Shown: piece by piece, positions 1 through 30,498 of the stretch
How the letters are laid out: each line of letters opens with the position of its first letter
Numbering within the stretch: the first letter of the stretch is position 1
Assembly: GCA_964346045.1 (NCBI GenBank)
Contig: CAYFTY010000001.1
Span: forward strand, 1 to 30,498
Direction of reading: 5' to 3'
DNA length: 30,498 nucleotides
From: an uncultured Bradymonadales bacterium
Lineage (GTDB): Bacteria > Myxococcota_A > Bradymonadia > Bradymonadales > Bradymonadaceae
Position numbers and translations under genes: made by a program
Notes under the pieces: generated by a model
What the model saw: the letters and a program-made list of their open reading frames with translations, nothing else
Databases searched by the model: none
Told to the model about the DNA's origin: nothing

Positions 1-525
1 GTGATGCATGTCCTTGGGGATCGTGCCGCTGCAGCCGTGATTGCCGAGTTGATGCGACCTGCCACCATCGAACGAACCGACGTGCTCGAAGAACTCGGTC
101 TCGATGACGTGTTGCGCCTGCTGGTTCTCGCGCTCACGGCCATTCGAGACCTGCCCGGAATCGACGCTTCGCTTGCATTTACGATGGACCTACAGCCGCT
201 CGCAGGATGGCTCGTCAGAGCGCGAGAAGACGAGCGCCGAGAACTTCTGGGACGTCTCCTGGCAGTCTCCGACCCGCTTGCTCTCGCGCTCGGCGAAGTC
301 GACCGGCACGAAGCAGACGAAGGTCTTGTATTTTCTTTCGAATCCAAGACGCGGGTCGTCGTCAGTGTGGTCACTTCGTCAGAGACTGAGGCGCTGCTCA
401 CACTTCTCGAGAGCCATGATCTCGACCCTGCGCTCCGCGAGTCGCTGACCGAGAGGCTGCGCGTGCGAATCGGCGCCAACCATCATCCGGTCGGACTTCA
501 GGAGCCGCTCGAAGTCCACGCCTGA
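1..525 (+). CDS. Hypothetical protein, probably 5'-truncated by the window edge; possible frameshifted tail to 652
   Basis: Open frame from base 1 with genome-typical codons (CTC/GTC/GAC/GAG); Leu/Ala/Glu-rich; no motif recognised. Confidence 0.55.
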   Translation: MMHVLGDRAAAAVIAELMRPATIERTDVLEELGLDDVLRLLVLALTAIRDLPGIDASLAFTMDLQPLAGWLVRAREDERRELLGRLLAVSDPLALALGEVDRHEADEGLVFSFESKTRVVVSVVTSSETEALLTLLESHDLDPALRESLTERLRVRIGANHHPVGLQEPLEVHA

Positions 526-648
526 ACGCATCCTCTATGGCATCGAGCGCGCTGACGTCCTCAGGAGTGCCAACGTCGGGAGTGCCGAGGTACTCGGGAG
601 CGCCGACGTCCCCGTCGGCATCGAGCTAAGTCTCGAACCCCCGAGCTT

Positions 649-678
649 TTGACGCTTCTTTCAACGGTGTGATAGATT
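649..678 (+). promoter_or_regulatory. Putative sigma70 promoter of the HD-GYP gene
   Basis: TTGACG (649-654), 18-nt spacer, TAGATT (673-678) preceded by an extended -10 TG at 670-671. Confidence 0.55.
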
Positions 679-722
679 CCTGAAGGTTCTTTTCCGCGGG
701 CGAGAGTCCACGAGGTATGTGC

Positions 723-2246
723 ATGAGTGAGGCGCTCGCAGCAGCGCGACTTCTGGTCGTCGATGACGAAGAATCGATTCGAGAAGTTCTGGTCGATTTC
801 CTGACCATCGAGGGCTATCGAGTCACCGCCGTATCCGACGGCCACCAGGCGCTCGAGCGACTCGAGAAAGAGAGCTTCGACGCAGTACTTCTCGACATGA
901 AGATGCCTGGAATGGACGGGCTCGAGTTGCTCGAGCACCTGCAGACCGCGGCCCCGAGGGCATTTGCGATCATGATGACCGGCTTCGGCACGGTCGAGAC
1001 GGCGATCGCAGCCATGAAACGCGGCGCATTCGACTACATCCTCAAGCCATTCAAAGTGCAGGACGTGATCCGCCTCGTCGAACGAGGATTGCGCGAGAGA
1101 AAGCTCAAAGACGAAAACATACAGCTCAAAGAAGCGCTGAAACTCTACGATCTCAGCGAAACGATGTCTTCGCAGCTCGCCCTCGAGCCGATCTACGACC
1201 TCCTCATTGATACGGCACGGGAAGAAACGGGCGCAGATGGAGTGGCTCTCTGGATTTGCAACGAGGGAGCCACGACATTCCAATGCGCACGCCGCTGGAT
1301 GCGCTCGAATCTCGAACGGGTCCACGCCGATATCATCGCCTCGATCGACATCGAGCAGCTCGTCGCCTCGGATGGCACCGTGGAGCATATCCTGCACGGC
1401 GAAGAAGCTCAGCGGCTCATCGAAGGCAATGCGCGGCAGCTCGTCTCGCTGCTGACCGTTCCGCTGCGGACCCAGGACAAGATCGTGGGTTTTTTCGTCG
1501 GCTACGCTTTCGAGCGCGACAACACCTTTCATGAAGGCAAGCGCAAGATGCTCTCGGTCCTGTGCGGGCGTGCCTCCGCCGCCATCGAGAATGCCCGGCT
1601 ATACGGCGATCTGAAGACGACCTTCAAGCAAACGATTCAGGCATTCGCCAACCTCCTCGAAGATAAGGATCCGTACACCCGCGGTCACTCGGAACGTGTC
1701 AGCAAATACTCGAGGATGATCGCCGAGGGGCTGGACCTTCCCGACGATGAAGTCGAGCTGATCGCTGATGCTGCGCTGATGCACGACATCGGAAAGCTCG
1801 GCATTCGCTACGAAGATCTCAACAAAGCCGAGCCGCTCACCGAGGCTGAATACGAAATGTTCAAGAGCCACACGACACGCGGCAAGTGGATCCTCGAACC
1901 CATCGAATTCCTGCACGATCTCATTCCCGGAGTCTACTACCACCACGAACGTTGGGACGGTCGCGGCTATCCGCTGGGCCTCTCCGGTGAAGACATCCCC
2001 CTGCACGGTCGCATCCTGGCGATCGCCGACACCTACGATGCGATGACCTCGCATCGAGCCTACCGACGCGCCCTGCCGCACGACGTTGCGATCCAGGAGA
2101 TCGAGGCCTTCGCAGGTACTCAATTCGACCGCAGGCTCGTCAAGGTCTTCCTCGCCGAAATCTCAGACGAACGCTCCGTGCGGCGCGCCAAGGCGCAGCG
2201 CTGGGAATCCCTGCGAGCGATGCAGGGAACGACGACGGCCGGTTAG
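723..2246 (+). CDS. Response regulator with receiver, GAF-like and HD-GYP phosphodiesterase domains
   Basis: Receiver motifs VVDDEE, LLDMKMPG, LKPF; HD-GYP motifs HDIGK, HHERWDGRGYP, DTYDAMTSHRAYR. Start moved from 717 to ATG 723 on spacing from the GAGGT RBS (712-716). Confidence 0.93.
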   Translation: MSEALAAARLLVVDDEESIREVLVDFLTIEGYRVTAVSDGHQALERLEKESFDAVLLDMKMPGMDGLELLEHLQTAAPRAFAIMMTGFGTVETAIAAMKRGAFDYILKPFKVQDVIRLVERGLRERKLKDENIQLKEALKLYDLSETMSSQLALEPIYDLLIDTAREETGADGVALWICNEGATTFQCARRWMRSNLERVHADIIASIDIEQLVASDGTVEHILHGEEAQRLIEGNARQLVSLLTVPLRTQDKIVGFFVGYAFERDNTFHEGKRKMLSVLCGRASAAIENARLYGDLKTTFKQTIQAFANLLEDKDPYTRGHSERVSKYSRMIAEGLDLPDDEVELIADAALMHDIGKLGIRYEDLNKAEPLTEAEYEMFKSHTTRGKWILEPIEFLHDLIPGVYYHHERWDGRGYPLGLSGEDIPLHGRILAIADTYDAMTSHRAYRRALPHDVAIQEIEAFAGTQFDRRLVKVFLAEISDERSVRRAKAQRWESLRAMQGTTTAG

Positions 2247-2538
2247 CGCTGAGCAATCGCGCGAAATGGTCATGAAGAGTGGCCCAGACGGCCCTACGCA
2301 ACTCGCCAAAAATCGCCCCGTGTCTATAATCAGGCTGAGTACATAGGGATCACTGCTCGGCCTAAGACGCATATTTACTGGGTTTTCCGGAATCATTCGA
2401 CTTTTTCGGCAGGATTTCTGAAACTGAAAGGGGCTGAGAAGCCTCTTATATGAGGAGAGGGCCGTCGGACATTCTTCGGCAGCTCAACGTATAGTCGGCG
2501 CGGGCCTTTCACCCGTTGATCGGCTTAGGAGTATACAC

Positions 2539-3222
2539 GTGATAAAACTCAACGATTTCAACAAGAGCGAAAATAACGAAGCTCTCGAGACGTTCGAACA
2601 AACGGCACTCGTATATCTGGACGAGCTCTACGCAACCGGCTTGAAATATACGAAGAACGAAAAAGATGCTGAGGATCTCGTCCAGGAGACCTTCCTGAAA
2701 GCATTTTCGAATTTCCACCGATTCGAGCAGGGAACCAATTGCCGGGCGTGGCTCTTCACGATTTTGACGAATACGTTCATCAATCGATTCCGTCGGAAAA
2801 AGAAAGAGCGGGAAATTCTGAACGCAGACGATCTGCGGCCCATCCGCCAGAACTTCCATAACGTCGAGAAAGCCGATTTCTACAAAGACCCTGAAAAGGG
2901 CGCGCTTTTCAAGACCTTCAGCACCGATTTAAAGCGGGCGCTCGAGCAACTTCCAGAAGAATTCCGGATGGTTGTGATACTCGCCGATCTCAACGACTTC
3001 TCGTACAAAGAGATCGCGCACATCCTCGACTGTCCGGTCGGAACGGTGATGAGCCGACTCTTCCGCGGACGGAAGATGATGCGGAAGCATCTGGTTCATA
3101 TCGCGTACGAGCGTGGCATCATTCGAGATAAGTCCCCGTTTTTGCACGAAGAGAGCAATCGGACCCGGCGCTCGGTGCGTCGCCAGAAGCTCGACGAGCT
3201 CGAAGAGCGCAAAGCGAGTTGA
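2539..3222 (+). CDS. ECF (group 4) RNA polymerase sigma factor, SigR/SigH-like, with a charged C-terminal extension
   Basis: Region 2 DAEDLVQETFLKAF...RAWLFTILTNTFIN; region 4 FSYKEIAHILDCPVGTVMSRLFRGR; AGGAG RBS before GTG. Confidence 0.93.
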   Translation: MIKLNDFNKSENNEALETFEQTALVYLDELYATGLKYTKNEKDAEDLVQETFLKAFSNFHRFEQGTNCRAWLFTILTNTFINRFRRKKKEREILNADDLRPIRQNFHNVEKADFYKDPEKGALFKTFSTDLKRALEQLPEEFRMVVILADLNDFSYKEIAHILDCPVGTVMSRLFRGRKMMRKHLVHIAYERGIIRDKSPFLHEESNRTRRSVRRQKLDELEERKAS

Positions 3223-3225
3223 CTC

Positions 3226-3345
3226 TCACGGGGTCGGGGGCATCCCGACCTCGTCGACCACCGACATGAACATCTGTGCGATCGCTGCATGGCCGGCAAC
3301 ATTCGGGTGTATGCAGGTCTGTTCTGGTTGCCTCCCTTCAAGATG
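3226..3345 (-). pseudogene. 3' remnant of an SGNH/GDSL hydrolase gene
   Basis: The minus frame reads ...QTCIHPNVAGHAAIAQMFMSVVDEVGMPPTP*, resembling SGNH block V (xxHPxxxGHxxIA). An in-frame TGA lies just upstream (3346-3348) and no start codon precedes the motif. Confidence 0.55.
3228..3254. terminator. GC-rich hairpin downstream of the ECF gene, no U-tract
   Basis: ACGGGGTCGGG-ggcat-CCCGACCTCGT, 11-bp stem with one G-U pair. Confidence 0.45.
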
Positions 3346-3607
3346 TCATCCGTGCGAGCACCCCACTCCGAGCAGCTTCTGAAATCACCGCTCTCGAGCT
3401 TTCCGGCCTTGCCTGTAAAGGGATCGGCTGACTTCCAGATGCGTTCCAGAGCGCGTACCTTTTCATACCTTTGCCTACATTCACTTTGGTCTGAACTCCG
3501 GCACCTTAGACGAATCTTCACTCCATTCCAATATCTGATGGAATAAGCCCCCCCCTGGCAAGCGAGCGCTCGTGTGAGTGTGTGAGAAATCGTGTTACCG
3601 TCATGTC

Positions 3608-4009
3608 ATGAGGGTTCTTTTTCTCATTTCGTTTGTGTTGATGACGTCCGGGTGCGCATCGACCGCTTATATCTACACCGAGCCCTCGGGCGCCGAGGTG
3701 CGTGTCGACGACAAGGTTCTGGGTTCTACGCCTCTCGCTTACACCGACCTCGTCTACGTCTGGACGACTCGCGAGGTGACGGTGGCGAGCAAGGGATATC
3801 GGACACGAACGTTCGAATTGCGTTCGGACGGCCCGCTTTCTCCGGTCTATGCCACCCTCTGTCTCTGCACTGCAGGCCTTTTTCTCCCGGCGCTCTTCGT
3901 CTCGGAATTCGAACACGAACTCTATGTCGTTCCGATGGAGTCACTCGAGCCCCCGGACGAAGAACCGCTGATCATTCGTGACCCTGAAGGAATCGACTTT
4001 CGACCTTGA
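3608..4009 (+). CDS. PEGA-domain lipoprotein
   Basis: Signal peptide with lipobox TSG-C from ATG 3608; PEGA-like YTEPSGAEVRVDDKVLGSTPL; stop overlaps the next start (TTGA). Confidence 0.75.
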   Translation: MRVLFLISFVLMTSGCASTAYIYTEPSGAEVRVDDKVLGSTPLAYTDLVYVWTTREVTVASKGYRTRTFELRSDGPLSPVYATLCLCTAGLFLPALFVSEFEHELYVVPMESLEPPDEEPLIIRDPEGIDFRP

Positions 4010-5520
4010 ACACTCCCGACGAAATCACTGAATGCAAGCATCGACCGGCCTGCGATGGCTGCCCCCTCTTCGAAGCGGGCTCGGGCGGGGTTGCGATCAA
4101 AACCGAAGCACTACGAGGGTATTTTCGGTCCTATCGAGATCGCTTCGGATGGCGTGCGCCGCAGGTCGAGTCCCATTCGGCTGACCTGGGCTATCGAAAC
4201 CGGGCGCGCATGGTCGTCGAAGGCGCGCGACTCGGTTTTTATCAGGCTGGCTCGCGGAACTTCATCGAAATCGAACGCTGCCTCGTTCACACGCCACATC
4301 TCGAGGGAGTACTCGATCATATCCGAGACTTCGAGGGGTTGAGTGAGTGCCGGTTTGTCGATGTGAGATCGTCGCGAGAAACGCAGAGCGCCCTCGTGTC
4401 GCTCGTGCGGGCCGACGAACCAGCCGATGCCTGGATTGACCAGGCGATCGAGCATTTTGCAGGGGTGCCAGGCCTCTCGTTGGCGCTCGAGCTACTGGCA
4501 GATTCGGACGCCATCGGGACGGGAGTCTCTCGTGTGCTCCATGGCGACGATTCGTTATCGATGCGTGTGAGCGGCTTCGACTTCGAAGTCACGAATGATG
4601 CATTTTTTCAGGTCAATATCGATGTTCTCGAAGCAATTCACCGCCGGATCCGACCCTTTCTCGAGTCGGTCGAGGATCTCGTCGATGCCTATTGTGGCGT
4701 CGGTGTTCATGGAATCGCCGTATCCCCAGAGAACGCGCGAATTCGAGGATTCGATGCCGTCCCTCAGGCGGTGGAGTTGGCGCAGCGCAACGCGGATCGG
4801 GCAGGGCGTGAGGCAACCTACCTCGCTTCGAGCGACAGCGATTTTATGCTGGATGGTGAGACCTCGGACGCCCTGATCGTGAATCCTGCACGCTCTGGAC
4901 TATCGCAGCCCTTCGTTAAGCGTATTTCTGGACATCCTTTCGAGCGAATCGTCTACGTTTCGTGCGATCCGCCGAGCTTTCTTCGAGACGCCGAACGGCT
5001 CGTGACCGCCGGCTGGCGCCCCGTCGAATGGGCCGCATTCGACATGATGCCACGTACCGAGCATGTCGAGCTGCTGGGGCTTTTCGAGCGCATCGAAGAA
5101 GCATCGTACTCGATCATCGATACGTATTCGGGTGTCGAGGGTCCGCCGGCAGACGACACCTGGTTTGCGATCGTCGAAGGGGAGTTGCCTCGTCGCGCCA
5201 CGCTTCCGCGTGCGATGGGTACGATCACGCGACTCAGGCGATGCGGGCCAGACTCGGTCGTCGAGATTCAAACCCAGGGGATCGAAGTCGATGCACTGCG
5301 CGAAACATTGCGGGCCTGGCAGCATCCTATCGTAGGCGACCGGCACTTCGGCCACGAATCGACTGCACATCGCTATGAGCGCGAATTCGCGCTTGATCGA
5401 CCTGCGCTGCACCGTTATCGCTCGGGAGATCGATACGAGGTGGTTTCTGCGCATCTCGTGTCGATGTTCAAATTGCCCGCAAAGGTTCTCAACCCGTTGG
5501 GCCGAGGTGACGATGTTTGA
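4006..5520 (+). CDS. rlmD: RlmD/RlmC-like m5U RNA methyltransferase (no TRAM domain) with a degenerate RluA-like C-terminal domain
   Basis: Fe-S motif CKHRPACDGC...RCLVH; YRNRAR; AFFQVN; SAM motif DAYCGVG; catalytic YVSCDP; tail carries WFAIVEG, HPIVGDRHFG, RPALH. Confidence 0.85.
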   Translation: MNTPDEITECKHRPACDGCPLFEAGSGGVAIKTEALRGYFRSYRDRFGWRAPQVESHSADLGYRNRARMVVEGARLGFYQAGSRNFIEIERCLVHTPHLEGVLDHIRDFEGLSECRFVDVRSSRETQSALVSLVRADEPADAWIDQAIEHFAGVPGLSLALELLADSDAIGTGVSRVLHGDDSLSMRVSGFDFEVTNDAFFQVNIDVLEAIHRRIRPFLESVEDLVDAYCGVGVHGIAVSPENARIRGFDAVPQAVELAQRNADRAGREATYLASSDSDFMLDGETSDALIVNPARSGLSQPFVKRISGHPFERIVYVSCDPPSFLRDAERLVTAGWRPVEWAAFDMMPRTEHVELLGLFERIEEASYSIIDTYSGVEGPPADDTWFAIVEGELPRRATLPRAMGTITRLRRCGPDSVVEIQTQGIEVDALRETLRAWQHPIVGDRHFGHESTAHRYEREFALDRPALHRYRSGDRYEVVSAHLVSMFKLPAKVLNPLGRGDDV

Positions 5521-5914
5521 GCAAGATTTCCTCGACGAGATTCGCCAGGAGCTCGAAGCTCAGAAAAAAGAGCTGGTTCGAAGGCAGAAGGAGACCTCTT
5601 CGGAAATCCTGGAGATCCGAGATTCGGATGCCGGTATTCTGGATTCGATCGACACGACGATGCTCGAGCAGACCACATCGACCATGCTCAAACTCAAAGA
5701 GCGTGAGCTCGAAAAATTGCGAGCGATCAACGCGGCGCTCGCCAGACTCGACAAAGGCGAGTATGGCTATTGCGTCGAGACCGGCGAGCCGATTGCCGGA
5801 GCGCGCCTGAGGGCGAATCCCCTCGCGCGACTTACTCTCGAGGCCCAGAAAGACCTCGAGGAAGAAGAGAGACGCAGGAATTTTCGCCCCGGTCTCTTGG
5901 ATGATATGGAGTAG
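5513..5914 (+). CDS. dksA: DksA/TraR-family RNA polymerase-binding factor, zinc-independent one-Cys type
   Basis: Coiled coil with DSIDTT tip; AALARLDKGEYGYCVETGEPIAGARLRANPLARLTLEAQ. ATG 5513 follows a GAGGT RBS and overlaps the rlmD stop. Confidence 0.88.
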   Translation: MFEQDFLDEIRQELEAQKKELVRRQKETSSEILEIRDSDAGILDSIDTTMLEQTTSTMLKLKERELEKLRAINAALARLDKGEYGYCVETGEPIAGARLRANPLARLTLEAQKDLEEEERRRNFRPGLLDDME

Positions 5915-5946
5915 AAGCAACCACACGGTAGAGTGCGAGTGAACAC

Positions 5947-7215
5947 ATGAAAACGATGGATCCCAACAGCAAAGTGCGCTGCTCATTCTGCGGAAAAGAA
6001 GCGCGCGACGTTCGACGGCTCATTGCCGGTCCCAAGGTGCATATTTGCGACGAATGTGTGTCGCTCTGCCGCGAGATCATCGAAGAGGATCGCCAGCGAG
6101 AGCCCGAGCGCTCGCAGGGCATCGAAGAGATGCGACCCAAGGTGATCAAAGCGTTTCTCGACGAACATGTCGTCGGCCAGGAGCGGGCCAAGCGCGCGCT
6201 GGCTGTGGCCGTCTACAATCACTACAAGCGGATCAAAGCCGACGAGATCGAAGACGACCTCGAAGAAAAGATCGATCCCGAAGACGAAGTCGAGTTGACC
6301 AAGGGCAATATCCTGCTCATTGGTCCCACCGGAAGCGGCAAGACCTTGATGGCGCAGACGCTCGCCAAGATGCTCGATGTTCCCTTTACGATCGCGGACG
6401 CGACGAGCCTTACGGAAGCTGGCTACGTCGGCGAAGACGTCGAAAACGTTATCAAAAGCCTCTGGCTGGCCGCCGATCGCGACGTGGAGCGAGCGAGCCG
6501 TGGCATCGTTTGTGTCGACGAGATCGACAAGCTCGGTCGCAAGGGCGACAGCGCATCATCGACACGAGACGTCGGAGGTGAAGGCGTGCAGCAGGCGCTG
6601 CTCAAAATGGTCGAGTCGTCGAATGTGATGATCACCCCCGAGGGGTCGCGAAACCGTCCCCAACAGGAATTCATCCAGGTCGACACGACCAATATCCTCT
6701 TCATCTGCTGTGGGTCGTTTCAGGGACTCACCGAGATCATCGGTCGACGCATCGGCGAGAGCCGCATGGGTTTTGGAGCCGACGTCACCCAAAAGACCGA
6801 TATGTCGAACGCGATTCTGCACCACGTGCGCCCCAGCGATCTGAATAAATTCGGCCTGATCCCGGAATTCGTCGGACGTTTTCCCGTGATCGTGACCTTC
6901 GACGAACTCAGCGAAGACATGTTGGTCGACATCCTCTGGCAGCCCAAAAATAGCCTCGTGAAGCAGTATCAGAAGCTTTTCGAACTCGAGGGTGTCAAGC
7001 TGCGGCTCAATGAAGAGGCGATGCGGGCGATGGTGCGCGAAGCTATCAAGAGAAAGACCGGAGCCCGTGGACTTCGAGCGATTATCGAAGAGGTGATGCT
7101 CGACATCATGTACGAGCTCCCCAGCCTCGATAACGTACGAGAATGTGTGATCACCGAGGATGTGGTCATGAAAAAGGAGAAGCCGATGCTCGTATACGAA
7201 AAGCAGTCGGCGTGA
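5947..7215 (+). CDS. clpX: ATP-dependent Clp protease ATP-binding subunit ClpX
   Basis: Zn-binding CSFCGK...ICDECVSLC; Walker A GPTGSGKT; pore loop GYVG; Walker B CVDEIDK; [10 protein letters not shown]; TGARGLRAI. Confidence 0.97.
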
Positions 7216-7251
7216 TCGTGTCTGTGGTCTGAACACCCCAATTTCCAGTGT

Positions 7252-7280
7252 AGTGGCGACTCGCGTTGCCACTTTTCTTC
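7252..7280 (+). terminator. Intrinsic terminator after clpX
   Basis: AGTGGCGAC-tcgc-GTTGCCACT followed by TTTCTTC. Confidence 0.75.
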
Positions 7281-7371
7281 GTCCGGAGCGACGCTAAACA
7301 CATGGCGAGGCACCCTGAAACGCCCGGTTGACGGGGGCGATCCGGCTTTTTGTACGTTTTGTCACAAATAA

Positions 7372-7386
7372 TGGCATCGTACTTGC
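7372..7386 (+). promoter_or_regulatory. Putative sigma54 (-24/-12) promoter
   Basis: TGGCATCGTACTTGC matches TGGCAC-N5-TTGC with exact GG-N10-GC spacing, about 150 nt upstream of the lipoprotein gene. Confidence 0.55.
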
Positions 7387-7535
7387 GTTCGATCGACGGG
7401 GTCGAGTCTGAGAGTGTACGGTGCGCGGGCACGCACATTTGAATCGCAGGCCCTTTATAGGATACGCTGTGCTGCACGGGTGAAAGCCTGAAGAACTACT
7501 GAGTAGAGCCAACACTGAAGGGAGGCTCACGAAAT

Positions 7536-9674
7536 ATGATGAAACGAATGATCACAATCTTGATGGTACTCGCATTCGCAGCCGCGTGCGGCGACGATAC
7601 TGAGGTTCCTGACAATAACACCAACAATACGAACAACGCCGGTGGCGACACCGACGTCGTCGATATGGAGCCGGATGCGGATCCCGACATGGCCGAACCG
7701 GACATGGATCCCGACATGGACCCAGACGTTCCGGATATGGATTCCGACATGGATGTGGTCACCCCGGATATGGGCGATGACATGGAAGCCGACACGGGCG
7801 CTGACATGCCCGAAGAAATGGACATGGAGGAGTTCGACGCACTTCGGACCTGTCTCGAGGATTGTGCCTACAACGGACCGATGGCCGACCAGGTCGATTG
7901 CGACTATGACGGCATTTCGAATGCCGAAGAGATTGTCCAACTCGGAACCGACGCGTGTGAGGTCGATACCGACGGCGATGGCCTGAGTGACCTGGACGAA
8001 CTCCAGGCTGCGACCGATCCACTCAACGCTGATTCCGATGGCGATGGCCTCGAGGACGGGCGTGAGCTCGATTTTGGCTTTGACCCGAACAATCCGAATT
8101 CACTCAACGACATGCCGCCGATTGCCGATGGCGATCGATGGGTCGTGAATGCATGCAACAACCCCGAGGCAGAAGCCGTGAATTTCTACACGGACGGCCC
8201 CGGAGACTGGCGCATCGCATTGCCGCCAGCTTTCTCGTACGACAGCCTCACGGTTGCAACGGCGACCGCAAGTAATAAGCAGGCCGCCGCGGTCTTCGAC
8301 GACCCGGCCACCGAGGTCTCGGGATTCATTCTCTCGCGTGCCTCGACGGGAACGACGCCTGCACCGGTCGACCTCGTTCAGCAAGTCAACCTCGGTGCCG
8401 TCGGCTCGCTTCAGCAGGGTAATACCGGCGGTGAGTTCGACACGTGGGATGGCAACAAGGCTTCGGTTCGTCGTGAACTTCGGCGTACATCGCAGCTTCG
8501 TTCGGCCCGTCAGGTTCGCGACCAGGCACTCTTTGCCATCGCGCCCTTCGGCCCGGCAGACGTGACGGGTGTGCCGCCTTCGGCAGGTAATACCTACAAC
8601 GACTTCCGTATCTTCGTATCGGTGACAGTACGTCCCGACCCGATCGGCGGAGACCGCATCATCACGGCAGTTGCACTCGCGCCGGCACAGAAATTCGACC
8701 AGCGCGAAAAGGTGCGCTTCCGAATCGATGACCTCTCGAATACCACGAACGTCGGTCAGGCTGGCGACGAACCGCGTACCGGATGCACCACCTTCCGGGC
8801 GACCGAGGGCGCGCCCGCTGCAGACTTCTACTGGGTGATGGACCAGTCGGGCTCGATGTTCGACGACTTCGCAACCCTCATCAGCGTCGGTAATAGCTTC
8901 TTCTCGGCACTCGCCAACTCGCCGCTCGACTATCGACTCGGTGTTGCGAACATGGACGGCCCGACCGAGGGACGTCTACGGGTGCCGCCAGCATGGCACA
9001 AGACCCTTCAGGACTTCACCGACGAGATCAACGGTCACGTGATTAACTGCACGGGCTGCAGTGGAGGACAGGAGTTCGGTCTTCAGGCGGCTCAGGATGG
9101 CATCACCTACATGCGCGGCTCGGCTTCGAGTCAGGTCGAACGTATTCGTGCCGATGCGACCCTGGTCACGATCTGGATGTCCGATGAGGAAGCCCAGTCG
9201 GTCAAAGATGCAGGCGGCGCGAGCAGCAGCTCGGGAAGCAGTCTGGTCGCACAGTACACGAACTTCTTCACGCCGCAGACGGTTGGCTTTGCAATCGTTG
9301 CTACCGACAGCGCGTGTTCGAGCGACCAGTACGAGGGCGACGCCTATCAGGCCGTCGCGCTGGCGACCGGCGGTACGGTTGCTTCGCTTTGCGATAGTGA
9401 CCTGAGCGAGACGATTCAGGAAATCATCATCGCCGCCTCGGCTTCTGCGTCGAACTTCACCCTGCCGCGGACCCCGGTTTCGAGCACGCTGCGCGTGTTC
9501 AAAAATGGCGAGTTCGTGCCGCGTAGTCGTGAAAACGGGTTCGATTACTTCGCCAACACGAATAGCGTGGCGTTCTTCGGAACCTATCGGCCTGAGACGC
9601 CCGATCCGGTGAATTTCTTCTACGGTGATGACTTCGCCGTGAGTTACGAGTATCTCACCGACCGAACGAAGTAA
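7536..9674 (+). CDS. Large surface lipoprotein: acidic linker, TSP3-like Ca-binding repeats, unknown middle domain, vWA/MIDAS domain
   Basis: Lipobox AAA-C18; DxDxDG repeats at 7896-8102; MIDAS motif DQSGS at 8841-8855; downstream WMSDEE; GGAGG RBS. Confidence 0.85.
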   Translation: MMKRMITILMVLAFAAACGDDTEVPDNNTNNTNNAGGDTDVVDMEPDADPDMAEPDMDPDMDPDVPDMDSDMDVVTPDMGDDMEADTGADMPEEMDMEEFDALRTCLEDCAYNGPMADQVDCDYDGISNAEEIVQLGTDACEVDTDGDGLSDLDELQAATDPLNADSDGDGLEDGRELDFGFDPNNPNSLNDMPPIADGDRWVVNACNNPEAEAVNFYTDGPGDWRIALPPAFSYDSLTVATATASNKQAAAVFDDPATEVSGFILSRASTGTTPAPVDLVQQVNLGAVGSLQQGNTGGEFDTWDGNKASVRRELRRTSQLRSARQVRDQALFAIAPFGPADVTGVPPSAGNTYNDFRIFVSVTVRPDPIGGDRIITAVALAPAQKFDQREKVRFRIDDLSNTTNVGQAGDEPRTGCTTFRATEGAPAADFYWVMDQSGSMFDDFATLISVGNSFFSALANSPLDYRLGVANMDGPTEGRLRVPPAWHKTLQDFTDEINGHVINCTGCSGGQEFGLQAAQDGITYMRGSASSQVERIRADATLVTIWMSDEEAQSVKDAGGASSSSGSSLVAQYTNFFTPQTVGFAIVATDSACSSDQYEGDAYQAVALATGGTVASLCDSDLSETIQEIIIAASASASNFTLPRTPVSSTLRVFKNGEFVPRSRENGFDYFANTNSVAFFGTYRPETPDPVNFFYGDDFAVSYEYLTDRTK
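7611..7833 (+). repeat. Coding low-complexity repeats: NNT units followed by (P)DM units
   Basis: DNNTNNTNNA then MEPDADPDMAEPDMDPDMDPDVPDMDSDMD...; recurring CCCGACATGG/GACATGG in the DNA. Confidence 0.85.
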
Positions 9675-9697
9675 GCCGAAACATTGCCAGGATTGAG

Positions 9698-9724
9698 AGG
9701 GCGTCCGTCGGGGCGCCCTTTTTT
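9698..9724 (+). terminator. Intrinsic terminator after the vWA lipoprotein gene
   Basis: AGGGCGTCC-gtcg-GGGCGCCCT with a T-run at 9719-9724. Confidence 0.8.
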
Positions 9725-9983
9725 ATGATTTGAAGCGGCGCACATAAAGCTGGGGGTCGAGGCCTTTATTCCATCGCACGAGCACCTGAACCGCCCCCTG
9801 GTAAGCAGGTTCGTTGTCGAGGTTCACATGCGTCCAGACGTCTTCGACCTCGCAGACTTTGGTTGTCTCTTCATATTTGACGAGGATGTGTTCGCCGATG
9901 CGCGGTGCACGAAAGAGATGACTGCTGCGTGCGCTCGGAACGGGGATCGTGGCGTTTTTGTCGACGATGAGAATTTGATACAT
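9723..9983 (-). CDS. Small hypothetical protein (86 aa), probably beta-rich
   Basis: Fills the gap between the terminator and the divergent aminotransferase; ATG start; protein-like composition; no family recognised. Confidence 0.55.
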   Translation of the reverse strand: MYQILIVDKNATIPVPSARSSHLFRAPRIGEHILVKYEETTKVCEVEDVWTHVNLDNEPAYQGAVQVLVRWNKGLDPQLYVRRFKS

Positions 9984-10060
9984 GCTCTGCTCGCGGGTCG
10001 TTGGTCCAATACCTCAGTATTAAGCCCGCTTCAGCGTTTACGCCAGAAAGAGGACAAAAC

Positions 10061-11473
10061 GTGGATGGAACATCCCTGCCGAGCATCGTGACCGAGATCC
10101 CGGGCCCGAAATCACGGAACTGGGTTTCTCGACTTGCCGAGACCGAATGCCCGGCTATCACAGCGCGCCGAGCTCGGAGAGCCGATGAAACGGGTGTGCC
10201 TCAGGATCCGATCGTGTGGGACGAGGCACTCGGGGCGAACGTCCGTGACGTCGACGGCAATCTCTACGTCGACCTCACGGGAGCCTTTGCCGTAGGTGGG
10301 CTCGGACATCGCCACCCTGCAGTAGTCGAAGCCATGCAGCGTCAGGGCTCGCGGTTGATCCATGCCATGGGGGACGTCTACCCGAGCGATGCAAAGATTC
10401 TCTTCAGCGAGAAACTCGCCGAGCTTGCGCCCGGGGCGCTGAGACAGTCGATTCTCGGAATGTCTGGAGCGGACGCCATCACCGCCGCATTGAAGACTGC
10501 CGTGGTTCATACGGGAAAGACCGGTATCCTCGCATTCTGGGGTGGATATCACGGACTTTCCTACGGCGCGCTCGCCCCCACCGGCTACCGGAGTTCATTT
10601 CGAGAGCCATTTCTTTCGCAATTGAACGCACATGTTCATTTTGCGCCCTATCCGGATCGTTTTCGCCCACCATTTGGGCTCGATGGCGAACCGCCCGAAG
10701 TGATTCGAGACGCCGTGCTCACCCATGTGCACAGCATGCTCGCAAACCCTGCCAGCGGTGTCGCCGGGGTAGGGGCGATGATCGTCGAGCCCATTCAGGG
10801 TCGCGGCGGCGAGGTCGTGCCGCCCGATGGATTCCTATCGGGACTGCGCGAGGTCTGCGATGAGTTTGGCATCGTTCTCATTTTTGACGAGATCTTCACC
10901 GGGTTCGCACGCACCGGAGACCTCTTTGCCTGCGAGCACGAAGACGTGATTCCCGACCTGATGTGCCTGGGCAAAGCCATGGGCGGCGGCTTCCCGCTTT
11001 CGGCCGTGATCGGAACCCCCGAGGTCATGGGCTCCTGGGGCAATTCGAAGGGAGAAGCCATCCACACCAGTACGTTTTTGGGCAATCCGCTCGGGTGTGC
11101 CATGGGAACCGCTGCGCTGAGCGCACTGGTCCATGAGAAATGGGCGAAACGCAATGCCCGACGGGGCGAAGAGATGATGCGAGACCTCGCCGAAATCGCC
11201 GAAAGGCACCCTCGACATATCGGCGACGTTCGGGGGCGCGGGCTCATGATAGGTGTCGATCTCGTCCAAGATGGAGATCCTCGAAAACCTGCATCATCAT
11301 TGGCGCTCGCGCTCATGGACGGCCTGCGGCAGGAAGGCTTTCTCATTCTGCCGTCGGGGGTCGATGGAAATGTCATCGGTCTCTCGCCACCCTTCGTTCT
11401 CACGGACGAACAGTGGTCGGCCTTTCTGGAGGCGTTCGAAAAACAGGTTGTACAAGCCGACGGCAGCATGTAA
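10061..11473 (+). CDS. Class-III PLP-dependent aminotransferase (GabT/ArgD-like, substrate unknown)
   Basis: YVDLTGAFAVGGLGH; EPIQGRGG; FDEIFTGFARTG; Schiff-base Lys in CLGKAMGGG; HTSTFLGNP. Start moved to GTG 10061 after the GAGGA RBS. Confidence 0.92.
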   Translation: MDGTSLPSIVTEIPGPKSRNWVSRLAETECPAITARRARRADETGVPQDPIVWDEALGANVRDVDGNLYVDLTGAFAVGGLGHRHPAVVEAMQRQGSRLIHAMGDVYPSDAKILFSEKLAELAPGALRQSILGMSGADAITAALKTAVVHTGKTGILAFWGGYHGLSYGALAPTGYRSSFREPFLSQLNAHVHFAPYPDRFRPPFGLDGEPPEVIRDAVLTHVHSMLANPASGVAGVGAMIVEPIQGRGGEVVPPDGFLSGLREVCDEFGIVLIFDEIFTGFARTGDLFACEHEDVIPDLMCLGKAMGGGFPLSAVIGTPEVMGSWGNSKGEAIHTSTFLGNPLGCAMGTAALSALVHEKWAKRNARRGEEMMRDLAEIAERHPRHIGDVRGRGLMIGVDLVQDGDPRKPASSLALALMDGLRQEGFLILPSGVDGNVIGLSPPFVLTDEQWSAFLEAFEKQVVQADGSM

Positions 11474-11505
11474 TCACCACGGGGTGTGCCAGATAGTGGA
11501 TTTCT

Positions 11506-11970
11506 ATGGACCCCATCATCGAACGATCAGCCGGGGGAGTACTTTTCAAGGTCGACGACGATCAGGCCGAAGTTTGTCTGATCCAGGTGCGTACTCGGGG
11601 CGGGAATCCGAGCTGGCGCCTTCCCAAAGGGTCTATCGAGCAAGAAGAGACACCTGAAGAAGCTGCAGTACGCGAAACCCAGGAAGAGACCGGCTGCACC
11701 GGCGAAATCATCACCGAATTGAGCGAGATCGAATACTGGTACACGCGCAGCGACGATGGTGAAAAAGTTCGGGTCAAAAAGGTCGTCCGTTTCTTTTTGA
11801 TGGAGTACCAGGAAGGCGATATCGCCGACCATGATCACGAGGTCATTGATGCGCGCTGGATGAATCTCGACGAAGCCCTCAAAGAGATTTCTTACGACGC
11901 CGAAAGTCGGGTGCTCCAGGAAGCGATCCACTCGTGGGACGCCCATCTTTATCGACAGGGTCTTCTCTGA
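11506..11970 (+). CDS. Nudix hydrolase, Ap4A-hydrolase-like
   Basis: Nudix box GSIEQEETPEEAAVRETQEETG; N-terminal SAGGV and LPKG motifs. Confidence 0.93.
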   Translation: MDPIIERSAGGVLFKVDDDQAEVCLIQVRTRGGNPSWRLPKGSIEQEETPEEAAVRETQEETGCTGEIITELSEIEYWYTRSDDGEKVRVKKVVRFFLMEYQEGDIADHDHEVIDARWMNLDEALKEISYDAESRVLQEAIHSWDAHLYRQGLL

Positions 11971-12016
11971 CCTTTCACTCATGACAAAGCCGGGGGCGAG
12001 AGGCTAGAATCGGCGC

Positions 12017-15000
12017 ATGAGACTTGGGCCGTTCGAGATACACTCTCAGGTGGGCGAAGGGGGCATGGGGCGCGTATTTCGCGCATCGCATGTTTCTGAG
12101 CCCGTCGAGGTCGCCATCAAGGTTCTGACCGGCGAGCGCGCCCGTGATGCACGATACCTCGAGGCATTCGCAAGAGAGGTCCGCGCAGTGGCCGCCATGG
12201 ACCACCCGGGCATCGTCGCTGTTCACGATTTCGGGCGGATTACCCCGGAATTCGAGAGCGACTCCGACGGCGAGTTTGTTGCGGGTAGCCCCTATCTCGT
12301 GATGGACCTGATCGAAGGAGGCACACTCGCTTCACGCGCGAGGTCGATGAACTGGCGCGAATTCAGGGCGGCTCTACTGATGACGCTGGATGCGCTGGCA
12401 CACGCGCACGCTCGCGGGCTGATTCACCGCGATCTCAAGCCCAACAACATCATGGTCGATGCGGCAGATGCCAGAAGCGGTCTGCTCAAGCTCACGGATT
12501 TTGGTCTGGCACACGCTTTACCCGTGTCAGGTCTCGGCGCCGACGAAGAGCAGCCCGAGGAACGCGTGGCGGGAAGCAATCGTCGCATCATCGGAACCCC
12601 GACGTACATGGCGCCCGAGCAGATTGAAGGGCGCGACCGCGAGTTGGGACCGTGGACCGATCTCTATGCGTTAGGTTGTCTGGCGTATCGTCTGGCGACG
12701 GGCGCTCCCCCCTTTGTGCATACCGATCGAGTCGAGATCTTGCGCTCTCATCTGCGCGAAAAACCGCCTGCGTTCGCGCCGAGATTTGCATGTCCCGTCG
12801 GTCTTCGAGGTTGGCTCGATACCCTGCTCCGCAAAGATCCTATGGGGCGCTTCACACGGGCCGCAGATGCAGCGTACGCGCTGCTGCAGATTCCAGAGGG
12901 CGAGTGGATCGATCCCGTTCGCACCTCGAATGCGGACTTTCCCGAAGATGGGACCACCTTGCTCGATGTCCCCCTTTCAGATGCCTCGGTGTCCCTTACG
13001 CACGAGTGGCTCGACGAACCACGAACGGGTCGCGACTTCCAAAAGACTCCACCGCTCCCATCGACCTGGCGTCTCGACCGTTCGATGGACCAGCGAATGC
13101 CCCTTGGTGGTGCGGGTCTGGGGCTCTATGGCCTGCGGTCCATTCGACTCGTGGGGCGGGGAAACGAACTCGATTATCTCTGGAACTCTCTTCGAATCGT
13201 TGCAAGCCGCGGCGAGTCGCGAGCCGTCGCGCTCACGGGGGGGCCGGGCGTCGGTAAATCACGTATCGCGCAGACGCTGACCGAACGAGCACACGAAGTA
13301 GGCGCGGCCCACATACTCACTGCGCATTACGCGCCCGAGCCGCCCCTCATCTCGCCGATCGCGGCGATGATTCGAGATTTTGTGCGCGCTGGATCGCTTC
13401 GACGAAACGGTGTGCTCGGTCGGCTGCGTCAATTTCTTCCCGGCGGCGTCGAATCAGACCAGCTTTTCGAGATGCTTGCGCTCTCAGAGATGATTGCTCC
13501 GGGAACCGGCGGTGCCGAGGATACGAGGCTTACGCTCACGAGCATGGACGAGCGCTACACCGCCGTCGCCAAATTCATTGAGGGGCTGACCCGCGACCGC
13601 CCTGTCGTGGTCTGGATCGACGACGGCCACTGGAGCATCGAGGCGATTGGCTTCGCTGCTTATCTCGCTCAGTCTGACCTGCCCGTTCTCACCATCATCA
13701 CGATTCGCGACGACGTCATGGCGTCGCGCGACTACGAGAATGCTCTGCTCGAAAATGTGCTCGAAGATACGCCGCTCGAACGCCTCGAGGTGCCCCCGCT
13801 CGACGATGATGACCAGGAAGAGCTCGTAAAAACTCTGCTCGGGCTCGAAGATTCGCTCGCGCGTCAGGTCCTTCAGCGGGCCGACGGGAATCCACTCTTC
13901 GCGATCCAGCTCGTCGGTGATTGGGTCGATCGCGCAGCTTTGATGAGCAGCCCCAACGGCTTCCGGCTCAAGCCGGGTGAGAAGGCCTCGATCCCCGACG
14001 ATATTCACGAGGTCTGGGTGCGGCGCGTCGATGAAGTGCGCGACGAATTCCAGGGCGCCGAACCGGAGCGGATCGTCGCGGCGCTCGAGACCGCCGCTGC
14101 ATTGGGCGAGAGGATCGATATCGGAGAGTGGCTCGAGGTGATCTCGGATATGGAGGTTCCCGTCGACTTTGTCGAACACCTCACCGAGATGCGGCTCGCC
14201 GCCATCAACGACGATGAGACATGGTCGTTCGTGCATGGGATGTTCCGAGAAAGTATTGCGCGCCGAGCGGTCGAGTCACAACGGTGGGCGCAGGCACATC
14301 TGCGCTGCGTTCGTGGCCTCGAGCGACATCATCGATCGATCTGGGGAGGTGTGGCCCAGCGCGCGGGACAGCATTATTACGAGGCTGGCGAATATCGGCA
14401 GGCTCTCGAACCGCTCGAGCGTGCGGCTGTCGGTGCCTTTTCGGAAGGAGAATTTCAGCGAGGTCTGCGACTCCTTTCGCTGCGCGAGGAAGCCATGCTC
14501 GCGGCTTCGATTCCCCAGACCGATCAGAGCTGGGCGGACTCGTTCGTGCTGCGAGCGCGTATGCTCTTTGGACACGGTGATATCGAGGGAGCGCGCGGTA
14601 TCATCGAAGAAATCGAGCGAATCTCAGGTCCGCTTGGATGGAAAATTCAGCGAAAGGTCCACTGGCTCAAAGCGATCATCTGTGTGCGCACAGGAGAACT
14701 ACGTGAGGCACGCGAGCTCTTTGTGAAGGCGCTCGAAGCCACCGATGCCGAAGAAGTCGATTTTTACGCAGATGTGGTTCAGGGATTGGGGGCGGCACTC
14801 TCGGCACTTGGCGAGGCTGATGAGGCGATCGCGCGATACGAGCAGTCCATCGAGCTCTTTGGAAAGACGGGTCGACTCGTCGGGATCGGAAACGCGCATG
14901 CGGGCATTGCTCAGATGTTGATTGGCGTCGGCGACTTCGAGCAGGCCGCCGAGCGCCTCGAAGAGTCGAAAGAGGCGTTCGAGGAGGCCGGCAATCGAGT

Positions 15001-15514
15001 AGGCCTCTCGCGAACTTTGAACGATATCGGGGACCTACATCGCGATCAGCGACGTCTCGATGAGGCCGAACGACATTACAGGGCGGCACAGAGGCTCATG
15101 GAGGCAACGGGGTCAGCCTACGTGGGCGTTCCCATGGTGAACCGGGCCTTTGTCTTGCTCGCACGGGACGAGGCCGAAGCTGCATTGGAGCTGGCCGAAA
15201 GGGCGCGCCGACGATTGATCCAACACGAGGTGCTCGGCATTGCCGGTTATACGCATCTGGTGCCATTGGTTGTTCATGCCGAATCCGGTGCGATCGAACA
15301 TTTTCGTTCGGTTTTCGAAACCTTCGTGGAGTTCCTCGAGAGTGGAAACGTCGACCGAGACATTGCCGAATTCGCGCTCCGGGCAGGATCGGCTGCACTG
15401 CGCAATGGTTGGGAGGAGACGACCCAGCTCTATCAAATCTCCCGCGACCAATTCGCGAAGCTCGGCGATTCGGTTCGAGCCGAGGAGGTCGCCGAACTAC
15501 TCGAACTCATCTGA
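12017..15514 (+). CDS. Hanks-type Ser/Thr kinase fused to a STAND-like P-loop NTPase and TPR repeats
   Basis: GEGGMG, VAIK, HRDLKPNN, DFG, GTPTYMAPEQ, DLYALG; Walker A GGPGVGKS; Walker B WIDDGHW; GNPLF; C-terminal TPR-like helices. Confidence 0.92.
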   Translation: MRLGPFEIHSQVGEGGMGRVFRASHVSEPVEVAIKVLTGERARDARYLEAFAREVRAVAAMDHPGIVAVHDFGRITPEFESDSDGEFVAGSPYLVMDLIEGGTLASRARSMNWREFRAALLMTLDALAHAHARGLIHRDLKPNNIMVDAADARSGLLKLTDFGLAHALPVSGLGADEEQPEERVAGSNRRIIGTPTYMAPEQIEGRDRELGPWTDLYALGCLAYRLATGAPPFVHTDRVEILRSHLREKPPAFAPRFACPVGLRGWLDTLLRKDPMGRFTRAADAAYALLQIPEGEWIDPVRTSNADFPEDGTTLLDVPLSDASVSLTHEWLDEPRTGRDFQKTPPLPSTWRLDRSMDQRMPLGGAGLGLYGLRSIRLVGRGNELDYLWNSLRIVASRGESRAVALTGGPGVGKSRIAQTLTERAHEVGAAHILTAHYAPEPPLISPIAAMIRDFVRAGSLRRNGVLGRLRQFLPGGVESDQLFEMLALSEMIAPGTGGAEDTRLTLTSMDERYTAVAKFIEGLTRDRPVVVWIDDGHWSIEAIGFAAYLAQSDLPVLTIITIRDDVMASRDYENALLENVLEDTPLERLEVPPLDDDDQEELVKTLLGLEDSLARQVLQRADGNPLFAIQLVGDWVDRAALMSSPNGFRLKPGEKASIPDDIHEVWVRRVDEVRDEFQGAEPERIVAALETAAALGERIDIGEWLEVISDMEVPVDFVEHLTEMRLAAINDDETWSFVHGMFRESIARRAVESQRWAQAHLRCVRGLERHHRSIWGGVAQRAGQHYYEAGEYRQALEPLERAAVGAFSEGEFQRGLRLLSLREEAMLAASIPQTDQSWADSFVLRARMLFGHGDIEGARGIIEEIERISGPLGWKIQRKVHWLKAIICVRTGELREARELFVKALEATDAEEVDFYADVVQGLGAALSALGEADEAIARYEQSIELFGKTGRLVGIGNAHAGIAQMLIGVGDFEQAAERLEESKEAFEEAGNRVGLSRTLNDIGDLHRDQRRLDEAERHYRAAQRLMEATGSAYVGVPMVNRAFVLLARDEAEAALELAERARRRLIQHEVLGIAGYTHLVPLVVHAESGAIEHFRSVFETFVEFLESGNVDRDIAEFALRAGSAALRNGWEETTQLYQISRDQFAKLGDSVRAEEVAELLELI

Positions 15515-15535
15515 AAGTCCCCGAGTTGCAAAACT

Positions 15536-15564
15536 TTGACCTTCATCTCCATCCGCACTAGCCT
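15536..15564 (+). promoter_or_regulatory. Putative sigma70 promoter of the TSP3 lipoprotein gene
   Basis: TTGACC, 17-nt spacer, TAGCCT. Confidence 0.6.
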
Positions 15565-15588
15565 CTCCACATGGATCAGGAGGGTCGC

Positions 15589-16068
15589 GTGAAGAAAGGG
15601 GTTCGAATACTCGTCGCATCACTCTGTGTCTGGGGGCTGACAGCCTGCGGCGCATCGAAGAAGACCCAGGACCCGGCGCCCGAGGCTGCGGAGCAAACTC
15701 AGCAGCCGGCAGAGCCGCCACCGGAATGTTTACCCGGCTGTCAGGAAAATGACGACGGGGTCTGCGAGACATCGGCGCGCTCGGTGGATCCCAGCGGCCG
15801 GATCGAAGAGCAGACGATCGAGTGCGATCCCCGATGTTGTAGCGGCGAATCGCCCTCGCAAAACGCGATCGATGCAGACGGCGACGGCATCATCAACGAT
15901 CGTGACGAGTGCATCGAGGAAGCCGAAGATTTCGACGGGTTTCAGGACGATGACGGATGCCCCGATCCCGATAATGACGGCGACAATATTCTGGACGCCG
16001 ACGATATCTGTCCTCTCGACGCTGAAGATTTCGACGGCTTCCAGGACGACGATGGTTGCCCGGACTAA
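15589..16068 (+). CDS. Small lipoprotein with a Cys-rich segment and two C-terminal TSP3-like repeats
   Basis: GTG after a GGAGG RBS; lipobox LTA-C; repeats ending EDFDGFQDDDGCPD. Confidence 0.8.
   Translation: MKKGVRILVASLCVWGLTACGASKKTQDPAPEAAEQTQQPAEPPPECLPGCQENDDGVCETSARSVDPSGRIEEQTIECDPRCCSGESPSQNAIDADGDGIINDRDECIEEAEDFDGFQDDDGCPDPDNDGDNILDADDICPLDAEDFDGFQDDDGCPD
15871..16065 (+). repeat. Tandem duplication of a 99-nt TSP3-like unit (second copy 96 nt)
   Basis: DADGDGIINDRDECIEEAEDFDGFQDDDGCPDP (15871-15969) and DNDGDNILDADDICPLDAEDFDGFQDDDGCPD (15970-16065). Confidence 0.9.
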
Positions 16069-16260
16069 TTAACCAGGGGCGAGTTGGTTGACCCAGATCG
16101 CGTCGATGTCGACCGAAGTCTGGATGAGTGAATGTTCGCTCATCCAGCTTTCCAGACTCTCGTAGTACGCCCGCGCCATCGTAAAGTCGAAGACGAAGCA
16201 GGGCACCGTGGCCTCGAAGTCGGGCTTCAGGAACCATTCGAGTCCAATTCGCAATTTCAT
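16069..16260 (-). pseudogene. Internally deleted NMT1/THI5-family gene (N- and C-termini fused in frame)
   Basis: GAGGAG RBS 6 nt before ATG; N-terminus MKLRIGLEWFLKPD resembles the THI5/NMT1 start (LxWxxxPxH) and joins directly to a C-terminus-like segment (YYESLESWMSEHSLIQ...WVNQL); only 63 aa versus about 300 aa typical of the family. Confidence 0.6.
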
Positions 16261-16280
16261 TCATTGCTCCTCAACCTCGG

Positions 16281-18011
16281 TCAGGGTCGGGCATTTCGTA
16301 TCGCGCGCAGCTCGTCGGCGTCCAGTGTATTCAACACGTCTTTGGCGCTGAGTCCGGCGCGGCGCGCCTGTTGTACAGCGTAATACATATCGTCGAGCCC
16401 TTTCGTCGAATGGGCGTCTGAGCCGAGGACCAGGCGGCAGCCTCGCGCAATCGCTTTCTGAGCCCATTCCGAATTCAGGTCGAGTCGCCCGGTCGAGCCA
16501 TTGATCTCCAGGGCTACATCGTGTTCACTCGCGGCTTCCATCACCGTATCGGCATCGAAAACATAGCCGTCGCGACCGCCCAGAATGCGACCGGTCGGGT
16601 GCCCGATGCATGAGAGCAACCCCGTTTCGATCGCCTTGACCAGGCGCTCGGTCATCTCGGCTTCGCTCAGATTGAAATGGCTGTGGACGCTGCCGACGAC
16701 CCAATCGCATTCTGCCAGTAGCTCTCGATCCATATCGAGACTGCCATCTTTGAGGATATCGACCTCGATACCGGCGAGTACCCGGAAGTCTTCTGCGGCT
16801 TCGTCCGCTTTACGAATCATCTCGATCTGTTGCTCGAAGCGGTCAGGCGTCATGCCGTTCGCGACCGTGACGGCCTGGGAGTGGTCGGTGATGGCGATGT
16901 AGCCATAGCCGTGATCGCGGGCAGCCTGCACCATCTCTTCGAGCGAGTTGCGGCCATCGGTCTCGGTCGTATGCATATGAATGTCGCCCCGCACCGATCC
17001 CGTATCAATCAGCTCCGGCAATTCGCCCGCTTCGGCCAGATCGATTTCGTTTCCTCCCTGCCTGAGCTCGGGCGGGATGAACTGAAGGTCGAGCGCTGCA
17101 TAGAGCTCTTCTTCGGTGCGACTGGCCACTGGGTCGTCTTCACCGCGCGGAAAGACCCCGTATTCGTTGATCTTCAGGCCGCGTTTTTTCGCGCGCGTAC
17201 GCAGTTTGATATGATGTTCTTTACTGCCGGTGAAGTAGTGCAGGGCGGCTCCGAATTGGTCGGGTGTCACGACACGTACGTCGAGCTGAATCCCGCTTCG
17301 CAGACGCGCCGAGGTCTTTGTGTCCCCACGAACGAGCACGTCTCCGACCTCGGGCAACTCGACAAAGCGGTCGAAGATCACGTCACGGTCGTCGAAGTTC
17401 TGCGTCGCGACCACGATGTCGATATCCCCAATGGTCTCGCGTCCGCGTCGAATCGAACCTGCAACTTCGATCTGGTCTACCACATCGAGTTTGGCGAGCT
17501 CGGCTTTGATGCTCTCGGCCCGTGTCCTTGCAGCAGGCAAAGGAGTTCGCCCGCTCGATTGCGCGAGCCTTTCGAGCTCGTCGAGGATCTTCTGCTGGGT
17601 CTTTTGACCCATTCCTTCGAGCTCGGCGATACGACCCGATTCGGCTGCCTCTCGCAAAAGGTCGACATTGGTGACACCGAGTTCGTCATAGAGAAGTTTG
17701 ATCCGCTTTGGGCCGAGCCCTTGAACGCGAATCACATCGAGCAACCCGGGATCGAGCTCCTGCAGAAGCTCATGGTGCGCCGGCGAAACGCCGGTCTCGC
17801 GAATGGCTTCGAGTTCGCGAGCGATGCTCTTGCCGATGCCGTCCACGCTCTTGAGCTCGTCGGACGCCATGATGTCCTCGAGGCTCTCGCTCAAGTTCTC
17901 GACGGTCCGTGCGCCATTCTCGTACGCGCGGATCTTGAAGTGGTTGTCGCCGCGAATTTGTCTCAGAATTGCGATTTCTTTGAGAATTCGCGCGTACTCT
18001 TTGTTGTCCAT
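16281..18011 (-). CDS. polX: DNA polymerase X / PHP 3'-5' exonuclease
   Basis: Start MDNKEYARIL after GGAAGGAAG; FKIRAY; HhH GIGKSIA and GLGPKRI; catalytic GDIDI and QLDVR; ALHYFTGSKEH; PHP motifs DIHMHT, ITDHS, GSVH, GHPTG, GSDAH. Confidence 0.95.
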   Translation of the reverse strand: MDNKEYARILKEIAILRQIRGDNHFKIRAYENGARTVENLSESLEDIMASDELKSVDGIGKSIARELEAIRETGVSPAHHELLQELDPGLLDVIRVQGLGPKRIKLLYDELGVTNVDLLREAAESGRIAELEGMGQKTQQKILDELERLAQSSGRTPLPAARTRAESIKAELAKLDVVDQIEVAGSIRRGRETIGDIDIVVATQNFDDRDVIFDRFVELPEVGDVLVRGDTKTSARLRSGIQLDVRVVTPDQFGAALHYFTGSKEHHIKLRTRAKKRGLKINEYGVFPRGEDDPVASRTEEELYAALDLQFIPPELRQGGNEIDLAEAGELPELIDTGSVRGDIHMHTTETDGRNSLEEMVQAARDHGYGYIAITDHSQAVTVANGMTPDRFEQQIEMIRKADEAAEDFRVLAGIEVDILKDGSLDMDRELLAECDWVVGSVHSHFNLSEAEMTERLVKAIETGLLSCIGHPTGRILGGRDGYVFDADTVMEAASEHDVALEINGSTGRLDLNSEWAQKAIARGCRLVLGSDAHSTKGLDDMYYAVQQARRAGLSAKDVLNTLDADELRAIRNARP

Positions 18012-18201
18012 CTTCCTTCCTCGGCCTATGCTCTCTCGGTGGCGCGATAGTGTCCACGGGTGAGATGCGGGATGCAACCCGCGAGTTCATTACGAGTCAT
18101 GGGACGCAGCGCCTTTGAATGAACTCGCGGACTCGCCCGTCATTCGTAATGGGGCGTGGCAAAAAGGCGGGCGCAGACGCTTGCAGAAAGCGCTCCAATG
18201 C

Positions 18202-18230
18202 TTGAGAAAGATGTGGTTTCAATTTAGTCT
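18202..18230 (+). promoter_or_regulatory. Putative sigma70 promoter of the glt-like operon
   Basis: TTGAGA, 17-nt spacer, TAGTCT, 55 nt upstream of ATG 18286. Confidence 0.6.
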
Positions 18231-18285
18231 TTCCAGGCAAATGGTTTGCCGTTTTGCGGGCCGAACGAAATTTTGAGGTCGATTC

Positions 18286-19260
18286 ATGAAGATAAAGATT
18301 CTCTTGATATTCGGGGCATGTCTGGCGCTCCTTGCGAGCCCCAGCGTGTTTGCGCAGGAAGAACCTGCCGAAGCAGCTGAAGACGCCGAGGCCACTGAGT
18401 CAGAGTCGACGGACGCCGCCGAGGCTGAGGCAGACTCGCAACCTTCCGACCAGGCCGAGGGTGAGGCGGCCGAAGGCGAAGAACCCGCTGAGGGTGCTGC
18501 CGCCGAAGAAGGCGAGGAGGCTGTGGCCGAGGGCGCCGCCGCGCAAGAGGGAGACGCCCCATCCGAAGAAGCCGTCGGTCCGGGAGGCCGTCCACTGCGC
18601 ACCGATTATCCGGGCACCGACGAATCACTTCGTTCGCGCATGGATACCGATCGCATCGAGGGGCTCGAAATCGATCCGAATCAGCCGCAGGAAGCCTACA
18701 CGATGCGGGTCAAAGAGCTCGAAACCAAGATCGATGACCTCAAAGAAAAGGTCTTCCAATCCAAAACCCGAATCGTTCTGCTGCGCGAGACGCTGCTCAG
18801 CGGCAACCTCGCCGGAGCTCGTGCGTCGATCGTCCATCGCTCGGAGCTCGGCTCGGCATTCAAATTGCGCCAGGCGACCTACAGCCTCGATGGAACCAAA
18901 GTCTTTGGCCAGGTCGACAATAACGGTTCACTCTCGGACAAGAATGTTTTTGAGGTCTACAACGGGGGAATCTCGCCCGGGAACCACACCCTCTCGGTGT
19001 CACTTCGCTATCAGGGAAGCGGCTACGGACTTTTCAGCTACTTCGACGGATACGAGTTCGACATTAAGTCCTCGTGCCCGTTCGAGGCAAAGGAAGGAAG
19101 GGTCGTTCAGGTGCGAGCCACCCCATTCGAAGCTGGCGATGCGACGACCTCCAAAGAACAACGGCCAAATTTCAAATGCGAGGTCAAGTACTTCGACAGC
19201 CGGCAAGACGACGTAGCGCCCGAGCAGGAAAAATCGGTTGCAGATGACGGCGAAGCTTGA
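18286..19260 (+). CDS. Uncharacterised secreted protein: acidic disordered linker, coiled coil, beta-rich C-terminal domain; first gene of the glt-like operon
   Basis: Signal peptide ending SVFA-QE; E/A-rich stretch; heptads YTMRVKELETKIDDLKEKV; alternating beta pattern with PGNHTLSVSLRYQG. Confidence 0.85.
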   Translation: MKIKILLIFGACLALLASPSVFAQEEPAEAAEDAEATESESTDAAEAEADSQPSDQAEGEAAEGEEPAEGAAAEEGEEAVAEGAAAQEGDAPSEEAVGPGGRPLRTDYPGTDESLRSRMDTDRIEGLEIDPNQPQEAYTMRVKELETKIDDLKEKVFQSKTRIVLLRETLLSGNLAGARASIVHRSELGSAFKLRQATYSLDGTKVFGQVDNNGSLSDKNVFEVYNGGISPGNHTLSVSLRYQGSGYGLFSYFDGYEFDIKSSCPFEAKEGRVVQVRATPFEAGDATTSKEQRPNFKCEVKYFDSRQDDVAPEQEKSVADDGEA

Positions 19261-19277
19261 GCCCGGAGCGGCGAAAC

Positions 19278-21545
19278 ATGCGATTTTGCAAAAAGCACAT
19301 CATCAGCGCCATCGCGGCTTCGACCGCACTTCTTGTATGGGCGACGAGCGCGCACTCCCAGGAGCTCGCGCAGGCCGAAGCTGAAATTCAAGAGGTCTCG
19401 CAGCAGGTGAGCAGACTCGAAAACGAGTTTCTCAAACCGGCCGTGCTGGCATCACGCTACAAAACCGAGGCCCGCTTCAACGACGCCAAGGTCGCTTATT
19501 ATCTGGAGGATTATCACCGGGCAGCCGTCCTCTTCGTCGATATCGTCCAGAAAGAAAATCAGAGCTTTGGCAGCTACCGCGAGGCGCTTTACCTGCTGGG
19601 TGACTCTCTCGCTCGCGTTCGAAATTATCAGGGCGCTCGAAACTATTTTCGCCAGATTCTCGAGCTCGGCTCAGGTCTCTACTTTCAGGAGGCTGCTTCT
19701 CGCTACCTGGAAATCTCCTTTGAGAGCCGCAATTTCGATGGGGTCGAAGATGTGTTGAACCGTGTTCAGCGCTCGGGCCAGATGAGTGCAGGCCTTCATT
19801 ATATTTCAGGTAAGGCGCTCTACCGGCAGGATCGTTATCCCGAAGCGCGGGCTGAATTTCAACGAGCCGCGTCCGATCCCGAGTATCGTTTGATGGCCGA
19901 GTACTTTCGGGGAGTCGTACTCGCCACCGAAGGTAAGCTCGATGAGGCACGCAGTGTCTATGCAGGCATCACGAACGACGCCGCGGTAACGAGCGAACGT
20001 GACCAGGAAATCGTGAATCTCGCGTTCGTCGCGCGCGGCAGGCTGGCGTACGAAAAGGCCGATTATGACACTGCGATCGACATGTACAGTCGTATCCCGC
20101 GGTTCAGCGAACACTTCGACCAGGCACTCTGGGAAATGACGTGGACGCTCATTGCAAAGGAAATGTTTCGCGAAGCGCGACGGAACGTCGAAATTCTGCT
20201 TTTCTCGGACCCCGACCCCGAGTTCGTCGCTCAGGCGCGGCTGCTCAAGGCCGACCTCTCAGTGCGACTCAATCAATATGAGCTGGCCGAAGAGGATTTC
20301 CAGGACGTGTTGACCGAGTTTCAACCGGTCAAAGACGAGATGGATACATTCGTGGCCGATCGCGGAGATTTGCGTTCGTTCTTCACGGGAATGGTCGAGC
20401 AGGACCTCGAAGGGAATAGCCAGGCAGGTCTGCCCCCGCTGGTCGAAAAGTGGCTCGACAGTGATGCGACGATTCGCAACGCGTCCCGTTTGATCCGCGA
20501 TGTTCGCGATGTGAACGCCGAGATCGACGAAACGCGCCAGGTGCTTGCCGAGGTCAATGCACGGCTCGACTCGACCACGCGCGTGCAGTCGTTTCCCGAA
20601 CTGGCCGAAGGAATGGCGCTTGGCATCGAAGCCGAAAATCGCCTCACGAAAGCGCGTCGATTGATCCTCAATGCCCACTATCAAGAGGTCAGTAGCCGCT
20701 TGAGCACAGCACAAGAACAGAGGTGGGAATCACTATCTGCCGAGCTCGATCGGCTCGAGAAGGCATACGCAGAAATCCCCAAGGATCGAGAGGCCATCGC
20801 CGAACGAGACCGGGCGGTTCACGCGGAGTACGCGCGACTTCAGAGAGAGCTCGATCGTGTCGATGACCAACTGGATGGCCAGCGGGCCATCCTGGCAGGG
20901 GTCGACGTCTACATTCAGAACGAATACGGCGAGCCGCTGACCGAAGACCAGAAGACGCAGATTGATGCATTGAAATCCGAGGTCCGCGAGACTCTGAAGG
21001 AGCTCGAGGAAGTACGGTCAGCTTTGCAACTCCAACTCAAAATTGCTCGAGACGAGGTGGGAGTTGGCGACCCGGTGTCGGTCGCCGAACGAGACCTGCG
21101 CGAGCGGTACGCTGCACGCATGGACGAAGCCTCTTCGCTCCTGCAGTCTGCCGGGCGTCTCGAACGCGCTCAATCCCTGCGCCAACGTATCCAGCCGCTC
21201 GAAAGACGGCTTCAGGATTATTTCACCCGCATGGAATCATTGGTCAATGACAAGGTGAGTGAGATTCGTGATGACGTACGCAATGAAGAGAAAATGCTCG
21301 CGCAGCACAAAGATTCGCTCGACGAACTCATCTATGCGTCTCAAGACGGAGCAGGCGTGCTGGCATACATCAATTTCATGAGAGCTCGTGCGGACTTCAA
21401 CGCGATGATCTTGAGAGCCGAAGTCGGGCTTGTGGACGTGAAGTGGCAAAAGAAAGAAGAGATGTCGAATACGATTAACCAACTCTTCGAAAATCGCACG
21501 CGTCAACTCAGGCAACTGCAACAATCCTTTGAGGAGGTGCGGTAA
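19278..21545 (+). CDS. Secreted TPR and coiled-coil protein, tentatively GltC-like
   Basis: Signal peptide ending SAHS-QE; multiple TPR motifs (EALYLLGDSL, HYISGKALYRQDRYPEA); long C-terminal heptad helices; ATG 19278 after GGAG. Confidence 0.8.
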   Translation: MRFCKKHIISAIAASTALLVWATSAHSQELAQAEAEIQEVSQQVSRLENEFLKPAVLASRYKTEARFNDAKVAYYLEDYHRAAVLFVDIVQKENQSFGSYREALYLLGDSLARVRNYQGARNYFRQILELGSGLYFQEAASRYLEISFESRNFDGVEDVLNRVQRSGQMSAGLHYISGKALYRQDRYPEARAEFQRAASDPEYRLMAEYFRGVVLATEGKLDEARSVYAGITNDAAVTSERDQEIVNLAFVARGRLAYEKADYDTAIDMYSRIPRFSEHFDQALWEMTWTLIAKEMFREARRNVEILLFSDPDPEFVAQARLLKADLSVRLNQYELAEEDFQDVLTEFQPVKDEMDTFVADRGDLRSFFTGMVEQDLEGNSQAGLPPLVEKWLDSDATIRNASRLIRDVRDVNAEIDETRQVLAEVNARLDSTTRVQSFPELAEGMALGIEAENRLTKARRLILNAHYQEVSSRLSTAQEQRWESLSAELDRLEKAYAEIPKDREAIAERDRAVHAEYARLQRELDRVDDQLDGQRAILAGVDVYIQNEYGEPLTEDQKTQIDALKSEVRETLKELEEVRSALQLQLKIARDEVGVGDPVSVAERDLRERYAARMDEASSLLQSAGRLERAQSLRQRIQPLERRLQDYFTRMESLVNDKVSEIRDDVRNEEKMLAQHKDSLDELIYASQDGAGVLAYINFMRARADFNAMILRAEVGLVDVKWQKKEEMSNTINQLFENRTRQLRQLQQSFEEVR

Positions 21546-24500
21546 TGAGGATCCGTGAGCTCAGATGGATTGTGATGGCGGCCGGTCTGCTCCTGGCAGC
21601 GCCGAATGCGATCGCGCAGGAAAATCCCGAAGATTTCGACGTCGAGGTCGAAGACGATACCGATCTCGGCAAAGAAGAGGCCGAGCGGGGTCGAGATCTC
21701 GGCGGCGAGGGGATGAAAGACGAAGAGAAGAAAACCGTTCGCGATGTCGAGGTGAAGCTTCCCGAGAATGCCGATCCGAAATTTATCGAAGCCTTCAAGG
21801 CTTACCAGGAGTCGGTGACGCGCTATGCGGCCGAGAACAAAGACTTTCGAGATAGCATCGAACGCGTCGTGGACGCCGAGTACAAACGGCGCGTCGCACA
21901 GGTGAATGAACGCTTCGATTCCAAGATTCGCGCGAACGAGGCGGTCGAGCGGCAGTATCGCGTCGACGCTATCGCATCCTTTGAGGGCTTCCTCGAGCGC
22001 TATCCGAATGAGCCCCGGTATACGCCCGACGCAATGTTCAGGTTGGCTGAACTCGAGTTCGAAAAAGCCAACGATGATTTCCTCGTCGCCGACGAAGAAT
22101 ATCAGGATCAGATGGCGCTCTACGAGGCAGGCAAAATCGCCGACCCTCCCGCGGACCCCGTGCGCGACTATGGGCGCACGATCGCACTCTTTCGACAGCT
22201 CATCGCAGACTGGCCCGACTACCGCCTGCTCGACGGCGCCTACTATCTACTCGCCTATTGCGAGCTGCAGATGGGGAACGAGCAGGAAGCGCGACGACTC
22301 TTTGCCGAGCTCATCGTTCAACGGCCGGAGAGCGAATTCATCCCCGAGGCATGGATTCGAATCGGTGAGTTTCACTTTGATTACAACGAACTCGAGCTCG
22401 CCAAGCAGGCGTATCTCGAGGCCATGAAGTTCCCCGATAGTCAGTTCTACGACAAGGCGCTGTACAAGCTCGCGTGGACCTATTACCGGCAGGATAATTT
22501 TGACCAGGCGATCAAAGAGTTCAAACGACTCATTGAATACAGCGACAAGCTCGAGCGCGAAACCGGTCAATCAGGTTCGGTGCTGCGTGCCGAAGCTGTT
22601 CAATACATGGCGATCTCGCTCGCCGAAGAAGACTGGAACCTCGACGGGATCAAAGACGACGACTTCGGGCTGATTCGTGCCAAGCGCTATCTCAAGGGTG
22701 AAAAGCCATACGAGCGCGAAGTGCTCGCACAACTCGGTGAATATCTCTTCGAGAATACCCGCTACCGCGAATCCGTAAATATCTACCGGTATATGCTGGC
22801 AAAGTATGCCTTTGACCGGAAGAACCCGGAGACGCACGAGCAGATCATCCTCGCGCTCCTGCGTGAAGGCGATATGGACGCTGCGTTTGCCGAACGGAGC
22901 AAGCTCAACGAGATCTACGGCCCGGCCAGCGACTGGTATGCGTATCAGCAGAAGATGGGGAATGCCGAGGCAATCCGCTATTCGACGGATATGGTCAAGG
23001 ACAACCTGATCCAGTCGGCCACCTGGTATCACGCCGAGGCGCAGAAGAAGCGAAATGAGGCCGAGGTTCGGGAAGACCCCGAAATCATGTCGGTCGCGCA
23101 GGACCAGTATGCGGTCGCAGCAAGCGGCTATAAGAGCTTTCTCGAGCGCTATCCGAACGACAAAGATTTCTATCAATGGAACTTTTACTACGCGGAATGC
23201 CTCTATTACTCCGGTCAGTACATGCCGGCATATGAGCAATACAGGGTCGTTCGCGAGATGGACGTGAAGAATAACGAGTTTCAGGAGACCTCGGGTTTCA
23301 ATGCTGTCAAGGCTCTCGAACTCAATATCGCGACCTTGATTGATCAGGGGCAGCTGCCTTCGAAGGTACTTCCGAATCTCGATGAGGCTCGCGACACAGC
23401 GAGAGCTCAGGAAAGTGCCAGCGGCGAAGAAGCCGAAGCCGAGGGGCGTCGAGACGACCAGAAGCGCGTCGTCGAGGCCGAGCCGGTCCCTGCTGTGGTC
23501 ATGCAGTACGTCACCGCGATGGATCGCTACGTTGTACTGGGCCTCGAGAATGAAGAGCAGAAAAATCTGGACGCTCGATTCGCATTCCAGTCGGCCAAGG
23601 TATTCTACGACTTCAAAGATTATCCTACGGCCCGCAAACGATTCGAGTGGATCGTTCAAAAGTACCCTGAAGACGAGGTCGCGTATCTCGCTGGTAGTTT
23701 GATTCTGGAGACGTATCGGGAAGAAAAAGACTACACCGCTCTCGCGGCTGCGGCCGAGAAGTTGAGCAACGTCATCCAGGGTGAGCAGGCCGAGGCGATT
23801 CGCGAGGAAGTCCGACAGTTCAAGCTCGGGGCCCTCTTCAAATCGGCCGAGCAGCTCTTTGCCGAAAAGAAGTACGAGCAGGCTGCCGAGGAGTATCAGC
23901 GATTGCTCCAGGAAGATCCGGATAATGAATTTGCAGCCAAAGCTCTGAACAACGCTGCGGTCGCCTACGAGAATGTCAGCCGCTTCGAATCGGCGATGAA
24001 ACTCTACGAGCGCGTTTACAAAGAACACCCGGACGATCCACTGGCATCGTACGCACTCTTCCGAATGGCCGTGAATCAGGAACGGTTTTTCGATTACGAC
24101 AACGCCATCCAGAATTACGAGCTCTTCTACGATAAGTATCGCAATAAAGAGCAATCGGAACTCGACCAAGCTGGCGTGACCTTCCCGCTCAAAGAAAAGC
24201 GCGGCGACTCCCTGCGAAGTGCGGCGGTATTGCGGGAGAATCTGCAAGACTACGATGGCGCGGCACGCGCCTATGAACGATACGCCGAGACGTATCCAGA
24301 TAACGATCAGGCAGTAGCGGCCGCATGGCAGGCCGTCCTCGCCTGGGAAAAGGCCGGCGATGAGCGCAAGATGATTCGGGCCATCGACGAGTTCAATCAG
24401 ACCTACGGGAGCAATCCCGATCAGAATCTGAACTTTTTCAAAGGGCTGGACAAAAAGGCCGACTACTACGAGGGGCGCAATAGCACGCGGCGCGCCGACC

Positions 24501-25117
24501 GAATCTACGAGGAGATCCTTCAGGAGTATGAGACGCGCGGGATCGCTCCGGGCAGCCCCGAAGCATTCTACGCGGCTAAATCCAGGTTCATGCTCGTCGA
24601 GCGCGAGTTCGAAGACTGGCGGGACATCAAGATCAAAGGCAGCATCAATCGACAGAGAAAGCGGCTCGAGACGAAAATCGAGGGTCAGAAAGAGCTGACA
24701 GCAAAGTATGAGTCAGTGTGGGAATACCAGAGTCTCGAATGGACGATGGCATCGAGCTTCCGCATCGGAAGCCTCTTCCAGCAATTCGCGATCTCGCTCT
24801 ACGACGTTCCGATTCCCTTCGATGATATGAGTGAGGAGTACGAGATCTATCGAACCCAGCTCGAAGATATTGCCATTCCGCTCGAGGACGAGGCGATCGT
24901 TCGCTACGAAAAGACGATCCAGAAAGCGCGCGACGCGAAGATCGTCAATAAGTGGACCAAGAGGACGCTCGAAGAGCTCAACAAATACAAGCCTGCAGAA
25001 TACCCGCTCTTCAAAGAGAAGCGCCGGGAAGTCGAGTATCGTCCCGTCTCGGGACAGGACTTCGTGTCTCCCGCATCTCTGAAGCCGGCCCCTGCAACCG
25101 ATGGAGACGATTCGTGA
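21545..25117 (+). CDS. gltD: GltD/AgmU-like large periplasmic TPR protein
   Basis: 1190 aa; signal peptide; two TPR clusters (DKALYKLAWTYY, KALNNAAVAYE); C-terminal PLEDEAIVRYEKTIQKA...NKWT...KPAEYP; position upstream of gltE/gltF. Confidence 0.8.
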   Translation: MRIRELRWIVMAAGLLLAAPNAIAQENPEDFDVEVEDDTDLGKEEAERGRDLGGEGMKDEEKKTVRDVEVKLPENADPKFIEAFKAYQESVTRYAAENKDFRDSIERVVDAEYKRRVAQVNERFDSKIRANEAVERQYRVDAIASFEGFLERYPNEPRYTPDAMFRLAELEFEKANDDFLVADEEYQDQMALYEAGKIADPPADPVRDYGRTIALFRQLIADWPDYRLLDGAYYLLAYCELQMGNEQEARRLFAELIVQRPESEFIPEAWIRIGEFHFDYNELELAKQAYLEAMKFPDSQFYDKALYKLAWTYYRQDNFDQAIKEFKRLIEYSDKLERETGQSGSVLRAEAVQYMAISLAEEDWNLDGIKDDDFGLIRAKRYLKGEKPYEREVLAQLGEYLFENTRYRESVNIYRYMLAKYAFDRKNPETHEQIILALLREGDMDAAFAERSKLNEIYGPASDWYAYQQKMGNAEAIRYSTDMVKDNLIQSATWYHAEAQKKRNEAEVREDPEIMSVAQDQYAVAASGYKSFLERYPNDKDFYQWNFYYAECLYYSGQYMPAYEQYRVVREMDVKNNEFQETSGFNAVKALELNIATLIDQGQLPSKVLPNLDEARDTARAQESASGEEAEAEGRRDDQKRVVEAEPVPAVVMQYVTAMDRYVVLGLENEEQKNLDARFAFQSAKVFYDFKDYPTARKRFEWIVQKYPEDEVAYLAGSLILETYREEKDYTALAAAAEKLSNVIQGEQAEAIREEVRQFKLGALFKSAEQLFAEKKYEQAAEEYQRLLQEDPDNEFAAKALNNAAVAYENVSRFESAMKLYERVYKEHPDDPLASYALFRMAVNQERFFDYDNAIQNYELFYDKYRNKEQSELDQAGVTFPLKEKRGDSLRSAAVLRENLQDYDGAARAYERYAETYPDNDQAVAAAWQAVLAWEKAGDERKMIRAIDEFNQTYGSNPDQNLNFFKGLDKKADYYEGRNSTRRADRIYEEILQEYETRGIAPGSPEAFYAAKSRFMLVEREFEDWRDIKIKGSINRQRKRLETKIEGQKELTAKYESVWEYQSLEWTMASSFRIGSLFQQFAISLYDVPIPFDDMSEEYEIYRTQLEDIAIPLEDEAIVRYEKTIQKARDAKIVNKWTKRTLEELNKYKPAEYPLFKEKRREVEYRPVSGQDFVSPASLKPAPATDGDDS

Positions 25118-26427
25118 GAGACCTACGTGTCATCTGGATTCTAGCTCTCTCGTTGGGGCTCGCGCTGGCCGGGTGTTCTTCGTCGCCGACCAAGAAGGAC
25201 GGTACGCCAGTCGAAGAGGACGAAAGTGCCGAAGTCGCGGCCGATGATGGCAGTACGTCGATGGGCGAGATGCAGGAGGTCGAAGAAATGCCCACGGCGG
25301 ACTCGCTCGAAGACAGCGAAGTCACAGAAGAACGTGGAGAGATCGACGCAGGGGTGGAGTCGTTTATCCGCGATGCGATTTCCATAGCCGAAGACGGGAA
25401 TCTCGATCAGGCAGCCAGTGCGCTCGAAGATCTGATTGAAAGCCCCAGGGGTGGGTTCCTCGCAGCGTATAACCTGGGCGTTGTTCGTGAGCGACAGGGG
25501 CGATACGAAACGGCCGCCAAACGCTATTTCTACTCCCTCCAACGAAACCCCAATTTCAGTCCTGCTCTCTCGAACCTGGTTCGACTCTATCTGCGCAGCG
25601 GTCGCATCGATGATGCCGATCGTCTGGCGCAGCGTTTCGTGAATCAGAAACCTGACAATGTCGAGCATCGTGCAGTCGCGCTTTTGGTGCCGCTGGCGAA
25701 GGGGCGTTATGAGGACGTCGTCTTGCAGGCGCGCGAAGTTCTAAAGAAAAACGAGAAGAGCGTCGATGCGATGTATGCGATGGCGCAGGCCAATTTCGAG
25801 CTCGAACGCTTCGAGCTGGCCCGGGCCATCATCGAACGCGCCGTGGATCTCGCCCCCGAGCGAGCGGATCTCTTCAATTTTTATGGGATGATCCAACTCA
25901 AGCTCGACAACAATCCGGGAGCCATCGCCAATTTTCAGAAGGCGATCGAATTACGCAGTCAATTTCCCGAGGCGCGAAATAATCTCGGTGTGCTCTATCA
26001 CGAGGCGCGTGACTTCGATGCGGCTGCGCGGCAGTTCCTGGAAGCGGTCAAGAGCTATCCGGACTATAAAGAGGCATTCTTGAATCTCGGAAATTCGTAT
26101 AAGGGCCTGAAGCGATACAAAGATGCTGAGCTGGCCTTTAAGCGAGCGCTAAAGGTCGACGAGAGCTATCCAGAAGCGCATTTCAATCTGGGAGTCCTGT
26201 ATCTGGACAGCGAGGTTCCAGGCATCGACCCGATCGCACGACTGCAGAAATCGGTCGATGAATTCAATGAGTACAAGCGTCATCAAAAGGATCTTCCCAA
26301 GGATGATCCTGCCGATAAGTATATTGCCGAGGCGAAGAAGGCCATCGAAGTCGAACGCCAGAAACAAGAAATGATGCGTCAGTCGCAAATGGGCGCCGAA
26401 GAAACGGACGAAACTCCAACGGAATAG
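25114..26427 (+). CDS. gltE: GltE/AglT-like TPR lipoprotein
   Basis: True start GTG 25114 overlaps the gltD stop (GTGA); lipobox LAG-C; consecutive TPRs (ARNNLGVLY, AFLNLGNSY, AHFNLGVLY). Confidence 0.8.
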   Translation: MRDLRVIWILALSLGLALAGCSSSPTKKDGTPVEEDESAEVAADDGSTSMGEMQEVEEMPTADSLEDSEVTEERGEIDAGVESFIRDAISIAEDGNLDQAASALEDLIESPRGGFLAAYNLGVVRERQGRYETAAKRYFYSLQRNPNFSPALSNLVRLYLRSGRIDDADRLAQRFVNQKPDNVEHRAVALLVPLAKGRYEDVVLQAREVLKKNEKSVDAMYAMAQANFELERFELARAIIERAVDLAPERADLFNFYGMIQLKLDNNPGAIANFQKAIELRSQFPEARNNLGVLYHEARDFDAAARQFLEAVKSYPDYKEAFLNLGNSYKGLKRYKDAELAFKRALKVDESYPEAHFNLGVLYLDSEVPGIDPIARLQKSVDEFNEYKRHQKDLPKDDPADKYIAEAKKAIEVERQKQEMMRQSQMGAEETDETPTE

Positions 26428-26466
26428 TTGCCGGATGCCCCGGACTGACCTTAAGGTACTAAGAAG

Positions 26467-26739
26467 ATGCAGAACACGATGACCAAAAAGCAGACGAAAA
26501 TTGCAGTGGTCGCTCTCGCGGCTGCAGCATTGTTGCTGGGTAGCCAGGCTGTCGAGACCGATGAAGTCCACGCTCAACAGGGCGTGATCAATCTGGACGA
26601 GACGGTCATCAAAGGTCGCATTCAGAAACCCGAGGCTTTTTACATCCTGCAGCATGCCAATTTGAAGTACGAAAAGCTGACTCCAAAACAGTCTTTCCTC
26701 CCGGAACTCGAGAAGAGCGTCGAAGAGGATCCCTTTTAG
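26467..26739 (+). CDS. gltF: GltF/CglF-like small secreted protein
   Basis: 90 aa; signal peptide; INLDETVIKGRIQKPEAFYIL...SFLPELEKSV motif; directly after gltE. Confidence 0.75.
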   Translation: MQNTMTKKQTKIAVVALAAAALLLGSQAVETDEVHAQQGVINLDETVIKGRIQKPEAFYILQHANLKYEKLTPKQSFLPELEKSVEEDPF

Positions 26740-26757
26740 CGCATTCAAAAATGCGCT
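26738..26757. repeat. Perfect 8-bp inverted repeat at the gltF stop
   Basis: AGCGCATT-caaa-AATGCGCT. Confidence 0.7.
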
Positions 26758-26786
26758 TGGCCGCTTCGCCACGTTTATGCTATAGA
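26757..26786 (+). promoter_or_regulatory. Putative internal promoter for aglRQS
   Basis: TTGGCC, 18-nt spacer, TATAGA with an extended -10 TG at 26778-26779, in a 198-nt gap. Confidence 0.5.
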
Positions 26787-26937
26787 CGTTGGACTTCGAA
26801 GAGGTCGCAAAAACTGAGGCGACATAGGGTCGCAGAGCTTTGTGTACTCGGATTTTGGAAGCCACGTGCTCACGACGAGTCATGTGATCATAGAACGAAG
26901 CTAAAGTGTTTTTTAACGCGTACGGAGGTAACTCGAT

Positions 26938-27576
26938 ATGGGCGCAATAGCCGAAGCGTTTCGCACAGGCGGTGTGTGGATGTATCTCATCCTCGCCACG
27001 TCCATCTTCGCGATTGGTATCGCGATTGAGCGGTTCATTTTCTTGTTTTTCAAATACAACATCAACGCCGAAGCGTTTTACGCTCAGGTGCAGAAGCTGG
27101 TGATGGCTAATAACGTGGACCGCGCCATCAAGCTCTGCAATGCGGCACCGTCGGCAGCATTGCCGAAGGTCGTCAAAGCAGGCCTGACGCGTGCGAACAA
27201 GGGCGAGGTGGAGATCCAGAACGCAGTCGAAGAGGCTACGCTCGAGGTCGTCCCTCGTATCCAGAAGCGCACGACCGCGCTGGCGTCGCTCGCGAATATC
27301 GCGACGCTTCTCGGACTCCTCGGTACCATTATTGGTCTGATCGAGGCCTTCGAGGCACTTGAGAAAGCGACACCTGAGAACCGACAGCGGCTTCTTGCCC
27401 GCGGTATTGCCCTCGCGATGAACACGACGGCATTCGGACTCATCGTCGCTATTCCGACGCTGATTGCACACCTGATTCTTTCGGGACAGACCAAGCGTCT
27501 GCTCGACGAGATCGATCTGTACAGCGTCAAGCTCGAGAACTTGCTCATCAGCCGCGGTAAAGGCGGTAACGAGTAA
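26938..27576 (+). CDS. aglR: MotA/TolQ/ExbB-family ion channel subunit, AglR-like
   Basis: Three TM segments; NIATLLGLLGTIIGLI and TTAFGLIVAIPT motifs; GGAGG RBS. Confidence 0.9.
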   Translation: MGAIAEAFRTGGVWMYLILATSIFAIGIAIERFIFLFFKYNINAEAFYAQVQKLVMANNVDRAIKLCNAAPSAALPKVVKAGLTRANKGEVEIQNAVEEATLEVVPRIQKRTTALASLANIATLLGLLGTIIGLIEAFEALEKATPENRQRLLARGIALAMNTTAFGLIVAIPTLIAHLILSGQTKRLLDEIDLYSVKLENLLISRGKGGNE

Positions 27577-27694
27577 TCCTGTCGTTTTGACCCGTCGTGG
27601 TCTGTCCGCGTCAAAGGAATGACCTGGTGCTTCGCCCTGCTGGGGCGAGGCCCGGTTCTACCCTTTCGGACGACCCACGATTGAGGAGGATCGC

Positions 27695-28360
27695 ATGGCG
27701 CGACAACGCCGAGGCGCAAAAGAAGAGACACCAGAGCTGAATCTCGCGCCCATCATGAACATGGTGGTCATTTTGATTCCCCTGCTTCTGTTGTCCGTGG
27801 TGTTCCTGCAGGTCGGTGTAATTAACATCACCGCACCCAAGCTTTCGATTTCGAATAAGTCGGAACCCACACCGCCGCCCGAAGAACAACCTTTGAACTT
27901 GACCGTCGCGATTGGAGTCAAAGGCTTCAACATTGCGGCGACTGGAGCCAATCTCCCTGAGATGCCTGGCTGTCCCGTCCCCGGGCCGACGATCTGCCTG
28001 GAGGATAATAGCGTCGACGTGGGTGAATCCTTCAAAGACGCGCGTGAGAAACTCACGTCGGGACAGGCTGGAGCGGGTGAGGCGGCGCTCGACAAAGCGA
28101 TGGGCGCGTACAACTGGGTCGAGCTCTACAACACGCTCGCGAAGATCAAAAAAGAGTACCCCGACGAGACTGTGGTGAAGCTTTCGGCCGATCCCGACAT
28201 TCCGTACGCAGCAGTGGTACGTGTGATGGATGTCGCTCGTTTCAAGCTCACGAAGGACAAGTACGACAAATCGAGCGAACTCTGGACTGCAGAGTATGCG
28301 AAGTCCGGTGCTGAGATCGAAGTTCTCTTCCCGGACCCTGTGCTCGCCGTTGTTCAGTAA
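27695..28360 (+). CDS. aglQ: ExbD/TolR-family subunit, AglQ-like, with Asn22 in place of the conserved Asp
   Basis: ELNLAPIMNMVVILIPLLL single TM; periplasmic LSADPDIPYAAVVRVMD motif; GAGGAGG RBS. Confidence 0.82.
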   Translation: MARQRRGAKEETPELNLAPIMNMVVILIPLLLLSVVFLQVGVINITAPKLSISNKSEPTPPPEEQPLNLTVAIGVKGFNIAATGANLPEMPGCPVPGPTICLEDNSVDVGESFKDAREKLTSGQAGAGEAALDKAMGAYNWVELYNTLAKIKKEYPDETVVKLSADPDIPYAAVVRVMDVARFKLTKDKYDKSSELWTAEYAKSGAEIEVLFPDPVLAVVQ

Positions 28361-28384
28361 TTTGGCGAAATAAGGAGGAAGCCC

Positions 28385-28978
28385 ATGTCAGAGACAGGAG
28401 CTTTCAGCGAAGCAGAAGAACAATTCCTCGCCGAACAGCGAGAGCGCGACAAGAAGCGTGACAAGCGCCTCAAGAAGCGAGATACCGACGATGGGGGGCC
28501 GGTGAACATCAACTCGTTGATGGACATCATGGTCATCATCCTCGTCTTCCTTCTAAAGAACTACGGGGACGAGCCGATCAAGGTGGTCGGTAAAGACCTC
28601 AAGGCGCCGCAGAGTTCGACGCAGCTCTCGCCCGAGGACATGACGACTATCACCGTTTCGCAGAGTGCGATCCTCGTGAATAACAAGAGGGCGGTCGGCT
28701 TGAAGAACGGGACGGTCGATAAGAGCCAGAAAAAGGGTGGCGAGGCTAGCCTCAATATTCAGCCGCTCTTCGATGAGCTCACCGAAGCGATCACGCGCAA
28801 AAAGCGTGAGATGAAATTGATCGGACAGGAATATCAGCCCACGGCGACGATCATTGCCGATCAGTCGACGCCCTACAGACTCCTCACCGAGGTGATGTAC
28901 ACGGCGGGCCAGGCCGAGCTCAATCAGTTCAAATTCGCGGTGGTACGGACCGATCGCAAGACCTTTGCGATCGATTAA
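28385..28978 (+). CDS. aglS: ExbD/TolR-family subunit, AglS-like, Asp47 retained
   Basis: NINSLMDIMVIILVFLLKNYG single TM; IIADQSTPYRLLTEVMYTAGQA...FAVV; AAGGAGG RBS. Confidence 0.82.
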   Translation: MSETGAFSEAEEQFLAEQRERDKKRDKRLKKRDTDDGGPVNINSLMDIMVIILVFLLKNYGDEPIKVVGKDLKAPQSSTQLSPEDMTTITVSQSAILVNNKRAVGLKNGTVDKSQKKGGEASLNIQPLFDELTEAITRKKREMKLIGQEYQPTATIIADQSTPYRLLTEVMYTAGQAELNQFKFAVVRTDRKTFAID

Positions 28979-29005
28979 AGCGATACTCTCATCGTGACGA
29001 TGTAT

Positions 29006-29043
29006 CGGGATGAAGAGCGCCACTCTTCATCCCGTTTTTTTTT
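29006..29043 (+). terminator. Strong intrinsic terminator after aglS
   Basis: Perfect 12-bp stem CGGGATGAAGAG-cgcca-CTCTTCATCCCG followed by nine T. Confidence 0.92.
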
Positions 29044-29237
29044 GCCGCGGTTGTATAAAATTGAGCTTTGGGGCATCTTAAGGAATATAGGAACACCCAT
29101 GAGATCGTTCTTTGAATAGCGACGTTTGAACCACGGTCTATCTTTGTGCAGCATGAAGCATCTCGTGCTGGCGAATCGGCCGCTCAAGGTATCCAGACGC
29201 CGACGCTAATTCGGTGGTTGACGAAAAAGGGCCGTCC

Positions 29238-30498
29238 ATGTCGACGAAAAAGCAGCCCGCGAAACAGAAAATTCTTCGGATCGGACTTTTCCAGGATAAG
29301 AACTGTCTGGAAGAGCGGCTGATCCACTCGCGTAAGCCTGTGCACATCGGGCAGGATTTCACCGACAAGCGAAACACCTTCGTTGTGCCTGTGTCGAATA
29401 TGCCCAAGTCGTTCAATGTCTTTGACGTGAACAAAAAGGGGAAATTCGTCCTTCGATTCACCAGGGACATGTCCGGCCGCGTTTCCATGGCCGACGGCAA
29501 GGCGAAGAAACTCGGAGAGCTGGTCTCGGAAGGGAAGGCCAAAAAGGGAAGCAACGGGGTCTACGAAATCCCCATCGACATCCGCACGTTTGGCCGCGTC
29601 GCCTTCGGCAGAGCCGGAGACGAGGTCGCGCTACTCTTTCAGTTCGTCAAACCGCCACCCCCGCGGCCCAAGCCGGTGCTCCCAACGAGCATGCGTGCCG
29701 GGCTCATGTACGGGCTCCTGGGAGCTACCACTCTGGCGATCGCCACCGCCGTCTCGGGCGTTTTCCAAATCGGCTTTGTGGCGTTTTTGCTCAGTCGTGA
29801 TTGGCCCGAGCCCAAAGATCTCGAATACGAGATGCCCGACCGGTTCGTCTCAGTTCTCGTAGATAAAGAAAAAGAAGAGCCACCAAAGCCGGATCTAGAA
29901 GAGGAGACCGGCGAGGAAGTCGACGGACCTGGTGAGGAGGAGGCAGAAGCTGATCCTGCTCCGAAAGCCGAAGAACCTGAGCCCGATCCCGAGCCGAAGT
30001 CACAGACGCCCGAAGAGCGCGCTGCGGCCGAAGCCGAACGGAAGCGTCGGCTGGCCGAAGAAGTTCAGAATAAAACGATCCTCGGACAGATCGGTGCTGT
30101 GAGCTCCGAAGGAGGGTCTCTCGTCGACACGCTCTCGTCGGGAGCGGGAAAGACCTCGATGGAGGAGGCATTCGCAAACTCGCAGGGCGTCAAGACCGGA
30201 GTCGCGGGTGCCGAGAAGAGTGGGCTACGGACCAGCGGCGGCAAAGACGGTGATGGTAAAGGGAAGACCTTTGGCATCGGTGACCTCAAGGGCACAGCAG
30301 GCGCCAACAAAGCGAAAGCCGGCGTGAAGACCGGCTCGAAGACCGAAAAGAAAGTCAAGGTTCGTGTGAATCTGAAAACCCCCGAAAAAATGGTGGGAGG
30401 TACCCTGGATTCCAACTCGGTTTCGCGCGTGTTGAGACGCCGCTCCAAGCGCTTGCAGCGATGTTACGAGCGAGAAGTCAAAAAGAACCCTGGCGCAT
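29238..30498 (+). CDS. gltG: GltG/PglI-like TonB-type energy transducer, 3'-truncated by the window edge and missing from the ORF track
   Basis: Manual translation from ATG 29238 is open to the end: MSTKKQPAKQKILRIGLFQ..., hydrophobic TM segment, Pro/Glu-rich linker, Gly/Lys-rich region, then GTLDSNSVSRVLRRRSKRLQRCYEREVKKNPG (start of an AgmX/PglI-type C-terminal domain). Confidence 0.85.
   Translation, partial: MSTKKQPAKQKILRIGLFQDKNCLEERLIHSRKPVHIGQDFTDKRNTFVVPVSNMPKSFNVFDVNKKGKFVLRFTRDMSGRVSMADGKAKKLGELVSEGKAKKGSNGVYEIPIDIRTFGRVAFGRAGDEVALLFQFVKPPPPRPKPVLPTSMRAGLMYGLLGATTLAIATAVSGVFQIGFVAFLLSRDWPEPKDLEYEMPDRFVSVLVDKEKEEPPKPDLEEETGEEVDGPGEEEAEADPAPKAEEPEPDPEPKSQTPEERAAAEAERKRRLAEEVQNKTILGQIGAVSSEGGSLVDTLSSGAGKTSMEEAFANSQGVKTGVAGAEKSGLRTSGGKDGDGKGKTFGIGDLKGTAGANKAKAGVKTGSKTEKKVKVRVNLKTPEKMVGGTLDSNSVSRVLRRRSKRLQRCYEREVKKNPGA

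Follow-up and report, generated by a model that had tools for sequence, protein, structure and literature searches.

To our knowledge, the Glt/Agl paralogues G4, G5 and M2 have been without an assigned function since 2011. In the field of class-3 OPX proteins, wzaB of Myxococcus xanthus is treated as an orphan-like gene, lying far from its pathway. The Agl-Glt gliding machinery of M. xanthus (clusters G1, G2 and M1) is modelled as a chain running from a stator to GltG and then to a scaffold of GltD, GltE, GltF and GltC (PMC11761067). Its paralogue Agl-Nfs, paired with the Exo spore-coat system (ExoA/ExoB), acts on a polysaccharide exported by Wza/Wzp proteins, so that Agl-Glt and Agl-Nfs each act on a cognate polysaccharide (PMC3858216); for Glt and Nfs, a role following export has been argued, as opposed to one in export itself (Wartel 2013). 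A 'core complex', made of gltC, D, E and G with aglR, Q and S clustered at a single locus, is found in Gamma- and Betaproteobacteria, Geobacter and Fibrobacter (Luciano 2011). No function was assigned there to G4, and an insertion mutant in MXAN_1922, its gltD homologue, glides normally (Fig. S5 in Luciano 2011, PMC3169522). The class-3 translocon WzaB-WzpB, for its part, belongs to the BPS pathway: WzaB has a porin-binding end, Phe203-Phe204, and a PCP-binding motif, Arg106-Arg107 (PMC12819527).

The window, that is, the whole stretch of DNA analysed here, is a complete contig (C1, 30,498 nt) from the MAG of an uncultured member of the Bradymonadaceae, assembled in 1200 contigs and 90.7% complete. 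The nine co-oriented genes first recognized in it are real: they lie on the forward strand (Table 1), and since their order is conserved in more than 60 other genomes they are not chance reading frames. The overlapping stop/start junctions are also there, TAATG at 21543-21547 and GTGA at 25114-25117, the second formed by a GTG start codon of gltE' that overlaps the gltD' stop. Family assignments hold (GltC, GltE, CglF/GltF, GltG, one MotA_ExbB and two ExbD proteins), with Glt and CglF scores below the cut-offs curated for M. xanthus, which are NCBIfam equivalog cut-offs. Matches to the GltC/E/F/G families, PF01618 and PF02472 bear out the earlier note in its view of one locus encoding a core-type machine of Agl/Glt kind together with a TolQR-like motor. 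All seven 'core complex' genes are present and co-oriented, to which the locus adds GltF', p1, p10 and an OPX/barrel pair.

Table 1. Features of the locus on the window (contig C1) and on the contig that continues it (C690)
Feature	Position	Strand	Evidence
p1, lead gene	18286..19260	+	signal peptide, acidic disordered stretch, long helix 134-171, 8-strand beta-sandwich 178-304
GltC', secreted TPR and coiled-coil protein	19257..21545	+	NF033756 gliding_GltC, 2.1e-14, 53 bits (cut-off 450)
GltD', 1190-aa TPR protein	21545..25117	+	orthologue of MXAN_1922
GltE', TPR lipoprotein	25114..26427	+	lipobox LAGC; NF033758, 7.5e-28, 98 bits (cut-off 225)
GltF', small secreted protein, 90 aa	26467..26739	+	NF033764 CglF, 5e-4, 20 bits (cut-off 90)
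AglR', MotA/TolQ/ExbB-type stator subunit	26938..27576	+	PF01618, 6.4e-27, 94 bits, above gathering score
AglQ', ExbD/TolR-type subunit	27695..28360	+	PF02472, 2.8e-12, 47 bits, above gathering score
AglS', ExbD/TolR-type subunit	28385..28978	+	PF02472, 8.5e-10, 39 bits, above gathering score
Terminator-like hairpin, between aglS' and gltG'	29006..29044	+	12-bp stem and T run
GltG', TonB-like transducer, 5' part (428 of 491 codons), open at contig end	29214..30498	+	NF033760, 1.1e-23, 84 bits (cut-off 650)
p10, helical protein, 200 aa	contig C690	minus	Myxococcus counterpart, E 3e-25
Beta-barrel, 419 aa	contig C690	minus	PF10082, 25 bits; Myxococcus WzpB, 24% identity, E 8e-14
Short OPX lipoprotein, 200 aa	contig C690	minus	lipobox GGC; Poly_export and one SLBB domain

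Taken alone, the window carries an ordinary representative of a paralogue family already known, truncated by the end of the contig, and the present result mostly corrects the way it was first read. The remark that no outer-membrane barrel was in view proves to be an artefact of that cut. The end of C1 overlaps by 7 nt, and in frame, contig C690 (L011) read in reverse; this contig carries the last 63 codons of gltG', then p10, a barrel and an OPX lipoprotein. The complete order becomes p1, gltC', gltD', gltE', gltF', aglR', aglQ', aglS', the hairpin, gltG', p10, a WzpB-like barrel and a WzaB-like OPX. A wrong join, through mis-binning of the MAG, would mean that the cluster truly ends at gltG in the organism. 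The overlap is indeed short, one other contig end has the same 7 nt by chance, and the assembly is fragmented, but the GltG frame carries on across the join residue for residue as in its relatives (residues 11-417 align on C1, 417-480 on C690), and gltG', p10, barrel and OPX lie on single contigs in every sufficiently long Bradymonadaceae locus, three complete genomes included; a false join is thus very improbable. The gltG' fragment on C690 matches TonB_C at 6.5e-5, and a full-length relative of GltG' scores 143 bits against the GltG family.

The two genes at the head of the locus had been taken for extra lead genes. One of them, gltC', codes for a core component: it is a G4-type GltC paralogue, counterpart of MXAN_1923 and syntenic with an 809-aa Myxococcus gene. 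The other, p1, is a conserved member of this type of cluster, Myxococcus included, with homologues in 302 of the 401 Myxococcota genomes searched. It matched no Pfam or NCBIfam family, and it is 46% identical to a protein of M. xanthus AM003 (E 4e-53) and is the counterpart of the Myxococcus gene directly 3' of mglA (MXAN_1924, a number that we infer). Its structure model has a pLDDT of 72.6; in PDB searches with the p1 and p10 models, the matches were to beta-sandwiches and helical bundles of a generic kind and never reached E <= 0.001. Look-ups in a protein atlas returned Myxococcota clusters without names. An atlas label of 'dihydrolipoamide acetyltransferase' was set aside as an automatic name, for which a low-complexity N-terminus is probably the source. 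The core loci of Gammaproteobacteria contain an 'additional gene' for which no homologue exists in Myxococcales (Luciano 2011), which makes p1 an unlikely candidate for it. Further along the locus, GltF' is detected by a custom profile at the same position in 72 of the 80 related loci.

A tree of GltD, reciprocal best hits and the order of the genes identify the locus as orthologous to the M. xanthus G4 cluster; it is the Bradymonadaceae version, in a fuller form that has its own motor. GltD' scores 606 bits against the G4 copy of M. xanthus, compared with 156, 132 and 43 bits against the other paralogues; in the reciprocal search of the MAG with the G4 GltD, GltD' comes first at 604 bits and the next protein at 202. 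The phylogeny that the earlier note had proposed, setting GltD against M. xanthus Glt, Nfs and other paralogues, places GltD' in a G4 clade of 22 rows (SH-aLRT 100), outside which fall M. xanthus GltD, NfsD, G5 and the copies that the MAG itself carries on contigs C171 and C63. In Myxococcus the order reads mglB, mglA (MXAN_1925), p1, C', D' (MXAN_1922), E', F', G', p10, a 420-aa barrel (wzpB, MXAN_1916) and a 204-aa OPX (wzaB, MXAN_1915). The lengths of these reading frames closely match Table S3 of Luciano 2011 for MXAN_1919-1923, and the OPX matches WzaB (PDB 9N9A) at E 4.9e-111. The window locus and its continuation follow this G4-type order, p1, gltC'-gltF', (aglRQS'), gltG', then p10, barrel and OPX, sharing with G4 the lead gene, five orthologous Glt genes in the same sequence and the tail, at protein identities from about 24% (barrel) to 46% (p1). 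Two differences stand out: aglR'Q'S' sits between gltF' and gltG', where Myxococcaceae have no motor genes, and the mglBA pair that precedes G4 in Myxococcus is not found 5' of the window locus. A machine once attributed to a poorly studied lineage is therefore not specific to it; it is orthologous to a named cluster (MXAN_1919-1923), and its p1 marker is widespread in the phylum.

An AglRQS-type motor resides inside the cluster in most lineages, Myxococcaceae being the case where it is absent. AglR' falls within the AglR-type clade, apart from TolQ and ExbB (support 100/99), and is 57-96% identical to the in-cluster copies of other genomes. The AglR tree does not separate M2 of M. xanthus (MXAN_3003-3005; 47% identity) from AglRQS (43%) as descendant of the in-cluster motor. 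The two ExbD-type subunits are not equivalent. The transmembrane aspartate of AglS' (Asp47) is invariant in 46 of 46 homologues, whereas AglQ' has Asn22 in place of the Asp that is essential in AglQ of the gliding machinery (D28); among 44 in-cluster homologues of AglQ', none has Asp and 37 have Asn. A hairpin of different sequence occupies the same site, between aglS' and gltG', in Microvenator marinus (L052) and in another MAG (L002). Given this conserved position, gltG' is predicted to share a transcription unit with p10, barrel and OPX.

Is this the gliding machine of Bradymonadales? If so, the motor encoded in the cluster would power a Glt-type transducer, whereas the adhesin and the barrels would come from elsewhere. 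Gliding has been seen in cultured Bradymonadales (PMC7188933), the locus has all the 'core complex' parts plus GltF' and a motor of its own, and a TSP3-repeat lipoprotein, in which the earlier note read a vWA MIDAS motif, is encoded 9 kb upstream. Such a role is nevertheless unlikely, and it is the least likely of those once considered. The M. xanthus mutant in the orthologous gltD' has wild-type gliding, which upholds the suggestion that we face a paralogue probably doing a job other than canonical gliding; the core alone was argued to be insufficient for motility (Luciano 2011). Inside the locus there is no GltA/B/H/K, GltI/J or CglB, its sole outer-membrane genes being those of a polysaccharide porin and an OPX. 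A CglB search of the 90.7% complete genome gave a best match of 33 bits for a cut-off of 200. The same genome holds closer counterparts of the gliding genes. At least three other Glt-type clusters are present (C171/C162, C63/C866 and C189; no ends of these contigs overlap, and the pairings are suggested by content only), with matches to gliding families that far exceed those of the window, the latter all far below the curated cut-offs: 325 and 178 bits for GltC, 203 for GltG, 62 for CglF. The genome search for barrel and GltJ genes, proposed along with the phylogeny, found in the same set a GltJ-like gene (141 bits) and two OMP_myx_plus barrels of GltA/B type, the latter on C63. The description 'single-locus' consequently stands for this machine and fails for the genome. 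It had also been reasoned that a barrel gene just downstream would make this the canonical gliding locus. A barrel gene does lie there, but it is of WzpB type and not GltA/B/H/K, hence the locus is not the canonical one.

Polysaccharide porins of Wzp type are 18-strand beta-barrels that pair with a class-3 OPX. The barrel encoded here is a predicted WzpB-type polysaccharide porin, paired with an OPX of WzaB type. The OPX gene starts 15 nt 3' of the barrel gene, as in the BPS translocon, where a short lipoprotein OPX with Poly_export and SLBB domains likewise follows a barrel of about 420 aa. Its closest solved relative is M. xanthus WzaB (PDB 9N9A, E 6.5e-37). It has the make-up of class 3, a lipoprotein with Poly_export and one SLBB domain, without a C-terminal membrane helix; a domain search found no match of Wza_C type. 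The protein ends in Pro-Phe, where WzaB ends in Phe-Phe; from locus to locus the C terminus stays aromatic or hydrophobic. By contrast, it reads Gln-Asn at the place of the twin arginines with which WzaB binds WzcB. The p10/barrel/OPX trio comes directly after gltG' in 51 of 61 evaluable species-level loci, and in much of Myxococcota the G4 locus closes at its 3' end with wzpB/wzaB, a conserved arrangement. The p10 gene is present in 267 of the 401 genomes, with family-level tallies that match those of p1; in the match lists the two are often 8-14 kb apart on the same contig. Even M. xanthus, with its three Wza/Wzp pairs, has a single copy of p10. Bradymonadaceae genomes have one OPX where M. 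xanthus has three: the OPX of the cluster is the only Poly_export gene that the MAG contains, and the same holds for three complete genomes, those of Persicimonas caeni, Microvenator marinus and Bradymonas sediminis. A complex prediction for GltC' (35-762) and p10 (26-200) scored 0.00, 0.41 and 0.00, on both sides of the 0.32 mark, and weighs neither for nor against a contact.

The best explanation, to which we give a probability of roughly 0.6, is a G4-type locus with its own motor, the outer-membrane end of which is the co-encoded OPX/barrel translocon. As the OPX pore adjoins the machine in most of the related genomes compared, export or handling of a sugar polymer appears more likely than gliding as its role. 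By analogy with the structural model of Agl-Glt (PMC11761067), AglR', AglQ' and AglS' would form a stator in the inner membrane that uses the proton gradient, only AglS' keeping the transmembrane Asp, and that acts on the TonB-like GltG'. This transducer would reach a TPR scaffold in the periplasm, composed of GltD', GltE', GltF', GltC' and perhaps p1, and the chain would end in a class-3 OPX/barrel translocon with p10, not in a GltA/B/H/K-CglB adhesin platform. We hypothesize, from gene neighbourhood and precedent, a coupling to polysaccharide export: the machine may act on a secreted polysaccharide similar to BPS, by gating, positioning or pulling it, on the pattern of Agl-Nfs and the Exo spore-coat polymer, while gliding would be driven by the other Glt clusters of the genome. 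Nfs serves here as a functional model, with obvious differences: it has barrels of GltA/B type, borrows AglRQS, and its genes do not adjoin exoA/B.

Another possibility, less probable though by no means negligible, is that of an envelope system similar to Tol-Pal or TonB, with a different cargo or a part in envelope integrity; the OPX and barrel genes would sit next to it through inherited order, without coupling. This would suit a cluster with no assigned function, the 10 loci of 61 where the trio is absent next to gltG', and those lineages where p10 lies some 22-24 kb away on the opposite strand; furthermore, published explanations of BPS export involve no Glt-like parts (PMC7310880, PMC12819527), one of them attributing it to WzcB, WzaB and WzpB alone (PMC12819527). 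Against mere inherited order, the neighbourhood is kept across classes of the phylum, and kept in M. xanthus although about 1 Mb separates it from the remainder of the BPS pathway. Moreover, p10 occurs only with this cluster type, and only short gaps, none with a strong terminator, lie between gltG' and the trio. In the searchable literature, we found no mention of a link between G4 and an export pore and no report of a BPS-type defect in G4 mutants.

The cluster is thus of an already known type, G4; its linkage to an exporter is the new point, and suggests a function that can be tested. A more specific and more tentative proposal is that class-3 OPX/barrel secretion has in the G4-type machine a TonB-like accessory driven by protons. 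Acting through GltG', the TPR scaffold and p10, it would open or position the Wzp/Wza translocon or pull polymer through it. In this proposal a locus that unites motor and exporter, and not a gliding machine, may lie near the ancestral state of Glt in Myxococcota, and the 'orphan' wzaB/wzpB genes of M. xanthus would be its tail. If true, this would provide a third example of the rule that each Glt-type machine has its own polysaccharide, and it would suggest that an outer-membrane polysaccharide porin can be placed under energised control.

The nine ORFs that fill positions 18286-30498, all on the + strand, fit the description in the earlier note when assigned to families with Pfam and NCBIfam (table below), and the overlapping stop/start junctions that it listed are genuine (TAATG at 21543-21547, GTGA at 25114-25117). 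The curated M. xanthus cut-offs stand well above every Glt score of these genes. As a whole, the observation was partly confirmed and its interpretation partly supported. Directly upstream of the cluster, a PolX/PHP gene is inverted as compared with L002, the closest syntenic relative, a mark of local rearrangement at the 5' border of the cluster. The window also codes for a lipoprotein of 712 aa that contains TSP3 repeats of the bacterial type, once considered as a possible vWA adhesin: Pfam gives TSP3_bac only, and the CglB family model has no match there (E <= 1e-5).

Features of the locus, of its continuation on contig C690 and of related loci
Feature	Location	Strand	Assignment
Lead gene p1	C1	+	no Pfam or NCBIfam family
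Gene 2	C1	+	TPR; weak GltC NF033756, 53 bits (cut-off 450)
1190-aa gene	C1	+	TPR protein
Lipoprotein gene	C1	+	TPR lipoprotein; GltE NF033758, 98 bits (cut-off 225)
90-aa gene	C1	+	faint CglF/GltF match, 5e-4
Stator gene	C1	+	MotA_ExbB
Two genes	C1	+	ExbD each
Last gene	C1	+	GltG NF033760, 84 bits (cut-off 650); truncated at contig end
GltG C terminus	C690 3166-2969	minus	TonB_C
p10	C690 2881-2279	minus	
Barrel	C690 2165-906	minus	PF10082, passed narrowly, 25 bits
OPX	C690 890-288	minus	Poly_export + SLBB
Terminator-like hairpin	C1 29006-29044		
Hairpin, relative	L052 11791-11824		
Hairpin, relative	L002 17308-17345		
mglB-mglA at start of G4 locus, Myxococcus	L133 5519-7447		
mglB-mglA at start of G4 locus, Myxococcus	L134 5530-7434		
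PolX/PHP gene	C1 16281-18077	minus	
PolX/PHP gene, relative	L002 4904-6619	plus	
712-aa lipoprotein	C1 7536-9674		TSP3_bac

The assembly is split into 1200 contigs (5.54 Mb, 90.7% complete), and the window is the entire contig C1. The outer-membrane barrel that had seemed to be missing is a casualty of the contig end, because reversed C690 overlaps C1 by 7 nt, continues the GltG frame exactly like the relatives and carries both a barrel and an OPX gene. In L002, which is syntenic and has a GltD 71% identical to that of the window, a 480-aa GltG is followed by proteins of 196 aa and 421 aa, then by a 203-aa Poly_export/SLBB protein. The OPX of C690 is a 200-aa lipoprotein with PDB 9N9A as closest solved structure (E 6.5e-37), which is M. 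xanthus WzaB (PMC12819527); it has kept an aromatic C terminus, but the twin-Arg motif of WzaB is not conserved.

The host belongs to the Bradymonadaceae, with Microvenator marinus, Persicimonas caeni and Lujinxingia as closest named relatives. Among the Glt clusters of M. xanthus (G1 to G5), the GltD paralogue of the window, GltD' (primes mark paralogues of this type), matches that of G4, MXAN_1919-1923, with 606 bits, as against 156, 132 and 43 bits for the other three copies. The reverse search gives 604 versus 202 bits, and in a maximum-likelihood GltD tree the G4 clade (22 rows, SH-aLRT 100) leaves outside M. xanthus GltD (G1), NfsD (G3), G5 and the other GltD copies of the host genome. 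Scores, reverse search and tree make the window locus, by sequence comparison, an orthologue of G4. Both a single-locus core complex and G4 were described already in 2011, when gliding was found to be normal in a MXAN_1922 insertion mutant and the function of G4 was called unknown (Luciano et al., 2011, PMC3169522).

A scan with a GltD' alignment retrieved 80 species-level loci, annotated with twelve proteins, from Myxococcus, Corallococcus, Pyxidicoccus, Archangium, Anaeromyxobacter and one Nannocystaceae MAG, among others. The annotated loci keep one order: p1, C', D', E', F', (R', Q', S'), G', p10, barrel, OPX. Far from being lineage-specific, p1 is found in 302 of the 401 Myxococcota genomes searched, almost always as a single copy. 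ORF lengths in Myxococcus are close to those of Luciano's Table S3 for MXAN_1919-1923 (809 aa in both for GltC', 1111 aa in both for GltD', 99 versus 91 aa for GltF', 448 versus 447 aa for GltG'). There, the 204-aa OPX matches WzaB 9N9A with E 4.9e-111, and the adjoining 420-aa barrel corresponds to WzpB, MXAN_1916, neighbour of MXAN_1915 (PMC9603273). The latter gene was termed "orphan-like", lying 1.016 Mb from the BPS genes (Islam 2020). Both M. eversor and M. xanthus AM003 have mglB and mglA, which form the polarity GTPase module, immediately ahead of this locus; upstream of the cluster in the window, mglBA was not seen.

That the machine is held in a single locus stands in that core genes and motor lie together; it fails for the genome, where at least three further Glt-type clusters (L012-L018) have gliding-family scores far above those of the window genes. 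C171/C162, of G1 type, codes for GltC (325 bits), GltE, a GltJ-like protein that has a zinc ribbon at its N terminus, and a GltD that is the reciprocal best match of M. xanthus GltD. C63/C866 carries two OMP_myx_plus barrels, GltC (178 bits), GltD, GltE and CglF (62 bits); C538 holds a G5-type cluster, C189 GltG (203 bits) and C1107 a second AglR/Q/S-like set, the first ExbD-like protein of which also has Asn at the transmembrane Asp position. CglB was not found in this 90.7% complete assembly (best score 33 bits, cut-off 200).

As for the parts, AglR' falls within the AglR-type clade, separate from TolQ/ExbB. The transmembrane Asp is present in none of 44 AglQ' homologues (Asn in 37) and in all 46 of AglS', so that the motor is asymmetric by design across the cluster type. 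Predicted models give p1 an acidic disordered stretch, a single long helix and an 8-strand beta-sandwich; p10 is modelled as a bundle of three helices, and both its disordered tail and two of its Cys are conserved. Neither protein has a recognisable solved relative.

Profile searches place p10, barrel and OPX directly after gltG' in 51 of the 61 loci with gltG' and sufficient downstream sequence, all three being absent there in the other 10. The in-cluster motor is present in 39 of these 61 and absent from all Myxococcaceae loci. With 267 of 401 genomes, p10 follows p1 in its tallies per family (both 0/25, 0/14, 0/11 and 0/8 in the same four), and match lists often set the two 8-14 kb apart on the same contig. 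It is single-copy even in M. xanthus, despite three Wza/Wzp pairs. M. xanthus has three Poly_export genes, whereas this MAG and three complete genomes (P. caeni, M. marinus and B. sediminis) have a single one each, the OPX of the cluster. The compared genomes are mutually related, hence counts overstate independence; nonetheless, the exporter linkage spans several classes of the phylum. The p1-p10 linkage was broken several times, since in some families (f16, f3, f27; loci L139/L143) p10 sits some 22-24 kb from p1 on the opposite strand, or p1 occurs without p10 (p1 8/9 versus p10 2/9 in f3; 6/6 versus 2/6 in f27). In a 9.07-Mb Myxococcota genome (L050, 1-4447; G240), ORFs after OPX look glycosyltransferase-like and WecA-like from their N-terminal sequence. 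In some lineages, genes for polysaccharide synthesis may thus lie next to the G4 locus.

Directly after aglS' and before gltG' lies a strong hairpin (29006-29034; 29006-29044 with its T run); in two relatives a hairpin whose stem differs in sequence occupies the corresponding position. No comparable terminator signal separates gltG' from the trio of p10, barrel and OPX, and two transcription units are predicted on that account, of which the second would place the TonB-like gltG' together with the exporter genes. The hairpin may split the locus in this way, or act as an attenuator.

With family membership, orthology and exporter linkage demonstrated, the structural model of Agl-Glt suggests how the machine might work: the stator would drive GltG', which would then reach GltF', GltD', GltE' and lastly GltC'. 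We hypothesize that at the outer membrane the machine partners with the Wzp/Wza translocon and p10, and that its cargo is a BPS-like polysaccharide. Such a pairing of machine and polysaccharide would parallel that of Agl-Nfs with Exo, and of Agl-Glt with slime. In the non-subscription literature searched, MXAN_1917-1921, 1923 and 1924 are named nowhere but in Luciano's tables, and word searches of OPX and BPS papers, within the same scope, found Glt unmentioned in connection with wzaB or wzpB. The interest of the locus lies in this linkage between G4 and an exporter, which can be tested in M. xanthus.

Follow-up and report, generated by a model that had tools for sequence, protein, structure and literature searches.

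Asparagine in place of the proton-carrying aspartate in the Q-type subunit of an AglRQS-like gene triad from an uncultured Bradymonadales bacterium

The two ExbD/TolR paralogues of an AglRQS-like gene triad from an uncultured Bradymonadales bacterium differ at the position of the proton-carrying aspartate: the first, a Q-type subunit, has Asn22 at this position, and the second, an AglS-like or S-type subunit, has Asp47. This combination of an Asp-less Q-type subunit with an Asp-bearing S-type subunit is found in most of the sampled Myxococcota families and, patchily, in Bdellovibrionota, and a full-text literature search found no paper on an Asp-less AglQ or ExbD paralogue, which is not proof of absence. 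We consider it probable that the two proteins form an obligate Q/S heterodimeric axle inside an AglR-like pentamer, with the S-type Asp as the sole proton carrier. The window analyzed here is a stretch of 30,498 nucleotides (GenBank assembly GCA_964346045.1, contig CAYFTY010000001.1, forward strand) whose reads derive from a microbial-mat metagenome. The annotation of its close homologues names Bradymonadaceae, Lujinxingia, Persicimonas and Microvenator.

The triad lies near the downstream end of the window, with all of its genes on the plus strand. It begins with a gene for an AglR-like channel subunit of the MotA/TolQ/ExbB family (positions 26938 to 27576, 212 amino acids), which matches PF01618 with 94.3 bits and shows weak matches to TolQ and ExbB NCBIfam models, all of them under cut-off. 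The Q-type gene, gene 1, follows at 27695 to 28360 (221 amino acids, ATG start) and is preceded by the Shine-Dalgarno sequence GAGGAGGA at 27683-27690. Gene 2, the S-type gene, occupies 28385 to 28978 (197 amino acids) and encodes a protein with a long, charged cytoplasmic N-terminal tail. With scores of 47.2 bits for gene 1 and 39.2 bits for gene 2, both proteins exceed the gathering score of the Pfam ExbD family PF02472 (25.4 bits), and both genes have intact frames and strong Shine-Dalgarno sequences. A hairpin resembling an intrinsic terminator (29006 to 29043, plus strand; a 12-bp stem with 7 GC pairs, then a T run) starts 28 nt past the stop codon of the S-type gene and ends the aglR-Q-S unit ahead of a gltG-like gene, and transcription of gltG may accordingly be separate from that of the motor genes. 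This gltG-like gene, which encodes a TonB-type partner, runs from 29214 to 30497 on the plus strand, where it is truncated by the contig end; its NCBIfam matches are to NF033760 (E 1.1e-23, below cut-off) and to an AgmX/PglI C-terminal domain. Upstream of the triad are genes whose products weakly resemble GltC, GltE and CglF, with NCBIfam scores under threshold, as well as one gene for a 1190-amino-acid TPR protein. Apart from the value given for NF033760, the matches to GltC, GltE, CglF and GltG range from E 2e-14 to 5e-4, and all are far under the equivalog cut-offs.

Reading of the two open reading frames bore out the residues on which the original prediction was built. The N-terminus of the gene 1 protein is MARQRRGAKEETPELNLAPIMN22MVV and continues ILIPLLLL, so that the motif is P-I-M-N22-M, and codon 22 is AAC (27758 to 27760, plus strand). 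The gene 2 protein reads NINSLMD47IMVIILVFLL, with the motif S-L-M-D47-I and GAC as codon 47 (28523-28525). The conserved intramembrane Asp that members of the ExbD family carry at the third residue beyond a Pro or Ser is thus absent from gene 1 and present in gene 2. An alignment by hmmalign gives N22 one column in common with three kinds of Asp: that of a canonical TolR encoded in a Myxococcus-type genome (SINITPLVDVV), Asp28 of the apparent AglQ (EIPLIPFID28LLF) and that of Bdellovibrionota relatives (LNLAPMLDIIV). The Pro three residues before the site is common to the N22 protein and all of these reference types. No other acidic residue is found in the TM helix of gene 1 (residues 17-40) that could take the channel position, and Asp47 is the sole intramembrane carboxylate of the triad.

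Asn22 is not peculiar to the assembled sequence. Among the 120 closest orthologues listed (53-90% identity), all 118 that are full-length carry Asn at position 22, making this an invariant column, and across the wider sample the Asn codon at the site is AAC in 80 cases and AAT in 14. Given that both Asn codons are in use, Asn22 is, as judged from these alignments, under purifying selection, and we regard it as a selected residue and not as an error. Logan contigs from two runs of one microbial-mat sample span position 27758 and read AAC, with no mismatch to the window. Although one transition would suffice to turn GAC into AAC and coverage by reads is low, at about 4x, the probability that Asn22 reflects a sequencing or assembly error or an incipient pseudogene is negligible: the relatives and the reads have AAC or AAT, the open reading frame is intact and the Shine-Dalgarno sequence is strong. 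We therefore rejected artefact or decay as an explanation, and the earlier proposal of a selected change in a gene without decay stands.

To place this residue in a wider context, we searched 1.84 billion cluster representatives with a Q-type profile, which yielded 829 clusters at E <= 1e-10. Of the 150 best among these 829 clusters, nearly all that include the N-terminus carry N at the site, with a few carrying S, A or G and one D noticed. Within the window's phylum, 301 genomes were sampled, and the Q-type profile matched in 197 of them. At all 60 loci that we fetched, representing approximately 25 families, an AglR-like gene is followed by an Asp-less Q-type gene (N, S, A or G) and then by an S-type gene with Asp. 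The sample was widened with Myxococcus-type genomes, with more families and with 30 loci drawn from 121 sampled Bdellovibrionota genomes, giving 142 complete triads from Myxococcota and Bdellovibrionota that share with the window the R -> Q -> S contiguity of a TolQ-like gene and two distinct ExbD-like paralogues. The Q-type site in these triads is D in 44, N in 82, A in 8, S in 6 and G in 1, counts that are inflated toward N by locus sampling, since loci L001-L056 were found by patterns including 'MN' and loci L057-L116 were hand-picked as top matches to a profile made from Asn-type sequences. Counts by family are safer in this respect: 27 Myxococcota families have an Asp-less Q-type subunit and 6 have one with Asp (f9, f21, f32, f42, f44 and f48). 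The Asn that the original prediction described as a feature of this locus is therefore indeed present here, but it is clade-wide and not specific to the window.

The S-type site behaves differently. Every one of the 141 aligned S-type proteins from the complete triads has Asp there, and the one that could not be aligned reads D by eye. Moreover, 97 of the Q-type genes in complete triads lack the Asp, and each of them has an Asp-bearing S-type gene directly downstream and an AglR-like gene upstream, so the expectation that the PIMN type would prove to be a conserved subfamily invariably accompanied by a partner with Asp was borne out. The Q-type Asp has been lost repeatedly: the well-supported branches of the Q-type tree require at least 5 D/non-D changes, and its best topology requires 6, as compared to zero changes of the S-type Asp across the sampled triads. 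The window's own genome contains a second triad of this kind (contig C1107:1-1731), with Asn in the Q-type protein (VIPVMNLFMV), Asp in the S-type protein (TSLLDMF) and Gln at the position of the TM3 Glu in AglR. In addition, orphan Asp-less Q-type paralogues that adjoin neither an AglR-like nor an S-type gene occur as second copies in Bradymonadales-type genomes (L023, L028, L032, L033, L036-L039 and L073).

The AglR-like subunit is remodeled as well. The TM3 Glu position, which we take to correspond to TolQ E173 and ExbB E176, is occupied by Leu159 in the window (CTC, 27412-27414). Thr residues in TM2 (LLGT) and TM3 (N-T-T) are conserved throughout the triads, and these are presumably equivalent to TolQ T145 and T178, which face the B-subunit Asp. 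All Myxococcota triads in which both ExbD-type subunits carry Asp (D/D) retain the TM3 Glu (GISEAM), and those with an Asp-less Q-type subunit have L, I, V, M, T or K instead, such that in every Myxococcota family examined the TM3 Glu is present with the Q-type Asp and absent without it. This perfect co-occurrence within Myxococcota may represent a single event. The two traits are uncoupled in Bdellovibrionota, where 26 triads combine a Q-type D with a non-Glu residue and one combines N with Glu. An independent-pairs test of Glu loss against Q-type Asp loss identified 5-6 pairs, of which 1-2 changed in the same direction and 0 in the opposite direction, and was not significant. The coupling of the two losses is thus suggestive only. 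Acidic residues at the end of AglR TM2 differ among lineages.

We compared the window's triad to that of Myxococcus xanthus, in which both ExbD paralogues carry Asp according to a review (PMC9389320). In both systems a single TolQ-like gene precedes two genes for non-identical proteins of the TolR/ExbD type; also common to them are the long charged N-terminal tail of the second ExbD paralogue, GltC/D/E/F/G-like genes nearby (represented in the window by weak, sub-threshold matches) and a predicted Q-S pairing. They differ in that M. xanthus, in agreement with the apparent AglQ and AglS genes of Myxococcus-type genomes, is D/D where the window has a Q-type Asn, and in that the apparent AglR of Myxococcus-type genomes has the TM3 Glu where the window's AglR-like protein has Leu. 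AglRQS proper was recognized by inference from gene lengths and the exact position of D28: the apparent AglQ has 160 amino acids with Asp at residue 28, and the published AglQ has 162 amino acids and D28. A search with NF033760 (GltG) that was to single out Myxococcus genomes gave no genome above cut-off. The six D/D Myxococcota families, which are apparently Myxococcus relatives, often have two triads back to back, one of which fits the published lengths of AglR, AglQ and AglS and D28. At loci L117-L120 (genomes G240, G220, G041 and G017), for example, the apparent aglRQS genes are divergent from, and back to back with, a second R-Q-S triad that is nearer to the window's, and L117 has a third AglQ-like gene at 8142-8693. 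The window's Q-type protein scores 58-85 bits against the second Myxococcus-type triad and 22-40 bits against the apparent AglQ; likewise, its S-type protein scores 115-137 bits against the second triad and 29-43 bits against the apparent AglS. On an unrooted Q-type tree, the apparent AglQ groups with the second Myxococcus-type Q in a clade with an SH-aLRT of 99, and the window's protein falls outside it, in a different, large clade. Given these separate clades, gene 1 appears to be a co-orthologue of AglQ at best. The label "AglQ-like" in the original prediction is consequently apt for a positional counterpart but does not seem to denote a close relative of AglQ.

The Q-type TM helix is more conserved than the rest of the protein, much as in the S-type subunit. 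Mean pairwise identity among Q-type proteins is 55% in the TM helix and 34% in the periplasmic domain, as compared to 62% and 38%, respectively, among S-type proteins. P19, L27, I28 and P29 of the Q-type protein are near-invariant, an acidic residue is retained at position 14, and the helix keeps the P-x-x-[D/N] geometry of the ExbD type. The conservation of the helix together with the acidic position 14 fits a helix that is packed within a complex. Residues 17-38 of the Q-type proteins contain no acidic residue, and position 39 is Glu, Lys or Gln and is not conserved. The periplasmic domain has an insertion with two cysteines, C93 and C101 (27971-27973 and 27995-27997), in the motif G-C-P-x-P-G-P-T-I-C-L; both are invariant in an alignment of 29 close orthologues and probably form a disulfide. 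The Q-type periplasmic domain with its insertion is also reused in larger proteins: proteins of 300-1276 amino acids match the Q-type periplasmic part alone (profile positions approximately 55-220; P0262, P0273, P0277, P0281 and P0373), and genome matches restricted to this part include G251:C350:759-1154 and G206:C147:8429-8872.

The physical pairing of the two proteins was addressed with a fold test of the gene 1 and gene 2 products (Q1+S2), which gave an ipSAE of 0.69 as compared to 0.20 for the best control, a mark that is attained by 51 of 78 solved complexes and by 2 of 108 mismatched pairs. Confident TM contacts in the predicted complex are limited to residues 28 and 53, that is, N22+6 and D47+6, which would put N22 and D47 at equal membrane depth. 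This result supports Q-S binding, with the qualification that the pass may stem simply from the resemblance of the pair to ExbD/TolR homodimers of known structure and that the test does not distinguish a heterodimer from a homodimer. A profile search of PDB sequences produced no usable ExbD alignment.

These observations are consistent with a model in which the three genes encode an ion-driven envelope motor of the AglRQS type. Its central axle would be the obligate heterodimer of the Q-type (Asn22) and S-type (Asp47) subunits, surrounded by the AglR-like pentamer, and we infer a 5:1:1 stoichiometry, proton coupling and a stepping mechanism. The coupling proton would be bound and released by the S-type Asp alone, and the Q-type helix would serve as a permanently neutral partner whose Asn mimics a protonated Asp and could still hydrogen-bond the conserved Thr residues of AglR. 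To judge from the drift of the site among N, S, A and G, a small side chain without charge would be enough here. Such a motor would use one proton per two sub-steps or pull in a reciprocating fashion. For M. xanthus AglR5:AglQ:AglS, an AlphaFold model places one AglQ helix and one AglS helix in the pore of the pentamer (PMC11761067), and in the solved 5:2 motors (Ton, Tol and Mot) the two Asp residues are always in unlike environments (PMC12215075). Tentatively, and as a possibility to which we give distinctly less credence, these triads may constitute a single-carboxylate class of 5:2-type motors, in which the S-type Asp is the only carrier and the Q-type subunit is neutral. Motors of this class would take one proton per 72 degrees or would reciprocate instead of rotating, and the form with two Asp residues and the TM3 Glu would have been kept or regained where the motor drives processive gliding, as in Myxococcus relatives and many Bdellovibrionota.

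With an artefact set aside as above, two other explanations have to be weighed against the single-Asp heterodimer. The more serious of these, which we nevertheless regard as rather unlikely, is that the working motor is an AglR5:(S-type)2 homodimer with two Asp residues, with the Asp-less Q-type protein standing apart from it as an accessory, either a non-conducting AglR5:Q2 plug or storage complex or a peripheral regulator or linker to Glt parts. A D-to-N change at this site kills all of the homodimeric motors studied as well as M. xanthus AglQ, in which D28N paralyzes the motor (PMC3858216); a neutral residue is therefore not tolerated at the site in every background, which counts against the single-Asp heterodimer. 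The N/S/A/G drift is also what would be expected where the chemistry of the site no longer counts, longer proteins reuse the Q-type periplasmic domain only, and the orphan paralogues without R or S neighbors indicate that Q-type proteins may also act outside a fixed Q/S pair. However, an accessory of this sort is less easily reconciled with a Q-type TM helix that is approximately as constrained as that of the S-type and has retained its P-x-x-[D/N] geometry, or with an R -> Q -> S order that is fixed in 142 of 142 complete triads. The fold test likewise favors Q-S contact, with the predicted helices in register, and M. xanthus needs each of aglR, aglQ and aglS (PMC3858216). The original prediction had offered a heterodimeric stator with one protonatable subunit and a plug or regulatory partner as alternatives; the evidence lends support to this pair of readings and the fold test leans toward Q-S binding, but the data are compatible with both.

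The other explanation, which we consider quite improbable, holds that the number of ion-binding sites is not reduced, either because the carboxylate has been relocated to another acidic residue of the Q-type helix or AglR, or because a different ion is coupled. The remodeling of the AglR channel lining, in which the TM3 Glu is gone and the N-T-T motif is present, could be taken to point in this direction. Yet AglR has lost a membrane Glu and not gained one, the acids at the end of its TM2 vary by lineage, and the Q-type helix offers no acid within residues 17-38 and an unconserved residue at position 39.

Among other known motors, the E. coli TolQ-TolR and ExbB-ExbD complexes belong to the same Pfam families as the window's proteins and share with them the P-x-x-D helix geometry, the Thr residues of AglR TM2 and TM3 and a periplasmic domain of the ExbD type. 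In TolQ-TolR and ExbB-ExbD, two copies of one subunit, each with the same Asp, make up the axle, and the channel subunit has the TM3 Glu (TolQ E173, ExbB E176). In the window, the axle subunits come from separate genes, a single one of them has the Asp and the channel subunit lacks the TM3 Glu. The mutants MotB D32N and ExbD D25N and those of TolR D23 resemble the window's Q-type subunit in helix position and substitution, with Asn mimicking a protonated Asp. Unlike Asn22, these are laboratory loss-of-function changes that affect both copies of a homodimer; Asn22 is a natural, selected state of one of two different subunits. The layout of the window also resembles the arrangement known from Gammaproteobacteria and further lineages as the Agl/Glt 'core complex', in which gltC/D/E/G-like genes and aglR-Q-S occupy a single locus, as described by Luciano et al. 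2011 (PMC3169522).

The significance of an axle that keeps only one Asp lies in how motors of this family are thought to work. To our knowledge, all current models of MotAB, ExbBD, TolQR and AglRQS have two equivalent Asp residues that alternate as proton carriers, and we know of no laboratory D-to-N change at this site that does not abolish function. Here, nature has switched between D and non-D in one axle subunit at least 5 times, has kept the result for a very long time and has left the Asp of the partner untouched. These triads thus provide a ready-made asymmetric motor with which to probe the need for both Asp residues, the role of the TM3 Glu of the pentamer and the proton cost per step. 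The signature of N/D without Glu, as opposed to D/D with Glu, separates the widespread Agl/Glt 'core complexes' from the apparent gliding motor of M. xanthus.
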